Assembly (NCBI GenBank): GCA_030831165.1
Contig: JAURLP010000036.1
Coordinates: forward strand, 7,622 to 71,621
Length of the DNA stretch: 64,000 bases
From: Gammaproteobacteria bacterium
GTDB lineage: Bacteria; Pseudomonadota; Gammaproteobacteria; Pseudomonadales; Pseudohongiellaceae
Direction of reading: 5' to 3'
Shown: piece after piece, positions 1 to 64,000 of the stretch
Layout of the letters: every line of letters begins with the position of its first letter
How positions within the stretch are numbered: the first letter of the stretch is position 1
Notes under the pieces: model-generated
Databases searched by the model: none
Seen by the model: the letters and a program-made list of their open reading frames with translations, nothing else
What the model was told of the DNA's origin: nothing
Made by a program: the position numbers and the translations under genes

Positions 1-1
1 A

Positions 2-226
2 AAGGTCGGCGGTGGCAGGGTGGCAGCGCATGAAATTATGATAGGGACATCTGCTATTCGAAACCTGATTCGTGAAGATAAAATTGCACAAATGTATTCA
101 GCTATTCAAACCGGAGCTCAGATTGGCATGCAAACATTAGATCAATGCCTTAAAGATTTGGTTGCTAAAGGCTTGGTTGATCGTAATGAGGCAAGATCCA
201 AAGCTAAGTCAGGCGATAGTTTTTAA
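2..226 (+). CDS. pilT: Twitching-motility ATPase PilT, C-terminal fragment (5' end outside window)
   Basis: The frame is open from the window edge. The translation ..GGGRVAAHEIMIGTSAIRNLIREDKIAQMYSAIQTGAQIGMQTLDQCL.. matches the conserved PilT C-terminus. Confidence 0.85.
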   Translation, partial: KVGGGRVAAHEIMIGTSAIRNLIREDKIAQMYSAIQTGAQIGMQTLDQCLKDLVAKGLVDRNEARSKAKSGDSF

Positions 227-254
227 TCGTTACGCAAGCTCAGAACAAAGAGGT

Positions 255-692
255 TTAGGGGTTTTCTGTGGATGCAAACCAGTTTTCAAGAATGAGTTGA
301 GCTGCAATCGAATCAATAGCGTCACGGTCTTTATAGGTTTTGCCATGGGCTTCGGCCATATTTCTTCGGATATCTTTAGCTTCGCGGCTACTAAGTCTTT
401 CGTCGACACTATAGCAAGGGATATTAAAGCGACCATTTAATCGCTGTAGGAATTTCTGAGCCCGGAGCGTCATTTGATTTTCAGTGCCATCCATATTGAA
501 CGGCATTCCTACGACAAAGATAGAAGGCTGCCATTCCTTTATTAGTTGTTCAATTATGTTCCAGTCAGGGATGCCATCCTGGGCAGGTATTACGGCCAGA
601 GGAGATGCGGTTTGGGTGATATTTTGACCAACAGCAACGCCTATTTTTTTGGTCCCGTAATCAAATGCCAGGGCAGTTAAATGAGCAGACAT
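255..692 (-). CDS. ruvX: Holliday-junction resolvase-like nuclease RuvX (YqgF)
   Basis: 145 aa. The N-terminus ALAFDYGTKKIGVAVGQ is the YqgF signature. The start overlaps the yqgE stop (TAATG). Confidence 0.9.
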   Translation of the reverse strand: MSAHLTALAFDYGTKKIGVAVGQNITQTASPLAVIPAQDGIPDWNIIEQLIKEWQPSIFVVGMPFNMDGTENQMTLRAQKFLQRLNGRFNIPCYSVDERLSSREAKDIRRNMAEAHGKTYKDRDAIDSIAAQLILENWFASTENP

Positions 693-1276
693 TAACTTAA
701 CAGTCCCAGATCTGTACTTAATTGTGAGAGTTCAAAACCAAGCAGCTCAGCCGCCATTTTGGGCTTTTCACTAAAATTGGTTGAGAAAATCAGTTCTTTA
801 TTGGCTGGGCAGTTAAACCAGGCATTTTCAATGATTTCTTGTTCAATTTGACCCGGCCCCCAGCCTGAACAGCCCAAAATAACGAAATAGTTTTCTGGAC
901 CTTCTCCCCTTGCGATATCTTCAAGAATATCCCGAGACGTTGTAATATTGAGATTATTTTCCAGGGTGAGAGTGGAATCCCAGGAATTGGAATTACTATC
1001 GTGCAGGATAAATCCTTTATTGGGCTCAACCGGGCCGCCACATAAAACTGTCTGAGGTGCTCCTGGGGGTCTTTCATCCTTGATACCTAGTTGCTCAAAA
1101 AGTTCGCTGAGGGTAATCGGTAATGGCAAGTTTACTGCCATACCTATGGATCCTTCATCAGAGTGTTGCCACATGTAGATTACAGAATTTTCAAAAAAAG
1201 AATCTTCCAGTTGCGGCATGGCAATCAAAAATTGATCGAAGAGGCCTGAAGAATTTGAAGGTGTTTGTTGATCCAT
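692..1276 (-). CDS. yqgE: YqgE/AlgH family protein
   Basis: ORF trimmed to the ATG at 1276 (MDQQTPSN..). It contains FENSVIYMWQHSDEGSIGMAVN and sits in the conserved yqgE-ruvX pairing. Confidence 0.8.
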   Translation of the reverse strand: MDQQTPSNSSGLFDQFLIAMPQLEDSFFENSVIYMWQHSDEGSIGMAVNLPLPITLSELFEQLGIKDERPPGAPQTVLCGGPVEPNKGFILHDSNSNSWDSTLTLENNLNITTSRDILEDIARGEGPENYFVILGCSGWGPGQIEQEIIENAWFNCPANKELIFSTNFSEKPKMAAELLGFELSQLSTDLGLLS

Positions 1277-1289
1277 AATAGGTATAGGC

Positions 1290-2177
1290 TTAATTACTGG
1301 TAAAAGTATTACTTTGATGAAACTGCCAGGTTCGCACAATTTCGAGTATATCTATTTCTTCTCGAATATCCGGAGGAAAAGGGTCAAAAGGAGCAGCCAG
1401 CTGTACAATACGAATTGCAGCATCATCCAGTATTGAATAACCCGAAGAACTTAAAATTCTCACTTCACTCACCTGACCGTCAGGAAACAGGGCCACTAGC
1501 AGCCGTAACTGGCCATAAATACCAGCAGCACTGGCTTGCTGTGGATAATTAAAATTACCGACTGCTTCGATTTTTCTGCGCCAGCCATCCAGATACAAAG
1601 CATCACGTGCCTGCCGGGTCGATGCGGATGAAATAGTATATTTTCTGGGTCGTTGAGCATAAGCCTCCCGATGAATATCCAGCTGTGCCTGCAGACTCGC
1701 CAAGGTCTGTTCAAGTGAGTTTTGTGCAGTCCCCTGGAAGTCCTGGTTTTGAGGCGTATTCAAAAAAGCTTCTTCAGTGTTTAAAAGAGAATTGGAATCA
1801 GTACTGGTTAGGAGTTCCCTCTCTGAATTGTTCAGAGCGGATTCGGTTTCAAGAGCAGCAACTTCCTGAATGGTATCGGCGTTAAAGCGTGATTCAAAAG
1901 GACTGCTGGGTCGGGCTAATTCATCTTGAGAACCACTCCCTTCCTGATTAGCCTGGGCCAGAAAATCAGGATTATCAGGGGCCTGATTGCTTTCATATTG
2001 GGCTAGAGTCACATCAAAACTTGAAGAGGAATTAAGCTGTTCATAAAAAGTAAATCCAACACCCAGGATCAATACGGCATGAACACAAAGTGACATAAAC
2101 AAGGTAAAGCCAAAGCGCTCATTCGCCAGTGACTGATAGCTGGATTCAATTGGATCTATATCTGCTGAAATAGACAA
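1290..2177 (-). CDS. TonB-family energy transducer (TonB3-like by position)
   Basis: It has an N-terminal TM helix (FTLFMSLCVHAVLILGVGF) and a C-terminal TonB_C-like region (GQVSEVRILSSSGYSILDDAAIRIVQLAAPFDPFP). The gshB-tonB-yqgE-ruvX order is the same as at the P. aeruginosa tonB3 locus. Confidence 0.75.
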   Translation of the reverse strand: MSISADIDPIESSYQSLANERFGFTLFMSLCVHAVLILGVGFTFYEQLNSSSSFDVTLAQYESNQAPDNPDFLAQANQEGSGSQDELARPSSPFESRFNADTIQEVAALETESALNNSERELLTSTDSNSLLNTEEAFLNTPQNQDFQGTAQNSLEQTLASLQAQLDIHREAYAQRPRKYTISSASTRQARDALYLDGWRRKIEAVGNFNYPQQASAAGIYGQLRLLVALFPDGQVSEVRILSSSGYSILDDAAIRIVQLAAPFDPFPPDIREEIDILEIVRTWQFHQSNTFTSN

Positions 2178-3128
2178 TTAATTCTCCAATTTTGCAGCAA
2201 TACACTCCATTAAGTCGCCGCCAATATCTAGATCAAATGCAGCATTTAATTCACGAATACATGTAGGACTGGTGACATTAATCTCAGTGAGATAATCACC
2301 TATTACATCCAGACCAACAAAGATTAACCCTAACTCCTTGAGTGTAGGCCCAACTTGTTCACATATCCAGCGATCACGATCAGTCAATGGTATGCCTTTT
2401 GAACTTCCTCCAGCAGCTAAATTACCACGGGTTTCGTTTAGGGCAGGAATACGTGCCAAGGCATAATCGACAGGCTTGCCATCTATCATTAATATTCGCT
2501 TATCCCCCGCTGAGATTTTAGGAATAAATTTTTGAGCCATTATTTGATGCTTGCCAAAATCAGTGAGAGTTTCAATTATGACGCTGAGGTTTGGGTCTTT
2601 GGGTTTGATTCTGAATATTGATGAGCCCCCCATTCCGTCCAGGGGTTTAAAAATGACATCTTCATGTTTAGCATAAAATTCTCTCAGCAAGGCAGGGCTG
2701 CTCGCTACCAGCACAGGCGTACAACATTGCGGAAATTGAGTGGCAAAAACTTTTTCGTTACAGTCGCGAAGGCTTTGAGGTTTGTTAACAACCAATACGC
2801 CTTGTTTTTCGGCCGCCTCAAGAATATAAGTGCTATAAATATATTCGTTATCAAAAGGCGGATCTTTGCGCATGAGGATGACGTCAAAATCACCAAGCGC
2901 CTGACGAACAGACTCGCCTAGGGAAAACCAGTTTTGCATATCATTAGCAACACTGAGTGATCTGGATTCAGCCATTGCGACTCCGTCGTCTAGGTACAGG
3001 CCAGTCTGCTCAATGTAAGAAAGGCTCCAGCCTCTTTCTTGGGCAGCTAAAAGCATTGCCAGTGTTGAATCTTTCTTAACAGAAATCTTCTGGATAGGAT
3101 CCATTACGACAGCTAACTTTACAGACAT
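2178..3128 (-). CDS. gshB: Glutathione synthetase
   Basis: KLAVVMDPIQKISVKKDSTLAMLLAAQERGW aligns with the E. coli GshB N-terminus, followed by an ATP-grasp C-terminal half. I prefer the ATG at 3128 to the upstream GTG at 3140. Confidence 0.9.
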   Translation of the reverse strand: MSVKLAVVMDPIQKISVKKDSTLAMLLAAQERGWSLSYIEQTGLYLDDGVAMAESRSLSVANDMQNWFSLGESVRQALGDFDVILMRKDPPFDNEYIYSTYILEAAEKQGVLVVNKPQSLRDCNEKVFATQFPQCCTPVLVASSPALLREFYAKHEDVIFKPLDGMGGSSIFRIKPKDPNLSVIIETLTDFGKHQIMAQKFIPKISAGDKRILMIDGKPVDYALARIPALNETRGNLAAGGSSKGIPLTDRDRWICEQVGPTLKELGLIFVGLDVIGDYLTEINVTSPTCIRELNAAFDLDIGGDLMECIAAKLEN

Positions 3129-3330
3129 ATTTGTATCCACAATAAAAATTGGCTCGATTATATCAAAGAGCCTGACTTAGCGGGTATTTAACTAAGGATA
3201 AATAATCACCTTATCTAGGGGGCAATTTGTCAAATGTTGCTACTAAAAAGTTTAGAGGAAACGGCATAAGCCTGCTATATAAATAGATATACAAAATAGA
3301 TAAATATTCACAATGAGCAATACAGGGTTT

Positions 3331-3470
3331 GGAGAGGATCGGGGAGGAATAGGGGGATTAGGATGAGTTATGGCGGAGACTTCGCGAGAAGTTATAAAAA
3401 AGGGGCAAGTATAAAAGGGTGGAGAGAAAAGGGTAAGGAAAAAAGAACGAGAGGAAAAGAGTGAGAGCAG
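3331..3470 (+). other. Polypurine, GGA-rich tract upstream of and running into the pilG-like start
   Basis: About 140 nt that is more than 80% A/G on the + strand, with many GGA/AGGA motifs (ggagaggatcggggaggaatagggggattaggatgag ... gggtggagagaaaagggtaaggaaaaaagaacgagaggaaaagagtgagag). Confidence 0.8.
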
Positions 3471-3877
3471 CACAAGCAACAATACAGAATGACCTGGTTG
3501 AGAAGGGAAATTCAATCTCTTTACTGCTTATTGATGATAACCCCCTGGTTCTTGAAACGATCAAAAAACTATTAAAAAAGACTCATTATGAATTATTACT
3601 TGCAGACGACCCGTTTGATGCACTTTGCAGTCTGGTTGAAAATAAACCATCGGTTGTTTTTATAGATGCAGCTATGAGCAAGCTTAACGGTTATCAATTT
3701 TGTGCCTTGGTAAAAGCACAAGCAAAGTATCAATATATTCCATTGGTTGTCGTGCTGGAATACGCTAATAAAGTGGAACAAGCTAAGGCGCTAGCGGCCG
3801 GAGCAGATGCCGTTTTAGTAAAACCTTTTGGTGAAAATGAACTGCTCAATATTGTTGAGGTGACTGGAGGCAAATAG
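3461..3877 (+). CDS. CheY-like single-domain response regulator, PilG-like
   Basis: LLLIDDNP..VVFIDAAMSKLNGYQFCALVK..LVKPF supplies the acidic pair, the phospho-acceptor Asp and the conserved Lys. It resembles P. aeruginosa PilG (DGFDAL..FVDIMMPRLDGYQTCALIK) and is divergent from gshB, as pilG is. GTG start. Confidence 0.75.
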   Translation: MRAAQATIQNDLVEKGNSISLLLIDDNPLVLETIKKLLKKTHYELLLADDPFDALCSLVENKPSVVFIDAAMSKLNGYQFCALVKAQAKYQYIPLVVVLEYANKVEQAKALAAGADAVLVKPFGENELLNIVEVTGGK

Positions 3878-3878
3878 C

Positions 3879-4157
3879 TTGAACCCGCTGTATGAGGCAA
3901 CTAAAGTCTTGGGCTTTTACTGTGATAATCTCGTCTTGATGCTAGAGCAGGCTCCGGAAAATTACTGTAATGCTGAGGTTAAAAATGAAAAAGAATTAGC
4001 CATTATTGATGCAAAAAAATACAGTGCTCAATTGGCGCTGCTAGAACCATTTTACTCCCCGATGGGAATAAAAAAGAGGTATCCCAGCTTCCAAAACTCT
4101 GTAGCTTGCTTGGGCAGGAAAGCTTCCAGAATAATAAGGAACAAACTCTTTTATTAA
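3879..4157 (+). CDS. Hypothetical protein
   Basis: 92-aa ORF with a TTG start 1 nt after the receiver gene stop. No motif recognised. Confidence 0.3.
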   Translation: MNPLYEATKVLGFYCDNLVLMLEQAPENYCNAEVKNEKELAIIDAKKYSAQLALLEPFYSPMGIKKRYPSFQNSVACLGRKASRIIRNKLFY

Positions 4158-4274
4158 CAAAAATATTTCGCTTAATAAACCAACTACCAGCGACTGGCTG
4201 GAGATAAATAACGCATCTTAAAAGTTTGAATTTGATATAATTCCCCAGTTGCAACAGGCTTGGGAGAATTTTGA

Positions 4275-4802
4275 TTGAAATCGCTTGGTTATTATTGGGG
4301 GATCAGTGGGGTGGTGTTGATTTTGCTATCTGCAATAGCAAGATTATCTCCCCGTGTGGTTGAAATGTTAAGCGCCCCACTTAGCTTATTGCAATGGCTG
4401 CTTCTTGCTATATTCGTCTTATATATGGCTTATGCGGAAGGATATAAGGGCTTCCATCTTAATTTTGCACCACGTGTAATAACCCGCGCTCAAATTTTCC
4501 TGATTGAAAATAATATAAATAATTTCTTGTACACACTTTTAGCTCCATTGCTTTGTATGGGCTACATATACTCCACTAAGAAAAGGAAGTTAGTGTCCTT
4601 CCTGGTAACCAGTGCAATTATCATCCTGGTTTTATTGGTGAGACTATTGCCTCAACCTTGGCGAGGCATTATTGATGCAGGTGTAGTGTTAGGCTTGCTT
4701 TTGGGAATTGCGTCTATTGTTTATTTCTGGTTTCAATCCAGGCATAAGGAATGGGTAAGTCCGGTTCCTGCTGACTTTCCGGACAGTGAAATAACAAAAT
4801 AA
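4275..4802 (+). CDS. Hypothetical integral membrane protein
   Basis: 175 aa with several hydrophobic helices (VVLILLSAIARL, LLLAIFVLYMAY, LVTSAIIILVLLVRLL, VVLGLLLGIASIVYFW). TTG start. Confidence 0.55.
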   Translation: MKSLGYYWGISGVVLILLSAIARLSPRVVEMLSAPLSLLQWLLLAIFVLYMAYAEGYKGFHLNFAPRVITRAQIFLIENNINNFLYTLLAPLLCMGYIYSTKKRKLVSFLVTSAIIILVLLVRLLPQPWRGIIDAGVVLGLLLGIASIVYFWFQSRHKEWVSPVPADFPDSEITK

Positions 4803-4865
4803 AAATTGATAGCTACTTCTTGCTATTCAGTAAAAAATTACTGGAAGTACGTGGCACAAGAATAT

Positions 4866-5606
4866 TTATAAGTCTTTTGTTAAAAGACTTTTAATCTGGG
4901 CAGAAAGAATTTCCCCAATAAAGTCTAAAAACAAGGTATCCAAACTAGAATTAAAGTGCTTTTCTTTGTTGCTGGCTACGACCAACAGAGGAACGCCGGG
5001 AAGTCTTGCTTTGAATTTATTTTCATCATGGAAATGTATAGGAATAATGGCAACTGAACTGATATTGGTTGAATCGAGAAAAAACAGACTTGCCTGATCT
5101 GAATTTAGTGTGCCGCAATAAGCCCGTTTGCGCTGAAATAGTTTACCAAGAACCTTGCTGGCGAGCTCAAGGGGAAGCAAAAATAAAGGTGATTCGCTTT
5201 CTTCAATGTTATCTTCAGTAGCAAAAAACAGTTTGCTGCAGGATGCATCAAATTCTTTCTTTAACTTTTCTTCAATTAAATTTGATAGATCTTGTAAAGA
5301 AACAGTATTAATTATATTGAGAACAATGGTACGTGTTTTTTCGAATAGTTCATCGTTCTCTTTAGCGTTTTCAACGAAGCTTTTAATTTTATCCTGTGTT
5401 TCATCATTCTTTCTTCTTAGCAGGGAAACCTGACGCTCAAGCAGAGAAATTGCCTGACCACTTTTATGTGATATACGCAGATTAAGCAGCAGGTCTTCAT
5501 GGGTCGCGAAAAAGTCAGGGTGTTCCATTAAATAATTGGCAACGCTTTCATCATCCAGACTTAAATCGTCAGTTTTGGCGAGAGAATTCTGGGAATTAGT
5601 CTTCAT
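4866..5606 (-). CDS. DUF484 (YigA) family protein
   Basis: VANYLMEHPDFFATHEDLLLNLRISHKSGQAISLLERQVSLLR is typical of YigA. It lies immediately downstream of dapF, as in E. coli, and overlaps the dapF stop by 4 nt. Confidence 0.75.
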   Translation of the reverse strand: MKTNSQNSLAKTDDLSLDDESVANYLMEHPDFFATHEDLLLNLRISHKSGQAISLLERQVSLLRRKNDETQDKIKSFVENAKENDELFEKTRTIVLNIINTVSLQDLSNLIEEKLKKEFDASCSKLFFATEDNIEESESPLFLLPLELASKVLGKLFQRKRAYCGTLNSDQASLFFLDSTNISSVAIIPIHFHDENKFKARLPGVPLLVVASNKEKHFNSSLDTLFLDFIGEILSAQIKSLLTKDL

Positions 5607-6439
5607 AAACTTAGATGTCCTTCATAAACAGTAATCGCTGGTCCGGTCATCAGTACAGAGTTTCCAGCACCATGCCAGCTAATAGTGAGTTTGCCACCTT
5701 TGAGCTCAACTGTCACGGTTTCAGATAGTTGAGATCTAAGAATTCCTGCAACGACTGCGGCACAAGCGCCGGTTCCACAAGCCAGAGTTTCCCCGGCGCC
5801 ACGTTCATAAACCCGTAATCGAATTAGCTCGGGACTTACAATTTGCATAAATCCTGCATTCACTCGTTCGGGAAAAAGCCGATGATGCTCAATAAGCGGT
5901 CCAAGTTCAGAGACTGGGGCAAGATCAACGGATTCTACCTGGTAGATGGCATGTGGATTACCCATGGAAAGTGCAGCAATTTCAATAGACTGACCATTGG
6001 GTAAATCCAATGGATAAGTTAAAGCTTCTGCTTCGGCTAAAAAAGGAATGACTTTCGGGTCAGTGATTGGCTCGCCCATATCCACAGCAATCTGCCCATC
6101 ATCCATGAGCTCACAGTGAATAATATTCCCGGTCGGCATGCCCAAAGCGATCTTTTTACTGCTGCTTAGGCCTTTATCGCTTAGGTAGCGGGCAACACAA
6201 CGAGCGCCATTGCCACATTGTTGAGCTTCTGTGCCGTCTGCATTAAAGATACGGTATTCGAAATCACTTCCTGAAATGCTGGCGGGGCCAATAACCAGTA
6301 ATTGATCGAAACCAATACCTTTGTGTCGGTCGCTCAGTTCCGGGATACGTTCTAGAGGCACCGGGAGGTCCTGCTGAATGCGATCCAGCAGCATAAAGTC
6401 ATTACCCAAACCGTGCATTTTGGTAAAACGTAAAGACAT
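5603..6439 (-). CDS. dapF: Diaminopimelate epimerase
   Basis: FTKMHGLGNDF N-terminus. Both catalytic Cys contexts are present (QCGNGARC and ACGTGACA). Confidence 0.93.
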   Translation of the reverse strand: MSLRFTKMHGLGNDFMLLDRIQQDLPVPLERIPELSDRHKGIGFDQLLVIGPASISGSDFEYRIFNADGTEAQQCGNGARCVARYLSDKGLSSSKKIALGMPTGNIIHCELMDDGQIAVDMGEPITDPKVIPFLAEAEALTYPLDLPNGQSIEIAALSMGNPHAIYQVESVDLAPVSELGPLIEHHRLFPERVNAGFMQIVSPELIRLRVYERGAGETLACGTGACAAVVAGILRSQLSETVTVELKGGKLTISWHGAGNSVLMTGPAITVYEGHLSL

Positions 6440-6486
6440 TTCTTATCTCTCTAGGTTTCTATGCTGATAAATATATAGACAATTAT

Positions 6487-7734
6487 TTATGGTAGAAGAC
6501 TTTCCAGGCTTAACTGGTCCTGATAGCTTTCACGCCGTCGGGCCAGGTGAACTGAATCGCCATCAACCAAAATTTCTGCTGCCCGGTTACGGGTATTATA
6601 GTTGGAACTCATACCAAAACCGTAAGCCCCTGCAGAACACACGGCCAATAAATCACCCTCTGTAATTGCAAGTTCTCTAGCTTTCCCAAGAAAATCACTG
6701 GATTCACAAACCGGTCCAACTATATCGTACAAAACGGGCTCAATCGTTGTATTTTTATTGACCGGGATGATGTCCATCCAGGCTTGATACAAGGCGGGTC
6801 TTATCAGGTCATTCATCGCCGCATCAACAATAGCGAAGTTTTTATCGCCATTCTCTTTTAAATATTCAACTTCAGTCAGTAACACTCCTGCATTAGCCGA
6901 TATGGAACGCCCAGGTTCAAGAATCAGGCCTAAGTTGCTATTCATTAATAGAGGCGCAATTGTTGCCGAAAAATCATAAGGGCTAGGCGGATTTTCATCT
7001 TTATAGCTCACCCCTAAACCGCCGCCTATATCCAAATGTTGCAACGTTATTCCAATATCCTTAAGTTTTGCTACTAGCTCTAACAAGCGTTGCAAAGCAT
7101 CTGTATATGGGTTGAGGCTGGTGAGTTGAGAGCCGATATGACAATCAACACCTATCACTTCGATGCCGGCCAGGTTGTGCGCATGTTGATAGACTTCCAG
7201 TGCTCGACCAGTATTAATGCCGAATTTATTTTCTTTCAGCCCTGTCGAAATATAAGGGTGGGTTTGTGCATCAACATCTGGATTTACGCGCAATGAAATA
7301 GGTGCAATTAAATTGGTATCAAGGGCAATGGTATTTAAGCGTTCCAGTTCGGCTTCAGACTCAACATTAAAGCAGTGAATGCCGACTTCCAAGGCATGGC
7401 GTATTTCCTCCTGAGTTTTACCAACGCCAGAGAAAATAACTTTGTCAGCTGAACCGCCAGCTGCCAGAACACGTTCCAGCTCTCCACCTGAAACAATATC
7501 GAAACCAGATCCGAGTTTTGCCAACACATTGAGGACGGACAGGTTTGAGTTAGCTTTAACAGCGTAGCAAATCAAAGCATTTTGGCCAGCAAATGCATTT
7601 TTATAAGCGAGATAAGCTTCTTCCAAAGCCTGCCTTGAATAAACATAGCAGGGCGTGCCAAATTTTTCTGCAATTTTGGACAAAGGCACTGCTTCAGCGT
7701 AAAGCTGATCATTTTGATAATGAAAGCTGCTCAT
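6487..7734 (-). CDS. lysA: Diaminopimelate decarboxylase
   Basis: Fold-III PLP decarboxylase with the YAVKANSN PLP-lysine motif, GGGLGV, EPGRSI and the CESSD motif. lysA-dapF synteny. Confidence 0.93.
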   Translation of the reverse strand: MSSFHYQNDQLYAEAVPLSKIAEKFGTPCYVYSRQALEEAYLAYKNAFAGQNALICYAVKANSNLSVLNVLAKLGSGFDIVSGGELERVLAAGGSADKVIFSGVGKTQEEIRHALEVGIHCFNVESEAELERLNTIALDTNLIAPISLRVNPDVDAQTHPYISTGLKENKFGINTGRALEVYQHAHNLAGIEVIGVDCHIGSQLTSLNPYTDALQRLLELVAKLKDIGITLQHLDIGGGLGVSYKDENPPSPYDFSATIAPLLMNSNLGLILEPGRSISANAGVLLTEVEYLKENGDKNFAIVDAAMNDLIRPALYQAWMDIIPVNKNTTIEPVLYDIVGPVCESSDFLGKARELAITEGDLLAVCSAGAYGFGMSSNYNTRNRAAEILVDGDSVHLARRRESYQDQLSLESLLP

Positions 7735-7740
7735 TAAAAA

Positions 7741-7875
7741 TTAACTCGAGAAAATTTCTGTTATTTCAGGCAGGTTTCCACCTGAAACCATTGGCTCAGG
7801 AGGTACCAGTGGCCCTTTTTGCCCACAAGCGCAAATAAAACAAGCTATAAACAGCATTAAAATTGCTTTTTTCAT
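7741..7875 (-). CDS. lptM: Small lipoprotein, LptM/YifL-like (44 aa, below the ORF-track cutoff)
   Basis: Hand translation: MKKAILMLFIACFICACGQKGPLVPPEPMVSGGNLPEITEIFSS. It has a signal peptide and a lipobox Cys followed by GxKGPL, as in E. coli YifL (..LTGCGLKGPLYFP). It occupies the conserved position upstream of lysA/dapF. Confidence 0.7.
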   Translation of the reverse strand: MKKAILMLFIACFICACGQKGPLVPPEPMVSGGNLPEITEIFSS

Positions 7876-7922
7876 CACTTCGAGTTGTGCTTAAAAGTAC
7901 GTAAAGCGCGGATTATACTGCC

Positions 7923-9815
7923 TTAAATAAATTTTTGCTGGTTTAGTAGAGGCGGGGTAGGGCAATCCAGCAAGGAGGCTACGGCTCTCAGTAATTCCGC
8001 TTCTTCTGAGGTCACAAGCCCATCCGCATTAATACAGCAAGCCATGGCTTTCAATAGCTTGGGTTTTTGTAATGGCTTCAAGTTTTTTAAGTGGTCAGTA
8101 GCTTTTTCCAACACTTCAGTATTGTTTTTAAACTCAGCCTTGAAGGCGATAGCCTTGTTTAGACCGAGGAGGGCTTGAGAATGGCTGAAAGCGGCTTCTG
8201 CATCTGCCTCATCAGTATTGCCGATATAACTCAACACGGATAATAAAGCTTCACAAGACCATCCGGCTGAATCGAGATCAACACTCTTGGCATTAGTTTT
8301 TGTATCCTGATCAAGGTTGTAACGTAATATTTTGAATATGCACCATTCAAAAACCGACACGTCTTCATCAATGACGATAAGCTGGCTGAGATGGCTCATA
8401 AAGGTCCGATATTGAATAGGAGATAGTTGTTTTAAAGCGGGCAGGCTTAGATGGATTATGGTCAAAAACAAGTCTCTTTTAACCCAGCTAACCTGTGTTC
8501 GAATTGCTTTCAGGGTTGAGTATTGCTGTGGGTTTAAAACATCTGCCAGAATGGCTAATTGTTTTTTTTCTGTTGCTGGTGAAGAAAGTTCCATTAATAA
8601 ACAATGCATCAGCATACATGCGCCAAAGGAGCTATGAGCATCTTCAATGATCTCTTCAGGAAGCGAGCTTAGATTATTGGCGGCCATTTTTATATGTTCG
8701 GATCCAGGCTCACCAATTGAGTCAATGGCAGATTTTGAAGATGCTGCCGTATTAAATCCGGATATTCGATTGCTTGTAGTTGCCGAAGCTGAAGTGCCTG
8801 AATTTGTAGTGAAATCTCCTTTCCAATATGGATCAATTCTGGCAATTCGATCGGCTAAAGGAGGGTGAGTGGCGAATAGCCCAGTCAAATGAGTTTTTAA
8901 TCCCTGGCTAAAAAGCATATGGCTGATTTCAGATGCATCAGTACTTTTGATGTTAGAGCCTTCCTTGAAACCGCCAATTTTCTTGAGTGCACCAGCTATT
9001 CCATTGGGATTACGAGTGAACTGAACAGCTGAGGCATCGGCCAAATATTCACGCTGCCTACTCACGGCGGCTTTAATGATATTGCCAAAAAAGGTACCCC
9101 CATAACCAACAATCAACAGGCCGATGCCGAGAACGACGATTCCACCACCCTTTTTGTCAGAGCGGGTACCGTGACGTCGATAAACACTGCCTCGCACGAT
9201 GTAGTAGCCAATAAGACCAATAACCAGGATGCCATATAGCAACCCCATCAAGCGTATATTTAGCCGCATATCCCCATTAAAAATATGGCTGAATTCATGG
9301 GCAACGACACCTTGTAACTCATCACGACTAAGTTGGTGGATACAGCCGCGAGTAATGCCAATAACAGCATCGTGAGCGTTATAACCAGCAGCAAAAGCAT
9401 TAATGGCAGGATCTTCCATTAAATAGACTGGGGGAACTGGAGTGCCCGAGGCAATCGCAATTTCTTCTACAACATTGAGTATTTTACGCTCATCTGCATC
9501 TCGTGTGCCTGTATTAAGCAGATGCCCACCCATTGCTTCAGCGACAACCTTACCGCCACCTCTTAATTGAGCAAGTCTGAATAAAGACCCAAGTGTTACG
9601 ACCGCAACAACCCCAAGACTGACAAAAATAAAAACATCTGAAGTCGCCAGCGTCAAATCAAAATTAATTTCCCCGGAGGAGTTTTCAGTCAGGCTGAGTG
9701 TAAAAATAATGAGCAGGGAGGTTATGATAATGAGACTTATCACGGCGAGACAAAACAAAAACACAAGTTTTCGCGTCGTGTTTCTGGCCTGATCCTGGTG
9801 TGCAAAAAAATTCAC
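7923..9815 (-). CDS. M48-family (HtpX-like) membrane metalloprotease with a long C-terminal TerB-like extension
   Basis: HEFSHIFNGD (HExxH) flanked by TM helices. The ~270-aa C-terminal tail ends in INADGLVTSEEAELLRAVASLLDCP, which looks TerB/DjlA-N-like. GTG start. Paired with lemA. Confidence 0.8.
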   Translation of the reverse strand: MNFFAHQDQARNTTRKLVFLFCLAVISLIIITSLLIIFTLSLTENSSGEINFDLTLATSDVFIFVSLGVVAVVTLGSLFRLAQLRGGGKVVAEAMGGHLLNTGTRDADERKILNVVEEIAIASGTPVPPVYLMEDPAINAFAAGYNAHDAVIGITRGCIHQLSRDELQGVVAHEFSHIFNGDMRLNIRLMGLLYGILVIGLIGYYIVRGSVYRRHGTRSDKKGGGIVVLGIGLLIVGYGGTFFGNIIKAAVSRQREYLADASAVQFTRNPNGIAGALKKIGGFKEGSNIKSTDASEISHMLFSQGLKTHLTGLFATHPPLADRIARIDPYWKGDFTTNSGTSASATTSNRISGFNTAASSKSAIDSIGEPGSEHIKMAANNLSSLPEEIIEDAHSSFGACMLMHCLLMELSSPATEKKQLAILADVLNPQQYSTLKAIRTQVSWVKRDLFLTIIHLSLPALKQLSPIQYRTFMSHLSQLIVIDEDVSVFEWCIFKILRYNLDQDTKTNAKSVDLDSAGWSCEALLSVLSYIGNTDEADAEAAFSHSQALLGLNKAIAFKAEFKNNTEVLEKATDHLKNLKPLQKPKLLKAMACCINADGLVTSEEAELLRAVASLLDCPTPPLLNQQKFI

Positions 9816-9858
9816 GCTAAAATTTGCCTATCAACAAACTCGTAAGAGTTTTAAGGTC

Positions 9859-10455
9859 TTAAAAAGAAACTTTTGGCGCTTGTTGCATTGCTTGAGCGTC
9901 TTCATACTCCAAGAGACTGGCATCTTCGCTATGTCCAAAAAAGCCGGCAAGCACTACAGGCGGGAAAGTTTGCTTATAGGTGTTATACATGGTCACGGCA
10001 TCGTTGAAAGCCTGTCTTGAAAAAGCAACTTTGTTCTCTGTGCTGGTCAGTTCTTCAGATAATTGCATCATGTTTTGATTAGCTTTCAGGTCCGGGTAGG
10101 CCTCTACGACAACATTTAATTTCCCCAGAGCGCCTGAAAGCAGGCCTTCAGCCTGACTCAAATCCATCATCGCTGCAGGGTTACCCGGGTTGGCTGATGC
10201 TGCCTCAAGGCCTTTCATTGCCTGGTTACGAGCCTGAATAACGGCTTCCAGGGTTTCACGTTCATGTGAAATATAGGCTTTAGCCGTTTCAACTAGATTA
10301 GGAATAAGGTCATATCGGCGTTTGAGTTGGACGTCAATTTGGGAAAAGGCATTTTCAAAGCGGTTTTTCAGGGTGACTAATTTATTATAGATACCAATGA
10401 TCATAAAAATGATGACCGCCAGAATAACCAGGATGATGATGCTTGTAATACTCAT
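9859..10455 (-). CDS. lemA: LemA family protein
   Basis: N-terminal TM helix followed by RRYDLIPNLVETAKAYISHERETLEAVIQAR and a typical LemA helical region. Confidence 0.85.
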   Translation of the reverse strand: MSITSIIILVILAVIIFMIIGIYNKLVTLKNRFENAFSQIDVQLKRRYDLIPNLVETAKAYISHERETLEAVIQARNQAMKGLEAASANPGNPAAMMDLSQAEGLLSGALGKLNVVVEAYPDLKANQNMMQLSEELTSTENKVAFSRQAFNDAVTMYNTYKQTFPPVVLAGFFGHSEDASLLEYEDAQAMQQAPKVSF

Positions 10456-10553
10456 AAGCCCTCCGGAATCATAGAAATATTCAGTAAACGTTTTGTTGAA
10501 CTAGAATAAACACCTAAATTATCGGCGTCTAGCCTTAAATAGCTAAAGTGAGA

Positions 10554-11948
10554 TTAGCTAATCAAAGCCCGCGCGTTTGCGATTGCAATTTTTACTTGGG
10601 CTGGAGCAGTGCCTCCGATATGTTTTCTGGAATTGACTGAACCTTCTAAAGTAAGCACATCACTTACGTCATCAGCTATTGAGTCAGAAAAATTCTGAAG
10701 CTCTCCCAGTTCTAGCTCATCCAGTCCCCTATCAGATTTAATACAAAAAGCGACTGCTTTACCGACGACCTCATGCGCATCTCGAAATGGCATGCCTTTT
10801 TTCACCAGGTAATCGGCAAGATCAGTGGCGGTTGCAAAGCCCTGTGTCGCGGCAATCTGCATATTTTCTTTGTTCGCCTTAATAGCTGGCACCATATCTG
10901 CGTAGGCTGTAAGGCAATCTTTCAGTGTATCGATGGTATCAAAAAGAGGCTCTTTGTCTTCTTGATTATCTTTGTTATATGCCAGGGGTTGGGATTTCAT
11001 CAAGGTTAATAAAGACACGAGGTGACCAAAAACCCTGCCGCTTTTACCACGAATTAATTCCGGAACATCAGGGTTTTTCTTTTGCGGCATGATAGAAGAT
11101 CCAGTACAAAATCTATCGGGCAAATCGATGAAATTAAATTGTGATGAAGTCCAAAGTACCAGCTCTTCTGAAAATCGTGACAGATGCATCATGATTAAAC
11201 TGGCAGTTCCACTTAACTCAATAGCAAAATCTCTGTCGCTGACAGAATCCAGTGAATTTGTTGAGGGCTTATCGAAATTTAATAGGGATGCTGTCAGCTC
11301 TCTATCAATTGGATAAGAGGTGCCCGCCAGAGCTGCTGAGCCCAGAGGAGAAATATTTACACGCTTTCTGCAGTCTTGTAGGCGCTCATAATCGCGTTGC
11401 AGCATTTCAAACCAGGCCATTAAATGATGGCCGAATGTTATTGGTTGGGCAGTTTGCAGATGAGTAAACCCAGGCATGATGGTATCTGCGTTCTGTTCAG
11501 CCAGATTTAAAATGCCATTTTGAAGAGCTCTTACAAGCAAGCTTATATGATCGATTTCTTCTCGGACATAAAGTCGTATATCAGTTGCTACCTGGTCATT
11601 TCTTGAACGCCCAGTATGAAGTTTCTTGCCGGTATCACCAATTTTAGCTGTGAGAGCGGCTTCAATATTCATATGGACATCTTCTAACACAATTGACCAG
11701 TTGAAGCTACCAGATTCAATATCCTGTTGAATTTCAAGCAGACCATTGATGATTTTTGATTTTTCGTCAGTATTCAGAATTCCGGCCTGTTCAAGCATTG
11801 TTGCATGCGCAACAGAGCCTTCAATGTCAGCTTTATACAAGCGTTTATCGAATTCAACAGAGGCTGTGAATCTTTGCACAAAAGCATCCGTGGCTTCGGC
11901 AAATCTGCCTCCCCACAATTTACTTTTGTTGTTTTTATCTTCGCTCAT
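10554..11948 (-). CDS. argH: Argininosuccinate lyase
   Basis: KLWGGRF N-terminus and the fumarate-lyase signature [12 protein letters not shown]. Confidence 0.95.
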
Positions 11949-12059
11949 TTCTGAAAAATGGATTCCTTGATGCTAGTGGGCGCAAATTATAGCAATATAG
12001 GACGATTGAGTGATATAGAAGCTGGTTTAAGGCATGGGATAAAGTAAAATGCCTGATAT

Positions 12060-12983
12060 ATGAATAAAGAACTGATACGCATAGCTACTCGTCAAAGTCC
12101 TCTTGCTCTCTGGCAGGCCGAGCATGTGAAAGCAAAACTTGAGCTGAAACATCCTGGGCTAAAAACTGAACTGCTTCCAATGACGACGAGGGGAGATCAG
12201 ATACTGGACTCTCCCCTGGCAAAAATTGGGGGAAAAGGCTTGTTTATTAAAGAGCTGGAACTTGCTTTGTTAGAAGGTCGGGCTGATATCGCTGTACACT
12301 CCATGAAAGATGTTCCTATGGTGTTCCCGGATGGTTTAAGTCTGGCCATTATTTGTGAGCGAGAAGACTATAGAGATGCTTTTGTCTCAAATCATTACTC
12401 TAGTTTTGAGGCGCTACCAAACGGAGCAGTAGTAGGAACCTCAAGTTTACGACGTCAATGCCAATTGCGGGCTGCCAGGGCAGATATCCAGATTAAAGAT
12501 TTGCGTGGCAATGTAAACACTAGACTGAGGAAACTGGATGATGGTGACTATGATGCAATTATACTGGCTGCTGCTGGTCTTTTGAGGCTTGGTATGAGAG
12601 ATCGTATTCAATCCTATCTTGAGCCTTCTATCTGTTTGCCCGCTGGTGGGCAGGGAGCCATAGGTATTGAATGCAGGTCTAATGACACGCGGGTTTTAAA
12701 ATATTTAAGCCCATTAAATCATCAGCACAGTTCAATTTGTGTTGGTGCCGAGCGTGCTATGAATGCCAGATTGAATGGAGGCTGCCAGGTTCCTATTGCC
12801 TGTTTGGCTGAACTAGAAGGCGAGTCATTAAGCCTAAAGGGTATCGTTGGCAGTGTTGATGGTAAAGAAATATTAAGTGCTGAGTTTATGGCAAAAGCAG
12901 AAGATTTTGATCAGCTGGGTGTTAAAGTAGCCGAGCAATTGTTACAGCAAGGTGCAGGGCGTTTGTTAGATGAGATTGGATAA
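12060..12983 (+). CDS. hemC: Hydroxymethylbilane synthase (porphobilinogen deaminase)
   Basis: [29 protein letters not shown], and the cofactor Cys context GGCQVPIA. Confidence 0.95.
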
Positions 12984-12995
12984 CATTTAATAGTT

Positions 12996-13778
12996 ATGAG
13001 TTCATCACTAGACAATATTACTTTATGGATTACTCGTCCTGTGGGCCAGGCCAGGAATTTGGCAAAACTGCTTGAAGAACAAGGCGCCAAAGTTGTCCAT
13101 TTGCCATTAATGCAAATAGAAACGCTTCCGCAAGATAAAAAATTAAAGAAAAAAATAAAAAAAATAAATGATTATGATATGGCATTTTTTATTAGCACTA
13201 ATGCTGCGCAAATAGGTATGGAACTAATTGAAACTTATTTTCCATCTTTGCCTAAAGAAATTCAGTATTTTGCAGCTGGGCCGACTACTGCCAGAGTATT
13301 GCAGGGCTTCGGTCTGGAGGTGGCTTATCCCGAAAAGGCAATGAGTACTGAGGCTTTATTGATTCTCCCAGAGATACGAAAAATTTTACAAGATAAAAAT
13401 AAAAAGAAAAAACGAGCAGTAATCTTTCGTGGGAGTGGAGGGAGGGAGTTATTAGCAAACGCTCTTCGATCAAAGGGGGTCGATGTTGATTATATCGAGC
13501 TTTATAAACGCGTTCTCCCTGAATATAAGGAAAGCAATTTAAAAGATATACTAAAAAACAAAAAACCTGATGGCATTATTTTTAGTAGCGCAGAAGCTAT
13601 TTATAATTTTACGGTTTTGTTTGAGAATATTTTCTCTGAATATAAAGAAATTCCAATATTTGTTTCTTCAGCCAGATTAAAAGAAGTTTCGAAAAAAATT
13701 GGTTTTAAATCTATTTCTCTATTGCAAGCCGCAGATGACAATTCTATTGCGGCAGGAATGAAAAATCCCAATGGATGA
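12996..13778 (+). CDS. hemD: Uroporphyrinogen-III synthase
   Basis: Position between hemC and hemX, with a HemD-like length and pattern (ITRP..Q...L...L...G..V...PL..I). It contains Lys-rich low-complexity inserts. Confidence 0.75.
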   Translation: MSSSLDNITLWITRPVGQARNLAKLLEEQGAKVVHLPLMQIETLPQDKKLKKKIKKINDYDMAFFISTNAAQIGMELIETYFPSLPKEIQYFAAGPTTARVLQGFGLEVAYPEKAMSTEALLILPEIRKILQDKNKKKKRAVIFRGSGGRELLANALRSKGVDVDYIELYKRVLPEYKESNLKDILKNKKPDGIIFSSAEAIYNFTVLFENIFSEYKEIPIFVSSARLKEVSKKIGFKSISLLQAADDNSIAAGMKNPNG

Positions 13779-14832
13779 AGTTAATATTGAAAAAAAAGTC
13801 TCTCCAAAAATTGCTAAAGCCAGGTTTAAGTCTGGCGCCATATTTATAATTTTTAAATCCGGGTTACAGATAATAATAGTTCTCGGCTTTTTAGGCCTAG
13901 CTTATTTTTACTGGCAGCAACAAAAACTGATTAATCAATTTCTTGTTCAGCAAAATATGGCGCTAGTTGAGAATGAAAACATGGTTTATCAATTAGCCGA
14001 GTTTCAGAAAGATTTTGAATTTTTGAATAATTCAGAAGCCAATGCCGAAATATTATTTAGCCAACAAAATGCTAGATTAGATAGCTTGAACGAAGAATTA
14101 GTCAGCCTGCGGCTTGGAATGAATGCTAATCAATCCAGTGGAATTTGGCAGTTAGCCGAGGCATCATCTTTATTAAGGCTCGCAAAACAATATATAGAAG
14201 TAAACCAAGACATTCCGGTAGCTATAAGCTTATATCAAAATACCAGAGCGATACTTACTCAAATTGATGACCCGGCTATAGATAGAATCGATAATCTCTT
14301 GGCATCTGATATACAAAATTTAAGACGAATCCGACCTATAGATACTGAAGGCTTCTACATGCGCCTAAGTGATATATCTCAACAATTAGATAGTATTAAC
14401 CTCGGAACAAATATGGATCCTAGTTTTGATTTTCTGCAGCGAGGCGGCGCCAGTGAGGGCGCTGGGTATTTCAAAAATATCACAGATTTTCTTTCGCGCT
14501 ATTTTACAGTTCGCAGACTCGATGAGCCCATAACCTTGCCTTTAAGCGATCAGCAAATATCATTTGTAAGACAGAATATGCAAATACAGATAGAGCAGGC
14601 GAAGCTTGCACTGTTACAAGGAAGGCAAGCGGTGTATCAGGACAGCATCAGTAATGTAGTAATGCTGGCGCGGCAAAATATAGCTGGGCAGGATCCACAG
14701 AAAGATTTAATTCTTCGATCATTAAAGGAATTGCAGGATGAATCTATTCTACCTGAGCTGCCAGTGCTAAGTGAAAGCCTGGTTCTGCTTGAAAATATAA
14801 TGAGTAATATTTCCAATGATCCAGGAAATTGA
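13771..14832 (+). CDS. hemX: HemX-like membrane protein
   Basis: Single N-terminal TM helix followed by a long coiled-coil region. It overlaps the hemD stop and follows the hemCDXY order. Confidence 0.7.
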   Translation: MDEVNIEKKVSPKIAKARFKSGAIFIIFKSGLQIIIVLGFLGLAYFYWQQQKLINQFLVQQNMALVENENMVYQLAEFQKDFEFLNNSEANAEILFSQQNARLDSLNEELVSLRLGMNANQSSGIWQLAEASSLLRLAKQYIEVNQDIPVAISLYQNTRAILTQIDDPAIDRIDNLLASDIQNLRRIRPIDTEGFYMRLSDISQQLDSINLGTNMDPSFDFLQRGGASEGAGYFKNITDFLSRYFTVRRLDEPITLPLSDQQISFVRQNMQIQIEQAKLALLQGRQAVYQDSISNVVMLARQNIAGQDPQKDLILRSLKELQDESILPELPVLSESLVLLENIMSNISNDPGN

Positions 14833-14873
14833 CAGCTTGATTATTAATTATTTTATAGAAGAGTCACTAAGTC

Positions 14874-16109
14874 GTGGTTAAAGCCTTTATAATTCTTTTG
14901 TTGGCTTTGGGAGCCGGTGCTTATCTTTCTATCCTCTTAACAGAAGACCCTGGTTACGTGCTGGTAAGTTTTAAGGATTATTCAATAGAAGCCACTTTGG
15001 TAGCAGCTGTAATTTCTTTATTTATATTTTATGTTTTATTTTTTGGCTTAATAAAGCTGATCAAGGTTTTTAATCCTTTCAAGCTTTTGAAAAAAGACAC
15101 GTGGTATGCATTATTTAATAAAAAAAATCCGCGAAGACAAATTGAGCAGGGTTGGCAGTATCTTCTATTGGGGAAATGGCAGGAAGCTTATAAATTGTTA
15201 GTGGAATCTGCTAACAGGGCCCAGAACCCTAGTGTAAATTATCTAGCTGCAGCCTATGCCGCATTCCAGCGCAATGACTACTTGGCATGCAACTTTTGTT
15301 TATCACAAGCTAAACAGCAGTCCTTAGTTGCGAATACCGGTATAAAAACGTTTCAAGCCTTGCTTGAGCTTAAATCAGGGAAAGAAGAGCAGAGCCTGGC
15401 GCTGCTGCTAGCGATAAAAAAAGAACAGGCAGATAGTCCTTATGTTCTCATTCTGCTAAAAGATATTTATATTTCATTAAAAGATTGGGAGCAATTGAGT
15501 TCATTGATACCAGATCTTGAAAAACATAAGGTTTTAGCAAAAGATGAATTGCTAATGCTAAAGGAAAAGCTTGCTGTGCACCGACTGCATAAAGCAACTT
15601 CGAATTCTGTAAATCAACATGAATTAAAAACTATTTGGAATGACTTTAATAAAGTATTACAGAGGCGCGAATTGGTAATAGAGGCTTATTTGAGGGCTCT
15701 TCTCACAATAGGTAACAGTGCAGAAGCTTTAAGCTTGCTAACAAAATTTATTAAACATCAATGGAGTGACAGGCTGGTAGCTTTATTAGGTTATATAGAT
15801 AACCCAGAAGCCGCCGAACAAATTTTATTGCTCGAAGCCTGGGTAAAAGACCGTCCAAAAAATGTTAACCTGATGTTAACTTTGGGCCGATTATGCCTGC
15901 GTAATAAATTATGGGGTAAAGCGCGTGAGTATTTTGAATCTGCGCTGCATTTTTCCAATAATACTGAATTAAGTGCTGAAATTAATGCTGAGTTAGGTAG
16001 ATTGTTGGAACATCTGGGTGAGCATGAAAAAAGCCTGTTATATTATCGGCAAGCGATAGGGTTGATGGAAAGAAAACTGCCCGATCTGCCTATGCCAAAT
16101 ATCTCCTGA
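14874..16109 (+). CDS. hemY: HemY-like TPR membrane protein
   Basis: Two N-terminal TM helices and C-terminal TPR-like repeats (..LGRLCLRNKLWGKAREYFESAL..). GTG start. Last gene of the hemCDXY block. Confidence 0.75.
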   Translation: MVKAFIILLLALGAGAYLSILLTEDPGYVLVSFKDYSIEATLVAAVISLFIFYVLFFGLIKLIKVFNPFKLLKKDTWYALFNKKNPRRQIEQGWQYLLLGKWQEAYKLLVESANRAQNPSVNYLAAAYAAFQRNDYLACNFCLSQAKQQSLVANTGIKTFQALLELKSGKEEQSLALLLAIKKEQADSPYVLILLKDIYISLKDWEQLSSLIPDLEKHKVLAKDELLMLKEKLAVHRLHKATSNSVNQHELKTIWNDFNKVLQRRELVIEAYLRALLTIGNSAEALSLLTKFIKHQWSDRLVALLGYIDNPEAAEQILLLEAWVKDRPKNVNLMLTLGRLCLRNKLWGKAREYFESALHFSNNTELSAEINAELGRLLEHLGEHEKSLLYYRQAIGLMERKLPDLPMPNIS

Positions 16110-16260
16110 TTATCATGTTAGGGCTCGCTAGGCTGTAATTTCAATATTTGACCTATGTCAAAATAGCTCATTTTTTTGAAAAACCATCTGTTGAAAATAT
16201 TTTTTTGTCTTCATTACTAGGCTAGTAGTATTTTAAAAAATAGTAATTAAGGAGGCAATT

Positions 16261-16686
16261 ATGCACTTAATACCCAAACATCCTCTGGCGAGTTTAGAAA
16301 GTTTTTTTGAGGATTCTTTTCCCTCTTTCAAGATTTTACCAGAGTCAAAAATCGGCAGTTCCCATCTGGCAGTAGACATTAAAGAGGATAAAGATAATTA
16401 TATTATTAAGGCAGATTTTCCAGGGATAAACAAAGAAGACATCCAGGTTTCCATTGATAATAATGTGCTTACAATTGAAGCAGAATATGATGAAAGTAAA
16501 GAAGATAAGGAAGGCGAAAAATACTTGAGACAGGAGCGTCGATATGGAAAATATTCAAGAAGTTTCAACTTGGGTGATAATGTCGACGAAGCAAAAATAA
16601 TCGCAGAATTTGATAGAGGCGTTTTATCCCTGCAAATTCCAAAGCGAAGTGTTGCGCCTGTTACCAGAACTATTCCGATTAAATAG
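16261..16686 (+). CDS. Small heat-shock protein (Hsp20/IbpA family)
   Basis: Alpha-crystallin domain: AVDIKEDKDNYIIKADFPGINKEDIQVSIDNNVLTIEAE ... GVLSLQIPK. Strong RBS (AAGGAGG) 5 nt upstream. Confidence 0.9.
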   Translation: MHLIPKHPLASLESFFEDSFPSFKILPESKIGSSHLAVDIKEDKDNYIIKADFPGINKEDIQVSIDNNVLTIEAEYDESKEDKEGEKYLRQERRYGKYSRSFNLGDNVDEAKIIAEFDRGVLSLQIPKRSVAPVTRTIPIK

Positions 16687-16710
16687 AGCAACCCCGAAAT
16701 AGGAAAAATC

Positions 16711-16745
16711 ATCAGGCCGGCTGAGCATTCTATTGCTGGCCTGAT
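16711..16745. terminator. Stem-loop between convergent genes (possible bidirectional terminator)
   Basis: atcaggcc(N18)ggcctgat forms an 8-bp stem between the Hsp20 gene and nnrE. There is no clear U-tract. Confidence 0.35.
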
Positions 16746-17452
16746 TAAATCACTTTTGATACAGAGACTCTGGCGTAGACGGCTGGTGGAACGTTTAAAT
16801 CATCAAATAAGAGTTTACCGACGAGCTTTGAGCCAGAATTTGTTGCTAGGCCGATTTTTCTTCCGATAAATGTAATGGTTAAATCTGCTTTAACAGCAGA
16901 GCCTAGAATGACACCTGTATCACTGCAAAGCCCGGAAGGGATGTCTACGGCAAGTACAGCTAGAGAGCTGCTGTTTATATCATCTATAAGATGGCTATAT
17001 GGTTCACGTACCTTGCCACTAAGGCCTGTTCCTAACAAAGCATCCACTATGACTGCATCATCTATAGTGTTTTTAGTAGAATTATTTTGTTGACTGTTTA
17101 TCTGATTAAACTCATAGGCTGGTAGAGGCTTAAGTCCCGATGATAATGCGTAGTCCAAAGCTTTTTTAGCATCCCCGAATACCTTAGATAAATCTCCGGC
17201 AACAAAAAGATCGACATCTATGCCAGATTGCTTTGCCAGGGCCGCGATAATAAAACCATCACCACCGTTATTTCCGGTTCCACAAAGGACAATAATTTTT
17301 TTTACAGTGGGCCAGTTTTTTAATAAAGCTTCATAGGCAGCTTTTGCAGCTCTATGCATAAGTTCGAAACCCGGTATATTGAATTCTTCGATAGCAAGCC
17401 TATCCAGCTCTCTGGTAGCAGCGGCAGTATAATAGTTAAGTTTTGTCATCAA
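16745..17452 (-). CDS. nnrE: NAD(P)H-hydrate epimerase (YjeF N-terminal domain only)
   Basis: TRELDRLAIEEFNIPGFELMHRAAKAA..VLCGTGNNGGDGF is the YjeF_N signature. At 235 aa it has no C-terminal dehydratase domain. Confidence 0.8.
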   Translation of the reverse strand: MMTKLNYYTAAATRELDRLAIEEFNIPGFELMHRAAKAAYEALLKNWPTVKKIIVLCGTGNNGGDGFIIAALAKQSGIDVDLFVAGDLSKVFGDAKKALDYALSSGLKPLPAYEFNQINSQQNNSTKNTIDDAVIVDALLGTGLSGKVREPYSHLIDDINSSSLAVLAVDIPSGLCSDTGVILGSAVKADLTITFIGRKIGLATNSGSKLVGKLLFDDLNVPPAVYARVSVSKVI

Positions 17453-17454
17453 GT

Positions 17455-18013
17455 TTAACTAGGTCTAAAAAAGGGAATAGCCGCACATGCGCCAAGAAAG
17501 TTACACGTGATATCGATAGCTGTATTTTCATATCCACCAACGTTCGTAGCTGGTATGAATACAGTTGCCAGAAATTCTATGATTTCATTTATACCGCCAA
17601 TACCTGAAGCGGCCAATACGGTAATGATTGATGCTGTCACTTTGGAATTCTGGTTGAGACTGGATACAACTTTCCAAATTAAAAGAGCTGCTATGAAATA
17701 GCAGTAGAAATGAACAAGCTGATCATATTTCAATATTGAATATGGTTCACCGATTAAATCAATTAGAACTAATGAATAAAGCACGCCGCCACCCACGGGT
17801 AGCAAGCCCCCCCAGAATATGAAGAACAATCCAGATATTAAAGCCCCAGAGTATTTTGGAACTGAAAGTAAAATGCTGGTCGCCTTTATGTAATAGAGCA
17901 ACCAGTACTAATGTTGTTATGTCATAAAATAAAAATTCAAAATTTTGAGAAAGTAAAGACCAGAGCAGAAGCGCGCCAGTCAGGAAGTACCCGCAAATAA
18001 ATTGAGTTCGCAT
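17455..18013 (-). pseudogene. Membrane protein (tentatively YjdF/DUF2238-like) split into two frames at a C7/G7 homopolymer
   Basis: ORF 17759..18025 (..IWIVLHILGG) and ORF 17455..17901 (..GGLLPVGGGVLYSL..KYDQLVHFYCYF..INEIIEF..GGYENTAID) overlap across the C7 run at 17807-17813. A 1-nt change there would fuse them into one membrane protein of about 190 aa. Confidence 0.55.
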
Positions 18014-18073
18014 AAAGGTCCCCAAACTTATTAAGTCATGTGATTGTATACAAATACTAGGGTATTGATTTGT

Positions 18074-18415
18074 TTATTGGAAGTAGATAGTCAGGAAAAT
18101 GATGGTCAGGAAAACGATTGCTCCGACGACAGACTCAACTGAAAATTCCTTAAAATTCTTTTCTGCATTTAGTGTGGTGTCTTCAAACATTTTCGGAATG
18201 CGTTTTGAAATGAAGTAAGGGACGTGGCCAAGAATTGAGCTGGATAGGACTAAAGGGAAAAAGAATAGCCCGCCAGTTAACATTAAAAAATATTCATATC
18301 TGCTGAGGTTTTTAATATCAATTATCATCAAAAAAGTAACTATAAAACCGAAAATAGAAAGAAACAACCCTAAGACTCTAATGAAATTTCGTACTTTTAT
18401 TTCCATATTAATCAC
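18074..18415 (-). CDS. Small multi-pass membrane protein, candidate immunity protein for the adjacent peptide
   Basis: 113 aa from the GTG at 18415, or 110 aa from the ATG at 18406. Three hydrophobic helices. It lies 59 nt downstream of the double-glycine peptide gene on the same strand. Confidence 0.5.
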   Translation of the reverse strand: MINMEIKVRNFIRVLGLFLSIFGFIVTFLMIIDIKNLSRYEYFLMLTGGLFFFPLVLSSSILGHVPYFISKRIPKMFEDTTLNAEKNFKEFSVESVVGAIVFLTIIFLTIYFQ

Positions 18416-18474
18416 TTGGCCCCTGGCAATACGTTTAGGAAATTTGCCAGAGGCATTATTATCCGCAATTTTTA

Positions 18475-18729
18475 TTAGTAAGAGCCATTTAATATCAGTC
18501 GACTGAGGTATCTGTCATATACATATGTCCCAAAACCTGTACCCAATCCCCATGCTAATCCTATCCCGGCACCCCACCATCCAGCAGTGGTTGCCCCTGA
18601 TGTTGTACCTGTAGCAGCATAACCAACTACACTACCAATTAAGCCAGTTTGTGTTGCTAGGTTAGTTGCGTCTGCTAGATACGAACCGCCACTGACTTCA
18701 CCTACTTCCTGTACTGTTAACGTCCTCAT
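18475..18729 (-). CDS. Double-glycine-leader peptide, colicin V / class II microcin-like precursor
   Basis: The leader MRTLTVQEVGEVSGG compares with the ColV leader MRTLTLNELDSVSGG (from memory). The predicted 69-aa mature part is Gly/Ala/Thr/Trp-rich and hydrophobic. AGGAG lies 6 nt upstream of the ATG. Confidence 0.65.
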   Translation of the reverse strand: MRTLTVQEVGEVSGGSYLADATNLATQTGLIGSVVGYAATGTTSGATTAGWWGAGIGLAWGLGTGFGTYVYDRYLSRLILNGSY

Positions 18730-18756
18730 GACTATCTCCTTGGCCTAAGAAATTAA

Positions 18757-18786
18757 TAAACAAAAACATCACCTAAAGCAGGTGAT
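18757..18786 (-). terminator. Intrinsic terminator downstream of ubiD
   Basis: On the minus-sense RNA: ATCACCT-GCTTT-AGGTGAT followed by GTTTTTGTTT. Confidence 0.65.
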
Positions 18787-18824
18787 ACTTTTAAATTAGT
18801 ACAGTTTTTGAATTTTTCCAGTTT

Positions 18825-20291
18825 TTAGTCAAAAATTCCGAGTTCATGCCAAATGGCATCGACTCGATCTTTAACGTCCTGACTCATGCTGATTGGGCGG
18901 CCCCATTCACGAGTGGTTTCAGCGCCAATTTTAGTCGTGGCATCGAAACCCATTTTTGAACCCAGCCCGGAAACTGGCGAGGCAAAGTCAAGATAATCTA
19001 TGGGAGTATTTTCAATAGTGACAGTATCTCTAGCGGGGTCCATACGTGTGGTCATGGCCCAGATGACATCCTCCCATTTACGAATATTTATATCGTCATC
19101 TACCACAATGACAAATTTGGTATACATGAATTGGCGCAGGAAGGACCATAAGCCCATCATTACGCGTTTGGCGTGCCCCGGATATTGTTTTTTGATGCTG
19201 ATAACAGCAAGTCGGTATGAACAACCTTCCGGGGGAAGATAAAAATCAGTAATTTCAGGATATTGCTTTTGAATGATTGGAACAAAGACTTCATTGAGGG
19301 CAACGCCAAGGATGGCCGGTTCATCAGGCGGTCTGCCAGTGTAAGTACTGTGATAAATAGGGTCTTTACGATGGGTAATCTTTTTAATGGTAAATACCGG
19401 AAATTTCTCCACCTCATTGTAATAACCCGTGTGATCGCCGTAGGGCCCTTCACTGGCCATATCATCAGGCTCAATAAGCCCTTCGAGCACGAATTCCGCA
19501 GAAGCCGGTACCTGTAGATCATTACTCAGGCTTTGAGCAACTTCGGTTTTGCTGCCGCGCAAGAGACCAGCAAAAGCATATTCGGATAAAGTATCCGGAA
19601 CCGGAGTCACAGTGCCTAAAATGGTTGCCGGGTCAGCCCCAATGGCGATACTTATAGGAAAGCCTTCGCCAGGGTGAGCTTCTTGCCATTCTTTAAAATC
19701 GAGAGCGCCGCCACGATGAGACAGCCATCGCATGATTAACCGGTTTTTACCAATAACTTGCATGCGGTATATCCCGAGGTTTTGTCTTTCCTTATTAGGC
19801 CCTTTAGTTATGACCAGCGGCCAGGTAATCAGTGGTGCAATATCTTCCGGCCAGCAGGTTTGAATCGGTAGGGTGCTGATATCAATATCAGCTTCTTCAA
19901 TGACAACTTCCTGACAAGGCGGAGATTTAATAATTTTCGGAGAAAGATTCAGTGCCTGTTTAAAAATAGGTGCTTTCTCCAAGAGGTCTTTCCAGCTTTT
20001 TGGTGGTTCGGGCTCTTTTAGAAAAGCTAATAACTTGCCGACATCTCGTAATGCTTCAACATCTTTTTGCCCCATCGCCAGGGCAACACGTTTTGTTGTG
20101 CCAAACAGATTAGCTAATACAGGGATTTTTGAATTTAAGGGTTTCTCAAATAAAAGCGCCGGGCCACCACGCCTTAAAGTTCGATTGGATATTTCTGTTA
20201 TTTCCAGATAGGGATCAACGGGTGTCTGGATACGTTTTAATTCACCCTGTTGTTCAAGTAAGTCTATGAAATCGCGAAGATCCTTGAACAT
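18825..20291 (-). CDS. ubiD: 4-hydroxy-3-polyprenylbenzoate decarboxylase
   Basis: 488 aa. [21 protein letters not shown]-terminus and full-length UbiD pattern (..[11 protein letters not shown]..). Confidence 0.92.
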
Positions 20292-20325
20292 AGTTGGTTT
20301 AATCTACTTACTTTGCAAAGAGGGC

Positions 20326-21585
20326 TTATTTGCGTTTCATCGACTGGAAAAATTCGTCGTTGGTCTTGGTATCTTTTAATTTATCCAGAATGAATTCTGT
20401 TGCAGGAACATCTTCCATGGAGCTCAGCAATTTACGTAGTATCCACATTCGTTGCAATTCTTCTTCTGTGGTTAGCAAGTCTTCACGTCGAGTTCCGGAA
20501 CGACGTACATTGATGGCAGGATAAACACGTTTTTCAGCCATCTTCCTGTCCAGATGCAACTCCATATTACCGGTGCCTTTGAATTCTTCGTAAATAACTT
20601 CATCCATTTTCGAACCTGTTTCTATCAAACAGGTGGAAATAATGGTTAAGCTACCGCCTTCTTCAATATTTCTTGCCGCACCAAAGAATCTTTTTGGCCG
20701 TTCAAGAGCATGCGCATCAACGCCGCCGGTTAATACTTTGCCGGATGAAGGAATAATAGTGTTGTAGGCTCTGGCGAGTCGTGTCATTGAGTCCAGCAGA
20801 ATAATGACATCTTCTTTATGCTCTACCAGACGTTTGGCTTTTTCAATAACCATCTCAGCAACCTGGACGTGACGTGACGGAGGCTCGTCGAATGTGCTGG
20901 CAACAACCTCACCTCTTACAGAGCGTTTCATTTCAGTCACTTCTTCAGGTCTTTCATCAATTAACAGAACGATCAAATGACATTCCGGGGCATTACGCGT
21001 AATTGCCTGCGCGATATTTTGCAGAATTAAGGTCTTACCCGCTTTTGGTGGAGAGACGATCAAGCCACGCTGACCTTTGCCAATAGGTGCAACCAAATCA
21101 ATTACCCGTGAACTTAAATCTTCAGAGCTGCCATTACCAACTTCCAGAATGAGTCTTTGGTCCGGGAAGAGTGGGGTAAGGTTTTCGAAGAGTATTTTAT
21201 TGCGAGAATTTTCAGGTTTATCAAAATTAATTTCATTAACTTTAAGTAGGGCAAAATATCTTTCACCGTCCTTTGGAGGGCGAATCTTGCCAGCAATGGT
21301 GTCGCCTGTACGTAAATTAAAACGGCGAATCTGGCTGGGTGATACATAAATATCATCAGGTCCTGCCAGATATGAAGCATCAGAAGAACGTAAAAATCCA
21401 AAACCATCTTGCAGAATTTCCAGCACACCATCGCCATAAATATCTTCGCCATTTTTGGCGTGACGTTTTAATAAATGAAAAATAACGTCTTGTTTGCGAG
21501 TGCGAGAAACATTATCCAGCCCCATTTCCTGGGCGATTTGAATTAATTCAGATATTGGTTTGGTTTTAAGTTCAGATAGATTCAT
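20326..21585 (-). CDS. rho: Transcription termination factor Rho
   Basis: [23 protein letters not shown].., Walker [18 protein letters not shown], 419 aa. Confidence 0.97.
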
Positions 21586-21815
21586 AAGGTAGGTTCATTG
21601 TGTATATTAAAAGTACAAAAAAGTCTTATTAGGACAAAAGAAGGGTGGTTTTAATTTTTTTTAAAAAGAAGTAATTGAAAAAATTTTATGGGTTAAAAAA
21701 TAAATTAGTCGCTTGCCCTGATTGCCTTTAGTAAGGTTTAGTCAGTTCTAAATTTTTGTTTTTTACTGATTTGACACCTTGGAATGGCGTCTGAAATGAC
21801 AAGTTGGCGGGTAAT

Positions 21816-21837
21816 CTATCACCCGCCCCATGCCGTG
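21816..21837 (-). other. GC-rich stem-loop in the trxA-rho spacer
   Basis: ggcgggt-N8-acccgcc (7-bp stem) within the 325-nt AT-rich rho leader. No U-tract follows. Confidence 0.3.
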
Positions 21838-21910
21838 TAAAGTAAATATTATAAAAAAGCTGTTTTTTTTAATTATCCAGTTAGATAAGCAGTCTTACCT
21901 AGCTAAGTTG

Positions 21911-22237
21911 TTAGATTATGCTGTCGATAAATGCAGATAACTGTGCTTTTGAAAGTGCGCCAACTTTTTTACCCGCAGCGTCACCATTGTTGAAAATGAT
22001 TAACGTTGGAATACCTTTAACGTTGTATTTTTCTGCCATCGCCTTATGTTGATCAACATCAATTTTACAAACTTTAAGTTTACCATCATATTCATCCGCA
22101 AGATCTTCCAGAACAGGAGCGATCATTTTACAGGGTCCACACCATTCAGCCCAAAAATCTACTAGGACTGGGCCGGTGGCATTAAGAACATCGCTTTCAA
22201 AACTGTCATCGGTGATGTGGCTGATTTTATCGCTCAT
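21911..22237 (-). CDS. trxA: Thioredoxin
   Basis: 108 aa with the [12 protein letters not shown] active site. Confidence 0.96.
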
Positions 22238-22312
22238 GGTAAATTCCTTAAAAAATTAGAGTTAATGTTAATTATAAATTTTAATCTATTAGTTAAATAT
22301 GGAGTCAAAACT

Positions 22313-23341
<1,029 letters not shown>

Positions 23342-23450
23342 TCAAATAAAGTGATAAAGAGGCAATAAGCTGATTTTCTTAGTAACATCTCCGCAGAAAA
23401 GTTATCTACGATATAAGTATTGCACTAATTATGGCATATCAAAGAATAAA

Positions 23451-25586
23451 ATGAATAAAAAACAACTCGTTTTACTTTTGCTTTTTCTAGCTGTTTTGAA
23501 CAGTTTTTTTATTTTTGATTTGGGCGAATATTTGCAACTGTCTTTTTTTCAGGAACAAAAAGATTTGTTTCTTGAGTATAAAGAAAATAATTTTGTATTA
23601 ACGGCACTATTATATTTCTTTCTTTATATTTTAATTACCGCTTTTTCATTACCTGCTGCTGCACTGGTGACATTAATAGGCGGAGCATTGTTCGGATTTT
23701 GGTGGGCCTTAATATTAGTATCTTTTTCTAGCACTATTGGCGCTACATTGGCTTTCTTGATGGCCAGAACAATTTTGCGTGACTGGGTGCAGGATAAATT
23801 TGGCAATAGACTTAAGCCCATAAATGAAGGCATTGAAAAAGATGGCATCTTTTATTTATTTACCCTGCGCTTAATTCCTGTCTTCCCTTTTTTCCTGGTC
23901 AATATGCTAATGGCATTGACCCCAATTCGGGTCAGGGATTTTTATTGGGTAAGTCAAGTGGGGATGTTGGTGGGTACGGGGCTTTATGTTGAAGTAGGTG
24001 CACAATTGGGTATGGCGGATAGTATTCCTGCAGTATTTAGCATCGGACTTGTCAGAGTCTTGCTAGCCTTGGCATTATTCCCCTGGTTGGCAAAATGGCT
24101 TGTTGCTGTTATCAAAAAAAGAAAAGTTTATAAAACCTTTCCTCGGCCACACAAGTTCGATAGCAACCTTATCGTTATCGGAGCTGGGTCGGCTGGCTTG
24201 GTAACTGCTTATATAGCCGCAATGGCTAAAGCTAAAGTGATTCTTATCGAAAAGGGCGAGATGGGTGGAGATTGTCTTAATACCGGCTGTGTCCCAAGCA
24301 AAGCCCTGATTCGAAGTGCTGGAGTTAGTCATTTGTTAAGTCGCTCTGATAGCTTTGGAATAAAATCAACTGTCTCAACAGTGGACTTCCCCGCGATAAT
24401 GCAGCGTGTAAGGCAAGTCATCAGTAAAGTTGCTCCGCATGATTCCATCGAAAGATATACCGAGCTGGGGGTAGACTGCATTCAGGGTGAAGCTAAAATT
24501 ATTTCTCCTTTTATTGTAGAAGTTAACGGCAAACCAATTTCTACACGCAGCATAGTGTTGGCAACTGGAGCCAGGCCAAATGTTCCAGCCATTCCCGGCT
24601 TGGAAGAAATAGATTTTGTGACCTCAGACACGATCTGGAACCTGAATGAATTGCCTGAACGGTTTCTTGTTGTTGGAGGGGGGCCAATAGGTAGCGAACT
24701 TGCACAGGCTTTTGCAAGACTTGGTTCTAAAGTTACTCAGGTTGATGCCGAGGCAAGGCCATTGCCAAGAGAAGATGAAGAAGTGTCAGCATTTATGCTG
24801 GAAAGTTTTCAGCGGGAAGGAATAAAATTTTTAGGTGAGCATAAAGTGCTTGGGTTTAAAAAACATGGAGGGGAAAATCAGGCAATACTTAAACAGGGTG
24901 AAAATGAATTTACTTTGTCATTTGATGTGGTTTTATTAGCAATTGGGCGTAAAGCAAATATTCAGGGTTTTGGACTGGAATCTTTAGGGGTTGATACGAC
25001 CGAGCAAGGTACACTCAAAGTAAATGAGTACTTACAAACAAACTTCCCAAATATCTATGCCTGTGGAGATGTCGCTGGTCCATATCAATTCACTCATATG
25101 GCGGCACATCAAGCCTGGTATGCCAGCATCAATAGTCTTTTATCCGGATTTAAAAAGTTCAAAGTTGATTACTCTATAGTGCCATGGGCAACCTTTACCG
25201 ATCCTGAAGTCGCCAGAGTTGGCTTGAATGAGAAAGAAGCCAGAGCTAAAGGCATAAATTATGAGCTTTCCAAATATAATATGGATGATTTGGATCGCGC
25301 TATCACCGATAGTGAAGACAGGGGGTTTATAAAAGTACTGACTAAACCAGGGACAGATAAAATTCTAGGTGTCACTATTGTGGGGTATCATGCATCGGAT
25401 TTAATTACTGGATATATTTTGGCCATGAAGCATGGCTTGGGCTTGAAAAAAATACAGGCAACGATACATATCTATCCAACTTTGTCAGAAAGTAACAAAT
25501 ATGTTGCTGGGGAATGGAGAAAAGCTCATGCTCCAGTTTGGCTATATCCTTGGCTGGAAAAGTTTCATCACTGGAGAAGAAAGTGA
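23451..25586 (+). CDS. Fusion protein: DedA/VTT (TVP38/TMEM64) membrane domain plus FAD-dependent pyridine nucleotide-disulfide oxidoreductase
   Basis: The N-terminal ~220 aa is multi-TM, with ..GGALFGFWWALILVSFSSTIGATLAF.. The C-terminal part has GAGSAGL (FAD), the redox-active GGDCLNTGCVPSK motif, a second GGGPIGSE dinucleotide fold and a dimerisation domain. Confidence 0.8.
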   Translation: MNKKQLVLLLLFLAVLNSFFIFDLGEYLQLSFFQEQKDLFLEYKENNFVLTALLYFFLYILITAFSLPAAALVTLIGGALFGFWWALILVSFSSTIGATLAFLMARTILRDWVQDKFGNRLKPINEGIEKDGIFYLFTLRLIPVFPFFLVNMLMALTPIRVRDFYWVSQVGMLVGTGLYVEVGAQLGMADSIPAVFSIGLVRVLLALALFPWLAKWLVAVIKKRKVYKTFPRPHKFDSNLIVIGAGSAGLVTAYIAAMAKAKVILIEKGEMGGDCLNTGCVPSKALIRSAGVSHLLSRSDSFGIKSTVSTVDFPAIMQRVRQVISKVAPHDSIERYTELGVDCIQGEAKIISPFIVEVNGKPISTRSIVLATGARPNVPAIPGLEEIDFVTSDTIWNLNELPERFLVVGGGPIGSELAQAFARLGSKVTQVDAEARPLPREDEEVSAFMLESFQREGIKFLGEHKVLGFKKHGGENQAILKQGENEFTLSFDVVLLAIGRKANIQGFGLESLGVDTTEQGTLKVNEYLQTNFPNIYACGDVAGPYQFTHMAAHQAWYASINSLLSGFKKFKVDYSIVPWATFTDPEVARVGLNEKEARAKGINYELSKYNMDDLDRAITDSEDRGFIKVLTKPGTDKILGVTIVGYHASDLITGYILAMKHGLGLKKIQATIHIYPTLSESNKYVAGEWRKAHAPVWLYPWLEKFHHWRRK

Positions 25587-25658
25587 TTAAATGCTGATAG
25601 AATTTAAATTTGTATGTTCTAAAAAATCAATAAAAACTGCTAATCAGGAGATAAAAGG

Positions 25659-26765
25659 TTGAGTGTAGAAGCTAAAGTTTCACAGAGGTATGCCGGTGGC
25701 GCTAAAGAAGTGGAAGCAAGCCTATGTTGTCCAGTGGATTATGATGCAGAACTTTTAAAAATTCTGCCACAGGAAATCATCGATAAAGATTATGGATGCG
25801 GTGATCCTTCGCGTTATGTACAAACCGGTGACTGTGTACTCGACCTTGGTAGTGGTGGTGGCAAAATTTGCTATATGGCGGCTCAACTTGTTGGAGAAAA
25901 AGGCTCGGTTATTGGCATAGATATGACTGATGAAATGCTTGCATTAGCCTCGAAATATAAAGGCGAAATGGCACAAAAACTGGGTAGTGACCGAGTGGAT
26001 TTTCGTAAAGGTTATATTCAGGATTTAGCTCTAGATCTTAATGTCCTGCAAGAGTACCAGGAAAAAAACAAGCCTGATGCTGCTGCTCTAGAAGCCTGGA
26101 AGGAGAAGCAAAAAAAGGAATCGCCGCTAGTCGCCAGTGCCAGTGTTGACCTCGTTGTATCTAATTGTGTACTAAATTTAGTTGCTGAACAGCATCGAAC
26201 CCAAATGATTAATGAAATCTACCGGGTATTAAAACCAGGTGGCAGAGTAGCTATTTCTGACATTGTTAGTGATGAATTTGTGCCACAACATTTACGCGAT
26301 GATGCACATTTATGGAGTGGTTGCATTTCCGGAGCATTTCAGGAAAAAGCTTTTCTTGATGCATTCATAGGTGCAGGTTTCGTCGCTGTAGCTTATGACA
26401 AGTGGGACATGGAACCATGGCAAACTGTTGAAGGCATTGAATTTAGATCGGTCACCATCACAGCCATCAAGCCTGAACAGATTCCTTTATTGGATAAAGG
26501 TCAGGCCGTTATCTATAAAGGTCCATTCGCTGAAGTCAAAGACGATCTGGATAATGTTTTCCCTAGAGGTGAACGAATCGCTGTTAGTGACCGAACTTTC
26601 CGTTATCTGATGGAAGGCCCGATGAGTCAAAGTTTTATTGGTATAAGTGCTGCTGATTTTCCCAGTGATCAAAAATTCTGTAAAGCTGCAGGAACCTTGC
26701 GACCAGCAAGAGAAACAAAAGGCGGGGCACATAGTGGCGGGAATGAATCTTCCGGTTGCTGCTAA
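25659..26765 (+). CDS. SAM-dependent methyltransferase, arsenite methyltransferase (ArsM)-like
   Basis: Motif I VLDLGSGGG. Cysteines sit in ArsM-like positions (LCCPVDY, YGCGDP, VSNCVLNL, WSGCISG) and the tail is Cys-rich (SSGCC). TTG start with AGGAG upstream. Confidence 0.65.
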   Translation: MSVEAKVSQRYAGGAKEVEASLCCPVDYDAELLKILPQEIIDKDYGCGDPSRYVQTGDCVLDLGSGGGKICYMAAQLVGEKGSVIGIDMTDEMLALASKYKGEMAQKLGSDRVDFRKGYIQDLALDLNVLQEYQEKNKPDAAALEAWKEKQKKESPLVASASVDLVVSNCVLNLVAEQHRTQMINEIYRVLKPGGRVAISDIVSDEFVPQHLRDDAHLWSGCISGAFQEKAFLDAFIGAGFVAVAYDKWDMEPWQTVEGIEFRSVTITAIKPEQIPLLDKGQAVIYKGPFAEVKDDLDNVFPRGERIAVSDRTFRYLMEGPMSQSFIGISAADFPSDQKFCKAAGTLRPARETKGGAHSGGNESSGCC

Positions 26766-26811
26766 ATAAGTTTCAGGCGTTTAGAAGGGTAGTAGAGTTT
26801 GGTAGCAGATC

Positions 26812-27324
26812 TTAAACGTTCCGCAGCGCCTGGAAAACACAAAAGAAGCCCAGCAGTATAAAACCGACTAGGCTCCATTCCGGGATGCTCATGCCGATAA
26901 CAGGATCTTGCCAGACAACTTCTGCACAGTTTCCATCGCCCGAAAGCATTGCAGTAAGCACCTCGGACATTGGAAAAACTTCAAGCATATAGCCTAAGCT
27001 GGGGCCACAGGCGGGCACTTGGTCTTTGGGCAGATGCTGCAGATAAATTTGTCTTATGGCAAAACCGCCCCCACCAAAAGCAAAAGCTGCGCACACAAAA
27101 CCATACACTGATTTACCCCAATCCTTGGGATTATGAATAAAGGCAACTAGGGCGATAAGGCCGGTCATTGCAAAGAACAAGCGCTGAGTCATACATAAGG
27201 GGCAAGGTTCCAGGCCCATTACATTTTCCATATACATGGCTATCCCTAAAAGAGTCAGGCATAACAAAAATATATATAAATAAATCAGTCGAATGCTCAA
27301 GTATTTATTATTTTGGAAAATCAT
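26812..27324 (-). CDS. dsbB: Disulfide bond formation protein B
   Basis: Four TM helices, a CPLC pair (EPCPLCMTQR) and a second periplasmic Cys pair (VPACG / GNCAEV). Confidence 0.87.
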   Translation of the reverse strand: MIFQNNKYLSIRLIYLYIFLLCLTLLGIAMYMENVMGLEPCPLCMTQRLFFAMTGLIALVAFIHNPKDWGKSVYGFVCAAFAFGGGGFAIRQIYLQHLPKDQVPACGPSLGYMLEVFPMSEVLTAMLSGDGNCAEVVWQDPVIGMSIPEWSLVGFILLGFFCVFQALRNV

Positions 27325-27384
27325 TTTAAAGGCCTCTTAACTATTGAACTTGATTCTAAACTAGCCATTACCTAGATGAAAACA

Positions 27385-28995
27385 TTACACTTTATTTGCA
27401 TTTACAAGAAATTCATCAAAGCTTAAATTATCCGATTGTTCAATTTCTTCTCTGTCGTGATTTGACTTCTCGCTAACAGATTTAAAGATTTGGAATTTTT
27501 CATCGCTGAGCTTGGTTTTAAGAAATTGTGCGCTATTTTCAGATTGCTTTAAAGCAAAAGGGAAATACGGTAATGATTGCTCCCTCATGCAGGCTAAAAC
27601 TTTAGCTGAAGGAGTTAGTTCAATATCTCTTACTTTGGCCAGCTGTTCTTCAACTGCTTTTTGATGGGTGGTCAGTTTATTGTCGGTATCAAAGTCATCT
27701 AATAACTCAGCTACATTTAAACTTTCCTGCAATATTTCTTCTGCCCATGCCGACATTGAAATGGCTTCACCATTTTGTGTCAATTCCAGTTCTGGTTTGC
27801 GACCCTCTTTGACAACAGAAATAAAATTTTTCTGAATTTCTTTATTTTCAATTTTTGAAGTGGGGGGGCTTTTTCTGAATAAACAAAACAGTAAGAAAGC
27901 ATTTAAAAAATGAATTTGAGTTTCGTCGATTCCAACAGGCAGAAAAGGGTTTAAATCGAGGCACCTGACTTCAATGTATTCGACGCCACCATTTTTCAAA
28001 CTATGAATCGGACGCTCTCCATTTTTACTTACTCGTTTTGGTCGAATAGTGCTGTAAAACTCATTTTCTATTTGTAAAATATTGCTATTAATTTGTTGAT
28101 GTTCGTTGCCTAACTTATCAATTTCGGCGTAAGGAGCATAAGGCGTTTGAATGGCCTTGCGCATGCCATCAAGATATTCATCCAATGAGTTATAACTGAC
28201 AAATAAACTTGCTTGAGCGGCACTGGTGTAACCGAGGTCTCCCATGCGCAAAGATGTGCCATAAGGCATGAAGTATGTGTAATCATCAAAAGCTGTTAAT
28301 CCATGATCTGTTTTGTCTTTAATAAAACTTTTACAGATTGCCGGTGAAGCGCCAAACAGGTAAATAAGTAACCATGAGTAACGGCGAAAATTTCGGATTA
28401 AATTGAAATACTGCTCAGTTTTGAAATCTCTTAATTTCTGGTTCGATTGATGTTTGTCATGCAGGAGTTGCCAAAAATCATCTGGAAGTGAAAAATTATA
28501 ATGTATGCCGGCAATAGTTTGCATTGTACGTGTGTAACGATGACCCAAACCTCGGCGATATAATGTTTTCAGCTTGCCAATATTGGAAGTGCCATATTGA
28601 GCAAGAGGAATTTTTTCATCTTCTTCTATTATACATGGCATGCTGGATGTCCAGAGCAATTCCCCCTCGGCTAATTGGCTATAGAGATAGCGATGGATAT
28701 CTTCAAGATATTGTAGACTGTTGGAGGGGCTTGTAAAAACTGGAGTAATAAATTCAACTAAAGCTTCAGAAAAGTCAGTAGTAATAAAAGCATGTGTTAA
28801 TGGCGAACCAAGACCTTGAGAATGAGGAGTCATGGCTATCCGTCCATTCTTGTCTACACGCAAACTTTCTTTTTCAATGCCATGTGCAATATCTTTAATG
28901 CACCCAATTTCAGGGGTTACTTTTAATGCACCAAGCAGGTGTTTAAGTTGCTCACTCAACTTTTCATTTCCAGCAGAATATTTAAAGCACGGCAT
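27385..28995 (-). CDS. gshA: Glutamate-cysteine ligase
   Basis: GIEKESLRV..LGSPLTHAFITTDFSEALVEFITPV aligns with E. coli GshA ([34 protein letters not shown]). Confidence 0.92.
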   Translation of the reverse strand: MPCFKYSAGNEKLSEQLKHLLGALKVTPEIGCIKDIAHGIEKESLRVDKNGRIAMTPHSQGLGSPLTHAFITTDFSEALVEFITPVFTSPSNSLQYLEDIHRYLYSQLAEGELLWTSSMPCIIEEDEKIPLAQYGTSNIGKLKTLYRRGLGHRYTRTMQTIAGIHYNFSLPDDFWQLLHDKHQSNQKLRDFKTEQYFNLIRNFRRYSWLLIYLFGASPAICKSFIKDKTDHGLTAFDDYTYFMPYGTSLRMGDLGYTSAAQASLFVSYNSLDEYLDGMRKAIQTPYAPYAEIDKLGNEHQQINSNILQIENEFYSTIRPKRVSKNGERPIHSLKNGGVEYIEVRCLDLNPFLPVGIDETQIHFLNAFLLFCLFRKSPPTSKIENKEIQKNFISVVKEGRKPELELTQNGEAISMSAWAEEILQESLNVAELLDDFDTDNKLTTHQKAVEEQLAKVRDIELTPSAKVLACMREQSLPYFPFALKQSENSAQFLKTKLSDEKFQIFKSVSEKSNHDREEIEQSDNLSFDEFLVNANKV

Positions 28996-29031
28996 TATGC
29001 CACATGATTCAAGAGAAGGTCATGATCTTAA

Positions 29032-29457
29032 TTACTCGCCATGATTTTGTTTGAAGCGGTGGATCAGACGCCTATCCTGCTTGGAAGGGCGTCCGTTTGA
29101 ATGTGGGTTAGAGCTTTGCATGGTCTTTCGCTGCGCTGCTTGTGATTCTCTTTTTTCAATGCTTTCAAGAGTTTCCTGGTAAAGTAGTGCTGCTTGTGGC
29201 GCCCCCCCGCGCTTATCAGAGAGTTCTGTAACAACAACAGTTTTTTCATCCCAACCCTGCCGAATTTCCAGAATTGAACCAATTTCAATCTCGCGACTGC
29301 TTTTGCAGCGTGCTCCGTTGCAATGTACTTTGCCGCCATCGATGGCCTGTTTTGCAAGGTTTCGAGTCTTGAAAAAACGGGCTGCCCACAGCCACTTGTC
29401 TAGACGGACTTTGGACTTATCGGCACGTAAGGCCCCATTATTGTTAATTTTGCTCAT
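29032..29457 (-). CDS. hslR: Ribosome-associated heat-shock protein Hsp15 (S4 domain)
   Basis: VRLDKWLWAARFFKTRNLAKQAIDGGKVHCNG, and yrfG-hslR synteny as in E. coli. Confidence 0.87.
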   Translation of the reverse strand: MSKINNNGALRADKSKVRLDKWLWAARFFKTRNLAKQAIDGGKVHCNGARCKSSREIEIGSILEIRQGWDEKTVVVTELSDKRGGAPQAALLYQETLESIEKRESQAAQRKTMQSSNPHSNGRPSKQDRRLIHRFKQNHGE

Positions 29458-30107
29458 TAGATCATTAACTCATCAAAGTCATGTATGGCTAGAAAATCTC
29501 CGTGAGGGATAGCAGGTCTGGATAAATCGGGTTGTAAAATTTGTAGCAGATGGCCTACGCCTTCAGACCTGGCTCGTGCAAGCACGGGTTTACTGTCGTC
29601 AATAAATAAACAACGGGATAATTCAAGGTTTTCTCGGTGCTTAAGAAGATGCCAAAAACCCTCATTTTCCTTTGCGAGAGAAAACTCATGAGAACTAATT
29701 ATTTTATCCAGATGTTGATGAAGTTTCATCGTAGCCACTTTTAGCTCCATCGTTTTGGGGTGAGCATTAGTAACCAAAAAGCATGGTTTATTAAGTTGCT
29801 TGAGAAACTTCAGGAATTTAAGAGTATGAGGGCGAAATTTTATCTGCTCTTTAACATTATGCTTTGCAGCTTCAATATCTATTTGCAGAACCTCAGACCA
29901 ATGATCAACACAGTACCATTCAAGGGTGCCAATAAGAGAGCTCGAAAGATCTTCAAGTACACCTCTTGCTGTGTTTAAGGGAATATTTTGTTGGCGAGAA
30001 TACTCTTTAGGCAAATGCTCCCGCCAAAAAAAGTTATCAAAAGATAAATCCAGCAAGGTGCCATCCATATCCAATAACACAGTATCGATTTGGGACCAGT
30101 TGATCAT
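29457..30107 (-). CDS. HAD-superfamily hydrolase, YrfG (GMP/IMP nucleotidase)-like
   Basis: DTVLLDMDGTLLDLSFDNFFW (DxDGT motif I). Lies upstream of hslR. Confidence 0.72.
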   Translation of the reverse strand: MINWSQIDTVLLDMDGTLLDLSFDNFFWREHLPKEYSRQQNIPLNTARGVLEDLSSSLIGTLEWYCVDHWSEVLQIDIEAAKHNVKEQIKFRPHTLKFLKFLKQLNKPCFLVTNAHPKTMELKVATMKLHQHLDKIISSHEFSLAKENEGFWHLLKHRENLELSRCLFIDDSKPVLARARSEGVGHLLQILQPDLSRPAIPHGDFLAIHDFDELMI

Positions 30108-30186
30108 ATTAGTCAGGCTTAATCATTAAGAAATGGTTATAATACGCTTTTGCTTTTTATTATATAGAGACGGCTTTAGAGTTAAA

Positions 30187-31032
30187 ATGATGCCCAGTGA
30201 TTTAATGTCTTCAGTAAAAGAGATAAGCCGGGCTGCCGGCGCTGCAATCCTGGAAGTCTATAATAGGGAAGGCTCTATTGAAGTAAGAACTAAGGATGAT
30301 CATTCTCCTTTAACTGAGGCAGACCTTGCTGCTCATCAAATCATTGTTTCAGAGTTAACCAAGTTTACACCTGATTTGCCAATATTATCAGAAGAATCGG
30401 CCAATGTTAGTTGGGAAAAACGTCACTCATGGTCTAAATACTGGCTTGTCGATCCGCTTGATGGCACCAAGGAATTTGTAAAGCGCAATGGTGAATTTAC
30501 AGTCAATATAGCGCTAATTGAAAATCATGTGCCGGTGCTTGGCGTTGTTTTTGTGCCAGTGAAGAATATTTTATATTCAGGAGGACAAGGCATCGGAGCG
30601 TTTATAGAGCGTGAAGGGCTAGAAAAAAAGATAGCTGTTGCTTCCATGTCGAGTGATTTAAAAAATGATGCTAAAAAAGATAAAGCAAAAGATACGATAA
30701 AAATTGTTGCCAGCAGAAGTCATCGTGGCCCTGAACTGGATGCTTGGATAAATAAAGTGGAAAAGGCCTTTAAAAAAGTTGAGCTTTTAAGCATGGGAAG
30801 TTCATTGAAAATTTGTCTAGTTGCAGAAGGCAAAGCTGATATTTATCCTCGATTGGCTCTGACATCCGAATGGGATACCGCTGCTGCACAAGCGATCTTG
30901 GAAGCAGCGGGAGGAATATTAACTGACACCGCTTTCAAGAGTTACCGATATAATCATAAAGAAAATATTCTTAATCCTTTTTTCTTTGCCATCGGAGATG
31001 GTGATTTTTATTGGCAACAATTTAGCGATTAA
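30187..31032 (+). CDS. cysQ: 3'(2'),5'-bisphosphate nucleotidase
   Basis: YWLVDPLDGTKEFVKRNGEFTVNIALIE and WDTAAAQAILEAAGG match CysQ. ORF trimmed to the ATG at 30187. Confidence 0.87.
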   Translation: MMPSDLMSSVKEISRAAGAAILEVYNREGSIEVRTKDDHSPLTEADLAAHQIIVSELTKFTPDLPILSEESANVSWEKRHSWSKYWLVDPLDGTKEFVKRNGEFTVNIALIENHVPVLGVVFVPVKNILYSGGQGIGAFIEREGLEKKIAVASMSSDLKNDAKKDKAKDTIKIVASRSHRGPELDAWINKVEKAFKKVELLSMGSSLKICLVAEGKADIYPRLALTSEWDTAAAQAILEAAGGILTDTAFKSYRYNHKENILNPFFFAIGDGDFYWQQFSD

Positions 31033-31102
31033 GTGATTTCACCTCATTGCAGCCTGAGCTTTACCTTTACCGCCTTGATATAAAAAAGTAACATTGCGCC
31101 CC

Positions 31103-31780
31103 ATGACTAATAAACACGTAACGCAAACAACCAGTGCACGGATCCCTACTAAATACGGCGATTTTCAGCTGTGCGCCTATACCAACTCAGAAGATGATAA
31201 AGATCATCTAGCCTTGATTGCCGGCGACATAGAAAATGCAGAAAATGTGTTAACACGCGTACATTCTGAATGCTTTACCGGGGACGTATTAGGGTCACTT
31301 AGGTGCGATTGTGGTGACCAGCTGGATTTTGCCATGCAAAAAATTGCTAAGGAAGGCTGCGGCGTGATTGTGTATATGCGCCAGGAAGGCAGAGGCATTG
31401 GCCTTTCAAAAAAAATCCAGGCTTATAATTTGCAGGATCAGGGTCATGATACCGTTGATGCAAACTTATTACTTGGCCGTCAAGCGGATGAAAGGGAGTA
31501 CTCACTGGCAGCATTGATACTGAAGGACTTGAAGGTTAAATCGATTCGATTATTAACAAATAACCCAACTAAAATTGAAGCGCTAGAGGCTGAGGGTATA
31601 GTTGTAACAGAAAGACTGGGAGTAGAGGGCACTGTGCACCCTGAAAATGCACAATATCTGATGACCAAAGTAAAGCGGATGAATCATATATTAACCATAG
31701 GGAATCCTCCTGATGCACATGATAACCCTCTCGATGCTCATATAGAAAAAGATCAACATGAGCCTCAACCAACAGATTGA
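31103..31780 (+). CDS. GTP cyclohydrolase II (stand-alone, with an acidic/His-rich C-terminal tail)
   Basis: RVHSECFTGDVLGSLRCDCGDQL, RQEGRGIGL and LLTNNP align along the full length of E. coli RibA. There is no RibB domain. The extra ~30-aa tail reads PPDAHDNPLDAHIEKDQHEPQPTD. An alternative TTG start lies at 31094. Confidence 0.85.
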   Translation: MTNKHVTQTTSARIPTKYGDFQLCAYTNSEDDKDHLALIAGDIENAENVLTRVHSECFTGDVLGSLRCDCGDQLDFAMQKIAKEGCGVIVYMRQEGRGIGLSKKIQAYNLQDQGHDTVDANLLLGRQADEREYSLAALILKDLKVKSIRLLTNNPTKIEALEAEGIVVTERLGVEGTVHPENAQYLMTKVKRMNHILTIGNPPDAHDNPLDAHIEKDQHEPQPTD

Positions 31781-32480
31781 ACGCTGGCTAGCCTCTCGCA
31801 AAAAATCTTTCCAGTCTACTAATAGGCCTTTTACTACATTAGCCTATGCTCAGGCATGGGATGGCAGTATTACAACATGCAGAGGTCAGGCTGTTGCTCT
31901 AAGTTGTAGTGAGTCTGGCCAGTTAACGCACCAGCTGCGAAGTTTGCATGATGGAATATTGGTCGGTATTGAAACAGTGTTGTCTGATGACCCTCAACTC
32001 ACCGTCCGAGAATGGACTGGCAAAAATCCACAACCCATCATACTGGACAGTCGTCTGCGTATGCCTCCTGATTCAAAATTACATGATCATCCAGATAAAA
32101 AGTGCTGGTTATTAACCCTGGAGCAGGGTGATGGTTCTGAAAGTCTTAAAAGTTTAAATCATGAGATCATTCGAATTCGCGGTCATGGCCATGATTTTGT
32201 TCCTTTGTTGCCCGCTTTAAGTTTGCTTAGAGAAAAAGGTATTGAAAGCTTGATGGTTGAGGGGGGCGCAAAAGTCATAACAGAATTTCTAAGGTTAGGT
32301 CTGGCAGATGCAATTGTGATGACAATGACACCCAAACTAATAGGGGGCTATAAAGCGGTGGGGGATATAGACATAGAAGACATATCTGTAGCGCCACTTA
32401 TTTCACCAATAAATTTTGAAAAGCTTGGAGATGATTTAATAGTTTGGGGTGACTTAAATTACAGTGAGTCAGTTAAATGA
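31758..32480 (+). CDS. RibD C-terminal-domain (DHFR-fold) pyrimidine reductase, no deaminase domain
   Basis: RPFTTLAYAQAWDGSI, LHDGILVGIETVLSDDPQLTVR, PQPIILDS and LMVEGGAKVITEFL. Overlaps the preceding gene by 23 nt. Confidence 0.75.
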   Translation: MSLNQQIERWLASRKKSFQSTNRPFTTLAYAQAWDGSITTCRGQAVALSCSESGQLTHQLRSLHDGILVGIETVLSDDPQLTVREWTGKNPQPIILDSRLRMPPDSKLHDHPDKKCWLLTLEQGDGSESLKSLNHEIIRIRGHGHDFVPLLPALSLLREKGIESLMVEGGAKVITEFLRLGLADAIVMTMTPKLIGGYKAVGDIDIEDISVAPLISPINFEKLGDDLIVWGDLNYSESVK

Positions 32481-33481
32481 AAGCTAGGCAGCTATGGTTT
32501 ACTGCGCCAGGGAAAATAGAAATTCGCCAACAGGAACTGGGTGCTTTGTCTCCGGATGAAGTGCTTGTTAGAACAAAAGTATCCGGCATTAGCGCCGGTA
32601 CTGAAATGTTGGTTTATCGAGGACAACTGCCTGAAAATATGGCATTGGATGTCTCCATTAATGCTTTCAAAGACCTGGATGCTTCATATCCATTGTCATA
32701 TGGTTATGCCTGTGTAGGTTATATCCAGAAAACGGGAAGTGCTTTGGATAAATGGTTTGAAGGAAAAAAAGTTTTTGCATTTCAACCACATGCTTCTCAC
32801 TTCGTCAGCAAACTGGACCAGCTAATATTTTTATCGGATGAAGTATCAGAAGAGGCAGGAACATTTTTAGCAAATATGGAAACAGCCGTAAATTTTTTGA
32901 TAGATGGTGCAGTTCAGCCAGATGAAAAGATAGCCATAATAGGCATGGGCGTTGTTGGGCAATTATTAAATACGGTCCTGAATCAGCTTCCAGTGAAGAA
33001 AATCACAGCGATTGACACAATAAAATCCCGTAGAGATCTGGCTGCAAATGAAATGCTTACTGTCAGTGCTGGGTCAGATGACAAGGAGCTGCTGGATTCA
33101 GGCAATGGTTTTGATCTTGTTTTTGAGATTAGTGGTAATCCAGAGGCTTTAAACCTTGCCATACAATTATGTAATTTTGCTGGCAGAATTATTGTGGGTA
33201 GTTGGTACGGTAACAAAGCTGCTCGAATAAATTTGGGTGGTGCTTTTCACCGCAACCGCCTCAAAATAATCAGCAGCCAGGTAAGTACAATCAGTCCAGA
33301 ACACACTTTGGAATGGACGAAAGAAAAGCGTTTACAAAAAGCGATGAATTTAATTGCTGAGCTAAAAGTACAAAAATATATTACTCATCGCTTCCCCTTG
33401 TCTCAGGCAGAAAAAGCCTATCAGCTACTTGATAAGGATGCGGAAAAGGCATTACAAGTTATATTTACTTATGAGGATTAA
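32477..33481 (+). CDS. Medium-chain dehydrogenase/reductase (MDR) family oxidoreductase
   Basis: GroES-like N-terminus (VLVRTKVSGISAGTEMLVYRG, resembling the BchC-like MDR subgroup) and a Rossmann GxGxxG (IIGMGVVGQ). ATGA overlap with the upstream gene. Confidence 0.7.
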   Translation: MKARQLWFTAPGKIEIRQQELGALSPDEVLVRTKVSGISAGTEMLVYRGQLPENMALDVSINAFKDLDASYPLSYGYACVGYIQKTGSALDKWFEGKKVFAFQPHASHFVSKLDQLIFLSDEVSEEAGTFLANMETAVNFLIDGAVQPDEKIAIIGMGVVGQLLNTVLNQLPVKKITAIDTIKSRRDLAANEMLTVSAGSDDKELLDSGNGFDLVFEISGNPEALNLAIQLCNFAGRIIVGSWYGNKAARINLGGAFHRNRLKIISSQVSTISPEHTLEWTKEKRLQKAMNLIAELKVQKYITHRFPLSQAEKAYQLLDKDAEKALQVIFTYED

Positions 33482-33484
33482 ATC

Positions 33485-33871
33485 ATGTACAGCATCTCCG
33501 TACAGAAAGATTTTATTGCACAACATTATCTAATAGGAGGTGATTGGGGGGACGAAAATCATCCTCACTCCCATCATTATATTATTGAACTTGTTATTGA
33601 GCATGAAGAGCTGGATCAGCATGGCTATTTGGTTGATATTGTTGATATAGAAGCAGGCCTGGAACAAAGCGTAAATTATTTTAAAGATAAGATGTTGAAT
33701 GATTTACCAGAGTTTGCAGGTATAAATCCAAGTCTAGAGCATTTTAGCCGAATTATTTGGAAGCAAATCATAAGTCATATTACCCCCCCGGGTAGTGGAA
33801 AGCTGGAAATCAAATTGTGGGAAAATGAAAGCTGCTGGGCCGCATATAAAAAAGAATATGTAAGTAAGTAA
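33485..33871 (+). CDS. 6-pyruvoyl-tetrahydropterin synthase / QueD-family protein
   Basis: 128 aa that aligns with E. coli QueD. The His triad is conserved (AQH .. HPHSHH) and LND and ENESC match QueD's LND and ETCT. The QueD catalytic Cys position appears to be non-Cys. Confidence 0.72.
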   Translation: MYSISVQKDFIAQHYLIGGDWGDENHPHSHHYIIELVIEHEELDQHGYLVDIVDIEAGLEQSVNYFKDKMLNDLPEFAGINPSLEHFSRIIWKQIISHITPPGSGKLEIKLWENESCWAAYKKEYVSK

Positions 33872-33881
33872 GACTTGCCTG

Positions 33882-35018
33882 ATGAGAATAGCCTTATTAA
33901 TTTACGGAGATATTAATACGACGAGTGGCGGCTATCTCTATGATCGTAAATTAGTTGAAATTTTACGTAGTCTTGGGGATAAAGTTGATATTATCAGTCT
34001 AAAAAAAGTTTCATACCTTAAAGCCTTGTTATCAAATTCAATTCCGGGTGAGCTAGAAAAGTATTATCAAACAGAGGGGGGAAATAAAAAGAGACAACTC
34101 AAATTAGATGTTCTTATTCAAGATGAGCTGGTTCATCCGTCATTCTGGAAAATTAATCATCAATTAAAAAGAAAGTTAAAGTGTCCGATTATTTCTCTTG
34201 TCCATCTCTTAAGCAGTGCCATACCTGGCGGCTACTATAAAAAAATACTGCATCAAACTTTTGAGAGGCCTTACTTGAAATCTGTTGATGCAATTGTTCT
34301 GAATAGCCAAGAGACACTTAAACAAGCCAGGTTATTATTACAGGATAAATTACCATCAAATCTTGTAGCAGTGCCCTGTGGTAATAATTTCAAAACCAGC
34401 AAGCAGCTTGTAAAGAATGAGGAGGCAAGTAAAAATACTTTAACCAAAAAATTAAACATACTGTTTGTTGGGAATGTCACTCAGCAAAAAGGCTTACATG
34501 TTCTTGTTAAAGCAATGAAACAGCTAGATGATACTATTTCGTTGTCAGTTGTTGGCCGCGAGGATCTGGACCCTCGCTATATAAAAAACATAAAAAACTA
34601 CATAAAAATTAATAAGCTAAATAAACAAATTACGTTCTATGGGCAATTGAAGGAAGAAGCGCTTCAGCAGAAATACCTTGAGCATGATCTGTTTGTTTTA
34701 CCGTCTACAAATGAAGCATACGGTATTGTTTTTGTTGAAGCGATGCAATTTTCATTGCCAGTCATTGGCTGTAGCTTAAGTGGCGCTAAAGAAATTATAG
34801 ATGAAGGCCAAAATGGTTTTTTGCTTGATCCTGAAGATGATATTAAATTGGTTGAGTTGATTAATAGACTAAACGACGATAGGCGCTTACTGGCAAGAAT
34901 GTCTGAATCAGCCAGACAAAAATATTTACTACATCCTACCTGGGAAGAAAGCATTAAAAAGATTAGAAAATTTTTACAAGAGCTTATCAAACAAGAGGGT
35001 TCAGCCTTTGGTCAATGA
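33882..35018 (+). CDS. Glycosyltransferase, GT4 (group 1) family
   Basis: GT-B C-terminal domain with PSTNEAYGIVFVEAMQFSLPVIGCSLSGAKEIIDEGQNGFL (EX7E region). Confidence 0.8.
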   Translation: MRIALLIYGDINTTSGGYLYDRKLVEILRSLGDKVDIISLKKVSYLKALLSNSIPGELEKYYQTEGGNKKRQLKLDVLIQDELVHPSFWKINHQLKRKLKCPIISLVHLLSSAIPGGYYKKILHQTFERPYLKSVDAIVLNSQETLKQARLLLQDKLPSNLVAVPCGNNFKTSKQLVKNEEASKNTLTKKLNILFVGNVTQQKGLHVLVKAMKQLDDTISLSVVGREDLDPRYIKNIKNYIKINKLNKQITFYGQLKEEALQQKYLEHDLFVLPSTNEAYGIVFVEAMQFSLPVIGCSLSGAKEIIDEGQNGFLLDPEDDIKLVELINRLNDDRRLLARMSESARQKYLLHPTWEESIKKIRKFLQELIKQEGSAFGQ

Positions 35019-35901
35019 AACGTTTGACTATGTAAAATATCTCGATGTAAAAAAGAATATTGATGATAGAAGTTTAAACATCACTGTCTGGGATCGTTTT
35101 ACGAATTGGATACTTTCACAAAACCAGCTGGATTCTTCGCTCAAGGTGCTCGAAATAGGCGCCGGCATAGGCACAATGATTGAAAGATTGTTGGATGCAT
35201 CATTATTGAAGTACTGCCATTACATTGCTCTTGAGCCGGAATCTTCATTTAAAAACGCAGCGAAGCTCCGTTTAATGACTTGGGCGGGAGCTCAGGGTGC
35301 TAGTTTTGAAATAAAACCGGAAGGGTCGTGGCTACTACACGGCATGGAACTGGATGTTACGATTGAATGGGTAAAGGCTGAAGCCGATAAAATTGATCAG
35401 TTATTTGCTAATGAAAATTTCGATTTAATCCTAAGCCACGCAGTAATAGATTTACTCCCTGTACCTGAAATAATGCCTAAAATTTTAAATAAGCTTAAAC
35501 AGGACAGCTGTTTTTATTTTAGCGTAAATTTTTCCGGGGAAACAAAATTCTTGCCCAGTGATGAAAGTGATGCCGATATTGCAAATAATTATCACAAAGA
35601 TATGGATGCCCGTTTCCCTGGGCTGGATTGGCAACCCAGCCGTACAGGTGAAGCGCTACCTATTTGGTTAGAGAATTATGGTTGCAAGAAAGTCATTAGA
35701 GGTAAATCAGATTGGAATCTTGGCTCTAAAAATCACGACGCTGAAGATGCCTTATTTATTGAGAATATCCTGGATACTATTCAAAAAGCTTTAAAAGATA
35801 TGCCAGGATTGAATGTTTGGCTGGCTAAACGTTACAGGCAGTTAGAACAAGAACAATTAGAAATTAAAATATCAAATTCAGACTGTTTTGGATTGAAGTA
35901 G
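35008..35901 (+). CDS. Class I SAM-dependent methyltransferase
   Basis: Motif I VLEIGAGIGTMIERL and post-I ALEPE. TTG start overlaps the GT gene by 11 nt. Confidence 0.68.
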   Translation: MVNETFDYVKYLDVKKNIDDRSLNITVWDRFTNWILSQNQLDSSLKVLEIGAGIGTMIERLLDASLLKYCHYIALEPESSFKNAAKLRLMTWAGAQGASFEIKPEGSWLLHGMELDVTIEWVKAEADKIDQLFANENFDLILSHAVIDLLPVPEIMPKILNKLKQDSCFYFSVNFSGETKFLPSDESDADIANNYHKDMDARFPGLDWQPSRTGEALPIWLENYGCKKVIRGKSDWNLGSKNHDAEDALFIENILDTIQKALKDMPGLNVWLAKRYRQLEQEQLEIKISNSDCFGLK

Positions 35902-36858
35902 GCGTAAACATATAAACCCGAGACCGAGTACTATTACATCGCGGAATCTGATCAGGGCTAATAGCGATGCAGCGGCAGTTTCAGGTAAGGCAATTGAGCT
36001 AAAAACCCAAAGCACAGCCGCCTCCAATGTCCCAATGCCACCTGGCAAGGGTAATAAAAATGCTAAACGCATCGCTACCAGCAATAAGATGAAATCACCA
36101 GTACCCAGAGATATGTCAAAAAAACTTAATACCAGATAAAGCTCAAAAAATGTTAGTAACCAGCCATTAATTGAAAGTAGCAAGGCAACAAGTAATATCA
36201 ATTTTTTCGATAATACGTTTTTTAAAGAAAAAGTGATGTTGTTCCAGTGAAGACTTATAGTCGATAAGCGTTTGCCGCCTAACCATTTCAAGCCAATTGT
36301 GTAGATTAACTTTGCAAGTGAATCATTGCGTTTAATTCCGCACCACGCTAAGAAAGACATTAAAAACATTGCTAAAGCAATAATTAGCGCCACAGAAATC
36401 CAGTCTGCAAGGCCTGAGCCAGAAAAAATTAGAAATAGTATGCCCAATAGAAGAACGGCAAAATTTACCCAAAGTTCACAAAATCGATCAAGGGCAATGG
36501 CTAAAAAAGAATCGCCTGGTGAAATATTAAATTTCTTCCATAAAAAATAAATTTGTAGAGGCTCGCCGCCGAACTGTGGACCAGGAGTGATAAAGCTGAC
36601 ACTCTGCCCGGCTTGGCGTAAAAAAAGCAGGTTAATAAAATTAAGGTTTAAATTCAGACCAAAAGTCAGCGACATCCATCGCCAAACAAAAATAAAAATT
36701 ATTAATAAGTTTAAGCCTGCCCAATAAATCCATTGCAGCATTGATAAGCTGCCTACAGAATCGAGAATTTCCTTAAAAGGCAAATCACGAAGTAGCCAAA
36801 TTGCCAAAGTTAAGGCGATTATCCAGGCTGCCAATCTGATGGTTTTATACTTACTCAC
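35878..36858 (-). CDS. Flippase-like membrane protein (LPG-synthase TM-region family)
   Basis: 326 aa with about 8 TM helices. The pattern ..FVWRWMSL..LRQAGQSVSFITPGPQFGGEPLQIYFLWKK.. is typical of this family. Its 3' end overlaps the convergent methyltransferase gene by 24 nt. Confidence 0.62.
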   Translation of the reverse strand: MSKYKTIRLAAWIIALTLAIWLLRDLPFKEILDSVGSLSMLQWIYWAGLNLLIIFIFVWRWMSLTFGLNLNLNFINLLFLRQAGQSVSFITPGPQFGGEPLQIYFLWKKFNISPGDSFLAIALDRFCELWVNFAVLLLGILFLIFSGSGLADWISVALIIALAMFLMSFLAWCGIKRNDSLAKLIYTIGLKWLGGKRLSTISLHWNNITFSLKNVLSKKLILLVALLLSINGWLLTFFELYLVLSFFDISLGTGDFILLLVAMRLAFLLPLPGGIGTLEAAVLWVFSSIALPETAAASLLALIRFRDVIVLGLGFICLRLLQSKTV

Positions 36859-36872
36859 TGGCTGCCAGCTTA

Positions 36873-38066
36873 TCAGCCATCGTTGCAGCGGCCATCGTAT
36901 CTATGCACCCAAAGATCATCCCACAGCCATATACTGAATTTCCCTGTGCCGAATTGCATCACCCAAATAACCAGGGTGAGCAAAATAGCATCAATGCTTT
37001 GCATCTGATATGAAAGAAAAAGCCAGCACAGCAGGCACGAAAGAATAATGGCAAAGAAGCGCCCAAGAATACCTAGCAAAACCATCAATGCTGAAAACAG
37101 CAAGCTTATTAACAAAATAGCTCTTGGCAGTGTGATTTCATTAATTAAGGAAGAAAGTGAGGAATGAGCATTCGTTTTTATCAGGAGAAGGAATAGAAAA
37201 CAAAAAATACATACTCTGAAAAAAGGCAATATAAACTGTTGAGTGGCTTTATCAGCCAGTTTAAAAAAGCTGCTTACTGGAGGTTTATTCAGATTAATGC
37301 GCCCGCTTACAATAAACCAGTCAATTAAAAATCCACCTAGTAAAGGCAGCATAAATGCAAATCCGGCGACAGTCGTCGCTGGTGGTGCCAGAATCGGCCA
37401 TAGCACGACGGCAAGAAAACCCATCTGAAATCCTGCAACAGCTCTGCGCGACATGTTAAGGGGCAACTGATAAATGGGTTTATGCTGTTTATTTCTCCAA
37501 TAAAGTCCCCCCTGGAATAAGTAGTAAGCAACACTAACTGATAGATAAGACCAATGAATCTGCCCTGTCCATACCGCTAAAAGGGGGGCTATCAGTAAGC
37601 CAAGCGCATCAAATTCAATATCGAGCTTGATACCCAGTAGGCTCTCATGTTTAGTGATGCGAGCTATGTAGCCATCAATACGGTCGATTATGGCGGCTAC
37701 CAGGTAGCTAAGCGCCGGAATTAAAAGAATTTTTTCACTCAGGTCCAAGAGAAAGGCAAAGCCGGCAGTAAAAGCGATTAAAAAGCCTCGAAATAGGGTG
37801 AGACGATTGGCCCAGCCTAAATCTGGATAGCTAGCCTGTTGTTGTGAATCGCGATTAAGATCAAGGTGCTTACTAAGAATTATATTCGTTGCCAGCAGCC
37901 ATAAAATTACTGCTTGCATAAACCATTGTAGTACCTGCCAAAAAGGCCATATCAAACAAAAAAGAATACTAAAAACAATAAGTAAGCTTAAGCCCAGAAA
38001 GCGAATAAAATTGGCCTCAGATTTTAGTGAGAGAGGCGTTTTTGATGTATTTTCAGAATGGAGCAT
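36873..38066 (-). CDS. CDP-alcohol phosphatidyltransferase-family membrane enzyme (extended, 397 aa)
   Basis: Perfect signature DGYIARITKHESLLGIKLDIEFD, matching D-G-x2-A-R-x8-G-x3-D-x3-D. There are extra TM helices on both the N- and C-terminal sides of the core. Confidence 0.85.
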   Translation of the reverse strand: MLHSENTSKTPLSLKSEANFIRFLGLSLLIVFSILFCLIWPFWQVLQWFMQAVILWLLATNIILSKHLDLNRDSQQQASYPDLGWANRLTLFRGFLIAFTAGFAFLLDLSEKILLIPALSYLVAAIIDRIDGYIARITKHESLLGIKLDIEFDALGLLIAPLLAVWTGQIHWSYLSVSVAYYLFQGGLYWRNKQHKPIYQLPLNMSRRAVAGFQMGFLAVVLWPILAPPATTVAGFAFMLPLLGGFLIDWFIVSGRINLNKPPVSSFFKLADKATQQFILPFFRVCIFCFLFLLLIKTNAHSSLSSLINEITLPRAILLISLLFSALMVLLGILGRFFAIILSCLLCWLFLSYQMQSIDAILLTLVIWVMQFGTGKFSIWLWDDLWVHRYDGRCNDG

Positions 38067-38338
38067 ACCGCAAACATACTAGAATCGGCTTTTGTTGTAA
38101 TTAACAATTTTAGAAGGTAAGGGGCCATCAGGATTCATATAAAATGTGGCCTTAAGCATGTTTTTAAGCATTTTGTGTCAGGCAGGGCATTTTTTATTAA
38201 AATGAGGACTAAAAGGCGTTTTTTTTATAATTTCTCTAGACATTTACAGGAAATCTTGTCACCATCGCTTCTCAAGAAAGACTTTGCAAAGTTTTTTAGT
38301 AACAGATTTATTCTTAGTTCATATTGAAGGAGAAATAC

Positions 38339-38632
38339 ATGAGAATTCTAAGTAAAAAATTAATGATTGCTTTAATGGCAATTTCTATGGCTACTTTCCC
38401 AGCTCTGAATGCTAACGCACAAGCTGGCGGAGCTGGCGCAATCGCTGGTGTTAGTGCTACTACTGCTGTAGTCGTGGGCTTAGTTGTTGTTGGTGCCGTT
38501 GCTGCCAGCAATAATGACAGCGGCAGACCAAACATTTTAGCTCCATTACCTCAAGCACCAGAAACGCCAACTACTACTACCACGACAAATAATGGCAGTG
38601 GCGGTTCTTCCACTACTACTACAACTAACTAA
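38339..38632 (+). CDS. Small secreted Ala/Gly/Val- and poly-Thr-rich protein, YjbE-like
   Basis: Signal peptide (MRILSKKLMIALMAISMATFPALNANA), then a GGAGAIAGVSATTAVVVGLVVVGAVAA core and a tail with TTTTTT and TTTTT runs. AGGAG lies 6 nt upstream of the ATG at 38339. Composition and size resemble E. coli YjbE (from memory). Confidence 0.55.
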   Translation: MRILSKKLMIALMAISMATFPALNANAQAGGAGAIAGVSATTAVVVGLVVVGAVAASNNDSGRPNILAPLPQAPETPTTTTTTNNGSGGSSTTTTTN

Positions 38633-38656
38633 GAGTAGTTTAGTATTACAAGTATC

Positions 38657-38684
38657 AAAAAGGCGGCTTTGCCGCCTTTTTTTT
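38657..38684 (+). terminator. Intrinsic terminator or attenuator between the yjbE-like and yjbH-like genes
   Basis: aaaaaGGCGGC-ttt-GCCGCCtttttttt: a perfect GC stem followed by a T8 run. Confidence 0.8.
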
Positions 38685-38733
38685 GTCTGGAAATAAACTT
38701 GTATCCTTGCAGTTTTCGGTTTCAAATCGCCAA

Positions 38734-40812
38734 ATGAATCAGATCCCAAGATTTCTTTTTATTTTGCTTATTGCCGCTATTCCGGTTTCAAACAAGGCAG
38801 CGGATTTTGGCACAACGGGCTTGATTGATATTCCGACTGCCAGAATGATGGATGATGGCGAATTCAAAATTGCCATGAGCCGGCAAACGGTAGCTGATAT
38901 TTATTCATTAAATTACCAGGTTACGCCCTGGCTGGAATCGACCTTTCGCTACACGATTTTCAATCCCGATAAAGTTGCAGGTTCTGGCGATAACCTTTTT
39001 GATAGAAGCTATGAAGTCAAACTACGCTTAATTCGAGAAAGAAGGCTGTTTCCTCAGGTGGCCCTTGGGATCAGGGATGTACTAGGTACCGGGGCTTGGG
39101 GTAGTGAATATCTGGTAGCCACTAAATCCATCGGCGCTTTTGATCTTACACTGGGCACGGGTTGGGGAAGAATGGCTGAGCGCAGTTCCTTCAGTAACCC
39201 TTTGACCAACATTGCTGATAGCTTTGAAACACGAAATGCAGAAGTAGGCAGAGGTGGAAAAGTTTCATTTGGTAATTTTTTCAGTGGCCCTGATGTCGGT
39301 GTTTATGGTGGCTTTAGCTATGAGCTGGAGAACTGGAACACCAAGTTCTTGGTCGAGTATAACTCGGATTCTTTTCAAAGAGAGCGTCGATTTGGCACTA
39401 TTCCTGATGCTTCACCTGTGAGCTATGGTATCGAGTGGGAACCAACGCCTGGGTTTGCTCTGGGTCTTAACCGGCAGCAGGGTAATCAAACCGGATTTTA
39501 TATTTCTGCCTCACTGAATACCAAAAATGAAGCCCCGCGTCGCACGCAAAACCTTGTGGTGCCAGTGAGTTCAAATCTGGCACAGGAAGTTATGGGTGCT
39601 GAGCTCAATACCTGGTATGGAAATTTACTGATTGATGTTGAATCTAACGGCATGCTTCTGCGCTCGGCTACTCTTTCACCAGACCAGAAATCAGTGAGTT
39701 TTGAGCTGTCTAACCAGCAGTATGGCTTAATGGCAGATGGTATCAATCGCTTTTTAACCCTGGCAGAAATTCATGCGCCTCCTCAAATAGAAACTATAGA
39801 AATAATTTTGAATGAAGGTGGTATACGCACCAATGCGGTAAGCTATCAGCGCCAATTTGGTGACAGGCCGCGAACCTGGCTGGACCCTGAAGATTTGATT
39901 GAAATTACACCCGGGGCGCCATTAGTTAACCCCTCGTCCAGAACACGCTACCGTATTCCAAATGTGGCCTTTGGTGCAGATTTATCAACACGCTTGTCAT
40001 TATTTGATCCTGATAAACCTGCACGTTATCAGGTGATGCTTAAAACCACGGCGGCAATGGACCTGGGTAACTATTTTTCGCTTTTTGCTACCTATAACTG
40101 GGACATCGATAATGATTTTGACACTATCAGACGAGGTCCAAGCTCAAGATTGCCTGAAGTACGCACTAATATAGCTCGATACCTCAAAGAGGGTGATACA
40201 GGCCTCGACAGCTTATACTTACAGAGAAAAGGTAACTTAGGTAGAGATCTATACTATCGAGCTTACACTGGTTATCTGGAGGAAATGTATGCGGGCATTG
40301 GTGGAGAATTTTTATATAGTCCCTTTAGTTCGCGGCTGGCTTTTGGTTTTAACCTTAACTGGGTAAAGCAGCGAGATTTTGATAAAGATTTTGATTTGCT
40401 GGATTATTCCGTCGTCACCGGCCATGTCAGTGCCTATTGGGCAACCCCCTGGTATAACTATGATCTTGCCATACACGCTGGTCAGTATTTAGCAAAAGAT
40501 GTGGGGGCCACTATTGAGGTGCGCAGGACCTTTGATAATGGCTGGATGGTTGGTGCTTTTGCAACTTTTACCAATGTATCTGCTGAAGATTTTGGTGAAG
40601 GCAGTTTTGATAAGGGGCTTTTTTTTAGAGTGCCGCTGGATCAAATTTTACCGGGGAATACCCGTGCCTCTTATACCAATACCATTCGCTCGATCCAACG
40701 CGATGGCGGTCAAGCCCTTAATGGCTTTGGCACAAGCTTATGGTACGATTTACGCCCAACGCGTTATGATGCTTTGAATAACTATAAATTACGGATGGTT
40801 CCAGGAGCATGA
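38734..40812 (+). CDS. YjbH-family outer-membrane exopolysaccharide-associated protein
   Basis: Signal peptide, then ADFGTTGLIDIPTARMMDDGEFKIAMS..YQVTPWLESTFRY, which is typical of the YjbH N-terminus. About 690 aa and beta-rich. ORF trimmed to the ATG at 38734, downstream of the terminator. Confidence 0.72.
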   Translation: MNQIPRFLFILLIAAIPVSNKAADFGTTGLIDIPTARMMDDGEFKIAMSRQTVADIYSLNYQVTPWLESTFRYTIFNPDKVAGSGDNLFDRSYEVKLRLIRERRLFPQVALGIRDVLGTGAWGSEYLVATKSIGAFDLTLGTGWGRMAERSSFSNPLTNIADSFETRNAEVGRGGKVSFGNFFSGPDVGVYGGFSYELENWNTKFLVEYNSDSFQRERRFGTIPDASPVSYGIEWEPTPGFALGLNRQQGNQTGFYISASLNTKNEAPRRTQNLVVPVSSNLAQEVMGAELNTWYGNLLIDVESNGMLLRSATLSPDQKSVSFELSNQQYGLMADGINRFLTLAEIHAPPQIETIEIILNEGGIRTNAVSYQRQFGDRPRTWLDPEDLIEITPGAPLVNPSSRTRYRIPNVAFGADLSTRLSLFDPDKPARYQVMLKTTAAMDLGNYFSLFATYNWDIDNDFDTIRRGPSSRLPEVRTNIARYLKEGDTGLDSLYLQRKGNLGRDLYYRAYTGYLEEMYAGIGGEFLYSPFSSRLAFGFNLNWVKQRDFDKDFDLLDYSVVTGHVSAYWATPWYNYDLAIHAGQYLAKDVGATIEVRRTFDNGWMVGAFATFTNVSAEDFGEGSFDKGLFFRVPLDQILPGNTRASYTNTIRSIQRDGGQALNGFGTSLWYDLRPTRYDALNNYKLRMVPGA

Positions 40813-41366
40813 GAATAATCCAATTATTGTTGTTATGGTTGTTAGTGCTATGTGGAGTGCAAGCCTGCAGTTTTCGCTCGACTCAGCTTGACTTGCTCAT
40901 GTCTGCTTTTAATGGAAGCGATGAGACCACAGTACCCTATGAAGAGCTTGCCTGGACCATGCTTTGGTCCGGCAATGATTATCGTCTAATGCCTATTTTC
41001 CCAACGGATATGAGTGTGACTAATTTCATGGATAGAGAAGGCGAGGTCATTGTAAGCTTTGATGGCTGGCAAGTTGTGAGAGCCGATGGCGTATTACCTT
41101 CTGAGTTAAACATTACCATTGAAAAAACTGATACTGGTCTGGAGTATTCAAGCGAGGATGATGTTTTTGCGACTCATGTCTGCGAAGAATTTGCCTCAAC
41201 TCTCGAAGGCCAAACCACCGTCTGGCTGCAAAACTGTGATAGCCCTGAAGGCCCTTATACTAATGAGATAAGAGTCAACGGAAGTGGATCCATAACCTTT
41301 CTACGATTTTTGATTCACCCCAGATATCCTATGCTTACTTTGACACCCAATAACTTATTATTCTAG
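40809..41366 (+). CDS. Lipoprotein, possibly YjbF/GfcB-family
   Basis: Signal peptide with a lipobox-like LVLCGVQAC. ATGA overlap with the yjbH-like gene. The family assignment rests on context only. Confidence 0.4.
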   Translation: MRIIQLLLLWLLVLCGVQACSFRSTQLDLLMSAFNGSDETTVPYEELAWTMLWSGNDYRLMPIFPTDMSVTNFMDREGEVIVSFDGWQVVRADGVLPSELNITIEKTDTGLEYSSEDDVFATHVCEEFASTLEGQTTVWLQNCDSPEGPYTNEIRVNGSGSITFLRFLIHPRYPMLTLTPNNLLF

Positions 41367-41444
41367 CAGGGCCTGTTAAAAGCGACTAAATCTGAGGCTT
41401 AAATGCTTTAGGAAAAGGTGAACAGGTTATTCTGGAAAGTAAAA

Positions 41445-41493
41445 AGGTGGAAGAGACGGAATCTAACCACCGAAATAAGGGTAAACAATCCTT
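41445..41493 (-). other. Decayed tRNA-Phe fragment (T-arm to anticodon-arm region)
   Basis: cggaatctaaccaccga (41457-41473) matches tRNA-Phe positions 41642-41658 at 16 of 17 nt. The flanks (aggtg.. and ..caatcct) also align, in the same orientation, about 135 nt beyond the tRNA 3' end. Confidence 0.6.
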
Positions 41494-41613
41494 TTGCCTA
41501 TTCTGAATACAAGCACAACTTGGCATCGTTTAGTTTGTGTTTAAAGCTAAAATTTTTTGAAAAGGCTTGAATTCAATCGATTGAGTGAATTATAACCTTC
41601 CTAGATTGATTGA

Positions 41614-41716
41614 AAGCGAATTTCGAGTTGGTGCCCAGGGGCGGAATCGAACCACCGACACGAGGATTTTCAATCCTCTGCTCTACCGACTGAGCTACCT
41701 GGGCTGAAATTCGCTT
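41614..41716. repeat. 11-bp perfect inverted repeat bracketing tRNA-Phe
   Basis: aagcgaatttc (41614-41624) and gaaattcgctt (41706-41716) would pair the 5' leader with the 3' trailer of the precursor. Confidence 0.7.
41629..41704 (-). tRNA. tRNA-Phe (GAA), CCA encoded
   Basis: The reverse complement is GCCCAGGTAGCTCAGTCGGTAGAGCAGAGGATTGAAAATCCTCGTGTCGGTGGTTCGATTCCGCCCCTGGGCACCA. It is near-identical in architecture to E. coli tRNA-Phe and has a GAA anticodon. Confidence 0.97.
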
Positions 41717-41773
41717 CTTTCCCCAATTGAATAATCAGGTTTCGATTTGCTGCTCTTTAGCAACAAGGCGCGT

Positions 41774-41802
41774 ATTAAACCTTTTGGCGTTGACCTAGTC
41801 AA
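41774..41802 (-). promoter_or_regulatory. Sigma70-type promoter for tRNA-Phe
   Basis: On the minus strand: TTGACT, a 17-nt spacer, TTTAAT, then a GC-rich discriminator ACGCGCC (typical of stringent control). It lies about 60 nt upstream of the mature 5' end. Confidence 0.5.
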
Positions 41803-41822
41803 GATTGTATTAAGATAAAGTG

Positions 41823-42092
41823 TTAGTTTTCTGGCACGTAACCGTCGGCTTCATCATGATCCTCATTGGCAAAGAACTTATCCATTTCTTCGGTCAGGTA
41901 TTTACGATCTTCTGGATTAATCATGCTGAGAGTTTTTTCATTGATTAATCGGGTTTGTAACTGCTGCCATTCTTCCCAGGCTTGTTTAGAAATATTCTCG
42001 AAAATATCCTGGCCCTTTGCTCCCGGATAGGGGGGTGTAAGCAAGCCCTCCATCTCTTTATTATATTTTTTACAAAATACGGTTCTGCTCAT
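41823..42092 (-). CDS. yggX: Fe(2+)-trafficking protein YggX
   Basis: [41 protein letters not shown]. mutY-yggX synteny. Confidence 0.88.
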
Positions 42093-43165
42093 GACTTATT
42101 TACCAGTTGTGTTAAAAGCGTTTTTACCGGGCCTGCCAGCCCTAATTCAGTAGGCGAATTGAGATCATACCAGTGCCAGTCGGGCTTCTCCATGACCATC
42201 ATCGGTTCTTTTGCTAACCATAGAATTTGCGGTGTTATAGTTAAATGAAAATGGCTGAAAGTATGGCGAATATCATTCCATTGCATAGTTTGATCGTTAA
42301 TAACAAAATCATATTTTTGCAGAAAGCTGGATATATCGGCATGTACTGGAATTTCAGGGAAGCTCCATAAGCCGCCCCAAATACCACCGGGAGGCCTTTT
42401 TTCCAATAATACTTTTTTACCACTTTTGTTATGAAGAATTAACATTTGTATCGATTTTTCAGGAAATTTCTTTTTGATTTTTTTATGCGGGAACTCAGTG
42501 GTTTTGTGCCTTAAATAAGCTTCACAACCTTCTTGCAAAGGGCAAACCGGGCATGAGGGTTTTGTTCGTGTGCAAAGTATTGCCCCAAGGTCCATCATGG
42601 CTTGGGTGTATGATCGGCAATTAGTAGATGGGGTATGTAATTCTGCTAATTCCCATAGTTGTTTTTGGGTCTCGCTATGGCCGGGCCAACCTTTCACGCA
42701 GTGATAGCGGCAAAGCACGCGTTTTACATTGCCGTCCAGAATAACAGCATAGCTATCTTCAGCTAGTGCCATTATTGCCCCGGCGGTGGATCTTCCTATT
42801 CCTGGCAACTCAATTAATTCTTCAAGGGTACTAGGAAAAACACCATGGTTTTCTTGATAAACGATTTTTGCGGTTTTATGTAAATTTCTTGCTCGAGCGT
42901 AATACCCTAAACCGGTCCAGTGGTGGAATACCTTATCTTCATCTGCCAAGGCTAGTTGTTTGATGTTTGGAAAGCTGCGCATAAAGTTTTCGTAATAGGG
43001 AATGACCGTGCTTACCTGAGTCTGCTGCAACATTATTTCTGAGACCCAAACGCGATAGGAGGTCGGCTTAAGCTGCCAGGGTAAATTCTTGCGGCCATGA
43101 TGTTCAAACCAGTGTAAAACGGCTTGACTGAAATTGGCGTGTTTTGATTTAGCTTTAATAGGCAT
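42089..43165 (-). CDS. mutY: A/G-specific adenine DNA glycosylase
   Basis: [20 protein letters not shown], an HhH-GPD region ([12 protein letters not shown]), the 4Fe-4S cluster Cys motif ([17 protein letters not shown]) and a C-terminal NUDIX-like domain. I prefer the ATG at 43165 because the longer ORF would cover the hisB promoter. Confidence 0.9.
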
Positions 43166-43196
43166 GAAACTAAGTGTAATGATTGTCAGCCTTTTT

Positions 43197-43226
43197 TTCA
43201 CATTAAAAGGTGTTTGGCAGTATAAT
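43197..43226 (+). promoter_or_regulatory. Sigma70-type promoter for hisB
   Basis: TTCACA, an 18-nt spacer, then TATAAT, about 60 nt upstream of the hisB ATG. Confidence 0.45.
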
Positions 43227-43286
43227 CACGTTTTTCTCAATGCTGCATTATTTAAAAACAACACTGCAGAAGTGATAGAGGCGATT

Positions 43287-43880
43287 ATGTCTGAGCCAAG
43301 AATGGCTACCGTTGAAAGAAATACTAATGAAACCCAAATCAAGGTTAGTGTAAATTTGGATGGCACCGGTTTATTTAAAATAAAGTCCGGTTTGCCTTTT
43401 CTTGAGCATATGCTTGAACAGATTTCTCGACATGGTTTGGTGGATATCGACATTGTCGCCAAAGGTGATCTTGAAATTGATGCTCACCATACAGTAGAAG
43501 ATCTGGGTATCACCTTGGGCCAGGCTATTGATAAGGCCTTGGATAAAACCGGAATCCGCCGTTATGGTCACGCCTATGTTCCCCTTGATGAGGCATTATC
43601 TCGTGTAGTAATCGACTTTTCCGGCCGGCCAGGACTCGAGTATGCAATTCCTTTTGCACGCGGAACGGTGGGCGACTTTGATGTGGATTTATTTTATGAA
43701 TTTTTTCAGGGTTTTGTGAACCATGCCAAAGTGACCCTGCACATTGATAATCTCAAAGGTAACAATGCTCATCACCAGATAGAAACCGTGTTTAAGGCAT
43801 TTGGCCGGGCCATGCGAATGGCAATCGAAGCTGATCCACGTATGCAAGGCACCATCCCTTCAACCAAGGGAAGTCTATAG
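43287..43880 (+). CDS. hisB: Imidazoleglycerol-phosphate dehydratase (monofunctional)
   Basis: [29 protein letters not shown] and [19 protein letters not shown] trimmed to the ATG at 43287. Confidence 0.92.
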
Positions 43881-44004
43881 GCTTGCCAACACTTCGTTAA
43901 AAACAGGCCTTAATGCTGATTTATTGTATATATAAATACTGCTTTAGGGTCTGTTTTTGCTAGTTCCTGGCTGAGTTAAATGTTTCAGGGAATTTCGCTA
44001 GATT

Positions 44005-44661
44005 ATGAATAGAGTTGTCGTAATTGATTATGGTATGGGTAATCTTCATTCTGTGGGGAAGGCCCTTGAGCACGTTGATAAAAATATTTCTCTTTCAATT
44101 ACGTCTGATGCCCAACAAATCCAAGATGCGGATCGTCTGATTTTTCCAGGTGTTGGTGCTATGCGTGATTGTATGGCAGAAATTAAACGCCTAAAAATTG
44201 ATAAGCTTTTGAAAGAAGCCCGGTTGGAAAAGCCAATATTGGGAATTTGTGTTGGCATGCAAGCGATGCTCGACTTCTCTGAAGAAAATAATGGGGTTGA
44301 CTGTATTGGACTTTTCCCTGGCAGAGTTGAGCGTTTTTCTGAAGGTCAGAAAGATGAAAATAATGAGCTATTAAAAGTTCCTCATATGGGTTGGAATGAA
44401 GTTAAGCAAACGTTTGAGCATCCAATGTGGCACAACATTGTTGACAAGAGTCGTTTTTATTTCGTGCATAGTTATTATGTGACTCCTGATACTTGTAAAG
44501 AAAATAGTGCAACAATTGTTGGCGAGAGTACATATCATAAGGCTTTTTGTTCTGCGCTAGCAGATGACAATATCTTTGCCGTACAATTTCATCCTGAAAA
44601 AAGTCAGAGCTGTGGTTTGCAATTGCTTAAAAACTTTCTAAGCTGGGATGGACAAGTATGA
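44005..44661 (+). CDS. hisH: Imidazole glycerol phosphate synthase, glutaminase subunit
   Basis: [19 protein letters not shown] (nucleophile Cys) and QFHPEKS. Confidence 0.93.
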
Positions 44662-45428
44662 GCCTGGCAAAACGAATTATTCCTTGTCTAGACTGTGAGA
44701 ATGGTCGCGTAGTAAAAGGCGTAAAATTTTTAGATATTCGTGATGCTGGAGATCCTGTAGAAGTTGCAAAAAGATATTGTGATCAGGGTGCAGATGAGAT
44801 CACTTTTCTCGATATCACAGCCAGTAGCGATGATCGCGAAACAACAGTCCATACCGTTGAGGCCATTGCCAGTCAGGTTTTCATTCCTCTGACAGTGGGA
44901 GGTGGAATTCGGACGCTCGAAGATATTCGTATCATGCTTAATGCCGGGGCAGATAAAGTAGCGATTAACACCAGCGCTGTTTTAAACCCGGAATTTGTAA
45001 AACAAGCCGCTGATAAGTTTGGCTCCCAGTGCATAGTCGTTGCAATTGATGCCAAACAGGTTTCTGGGGAAGGCGAGCCATTGCAATGGGAGATATTCAC
45101 TCATGGAGGCAGAAAGCCTACTGGCCTTGATGCTATAGAGTGGGCCAAAAGAATGGTTGCCTATGGGGCAGGAGAAATATTATTAACCAGCATGGATCGA
45201 GATGGCACCAAAAATGGATTTGATCTGGCTTTAAATAGGGCGATAAGTGAGACAGTTAGTGTGCCGGTTATTGCATCGGGCGGTGTTGGTAATTTACAGC
45301 ACCTGGTTGAAGGAATTACTGAAGGGAAAGTGGATGCTGTGCTAGCCGCCAGTATTTTTCATTTTGGTGAGTTTAGTATTCCTGAAGCTAAAAAGTATAT
45401 GGCATCTAAAGGCATCGTCGTCCGTTAA
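44658..45428 (+). CDS. hisF: Imidazole glycerol phosphate synthase, cyclase subunit
   Basis: [31 protein letters not shown] and ASGGVG. ATGA overlap with hisH. Confidence 0.94.
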
Positions 45429-45761
45429 AACTACTACGCTCGGTAATGCTTTGTTGAAAGTTTTCTTTTACTCAGTCACTTGCTGTTTGCAAGCTCCTTT
45501 ATAAAATCAACCTTTCGCCGCGCCTGAACTTCGCTCGTGACGTTTTAATATATAGGTGTAACAGTTGCCATAATCTTAAAAACTTTAAAAAGTCTAAGAC
45601 CTGCATTCATCAAAAGCATGCAAAAGATTAGCAATCTTGATGTCAACTAAACCAGTACAAAGAGAGAAAAACTTTTAAATTGGCCTTCATGCTCAAGTAA
45701 GTGACAGGATGAAATTTATTTTTTCATCAAGCCAATCTGAGCCGAGTTCTTCAGTTCTTGA

Positions 45762-47084
45762 CTAGTAAGGTCGGGCTCGAATAAGCGCCAAGCCTTTTAA
45801 AATATTCAAAGCTTCATTGAGCTGATAATCACCAATAAGGACTTGCTCTCCAGTCAGATCAAGTACTTCGGGGATTGAGCCGATTAAGTTTTCATTTTCA
45901 AGATGGCCTTCAAGATCCTGTTCGCGATAGTTAGCCGGATTATCAGGCAGGCTTGTTAGTCTTCCTTGCCGAACAATAATATTAGGCACAATACCGAGAG
46001 CCTGAATGGAGCGACCATTTGGTGTGTAATACAGGGCAGTGGTTAATTTAATCGCACGACCATTGGTTAGTGGTGAAACAGTTTGAACTGAACCTTTACC
46101 AAAACTTTGTGTCCCCATAATTACTGCTCGATTGTGGTCCTGTAAGGCGCCAGCAACTACTTCTGAAGCAGAGGCAGAACCCTGATTAATCAAAACAATC
46201 AATGGTACTCCGCGACTGGGGTCGGTGGGTGTGGCGTCAAAACGAGTATAAGAGTTTGTTTCACGACCTTCAGTGTAGACAATAAGCCCCTCAGAAATAA
46301 AAGCATCGACAACGTCTACAGCGGCTTGTAAAACGCCTCCGGGATTATTGCGTAAATCCAAAATAACACCTTTTAACTCAGTGTCACTTAGATGAAAATT
46401 TTCTAATGCTGTATTGATTTCACTGCCTGTCCCGGTAACAAATTGGGAAATGCGAATGTAGCCAAATCCAGGTTCCAAAAATCGTGAACGGACACTACTG
46501 GATGTGATGAGGCCTCTTGTGACTGTAATCTCTAGTGCTTCATCTACACCTTCACGCAAGATTGTCAGAACGATATCTGTTCCAGGAGCACCTCGCATTA
46601 AATCGGTGGTTTCATCTATTGTGATATCCGATGTAGGCGTGTTATCTATCTTAATGACAACATCGCCAGCTTTAACGCCGGCTATATCAGCAGGTGATCC
46701 GTCCACAGGGCTAATGATAGTAATGAACCCATTGCTAACCCCCACCTGAACACCCAGACCACCAAATTCACCAGTTGTCATTTCCTGCAGATTATCGAAA
46801 TCTTCATCGACCAGATAACTGGAGTGGGGGTCAATGCCAGCTAGCATTCCCCTGATAGCGTTCTCCAGTAATGTCTTGTCATCAATTGGTTCAACATAGG
46901 TATTGCGAATTCGGTTGAGTACTTCAGTAAAAATACGGACTTCTTCTATAGGCAAGGGCAGGGAATCAGTATTATTTGGAATTTGCCCAGTATCGCTTGT
47001 CTCTGATTGAGCTTGAACAGGCAATGCTAATATCAGGCCCAGATAGGTGAGAGCTGCAATTTTAATAATGTGTAATGTTTTCAT
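45762..47084 (-). CDS. ctpA: Carboxy-terminal processing (S41) protease
   Basis: Signal peptide, PDZ domain (GLGVQVG..SPADIAGVKAGDVVIKID), RNNPGG and the catalytic Ser region GSASASEV. Confidence 0.9.
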   Translation of the reverse strand: MKTLHIIKIAALTYLGLILALPVQAQSETSDTGQIPNNTDSLPLPIEEVRIFTEVLNRIRNTYVEPIDDKTLLENAIRGMLAGIDPHSSYLVDEDFDNLQEMTTGEFGGLGVQVGVSNGFITIISPVDGSPADIAGVKAGDVVIKIDNTPTSDITIDETTDLMRGAPGTDIVLTILREGVDEALEITVTRGLITSSSVRSRFLEPGFGYIRISQFVTGTGSEINTALENFHLSDTELKGVILDLRNNPGGVLQAAVDVVDAFISEGLIVYTEGRETNSYTRFDATPTDPSRGVPLIVLINQGSASASEVVAGALQDHNRAVIMGTQSFGKGSVQTVSPLTNGRAIKLTTALYYTPNGRSIQALGIVPNIIVRQGRLTSLPDNPANYREQDLEGHLENENLIGSIPEVLDLTGEQVLIGDYQLNEALNILKGLALIRARPY

Positions 47085-47102
47085 AGAAGTTAACCAGAGG
47101 CT

Positions 47103-48257
47103 TTAACGCCTCACCAACCAATTTATTGGGTCTTGTGATTCCCCATTATAGCGAATTTCGAAATAAACCCCATTTTCACTGCGACCACCTGTGTTGCCAA
47201 CTGCTGCGATTACTTCACCAGAAGTCACCCACTCTCCAACTTCTTTATAAAGTGATTGATTGTGTGCATAAAGGCTCATATAACCATCGCCATGGTCTAA
47301 TATCAATAGCAGCCCTGAACTGGCAAACCAATCAGAATAAATAACCCGGCCATGATGAATGGCCCTTACTTCTGCACCGGAGGCTCCGGCAATTGTAACC
47401 CCTTCCCAGTTCAGGTCGCCTAGTTCATAGTTTGCACCATAAGCATTCAACAAGGGCCCTTCCAGGGGCCAGGGCAGAGAGCCTCTGAGACCTGAAAAGT
47501 CTTCTCCTTCTGCACCAAATGAGATGTCCAAAATGGCAAGGGATAATTCCTCAATGAGTAATGCCATTTCTTCATATTGCACTTCCAGTTGTGATAATTC
47601 GTTGCCTCTTCTTGCAAGCATTTCATTGAGCTGTGTAAGAAGTGCCAAGCGTTCATTTTGACTTTGCTCAAGATTACTTTGTTGCTCCCTTAGCGCATCA
47701 CGCTGGGCAGACAAGTTTCGGTTACTTTCTTGAATATCGACGCTTATAGAGGTTATTTCGCTGATAGTATCCCGAAATTCAGCGATCTTATTTGCTCTGG
47801 CATCATTGAAATATTGATAATATCGCAGCGCTCGTGAACTACGACTAACACTTTGCTGGTTTAAAATTAGTTTCATGTACTCTTCTCTGCCATTTTTATA
47901 GGCAGCTAAAATATACTGGGCAATAAGGTTTTCCTGTTCACTTTTTTTGAGTTCCAGGGCTCTTCTTTGCTGTTCAAGGTCAGCAAGCCTCCTTTGCTCA
48001 GTATTGATGCGAGCTTCTATACTTGAAATAGTCTGATTAATGTCAGTAATGGCTTTTTCATTTGCTTCAAGTTCAAGTTCCACGCCCCCACGCTGCTGTC
48101 GAGTGCTTTCTATTTGTAACTGGACATTGGAAATAGCTTTGCCTAAAGCATCCAGATCTGCCTGTGAGGGGGCATCCTGGCCTTTGGATAAAGGAGAAAT
48201 AAGTAAGTAAGCACTTACATATATGACTAAATGATATTTGCGGGACCAACTTCTCAT
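47103..48257 (-). CDS. envC: Murein hydrolase activator EnvC-like (coiled coil plus M23/LytM domain)
   Basis: Long N-terminal coiled coil and a C-terminal LytM domain (GVTIAGASGAEVRAIHHGRVIYSDW..GDGYMSLYAHN). gpmI-envC-ctpA order. Confidence 0.82.
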   Translation of the reverse strand: MRSWSRKYHLVIYVSAYLLISPLSKGQDAPSQADLDALGKAISNVQLQIESTRQQRGGVELELEANEKAITDINQTISSIEARINTEQRRLADLEQQRRALELKKSEQENLIAQYILAAYKNGREEYMKLILNQQSVSRSSRALRYYQYFNDARANKIAEFRDTISEITSISVDIQESNRNLSAQRDALREQQSNLEQSQNERLALLTQLNEMLARRGNELSQLEVQYEEMALLIEELSLAILDISFGAEGEDFSGLRGSLPWPLEGPLLNAYGANYELGDLNWEGVTIAGASGAEVRAIHHGRVIYSDWFASSGLLLILDHGDGYMSLYAHNQSLYKEVGEWVTSGEVIAAVGNTGGRSENGVYFEIRYNGESQDPINWLVRR

Positions 48258-49801
48258 GTAAATTCAATTAATGAATGACCGCTCATTTCAGCAGGCAGGT
48301 CCAGGTGCATCAAACTTAGCAAGCTAGGAGCTATATCGGATAAAGCGCCATCATCTTTAAGCTTAAGCTTTTGCCTGCCAACATAAACCAAGGGAACCGG
48401 GCCGCTAGTATGGGAGGTCAGGCTTTGCTCACTATGCTCATCTCGCATCTTCTCTACATTGCCATGATCAGCAGTAATCAGGCAGTCACCGTCTACTTCA
48501 AGTATAGCCTTGGTAATCATGCCCATACATTCATCAAGAACTTCTACTGCCTTGATGGATGCGTCCAGATTGCCGGTATGGCCTACCATGTCGCCATTGG
48601 CAAAATTACAGATGATGGCTGCATATTCGCGACTTTTTATCGCATTCACCAACTTTTCGCATACTTCATAGGCGCTCATTTCTGGCTTTAAATCATATGT
48701 GCTTACTTGAGGAGAGGGGACGAGTATACGGGTCTCGCCCTTAAACTCTTTTTCCTGTCCGCCACTGAAGAAAAAAGTGACATGTGCGTATTTTTCAGTC
48801 TCTGCAATTCTCAGCTGAGTGAGGTCCTTTTTAGCTAAATATTCACCCAGGCTATTACTTAACTCCATCGGTGGGTAGGCACAAGGTGCTTTTATGTCGA
48901 CAGAATATTGAGTAAGGGTAAGAAAAGCGCTGTAGTTTATTTTTTGATGGGATTCGAATTCAGAAAAATTGGCATCAAATAATGCTCTAGTCAGTTCACG
49001 TGCCCGATCTGCTCGAAAATTCATGAAGATCATAGCATCACCATCAACTATTTTTATTGTTTTATTATCGGATGAAAGAATGCAACTGGGCTTAACAAAT
49101 TCATCATCTTCATTTCTATTATAGGCATCATGCAGGGAATCCAGGGCATGGCTATAATGATATTCAGATTTGCCAAGAACAATACTCTGATAAGCCAGCT
49201 CTACTCTATCCCAGCGATTATCCCGATCCATTGCGTAAAAACGGCCACCGATACTGGCAATTTGACCTTTGCCAGATTTCTCGAGTTTGCTTGAAAATTT
49301 AGTCAGGGAAGCTTTAGCGCTTCTTGGCGGGGTGTCTCTGCCATCTAATAAGGCATGTAAATAAATTTTCCGACAATTCTGCTGTATTGCCAGATCAATC
49401 AGGGCCTCTATCTGGTCTTCATGACTATGAATCCCGCCCGGTGATAAGAGCCCGACAATATGTAAAGCGCCATTCGCTACATTAGCCTTATGGCAGGCTT
49501 CTATAAAAGCTGGATTGGTGAAGAAGTCACCATCAGCAATGGATTTATTAATACGAGTCAGGCTTTGATATACCACACGTCCAGCGCCTAAATTCATATG
49601 CCCAACTTCTGAATTGCCCATTTGACCTTCTGGTAAACCAACTTTTAATCCAGATGTGTGGATAAGAGTATGTGGATAGTCAGTCAACAACTTGTCCCAT
49701 ACAGGGGTTTTGGCCAAACTGATAGCGTTTGCATCGGATTCTTCGCGATGCCCCCAACCGTCAAGAATTAATAGGAGGCGGGGAGATATGGGTTGATTCA
49801 T
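48254..49801 (-). CDS. gpmI: 2,3-bisphosphoglycerate-independent phosphoglycerate mutase
   Basis: LLILDGWG, GQMGNSEVGHMNLGAGR and ITADHGN. 515 aa. Confidence 0.95.
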   Translation of the reverse strand: MNQPISPRLLLILDGWGHREESDANAISLAKTPVWDKLLTDYPHTLIHTSGLKVGLPEGQMGNSEVGHMNLGAGRVVYQSLTRINKSIADGDFFTNPAFIEACHKANVANGALHIVGLLSPGGIHSHEDQIEALIDLAIQQNCRKIYLHALLDGRDTPPRSAKASLTKFSSKLEKSGKGQIASIGGRFYAMDRDNRWDRVELAYQSIVLGKSEYHYSHALDSLHDAYNRNEDDEFVKPSCILSSDNKTIKIVDGDAMIFMNFRADRARELTRALFDANFSEFESHQKINYSAFLTLTQYSVDIKAPCAYPPMELSNSLGEYLAKKDLTQLRIAETEKYAHVTFFFSGGQEKEFKGETRILVPSPQVSTYDLKPEMSAYEVCEKLVNAIKSREYAAIICNFANGDMVGHTGNLDASIKAVEVLDECMGMITKAILEVDGDCLITADHGNVEKMRDEHSEQSLTSHTSGPVPLVYVGRQKLKLKDDGALSDIAPSLLSLMHLDLPAEMSGHSLIEFT

Positions 49802-49958
49802 AGGGATTAAAAAGGCTAATTAAGGGAGGTAAATTATAGGCTCTATGGAAGATTAGTTAAACTAAGTTACCAGTAAAAAACTGAATCAAGCGGTTTTACT
49901 CTGAGTGCTTAGTTCTTTATACTGCGTCCCAATTTGCATATGCAGTTTTGAGTAAATT

Positions 49959-50372
49959 ATGGGGCGTTTATTAGAATTTCTTATCAACCATTGGATTCTA
50001 ACAGGTCTATGGGTAGTTATTTTTATAGCGCTTATTGCCTATTTACAAAAGAAAGCAGGTAAGACTGTTGGGATACATGAAGCAACACGTCTTATTAATC
50101 AGGAAGGCGGAGTTATTCTGGACATCAGAGATAAAAAGGTTTTTGATAAGGGGCATATCGTCAATGCAGTTAATATTCCTTTGGCTAAACTGGAAGAGCG
50201 AATGGTAGAGCTGGAAAAAAATAAAAATAATCCACTTATCGTTGTTTGCCAGATGGGTCATCAATCTGGAGAAGCAGTCAAAAAACTGGAAGTTAAGGGA
50301 TATTCAAAAGTATCCAGAATGACTGGCGGGATGACAGAGTGGCAATCGCAGGGTTTACCATTAGTAGTATAA
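49959..50372 (+). CDS. Membrane-anchored rhodanese-domain protein (YibN-like)
   Basis: N-terminal TM helix, a rhodanese fold and the active-site loop VVCQMGHQS. Sits in the E. coli yibN position. Confidence 0.8.
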   Translation: MGRLLEFLINHWILTGLWVVIFIALIAYLQKKAGKTVGIHEATRLINQEGGVILDIRDKKVFDKGHIVNAVNIPLAKLEERMVELEKNKNNPLIVVCQMGHQSGEAVKKLEVKGYSKVSRMTGGMTEWQSQGLPLVV

Positions 50373-50454
50373 AGCATTTTGCTTATTAATTTAGACGCAT
50401 TACCAATAAAAATAATTTACAATAATTTATTCATAATATAGGAAGAATCGAGAA

Positions 50455-50955
50455 ATGGCAGATAAAGAAGATCAGTCAAATGTACAGGCTACTGGGCAGG
50501 CAAATGGAACTGCAATGAAATTCGTAATTCAAAGAATTTATATTAAAGACTCTTCATTTGAGTCACCAAATACCCCTGATATTTTCAAAACAGAATATAA
50601 ACCGAATATTCAGTTTAATATGAATACTAAAACTAATAATTTCCAGGAAAATTTTCACGAAGTTATTTTGACAATGACGGCTGAAGTAAAAAATAGCGAT
50701 GATAAAGTGTATTTTATTGCTGAGGTACAACAAGCTGGTATTTTTCAAATCGAAGGGTTTGAGGCTGAGCGACTAACGGAGGTATTACATATTTCATGTC
50801 CTAATATATTGTATCCATATGGTCGTGAGGTTATTGATAACTTGGCAGTTAAGGGTGGCTTCCCTCCCTTGATGTTGGCCCCGGTGAATTTTGAATCAGC
50901 ATATTTACAGGCTCGTGAGCAGCAGACCAAACAACAAGAAGAACCAGCAAGTTAG
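50455..50955 (+). CDS. secB: Protein-export chaperone SecB
   Basis: FVIQRIYIKDSSFESPNTP matches E. coli FQIQRIYTKDISFEAPNAP. Acidic C-terminus. Confidence 0.92.
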   Translation: MADKEDQSNVQATGQANGTAMKFVIQRIYIKDSSFESPNTPDIFKTEYKPNIQFNMNTKTNNFQENFHEVILTMTAEVKNSDDKVYFIAEVQQAGIFQIEGFEAERLTEVLHISCPNILYPYGREVIDNLAVKGGFPPLMLAPVNFESAYLQAREQQTKQQEEPAS

Positions 50956-51001
50956 GGAACCATTGCTTATATAATTTATAAGTCATGAGTTGATAAAACG
51001 A

Positions 51002-51463
51002 TTAGTTTTTCTGAAAATTTAGTTGTCTCCATGCTTCATAAACCGCAATAGCAGCAGAGTTTGACAAATTTAAACTTCTGCTGCTGACCTGCATAGGAAT
51101 CGTTAATACATTTTCAATATGCTGACTTGTTCTGATTGATTCGGGCAACCCCCTAGTTTCAGGCCCAAACAATAAATAATCTCCTCTTGTATAGCTAACC
51201 TCAGAATATAAAGTTTTTCCTTTAGTACTAAAGGCATAAATTTTTCCGTCGCCTTTTTTTGACAAAAAGTCTGACCAGTTTTTATAAGTTTGTAAGGAGC
51301 TGTATTGATGATAATCGAGGCCTGCACGGCGCAGGTTTTTTTCATCTAAATCGAAGCCAAGGGGCTCAATTAAATGTAGTTGACAACCTGAATTGCTTGA
51401 TAACCTGATTATATTGCCTGTATTAGGCGGTATTTCTGGTTCAAAAAGAACTATGTTAAACAT
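51002..51463 (-). CDS. trmL: tRNA (cytidine/uridine-2'-O)-methyltransferase TrmL (SpoU/TrmH family)
   Basis: MFNIVLFEPEIPPNTGNIIRLSSNSGCQLHLIEPLGF and SLNLSNSAAIAVYEAWRQ. Confidence 0.9.
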   Translation of the reverse strand: MFNIVLFEPEIPPNTGNIIRLSSNSGCQLHLIEPLGFDLDEKNLRRAGLDYHQYSSLQTYKNWSDFLSKKGDGKIYAFSTKGKTLYSEVSYTRGDYLLFGPETRGLPESIRTSQHIENVLTIPMQVSSRSLNLSNSAAIAVYEAWRQLNFQKN

Positions 51464-51479
51464 ATAGTTTTATATAGCA

Positions 51480-52901
51480 TTAATCATCATCCTGATCATT
51501 TGAATGTAAACCAAGTTCTTTAATTTTTCGGGTTAAAGTATTTCTTCCCCAGCCGAGTAATTCAGCGGCGTCTCTTTTCCTGCCGCCACTATGTTTAAGA
51601 GCAGCTTCTATCATGCATTTTTCAAAAATGGGAGTTGCTTGCTGCAATATGCCGGTATGCCCTAAGCTTAGTTCCTGGTCCGCCCAGCTTTTTAAAAATT
51701 GTGCCCAATTTCCAGAAATACCTTTTTGGTTTTCTGGCTTAAGAAACTCTTCAGGTAAATCATTTATAAATACTTGATTGCCGGGGGCCATCACTGTAAT
51801 CCAGCTACAAAAATTTTCCAACTGCCTCACATTCCCAGGCCAGCTTAAACCGGTTAAATATTTCATTGTGTCCGGTCTTATGACCTTGGCATCAACGCCC
51901 ATTTGCTGAGCAGCTTTTTGCAAAAAATGCTGCATCAATGATGGAATATCTTCTCGTCTTTCAGATAATTTTGGGAGATGTATAGGGATAACATTTAGTC
52001 GATGGTAAAGATCTTCGCGAAATAAATGTTCGCGAACCCTGTTTTGTAAATTTTGGTGAGTGGCCGCAATAATGCGTACATCTGCTTTAATGGGTGTCAT
52101 TCCACCAATTCTGTAAAATTCACCATCAGAAAGGACGCGCAATAAACGAGTTTGTGCTTCCATTGGCATATCACCAATTTCATCAAGGAATAAAGTGCCG
52201 CTATCGGCCTGTTCAAATCGACCAACTCTTTGCTGGGTCGCGCCGGTGAAGGCCCCTTTTTCATGGCCAAATAATTCAGACTCGATTAAATCTTTTGGAA
52301 TTGCCGCGACATTTAGAGGGATATAAGGCTCTTTTGATCTGGGGCTATGTTTATGTAGTGCTTGGGCCACTAATTCTTTACCAGTCCCAGACTCCCCCTT
52401 AATTAATACGGTTATATTCGAATTTGCAAGCCGACCAATAGAACGAAATACTTCCTGCATAGCGGGAGCTTCACCAATGATTTCCTTAGCACTAACTTCA
52501 GGTATGACAGCCTTTTTGCCCTTGTTTTCTTTGGCATGCTTAACGGCGCGCTCAGCAACATCAATTGCATCATTTACGTCAAAAGGCTTTGGTAAATATT
52601 CAAATGCGCCATGTTTGTATGATTTCACTGCGCTACTTAAATCAGAATGGGCTGTCATGATGATGACAGGGAGCTGTGGATAGCTCTCGCTCACAAGGTT
52701 TAACACTTCAAGTCCATCCTTACCGGGCATACGAATGTCACTAATGATCGCATCAGGTTGCATGTCTCTTAGTTTTTCCAATAGGCTTTCTCCATTGTCA
52801 AAACTTTCGATATCAAAACCAGCTTTATCAAGCGCCTTTTCTAATACCCAGCGGATAGACTTGTCATCGTCAACAATCCAAATTAATTTATTAGCGCTCA
52901 T
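51480..52901 (-). CDS. ntrC: Nitrogen regulation response regulator NtrC (sigma54 activator)
   Basis: Receiver domain (IWIVDDDKSIRWVLEKAL..DIRMPG), an AAA+ domain with GESGTGKE and GAFTGA, and a C-terminal HTH. Confidence 0.9.
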   Translation of the reverse strand: MSANKLIWIVDDDKSIRWVLEKALDKAGFDIESFDNGESLLEKLRDMQPDAIISDIRMPGKDGLEVLNLVSESYPQLPVIIMTAHSDLSSAVKSYKHGAFEYLPKPFDVNDAIDVAERAVKHAKENKGKKAVIPEVSAKEIIGEAPAMQEVFRSIGRLANSNITVLIKGESGTGKELVAQALHKHSPRSKEPYIPLNVAAIPKDLIESELFGHEKGAFTGATQQRVGRFEQADSGTLFLDEIGDMPMEAQTRLLRVLSDGEFYRIGGMTPIKADVRIIAATHQNLQNRVREHLFREDLYHRLNVIPIHLPKLSERREDIPSLMQHFLQKAAQQMGVDAKVIRPDTMKYLTGLSWPGNVRQLENFCSWITVMAPGNQVFINDLPEEFLKPENQKGISGNWAQFLKSWADQELSLGHTGILQQATPIFEKCMIEAALKHSGGRKRDAAELLGWGRNTLTRKIKELGLHSNDQDDD

Positions 52902-52903
52902 AT

Positions 52904-53983
52904 TTAAGTTCCTTCATTTTCATCAGATATAGGAATGGACAGAATAAAACTGGTTTGCCCCTCCTGACTTTCACATTCGATTAAACCGTTGTGTTGGTGA
53001 AGAATTGTCTGGGCAATAGATAATCCTAATCCGGTTCCGCTAGCTCTGCCCGTTATTAATGGGTAAAAAATATTTTCAATAATGTCAGCTGAAATACCAG
53101 AGCCATTATCAATTATTTCAATTCGGGCAATGAGTTTATGCATCACAGGACCAATAGTTGCATGACTTATTGCACGGGTTTTTAAAATTATTTGAGGAGC
53201 TTTCTGATCAGACTCATATAAAGCTTGCATGGCATTTCGAACAACATTTAATACTGCCTGGATTAGCTGTTCCATATCGCCTAAAAATTCTGGAATACTG
53301 GGATCATAATCACGAATAAAAAGAATTTCACCTTTTGTTTCTGCTTCTAGAAGAGATCTCACTCTTTCAAGAACTTCATGGATATTGTGGTGTTTCAATA
53401 CTGGTTTTCTATATGAGCCTGTTAAGCGATCAACTAGGTTCACTAGGCGATCAGCTTCACTAATTATTACATTTGTATAGTCTTCTACATCTTTATTCGG
53501 GAATTCCAAGGCTAAAAGTTGGGCAGCTCCACGAATACCGCCCAATGGATTTTTAATTTCATGCCCAAGATTTCTTACCAGTTCAGAAGTAGTCTCATGA
53601 TTGGAAATGAGAGTCTCCCCTCGAGTAATGCTGTAAGAGCGGTCGAGTTCCTGAATTTCGATCAAGAGGAAATCTTGCTCTCGGTCATTGATAGACGAGA
53701 TTGAGTAATCCACCAGGAGCGATGTCCGATTTGCAAGGGTGAGCTGTACTTTACGTGCAATAAATGCATTTTTATTTTTTTGTACTGAAGCTAATGCTTT
53801 CAGAGTAGATTCTGGCTGGTAGAGTAAATCGCCAATATACGAATTACGCGATCTTTTTTCACTGGTCCTGAAAAGCGCTTCCGCAGAGGGGTTTAAGTGG
53901 AATAAGCAAAAGCTGCTATCCAGTATAACCACTGCTGAAGTTAAATGGTCAAGCAAACTAGTATTAAAACTTTCTGTGTTCAT
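52904..53983 (-). CDS. ntrB: Nitrogen regulation sensor histidine kinase NtrB
   Basis: PAS-like N-terminus, the H-box HEIKNPLGGIRGAAQLL, and N/G boxes (NAMQA, GTGLGLSIAQ). Confidence 0.88.
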   Translation of the reverse strand: MNTESFNTSLLDHLTSAVVILDSSFCLFHLNPSAEALFRTSEKRSRNSYIGDLLYQPESTLKALASVQKNKNAFIARKVQLTLANRTSLLVDYSISSINDREQDFLLIEIQELDRSYSITRGETLISNHETTSELVRNLGHEIKNPLGGIRGAAQLLALEFPNKDVEDYTNVIISEADRLVNLVDRLTGSYRKPVLKHHNIHEVLERVRSLLEAETKGEILFIRDYDPSIPEFLGDMEQLIQAVLNVVRNAMQALYESDQKAPQIILKTRAISHATIGPVMHKLIARIEIIDNGSGISADIIENIFYPLITGRASGTGLGLSIAQTILHQHNGLIECESQEGQTSFILSIPISDENEGT

Positions 53984-54058
53984 GTGTTTTAAATTTCATA
54001 TCGGGTAAAGCGAATATTTATCGTCGGTATCCGGCTAGATCGTTTAGAGAATAAGTCC

Positions 54059-54075
54059 TGCAAAATTTGAACCAA
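54059..54075 (-). promoter_or_regulatory. Candidate sigma54 (-24/-12) promoter upstream of ntrB
   Basis: On the minus strand, TTGGTTCAAATTTTGCA has a GG-N10-GC geometry and a TTGCA -12 element, about 75 nt upstream of the ntrB ATG. Confidence 0.4.
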
Positions 54076-54269
54076 CCTGGGGCAAATTAAGGGTTATAGG
54101 CGATTAATTGCCTTATTGGGGCCATAGAAAAATAAATTGTAACCGAAAAAAGCAAAAATTGCCCCATAATAGTGCATAGAAGTGCCGTTTTAAGTATTGG
54201 CATCTTGCTGTAAGTGCCATTCAAGTCGGCCATTGGTATCATTGCATCTTCTTACATGTTGTTGGCTTT

Positions 54270-55742
54270 TTGCCCCATAAATCACTCTGCAAGAATGAAA
54301 TATCTGCTGAAATTACAATCAAAAGCCGGCCTGTATGCGTGCACTTTGTGAAGCAATTTACTAGAAATCTGAGGGCCATTCTAAGAAAAGTAGATGAGCG
54401 TATTGTCGTCAGCTCAAAGCGGAATTTTCTTGAAGTTAATTCACCCGATGAATCTGGTGATATTAACCCTTTCGTAGAGGAGATATTATTGAGCATTCCT
54501 GGGGTCGCCTCCATTGCTTCAACTATCCACCTCCCTCTGGATAATTTCGAAAACATACTTAGTCATACCTTGGCCTTATTTACAGAGCGATTGCGAGGAA
54601 AAAGCTTCGCAGTGCGTTGTAAACGTGCAGGGAAACATTCTTTTACCTCGGTTGATGTTGAGAAGATTATAGGCGCTGGATTAAATCAGAATACATCGTC
54701 TTTAGGTGTGAATCTCAGTAAGCCGCATATTACGGTCAGGCTGGAAATTCGTGAGCAAGATGTATTCATAGTAGATGAATTAAAAGAAGGCTTGGGAGGC
54801 TACCCTCTGGGTACTCAGGGTGGTGTTTTGTCATTGATTTCAGGTGGCTTTGATTCAGCAGTTTCCAGTTATTTATCAATAAGACGCGGTCTATTAACGC
54901 ATTATTGCTTTTTTAACCTGGGAGGACGTGAGCATGAGATCGCTGTGAAGGAAGTGGCTTTATATTTGTGGATGCGTTATGGCTCTTCACATCGCGTAAA
55001 ATTTATTTCAGTTCCCTTTGAAGCTGTTGTGGGGGAAATAATTGGCAAAGTCGATAACGCTCAAATGGTTGTAATCCTCAAGCATATGATGTTTAGAGCC
55101 GCTGGCAAACTGGCAACACAGCTTAATTTAGATGCCTTAGTAACGGGAGAAGCCGTTGCCCAGGTTTCCAGTCAGACCCTGCCAAACCTGGCAGTAATTG
55201 ATGGCGCGAGTGATAAACTGGTTTTACGCCCACTTATAATGAGTGAGAAGCAGGATATTATTGATCTGGTAAGAAAGATTGGGACAGAGGAATTTTCAGC
55301 AGCAATTCCTGAATACTGTGGTGTTATTTCTGTCAATCCAACGACCAAAGCCCGCCAGCATCGTATTGAGAGAGAAGAAGAACGATTTGATTTCTCAATC
55401 CTGGAAACTGCGTTAGCAGAAACAAAAATCTTAACAATCGATAAATTATTGGGAGTTGAAAAAGAATCACCGATCGAACTGCTTGAGCTGGAAGTTGTGC
55501 CTGAACAAGCAGTTGTGATTGATATTCGTCATCCCGATGAGGAAGAACCTTCCCCATTAAATATTCCAAACCGTGAAATTCAAAAAGTTCCTTTCTTTAA
55601 GTTAAATTCCATGTTTGAACACAATAACATTGATCAAGAGACTCAATATTTACTCTATTGCGATAAAGGTATGATGAGTAGATTACATGCCTCCTATCTG
55701 ATACAGATAGGAGGCATGGTAGGTGTTTACCGCCCCAGCTAA
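54270..55742 (+). CDS. thiI: tRNA 4-thiouridine(8) synthase ThiI (with C-terminal rhodanese domain)
   Basis: EITIKSRPV, the PP-loop SLISGGFDSAVS, ALVTGEAVAQVSSQT and the rhodanese Cys LLYCDKGMMSRL. The start is uncertain: TTG at 54270 with an atypical N-terminus. Confidence 0.85.
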   Translation: MPHKSLCKNEISAEITIKSRPVCVHFVKQFTRNLRAILRKVDERIVVSSKRNFLEVNSPDESGDINPFVEEILLSIPGVASIASTIHLPLDNFENILSHTLALFTERLRGKSFAVRCKRAGKHSFTSVDVEKIIGAGLNQNTSSLGVNLSKPHITVRLEIREQDVFIVDELKEGLGGYPLGTQGGVLSLISGGFDSAVSSYLSIRRGLLTHYCFFNLGGREHEIAVKEVALYLWMRYGSSHRVKFISVPFEAVVGEIIGKVDNAQMVVILKHMMFRAAGKLATQLNLDALVTGEAVAQVSSQTLPNLAVIDGASDKLVLRPLIMSEKQDIIDLVRKIGTEEFSAAIPEYCGVISVNPTTKARQHRIEREEERFDFSILETALAETKILTIDKLLGVEKESPIELLELEVVPEQAVVIDIRHPDEEEPSPLNIPNREIQKVPFFKLNSMFEHNNIDQETQYLLYCDKGMMSRLHASYLIQIGGMVGVYRPS

Positions 55743-55859
55743 CATATAAATTGCTTATTTAATCCCTTAGCACTAACTAGATGCTGGTTTTTCTGTTTTA
55801 AACAATGCAATCCGCTATAATGCGCCACTTTTTGCAGCTCGATCCGACAGGAAATCAAT

Positions 55860-57689
55860 GTGATAGAGAAGATTCGAAATATAGCCATTATTGCTCATGT
55901 CGACCATGGTAAAACGACACTGGTAGATAAATTACTTTCACAGTCCGGAACTCTGGAAACCAGAGGAAAGGATATAGAGCGAGTAATGGACTCCAGTGAT
56001 CAGGAGAAAGAGCGGGGCATAACTATCCTCGCCAAAAATACAGCTGTCAGTTGGCAGGATTATCGAATCAATATTGTCGATACGCCTGGACATGCCGATT
56101 TTGGTGGAGAAGTTGAAAGGGTATTATCGATGGTCGATTGCGTGCTGCTACTAGTTGATGCAGTTGATGGGCCTATGCCCCAGACTCGTTTTGTCACACA
56201 AAAAGCTTTCGCCAGAGGATTAAAGCCTATAGTAGTAATTAATAAAGTCGATAGAGAGGGCGCGCGACCGGATTGGGTATTAAATGAAGTTTTTGACCTT
56301 TTTGATCGCTTAGGTGCAACTGAGGAACAACTGGATTTCCCCGTAATCTATGCTTCTGCCATTAATGGTGTTGCAGGAAATGAGGCCGATCAACTGGCCG
56401 AGGACATGACACCATTATTCCAGTTGATCGTTGACAAGGTGCCACCTCCAGATGTTGATCAGGATGGTCCTTTTCAAATGCAGATTTCGGCATTGGATTA
56501 TTCGTCCTATGTGGGTGTTATAGGCGTAGGCAGGATTTCTCGTGGTACTGTAAAAACAAATATGCCAGTGGTGTTGATTGATAGTGAAGGTAAAACAAGA
56601 AAAGCCAAAGTAGGGCAGGTTAAGACTTATTTGGGCCTGGAGCGCATCGATGCGGATTCTGCTCAAGCCGGCGATATTATTTGTATTACAGGCATAGAAA
56701 AACTCAATATCTCTGACACGATTTGTGACCCTGAAAATGTAGAAGCCTTACCAGCTCTTTCAGTTGATGAACCGACGGTGACAATGACATTTCAGGTGAA
56801 TGATTCACCCTTTGCCGGTCTGGAAGGTAAATATGTTACTAGCCGGAATATCAAAGAGAGGCTAGATCAGGAATTAATTCATAATGTTGCACTTCGAGTA
56901 GAACAAGGAAGCACAGCTGATAAATTTATTGTTTCGGGGCGCGGCGAGCTGCATTTATCGGTTCTTATTGAAAGTATGCGCAGAGAAGGATTTGAACTTG
57001 CTGTTTCAAGACCGCAGGTTGTTATTAAGGAAATAGATGGCGTTAAACATGAACCTTATGAAATGTTATTGCTTGATGTAGACGAAGCTCATCAGGGTGG
57101 TGTAATTGAAGAACTCGGCAAGCGTAAGGCCGAGATGCAAGACATGGTGTCAGACAATAAAGGACGCATGCGCATAAGTTTCATTATTCCAACCCGAGGC
57201 TTGATTGGTTTTAGAACCATGTTCCTCGGTATGACATCTGGATCCGGTATTATGACGCATATCTTTGATCATTACGGTCCAGTCAAGGAAGGTGAAATTG
57301 GTAAGCGAAATCGTGGTGTTCTAGTTTCCATGGTGAATGGTAAAACACTGGCGTTTGCATTATATACCTTGCAAGATAGAGGCAGACTTTTTGTTGAACC
57401 AGCTGTAGATGTTTATGAAGGTATGATTGTTGGCTTGCATAGTCGAGAAAATGATTTGGCTGTAAATCCAACAAAAGCAAAACAGCTGACCAACATTCGA
57501 GCAGCAGGGACTGATGAAAATTTAATTTTAACAACACCAATTCGTCACAGTTTAGAGCAGGCGATGGAGTTTATTGAAGCTGATGAACTTGTTGAAATCA
57601 CGCCAAAATCAATACGTATTCGGAAAATGTATCTTACTGAAAATGAACGAAAGCGAATGTCTAGAGGTTCAGAACTTCGAGGACAATAA
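55860..57689 (+). CDS. typA: Translational GTPase TypA/BipA
   Basis: [36 protein letters not shown] and NKVD. 609 aa. GTG start. Confidence 0.95.
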
Positions 57690-57748
57690 ATCTCTCTAGT
57701 GATTAGTAACTTTTATAAATTAAAGAAAAATTGAAATGTGAGTAGCTT

Positions 57749-58186
57749 ATGTTAGCGCTTATTCAACGAGTTTCTTCAGCCTCAGTTAAAATTAGTGACA
57801 AAACAATAGGCCAAATAGGGCAGGGGCTTTTGGTTTTTCTGGGTATAGAAAAAGAAGATACAGAAAATGAAGCAGACAAACTTTTAAATAAATTGATGTC
57901 CTATCGAGTTTTTTCTGATGATGAAGATAAAATGAATCTAAGTGTCAGGGATGTTAAAGGGAGCTTGCTAATTATTTCTCAATTCACTCTGGCGGCAGAC
58001 ACTAATAAAGGATTACGACCGAGCTTTTCCTCTGCACTGCCTCCCGGCGAAGCTGAGCTGTTATATCAATATTTTTTGAATCAGGCCCAAAGGCAATATG
58101 ACCAAATTGAGTATGGAAAGTTTGGTGCTGATATGCAGGTTAGTTTAGTAAATGATGGGCCGGTTACTTTTTTATTAAAAAGTTAG
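57749..58186 (+). CDS. dtd: D-aminoacyl-tRNA deacylase
   Basis: MLALIQRVSSASV.., SQFTLAADT.KG.RPSF and GADMQVSLVNDGPVTF. Confidence 0.92.
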   Translation: MLALIQRVSSASVKISDKTIGQIGQGLLVFLGIEKEDTENEADKLLNKLMSYRVFSDDEDKMNLSVRDVKGSLLIISQFTLAADTNKGLRPSFSSALPPGEAELLYQYFLNQAQRQYDQIEYGKFGADMQVSLVNDGPVTFLLKS

Positions 58187-58962
58187 TTTGCAGGCCTCTC
58201 GCTTTCCTCTGCATTTTCGTCCTCCTCTTCATCCTTTTTCTTATAAATAATCTTACCTGCAATTACTCCAGCTTCGAATAGCATCCACATTGGTATGGCA
58301 AGCATTGATTGTGAGAAAGGATCTGCCGGAGTAAGTAACATACCAGCTACGAAACATCCAATCACTACATAAGGTCGTTTTTGGACTAGCTTATCAGGTG
58401 TTGTTGCGCCTGAAACAATTAATAAAACGGTAGCAATGGGTATTTCAAAAGTTAGACCGAAAGCAAAAAACATTAACAGAACAAAATTCAGATATTCAGA
58501 TATGTCGGTCATGATGGCTACTCCTTCTGGAGCAACAGATGTAAAGAAACCGAAGATGAATCCCAGCACGACAAAGTAAGAAAAAGCGATACCTAGATAG
58601 AAAAGAATTATGCTTGAGACCAATATAGGTAAGGCAATCTTGATTTCGTTTCTATATAAACCTGGTGCAATAAAAGCCCAAACCTGATGCAATAAAAATG
58701 GAACAGATATGAATACCGCAACAAAGAAAGACAGTTTAAAGGGGACGAAAAATGGCGAAGTGACTTGTGTCGCAATCATCTCCGCACCTTCAGGCATTAC
58801 GTTGAGTAATGGAGATGCAACAAAGGTGTAAATTTCATTTGCAAATGGGAAAAGACAAAGAAAAATAACCAGCACAACAAGTAGAGAACGCAGAATTCGA
58901 TCACGTAATTCAATTAAGTGAGAAATCAGCGGCTGTTCTTTTGGGTCGTTTTCAAGAGCCAT
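58183..58962 (-). CDS. tatC: Twin-arginine translocase subunit TatC
   Basis: PLISHLIELRDRILRS and six TM helices. tatABC order. Confidence 0.92.
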   Translation of the reverse strand: MALENDPKEQPLISHLIELRDRILRSLLVVLVIFLCLFPFANEIYTFVASPLLNVMPEGAEMIATQVTSPFFVPFKLSFFVAVFISVPFLLHQVWAFIAPGLYRNEIKIALPILVSSIILFYLGIAFSYFVVLGFIFGFFTSVAPEGVAIMTDISEYLNFVLLMFFAFGLTFEIPIATVLLIVSGATTPDKLVQKRPYVVIGCFVAGMLLTPADPFSQSMLAIPMWMLFEAGVIAGKIIYKKKDEEEDENAEESERPAN

Positions 58963-58963
58963 G

Positions 58964-59425
58964 TTAAGTTTCAGGCTCGTTAGGTTTTGGTGATTCTTTT
59001 GATTCTGGAGATTCTATTGAATTTTCCGATTGTACCGGTTTTTCGGAATTACTGGTAGCGGTGTTAGTTTCAGATTTTGCAGATGAATTGACAGTCTCAG
59101 GCTTTCCACTGTTAAGAATTTGCTGTTTAAGATCTAGGTTTTGTTTCAGACTATCAGTCTGCTTTTTGGCAAGATTGACAGTGTCGGTAATTTGTTTCTT
59201 GCCATCATTGAATTTTTCCATGATGGCTTCATTTCTAAGTTGACGACGAATTTCATCAGCGCCTATTTCTTTTTCAATATCCCGCTTAATGTCATCAAAG
59301 CTGCGTCTGAACCGACCTATCCATAATGCCATCGTACGTAAAGCACCTGGTAGTTTATCTGGCCCAAGAATTAACAAGCCAACTACACCAATTAATAATA
59401 TTTCAAAGAAGCCGACGCCAGTCAT
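58964..59425 (-). CDS. tatB: Twin-arginine translocase subunit TatB
   Basis: N-terminus [22 protein letters not shown] followed by an amphipathic helix. Confidence 0.85.
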
Positions 59426-59446
59426 AAGAAAGCCTTTATAATAAGA

Positions 59447-59695
59447 TTAGGACTTACTTTCTTCTTCAACCTTTTCAGCTTTCACATCAAAAGTATCACC
59501 TTCATCATCTTTTTCACTGATTTTGGCTTGTGAAGTGTTTTCGCCTTTATCACCTTCATCCATAGCACTTTTAAAACCCTTGATTGCTCCACCCAGATCA
59601 GAGCCAAGATTTTTAAGTTTCTTGGTCCCAAACACAAGAAGAATAATGACCAGAATAATGACCAGTTGCCAAATTCCAATTCCACCAAATCCCAT
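59447..59695 (-). CDS. tatA: Twin-arginine translocase subunit TatA
   Basis: [42 protein letters not shown]. Confidence 0.9.
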
Positions 59696-59748
59696 AATGT
59701 TCTCCTGCTAAGTTATTATTAATGGTTATATTCGCGCATTGTAGCGTT

Positions 59749-60081
59749 CTAGCTGTTCCCGCGCGATGCTTTTTCGTCCAATCCTGAGGTGCCAAAGCGT
59801 CTTTCCAGTTCGTCAAGAACATCTTGAGGGGCAAGATCCATCTCTGAAAGCATTATCAGGGTATGAAACCAAAGGTCTGCGGTTTCATAGACTAACTTGG
59901 ATTTTTCTTCTCCGTTCTTAACATCTCTTGCGGCAAGTATCGTTTCAACTGCTTCCTCACCAACCTTTTCTAGTATCTTATTTAGTCCTTTGCTTTGTAA
60001 AAGAGCTACATAGGAGGTCGAAGGGTCAGATCCTTTGCGTTCCTGAATTATCTGTGCAATTTTATTTAGCGTATCAGTCAT
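59749..60081 (-). CDS. hisE: Phosphoribosyl-ATP pyrophosphatase
   Basis: [29 protein letters not shown] and [13 protein letters not shown]. Confidence 0.9.
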
Positions 60082-60099
60082 ACTTTAAACCTGATTTTA

Positions 60100-60489
60100 T
60101 TACTTAAAATAGATATCACCAGGTTCTTTCAAAACCGGCTCTGCTTCTTGCCATTCATTATCCACTAATTTGCGATAAAAGCATGATTGGCGTCCAGTAT
60201 GGCAGGCTATCCCGCCGATTTGCTCTACTCCATAAATGAGACAATCAGCATCGCAATCCAGATAAATACCGCTAAGCTTTTGAATATGGCCGGATTCTTC
60301 ACCTTTACGCCAAAGCTTGCTCCTCGAGCGGGACCAATAAACCGCTCTGCCTTCTTTTTGGGCAGCAGCCAGTGCTTCAGCATTTACCCATGCCTGCATC
60401 AGTACTCTACCTGAACTTGCATCCTGTGCAATCACAGGCAGTAATCCGTCTGTGTTCCACTTTAGCTCATCAAGCCAACTCTGTGCCAT
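60100..60489 (-). CDS. hisI: Phosphoribosyl-AMP cyclohydrolase
   Basis: [43 protein letters not shown] and CHTG. ATG at 60489 with GGAG upstream. Confidence 0.92.
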
Positions 60490-60587
60490 TTGCAGCTCCA
60501 ATTTTGGGCTTAATAGACTTAGTAATCCTATCTTTTAAAAGCGCCTAGAATACTCTATTTGGGGTTATTAGTGTGAGATTCAAGGAA

Positions 60588-62225
60588 CTAGCGACGAAAA
60601 TACAGTAATCCTATGCCAGTAAAGCTTAACAGCCATAGTTCCAGGGGCATAGTATCCATAAATTGACCCAATTCAGTGAACATCATGACGATTGCCAGTG
60701 ATAACGCTGCAAGCCCAAAACGAAAGCGCTTTTTGGATAGCTGTTGTTGGGCCTGCTTACTTTCTTTAGCTTGCTCTTTCAACAAGCGTTGGGCTTGACG
60801 TCTAGATATGCGTGTCTCTGATAGAAAGTCGTAGACCAGCTCTGGTAATTCAGGTAATTGCTCCAGTAATTCCGGGACTTTTCCTTTTAATTTTTTTAAA
60901 TTTTCCCAGGGAGATAAGCGTTTTCTTTGCCAATTCTCCAGAAAAGGTAAAGCTGTTTCCCAGAGATCCAGATTTGGATAGAGCTCCTTGCCGAGGCCTT
61001 CAACATTTAGCAAAGTTTTTTGTAATAAAACCAGAGAAGGCTGTAACTCCATATTAAAGCGGCCTGCCGTGCGAAATAACTGCAACAGCAGAGCGCCGAA
61101 TGAAATCTCGCTCAGAGGCTTTTCGAAAATAGGTTCACAGACACTTCTCATAGTTGCTTCAAAAGCATTGATGGGAGTGTCAGGGGGTACCCAGCCACAC
61201 TCTACATGAAGTTCGGCAACCTTACGGTAATCGCGCTTAAAGATGGCTAATAGATTTCTGGCCAGATATTGCTGATCATCTTCACTCAGACTGCCAAAGA
61301 TAGCACAATCTAGAGCAATATATTGAGGCTTATCGGCATGTTCCCGAGAGACAAAAATATTGCCTGGATGCATGTCGGCATGAAAAAAACTGTGATCAAA
61401 AACTTGAGTGAAAAATATTTCCACACCCGTTTCAGCCAGTTTTTTTAAATCTATATTGGCTTTTTTTAACTCATCAATATGGCTTATTGGTATGCCATGA
61501 ATTCGTTCCATGACTAATACATTTTTGCGAGTGTAATCCCAGTATACTTTTGGGACATACAGTACATGATTGTTTTCAAAATTTTTCTTTAATTGGGTGC
61601 CGTTTGCGCCCTCGGCCTGTAGATTAAGTTCATCATGGATGACAAAGTCATAATCTCTAATTATTTCTTTGGCACGTAAACGTTTGCCATCTTTTGTATA
61701 ATTTTCAATGAATGACGCTATTAAATTTAATAAAGCCAAGTCCTGGTCAATGATTTCTTCAATGCCTGGACGTACGACTTTAATGACAACTTCCTCTCCG
61801 GTGAGCAAGCTGGCAGTATGTACTTGTGCAATTGAAGCAGATGCAAGGGGAGCGCTACCAAAATCTTTAAATATATTTTCTATTTTATTTCCAAGTGCCT
61901 GTTCAATAATTTGTTGTGCTTCAACTTCATCGAAAGGAGCAACCTGATCTTGAAGTTTTGCCAATTCATCTGCTATGTCCAATGGCAACATGTCCCTGCG
62001 AGTAGAAAGAAGTTGTCCAAATTTAATGAAAATTGGACCAAGTTCTTCAAGTGCAAGGCGTAATCGGATACCTCTATTTAGATTTGCAGATTGGGTATTG
62101 GACTGAAAGGGAAGTTTAAGTAATAATTTTGCTGGACCATTCAAATTTATATCATTGAAAAGTTCCTGCAAATTATAGCGTGCAGCAACTTTTAGAATGG
62201 TAAGCAGACGTAGATACTTCTTCAC
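60588..62225 (-). CDS. ubiB: Ubiquinone biosynthesis regulatory kinase-like protein UbiB
   Basis: LGPIFIKFGQLLSTRRDMLP, ASASIAQVH, FFHADMHPGNIF and C-terminal TM helices. Confidence 0.93.
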   Translation of the reverse strand: MKKYLRLLTILKVAARYNLQELFNDINLNGPAKLLLKLPFQSNTQSANLNRGIRLRLALEELGPIFIKFGQLLSTRRDMLPLDIADELAKLQDQVAPFDEVEAQQIIEQALGNKIENIFKDFGSAPLASASIAQVHTASLLTGEEVVIKVVRPGIEEIIDQDLALLNLIASFIENYTKDGKRLRAKEIIRDYDFVIHDELNLQAEGANGTQLKKNFENNHVLYVPKVYWDYTRKNVLVMERIHGIPISHIDELKKANIDLKKLAETGVEIFFTQVFDHSFFHADMHPGNIFVSREHADKPQYIALDCAIFGSLSEDDQQYLARNLLAIFKRDYRKVAELHVECGWVPPDTPINAFEATMRSVCEPIFEKPLSEISFGALLLQLFRTAGRFNMELQPSLVLLQKTLLNVEGLGKELYPNLDLWETALPFLENWQRKRLSPWENLKKLKGKVPELLEQLPELPELVYDFLSETRISRRQAQRLLKEQAKESKQAQQQLSKKRFRFGLAALSLAIVMMFTELGQFMDTMPLELWLLSFTGIGLLYFRR

Positions 62226-62320
62226 AATCGATCACTTTAATTATCAAAAGACGACAACGATAGCATAATTACTATGCTGGTTTCAGCGGGGTATAGCAAG
62301 TTCCTTCATATTGGAGAGGC

Positions 62321-62797
62321 TTAACGCTGGTAAATTCCTACAAGTCGATTCATGCCAAGTATATTAGGCTCGATACTTTCTAACAGTTCCCACAGAGTTA
62401 GTCCTGATTTTAAGTCTGTTTGTTTATCCAAAGCCAAGATCCAAAAATAATAGTGATGCAATCCATGCCCTTCAGGAGGCAACGGTCCGTTATAACCTGT
62501 GTTGCCAAAATTGTTTAAACCTTGTGTAAACTGGCTGGTGCCTTCTGCCAATTCAGTTACATCAGCAGGGATGTTGTAGAGCACCCAATGTACAAAGCCG
62601 TAAGATCCATTGGGTGTTACTAAAGGAGCGTCGGGGTCATGACAAATAAGGGCATAGCTTTTGGTCCCTTCTGGGGGGTTCTCCCAGCTTAATGCTGGAG
62701 AAATGTCTTCTGCCTCATTGGAATGCTTACTTGGCATGTGACCATTATTTTCAAAAGTTAAACTTTTTAGTTGTATAGTAGAAAGTGCAAAACCCAT
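62321..62797 (-). CDS. YbhB/YbcL (PEBP / Raf-kinase-inhibitor-like) family protein
   Basis: ISPALSWENPPEGTKSYALICHDPDAP..FVHWVLYNIP..GYNGPLPPEGHGLHHYYFWILAL. Confidence 0.78.
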   Translation of the reverse strand: MGFALSTIQLKSLTFENNGHMPSKHSNEAEDISPALSWENPPEGTKSYALICHDPDAPLVTPNGSYGFVHWVLYNIPADVTELAEGTSQFTQGLNNFGNTGYNGPLPPEGHGLHHYYFWILALDKQTDLKSGLTLWELLESIEPNILGMNRLVGIYQR

Positions 62798-62809
62798 ATA
62801 TAACTCCTT

Positions 62810-63427
62810 TCAAGAATTTCTTTCGAGAATATTGATGCGTGATCCAGTACGATCTATTCTTAAACTTAACTGCTCAATACGCTGGTAAAAGCTTTCTAAT
62901 TCGCCGATCGTTGGCACAATATTTTTTTCTTCATGCAGATATTCATCGATATCCATTGCAAGACTTGAAGCGCTGTATGATATAAAGTTTTTTAGCTTCT
63001 CGATACCATCGCTTAATACTTGTGTTGGGATATCACCTATAACCATACTCAATTGATATTCCCAGTCGATATCAAGTTTGAAAAGAATTGCTTGTAAATC
63101 TTGTATGCTGGAAGCATCTCCCTTCAGTTGGATATTTTCATTTCGGATAACGTGGTCTTTATTTTTTGTGATAAGTAATTTTAATAATACATCAGCAGCC
63201 GCTGAAATTTCGGCATCAGCTTCGTCAGCAATGGCGGTTGTGAGTTGAAAGCCTTTTTCAAGAACGGTGATAAAAATTGAGCAGTTTGGCTTGGTGCATT
63301 TAATCGCAAAAATCTTTCCCTGTAGTTGGGCCAATTTGTTTTTGCTGGCCGGGTCAAGTGTTAATGCTTTATTTAATAATATTTCAGCACTGGATACTCC
63401 AGTGCTTAAAAGTAATTCAAGCGACAT
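62810..63427 (-). CDS. ubiJ: Ubiquinone biosynthesis accessory factor UbiJ (SCP2 domain)
   Basis: Lies downstream of and overlaps ubiE. SCP2-like N-terminal half ([10 protein letters not shown]..) and a helical C-terminus. Confidence 0.7.
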
Positions 63428-64000
63428 CTTTATATCCTACATGTATAGCACAGATTCCATCCATAACATCATGATATTCACATCGATGGAAACCAGCATC
63501 CAGAAACATCGCTTTCAATGTTTCCTGATCAGGGTGCATGCGAATGGATTCCACAAGATATTGGTAACTTTCACTATCACCGCTAACAATTTTCCCGGCA
63601 ACTGGCCATAATTTAGAATACAAATCATAAGCTTTACTAATGAGCTGCTTGCGCGGTTTGGAAAATTCAAGAACAACAACCCTGCCCCCGGGTTTAACGA
63701 CTTCATACATCGAACGTAATGCGGCATTTTTGTCCGTAACATTTCTAAGGCCGTAAGCAATACAAACACAATCGAAACTGTTTTTAGCAAAAGGCAGGTT
63801 TTCAGCATTAGCCAAACTATACGAGATATTAGATAAACCGCCCTTGTCAATAATCCTGTCACGGCCAACACGAATCATTGATTCATTAATGTCAGCCAAT
63901 ACCACTTGTCCTTTACTTCCTACTATAGGAGAAAACTGTAAAGAGAAATCACCAGTCCCCCCAGCCAGATCCAGTACCACTTGTCCTGGTCGAAGGGCGC
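63417..64000 (-). CDS. ubiE: Ubiquinone/menaquinone C-methyltransferase UbiE, C-terminal part (5' end outside window)
   Basis: [19 protein letters not shown]-type motif ([14 protein letters not shown]) and [13 protein letters not shown]. The frame is open to the window edge. Confidence 0.88.

Follow-up and report, generated by a model that had tools for sequence, protein, structure and literature searches.

The 64-kb stretch of DNA analyzed here (the window) comes from a genus-level marine clade labeled SAR86/Pseudohongiellaceae and carries a small gene pair downstream of ubiD, in which a gene for an 84-aa peptide with a double-glycine leader is followed by a gene for a small membrane protein (Table 1). 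On balance, we lean toward the view that the 84-aa product is a precursor of the class II microcin-like type, with a double-glycine leader and an unmodified, Gly-rich mature part, which would be processed, exported and countered by its partner in the way proposed below. The best-supported reading of the sequences is that the peptide, a distant homolog of class IIa microcins and Gram-positive class II bacteriocins, would work like them. The pair would then form a new subfamily of the class II microcin or double-glycine bacteriocin kind, for which we infer export, toxicity and immunity.

Table 1. Features in and around the gene pair, numbered by position in the window
Feature	Positions	Strand	Basis or remark
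Peptide gene (84-aa double-glycine-leader precursor), stop codon included	18475..18729	(-)	ORF, homologs, profile search, dN/dS
Leader, residues 1-15	18685-18729	(-)	Conserved leader positions
Predicted 69-aa mature peptide	18478-18684	(-)	Cleavage after Gly15 predicted
Ribosome-binding site AAGGAG	18736..18741	(-)	Sequence and alignment
Terminator-like hairpin after ubiD (A-tract, hairpin, U-tract)	18761..18793	(-)	-12.4 kcal/mol, z = -2.9
Stem-loop between peptide and partner genes	18419..18454	(-)	-18.4 kcal/mol, z = -2.5
Candidate immunity protein, 110 aa (ATG 18406) or 113 aa (GTG 18415)	18074..18415	(-)	ORF, homologs
DUF2238 membrane-protein gene, frameshifted in this strain	17455-18025		Between partner gene and nnrE

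The peptide, its leader and its membrane partner

The full precursor (MRTLTVQEVGEVSGGSYLADATNLATQTGLIGSVVGYAATGTTSGATTAGWWGAGIGLAWGLGTGFGTYVYDRYLSRLILNGSY) starts with MRTLTVQEVGEVSGG followed directly by SYLADATNLATQ, the predicted boundary between leader and mature peptide lying between the two, and ends in LNGSY. In the leader, position -12 is Leu, -7 and -4 are both Val, and Gly-Gly occupies -2/-1. This agrees with the published criterion for class II microcins, a signal of 15-18 aa that closes with Gly-Gly or Gly-Ala/Ser and is hydrophobic at -4, -7 and -12 (PMC11494933), and the Gly-Gly, -4, -7 and -12 residues show no change in all 14 close homologs (14/14). When the double-glycine-leader pattern was run over the window's ORFs of 40-130 aa, the 84-aa ORF was the sole match, and the same pattern gave a mean of 0.03 matches on shuffled windows (30 shuffles), so the leader motif is not expected by chance. 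The mature peptide has 2 Asp and 2 Arg (net neutral), no Cys and 20% Gly, which falls inside the published Gly range of 12-26% for class II microcins (PMC11494933). GxxxG motifs are abundant in its core, and the peptide, being <10 kDa and Gly-rich, has the size and composition by which class II microcins are recognized. Its structure model is a two-helix hairpin of low confidence (pLDDT 55). The ribosome-binding site lies 6 nt upstream of the ATG, in a segment that is nearly invariant across four species in the alignment. The earlier note had described an 84-aa ORF with a double-glycine leader and a good ribosome-binding site, encoding a Gly-rich and Cys-free mature 69-mer, and it is borne out on each of these points.

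The same note had likened the leader to that of ColV (CvaC), given as MRTLTLNELDSVSGG. This leader sequence is correct: CvaC, used as a query, found annotated cvaC genes on 385 plasmids at near-full length, many of them at 100% identity, as on E. coli plasmids. BLASTP similarity between the peptide and CvaC covers residues 1-16 only, with 10/16 identical positions, equivalent to the 10/15 within the leader that had been claimed. The profile of the wider family described below aligns further, to CvaC residues 1-49 (E = 2.9e-5 among 11,470 ORF fragments). The peptide is not a ColV (CvaC) ortholog: no similarity extends past about residue 49 of CvaC, and the C-terminal part that holds the Cys residues is absent. 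Judged by its sequence, the peptide is a true double-glycine-leader peptide.

The partner gene always lies directly downstream of the peptide gene, and in the window it starts after 59 nt if the GTG is used or after 68 nt if the ATG is used; public assemblies call the 110-aa form. As noted before, the product is a membrane protein with three strongly hydrophobic helices, to which one amphipathic helix can be added. Its structure model places helices at residues 7-29, 36-58, 72-86 and 90-109, again at low confidence (pLDDT 66). Homologs of the partner fall into 23 clusters, all at least 56% identical, and the best-conserved parts are the second helix, the loop after it and the last helix. No Pfam or NCBIfam family matches the protein, and the homolog search found no relatives outside the genus and no likeness to known immunity proteins. 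The working criteria for a microcin immunity protein are adjacency, a length of <=216 aa and membrane helices (PMC12219008), and the partner, at 110 aa, adjacent and with three helices, shows this layout. The partner is a likely candidate for an immunity protein.

Two species of the genus carry defects in the pair. In the L004 species the partner gene is frameshifted and its third helix is lost, with the peptide gene intact; the frameshift is seen in at least 4 independent assemblies, for which reason an assembly error was rejected. It is hard to reconcile with an immunity that is essential against an active toxin, unless the two-helix form protects. In the L005 genome an in-frame TAG is found at Trp52 of the peptide gene, which may be an error, as it is seen in one genome bin only. 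Together with the lack of an exporter near the pair, these defects suggest that some lineages can do without the pair, or that in them the peptide has no strong toxicity to its own producer.

The stem-loop reported earlier after the peptide gene is real, and its stem is longer than described, with 11 bp (GCCUCUGGCAA/UUGCCAGGGGC) around a 14-nt loop and no U-tract in this strain. A hairpin is found at the same place in 5/5 species, in two sequence types, and in L001 and L016 a U-tract comes after it. A plausible effect of the hairpin is lower expression of the downstream gene or a more stable peptide message. The position of the peptide ATG about 30 nt past a ubiD terminator, also proposed earlier, holds as well: a terminator-like hairpin ends ~30 nt before the peptide start codon and the ends of its stem are conserved in four species. 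Its core stem is weak, and the terminator may be leaky. Conservation is unusually strong between the ubiD stop codon and the peptide ATG. A scan for sigma-70-like promoters upstream of the peptide gene found none, the sole match lying inside the peptide gene, and no convincing sigma-70 or sigma-54 motif was seen by eye in the conserved segment after ubiD. Because no sigma-70-like site was found upstream, read-through of the weak ubiD terminator is our working model of transcription. An Rfam scan of positions 16000-21000 gave only a sub-threshold S15-leader match, elsewhere.

The wider peptide family and its exporters

The close homologs all have a length of ~84 aa and share 68-88% identity with the peptide, and one of them, from a 'SAR86 cluster bacterium' genome bin, bears the UniRef name 'Bacteriocin'. 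To this group a wider family can be added. A profile of the genus peptides, searched exhaustively against 1.84 billion representative proteins (E <= 1e-3), recovered 54 small proteins of 52-116 aa that align over both leader and core. A leader of the type MRELTxxExxxVSGG is common to all relatives, and the core follows the Gly-rich type G..G...T.T..GA.RGG..GA.LGF..G.GY..GT.IY. Among the 51 relatives aligned for counting, Leu is found at leader position -12 in 49/51, Glu at -8 in 45/51, a hydrophobic residue at -7 in 43/51, Val/Ile at -4 in 50/51, Gly at -2 in 50/51 and Gly/Ala/Ser at -1 in 48/51. The leader positions are thus kept across the family as recognition by a C39 domain would require. 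In a tblastn search of the peptide against 72,556 plasmids, no match was found.

The same 51 relatives were compared with curated models. At E <= 0.1, Pfam Bacteriocin_IIc is matched by 21/51 (best 9e-7), MccV by 17/51 and the NCBIfam E492 microcin model by 11/51. Weak matches are seen to glycine-zipper models (Gly-zipper_Omp, 12/51) and to the glycine-zipper part of CmpA (13/51). The VP1 peptide-pheromone model is weakly matched by seven members of the family, and BlpC by two. For the window peptide the best curated model is also Bacteriocin_IIc (residues 2-61, E = 0.013), and an NCBIfam scan gave no match at E <= 1. The earlier note had proposed comparing the leader with curated family models, and on this point the outcome goes against it, the peptide scoring below every threshold (15.9 bits for Bacteriocin_IIc against a cut-off of 27.1 bits). 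Support from curated families can be claimed for the window peptide only transitively, via its relatives.

Genomic context was looked at for six distant relatives. Two of them, P0065 (Nitrincola tibetensis, L010) and P0074 (L013), lie in clusters that encode a membrane fusion protein and an exporter with Peptidase_C39, ABC_membrane and ABC_tran domains, the exporter being ~40% identical to E. coli CvaB over its full length. Both relatives are matched by the genus-only profile (E = 2.8e-8 for P0065 and 7.3e-7 for P0074), and their clusters hold several leader peptides, each followed by a small hydrophobic or membrane-protein ORF. No exporter is present in the DNA examined around the other four; downstream of each of these comes an ORF of 51-72 aa that has two hydrophobic segments, and one of the four sits between fliM and fliN. 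The examination of homologs that had been suggested at the outset is favorable, in that relatives share the double-glycine leader and two adjoin C39 exporters. Moreover, the layout of a peptide with a small membrane protein recurs across the family and fits published criteria for such pairs (PMC12219008, PMC11494933).

The window itself encodes neither a C39-ABC exporter nor a membrane fusion protein, as the earlier note had said, and no ABC exporter of another type either. Using CvaB, CvaA and two environmental exporter/fusion-protein pairs as tblastn queries, no hit was obtained across the 64 kb or at the genus loci. Pfam searches of 20 larger window ORFs, including every one of at least 440 aa except a 464-aa ORF, revealed no ABC exporter or HlyD-type protein; the 464-aa ORF has a homolog that matches Lyase_1 (argininosuccinate lyase family). 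Likewise, the 10 kb on either side of three related loci contain neither a membrane fusion protein nor an exporter of the C39 or any other ABC type. As a rule, the genes of known class II microcins lie close to that of their exporter (PMC11494933), and in E. coli ~18% of microcin hits come from assemblies without a detectable exporter (PMC9746304). An exporter for the window peptide would be encoded elsewhere in the genome and act in trans.

Inheritance and selection in the genus

The gene order trx, rho, ubiD, peptide, membrane protein, DUF2238, nnrE, hemY is identical in all related genomes, and the pair is kept at the same site in 5/5 sampled species. It had been described as wedged between ubiD and nnrE, which is right on the ubiD side and wrong on the other, where the DUF2238 gene intervenes before nnrE (YjeF_N family). 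The frameshift in the DUF2238 gene of the window is found in three independent assemblies, and an assembly error was rejected.

In a scan of one genome per bacterial species, the peptide was found in three species only, labeled SAR86 cluster, Pseudohongiellaceae and uncultured Pseudomonadales, all of them very close relatives of the window organism. In these three species, protein identity to the window is 95-99.8% for Rho, 93-96% for UbiD, 73-80% for the peptide, 58-74% for the membrane protein, 57-69% for nnrE and 60-71% for hemX. These identities indicate that the pair evolves faster than the core enzymes and at about the rate of its less constrained neighbors nnrE and hemX. A metagenome scan seeded with UbiD yielded 80 loci. 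The pair was present in one of them, which has 92% UbiD identity, and no family member was found in the other 79. In the nearest outgroups (UbiD 79-81%) the pair is absent and hemY follows ubiD after 160-400 bp. Because the outgroup loci lack the pair and the genus shares one gene order, the pair is a genus-level, vertically inherited locus. An inserted island is ruled out by synteny in every related genome, a rate like that of the neighbors and the lack of mobility genes nearby.

The peptide gene is under purifying selection, with dN/dS of 0.05-0.2 at dS of 0.9-2.3 (saturating). The leader alone gives dN/dS of 0.09-0.23, and ubiD, for comparison, 0.02-0.03. That the leader remains constrained at saturating divergence argues, indirectly, that something still recognizes it.

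Possible modes of action and comparison with known systems

If the preferred reading is right, the 15-residue leader would form a short amphipathic helix that offers Leu-12, Val-7, Val-4 and Gly-Gly to the C39 domain of a CvaB-like exporter encoded elsewhere in the genome. The exporter would cut after Gly15 and, by way of a membrane fusion protein and an outer-membrane channel, release the 69-aa peptide from the cell. For the mature peptide a helical hairpin of the Gly-zipper type is predicted, and the peptide's most likely target would be the inner membrane of closely related cells, from which the 110-aa three-helix inner-membrane protein would shield the producer. Transcription would probably come by read-through from ubiD, and the relative amounts of peptide and immunity message would probably be set by the hairpin that lies between the two genes.

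Several observations count against this reading. No exporter is linked to the pair in the 64-kb window, and microcin exporters are usually nearby. All species sampled in the genus have the pair at one fixed site, and bacteriocin loci are more often variable accessory genes. The sub-threshold score of the peptide, the L004 frameshift and the L005 TAG count against it too, as do a partner for which no relatives beyond the genus were detected and the low confidence of both structure models.

One alternative, which we regard as unlikely, is that the peptide is secreted and cleaved by a C39 exporter and acts on the producer population itself, as a signal or in stationary-phase autolysis or programmed death, with the membrane protein modulating self-sensitivity. 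Fixation at one site throughout the genus, together with purifying selection, fits a species-level trait better than a strain-level weapon, and the Neisseria Nap peptides, which have class II microcin features, drive autolysis rather than the killing of competitors (PMC11798529). The weak VP1 and BlpC matches within the family point the same way. However, at 69 aa the mature peptide greatly exceeds the length of the short double-glycine-leader pheromones that are known; the pair has neither a sensor kinase nor a response regulator beside it, and the Gly-rich two-helix core of the low-confidence model resembles membrane-active bacteriocins.

It is also improbable, in our estimate, that the pair is a stranded remnant, inherited without a working exporter, whose unsecreted precursor is slowly decaying or has taken up an intracellular or membrane role. 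The lack of an exporter within 64 kb would be explained, and so would the signs of decay in two species, namely the L005 TAG and the reproducible L004 frameshift. In E. coli a share of the microcin hits comes from assemblies without a detectable exporter (PMC9746304), and a stranded gene can persist because cytoplasmic pre-microcins are non-toxic (PMC12219008). Yet dN/dS of 0.05-0.2 at dS of ~1-2 means that leader and core are still constrained; the leader residues invariant in all close homologs and the nearly invariant ribosome-binding site and upstream region argue likewise, and neutral decay over such divergence would have erased the ORF.

A low probability is also given to the idea that the pair, as a fixed, vertically inherited core locus of a free-living marine bacterioplankton genus and without a linked exporter, stays under purifying selection because it has been repurposed for something other than antagonism, its product serving, for example, as a self-directed membrane, lysis or signaling peptide or as a kin-recognition marker in dilute seawater. 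Finally, that the product is an uncleaved glycine-zipper membrane protein with a mere leader resemblance, the pair being a small membrane complex unrelated to secretion, would suit the weak Gly-zipper_Omp and CmpA matches and the GxxxG-rich core but is very improbable, given a leader conserved position by position in 51 diverse relatives as C39 recognition would have it, relatives that adjoin C39 exporters, a family profile that aligns with the ColV leader and N-terminal domain, and a motif so rare in shuffled windows.

Among known systems, microcin V (CvaC; Pfam MccV PF17508) shares with the window peptide the 15-residue double-glycine leader, a mature peptide whose N-terminal part is hydrophobic and rich in Gly/Ala, an unmodified ribosomal product (predicted here) and an adjacent gene for a small membrane protein. 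The differences are as follows. CvaC has two Cys in its C-terminal part, whereas the window peptide is Cys-free and without similarity there. In E. coli cvi precedes cvaC, whereas in the window the peptide gene comes first. Cvi has 78 aa and shows no sequence similarity to the 110-aa, three-helix partner. The genes cvaB and cvaA are adjacent in E. coli and absent from the window, and the ColV system is plasmid-borne, whereas the locus studied here is chromosomal and fixed across the genus. Bacteriocin_IIc (PF10439) and lactobin A/cerein 7B (TIGR03949) have the same design of a leader and a Gly-rich helical core; the host here, however, is a Gram-negative gammaproteobacterium, in which an exported peptide would have to pass a membrane fusion protein and an outer-membrane channel as well.

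The peptide resembles the putative class II microcins mined from genomes beyond Enterobacteriaceae (PMC9746304, PMC11494933, PMC12219008) in the same in silico features of signal, Gly content, size and partner. Those screens expect an exporter and a fusion protein nearby or in the assembly, whereas none lies within the 64 kb here, and their hosts are gut or plant-associated, whereas the window host belongs to an uncultured marine planktonic lineage. [quoted passage not shown] Their mature forms are 16-36 aa and cationic, in contrast to the 69-aa, net neutral and Gly-rich window peptide, and they come from a horizontally acquired island with its own C39 peptidase and export channel, in contrast to the absence of a linked peptidase here.

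The earlier note had presented the locus as an orphan microcin-type pair outside Enterobacteria. The double-glycine-leader homology, the layout and the exporter-less window stand. The surprise at a non-enterobacterial host does not, for class II microcins are widespread well beyond Enterobacteriaceae (PMC12219008, PMC9746304), and the pair is less novel than first thought because such peptides are documented well beyond Enterobacteria. The gain is incremental, both the class and its presence outside Enterobacteria being already established. The pair is mildly unusual in its uncultured marine planktonic host, its genus-wide fixation at one chromosomal site and its missing linked exporter. If active, it would bring class II microcins into a plankton lineage of uncultured marine gammaproteobacteria. 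Activity there would be of ecological interest, given how costly diffusible toxins seem to be in dilute water. The locus would also offer a clean case in which a microcin/immunity pair belongs to the core rather than the accessory loci of a genus, with its exporter encoded far away. In the family of 54 members, exporter-linked and exporter-less members are both present.

A hairpin after the peptide gene and conserved sequence before it

In all five species the peptide gene has a stable hairpin on its 3' side, and the hairpins are of two sequence types that are unrelated to each other. The type found in L001 and L016, two pair-bearing loci of related species, is followed by a U-tract and is terminator-like; the type found in the window and in the related loci L004 and L005 has no U-tract after it. 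Between ubiD and the peptide gene, the ~40 nt from the ubiD stop codon to its terminator hairpin and the ~30 nt from this hairpin to the peptide ATG are both far more conserved across species than the synonymous sites of the flanking genes. This excess of conservation points to a putative regulatory element in the segment.

Positions of the features in the window and in related loci
Feature	Locus	Positions	Strand	Remark
Hairpin 3' of peptide gene	window	18419-18454		
Hairpin 3' of peptide gene	L001	10253-10325		
Hairpin 3' of peptide gene	L004	6253-6330		
Hairpin 3' of peptide gene	L005	6256-6318		
Hairpin 3' of peptide gene	L016	5808-5892		
Conserved intergenic segment	window	18745-18830	minus	cross-species conservation
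DUF2238 membrane-protein gene	window	17455-18025	minus	downstream of pair
Peptide gene with in-frame TAG	L005	6001-6255		Pseudohongiellaceae genome bin Co_bin_380
Frameshifted membrane-protein gene	L004	6300-6660		one sister species
Frameshifted membrane-protein gene	L099-L102	4001-4384		same sister species
Hsp20-family gene	window	16261-16686	plus	between nnrE and hemY

Disrupted genes in and beside the pair

The membrane-protein gene of the L004 species carries a frameshift near residue 74, by which the C-terminal third is replaced and the third helix is lost. This frameshift is present in at least four independent assemblies, and the adjoining peptide gene is intact. In Co_bin_380, the Trp52 codon of the peptide gene is replaced by an in-frame TAG. 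This stop, seen in this single genome only, marks either a pseudogene or a consensus error.

In the window, the DUF2238 gene is broken into two overlapping frames by one surplus G in a G7 tract at about 17808-17814 (minus strand), which reads CATATTCTGGGGGGGCTTG. The identical run and frameshift occur in three independent public assemblies of 99.7-99.9% identity to the window; the site in related species reads CTAGGTGGC, and the ORF there is intact (188-189 aa). Either the split gene is a genuine pseudogene or the tract is phase-variable.

A distant locus and gene content within the genus

A family member of 36% identity, with a 51-aa ORF behind it, sits between fliM and fliN in the distantly related locus L008 (10001-10500). 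The insertion site is the interior of a flagellar operon and an exporter is absent nearby, a further example of such a pair within a housekeeping gene cluster.

The window strain and the related locus L096 carry an Hsp20-family gene between nnrE and hemY that is absent from this position in the related genome L001, which makes it a small within-genus difference in gene content.
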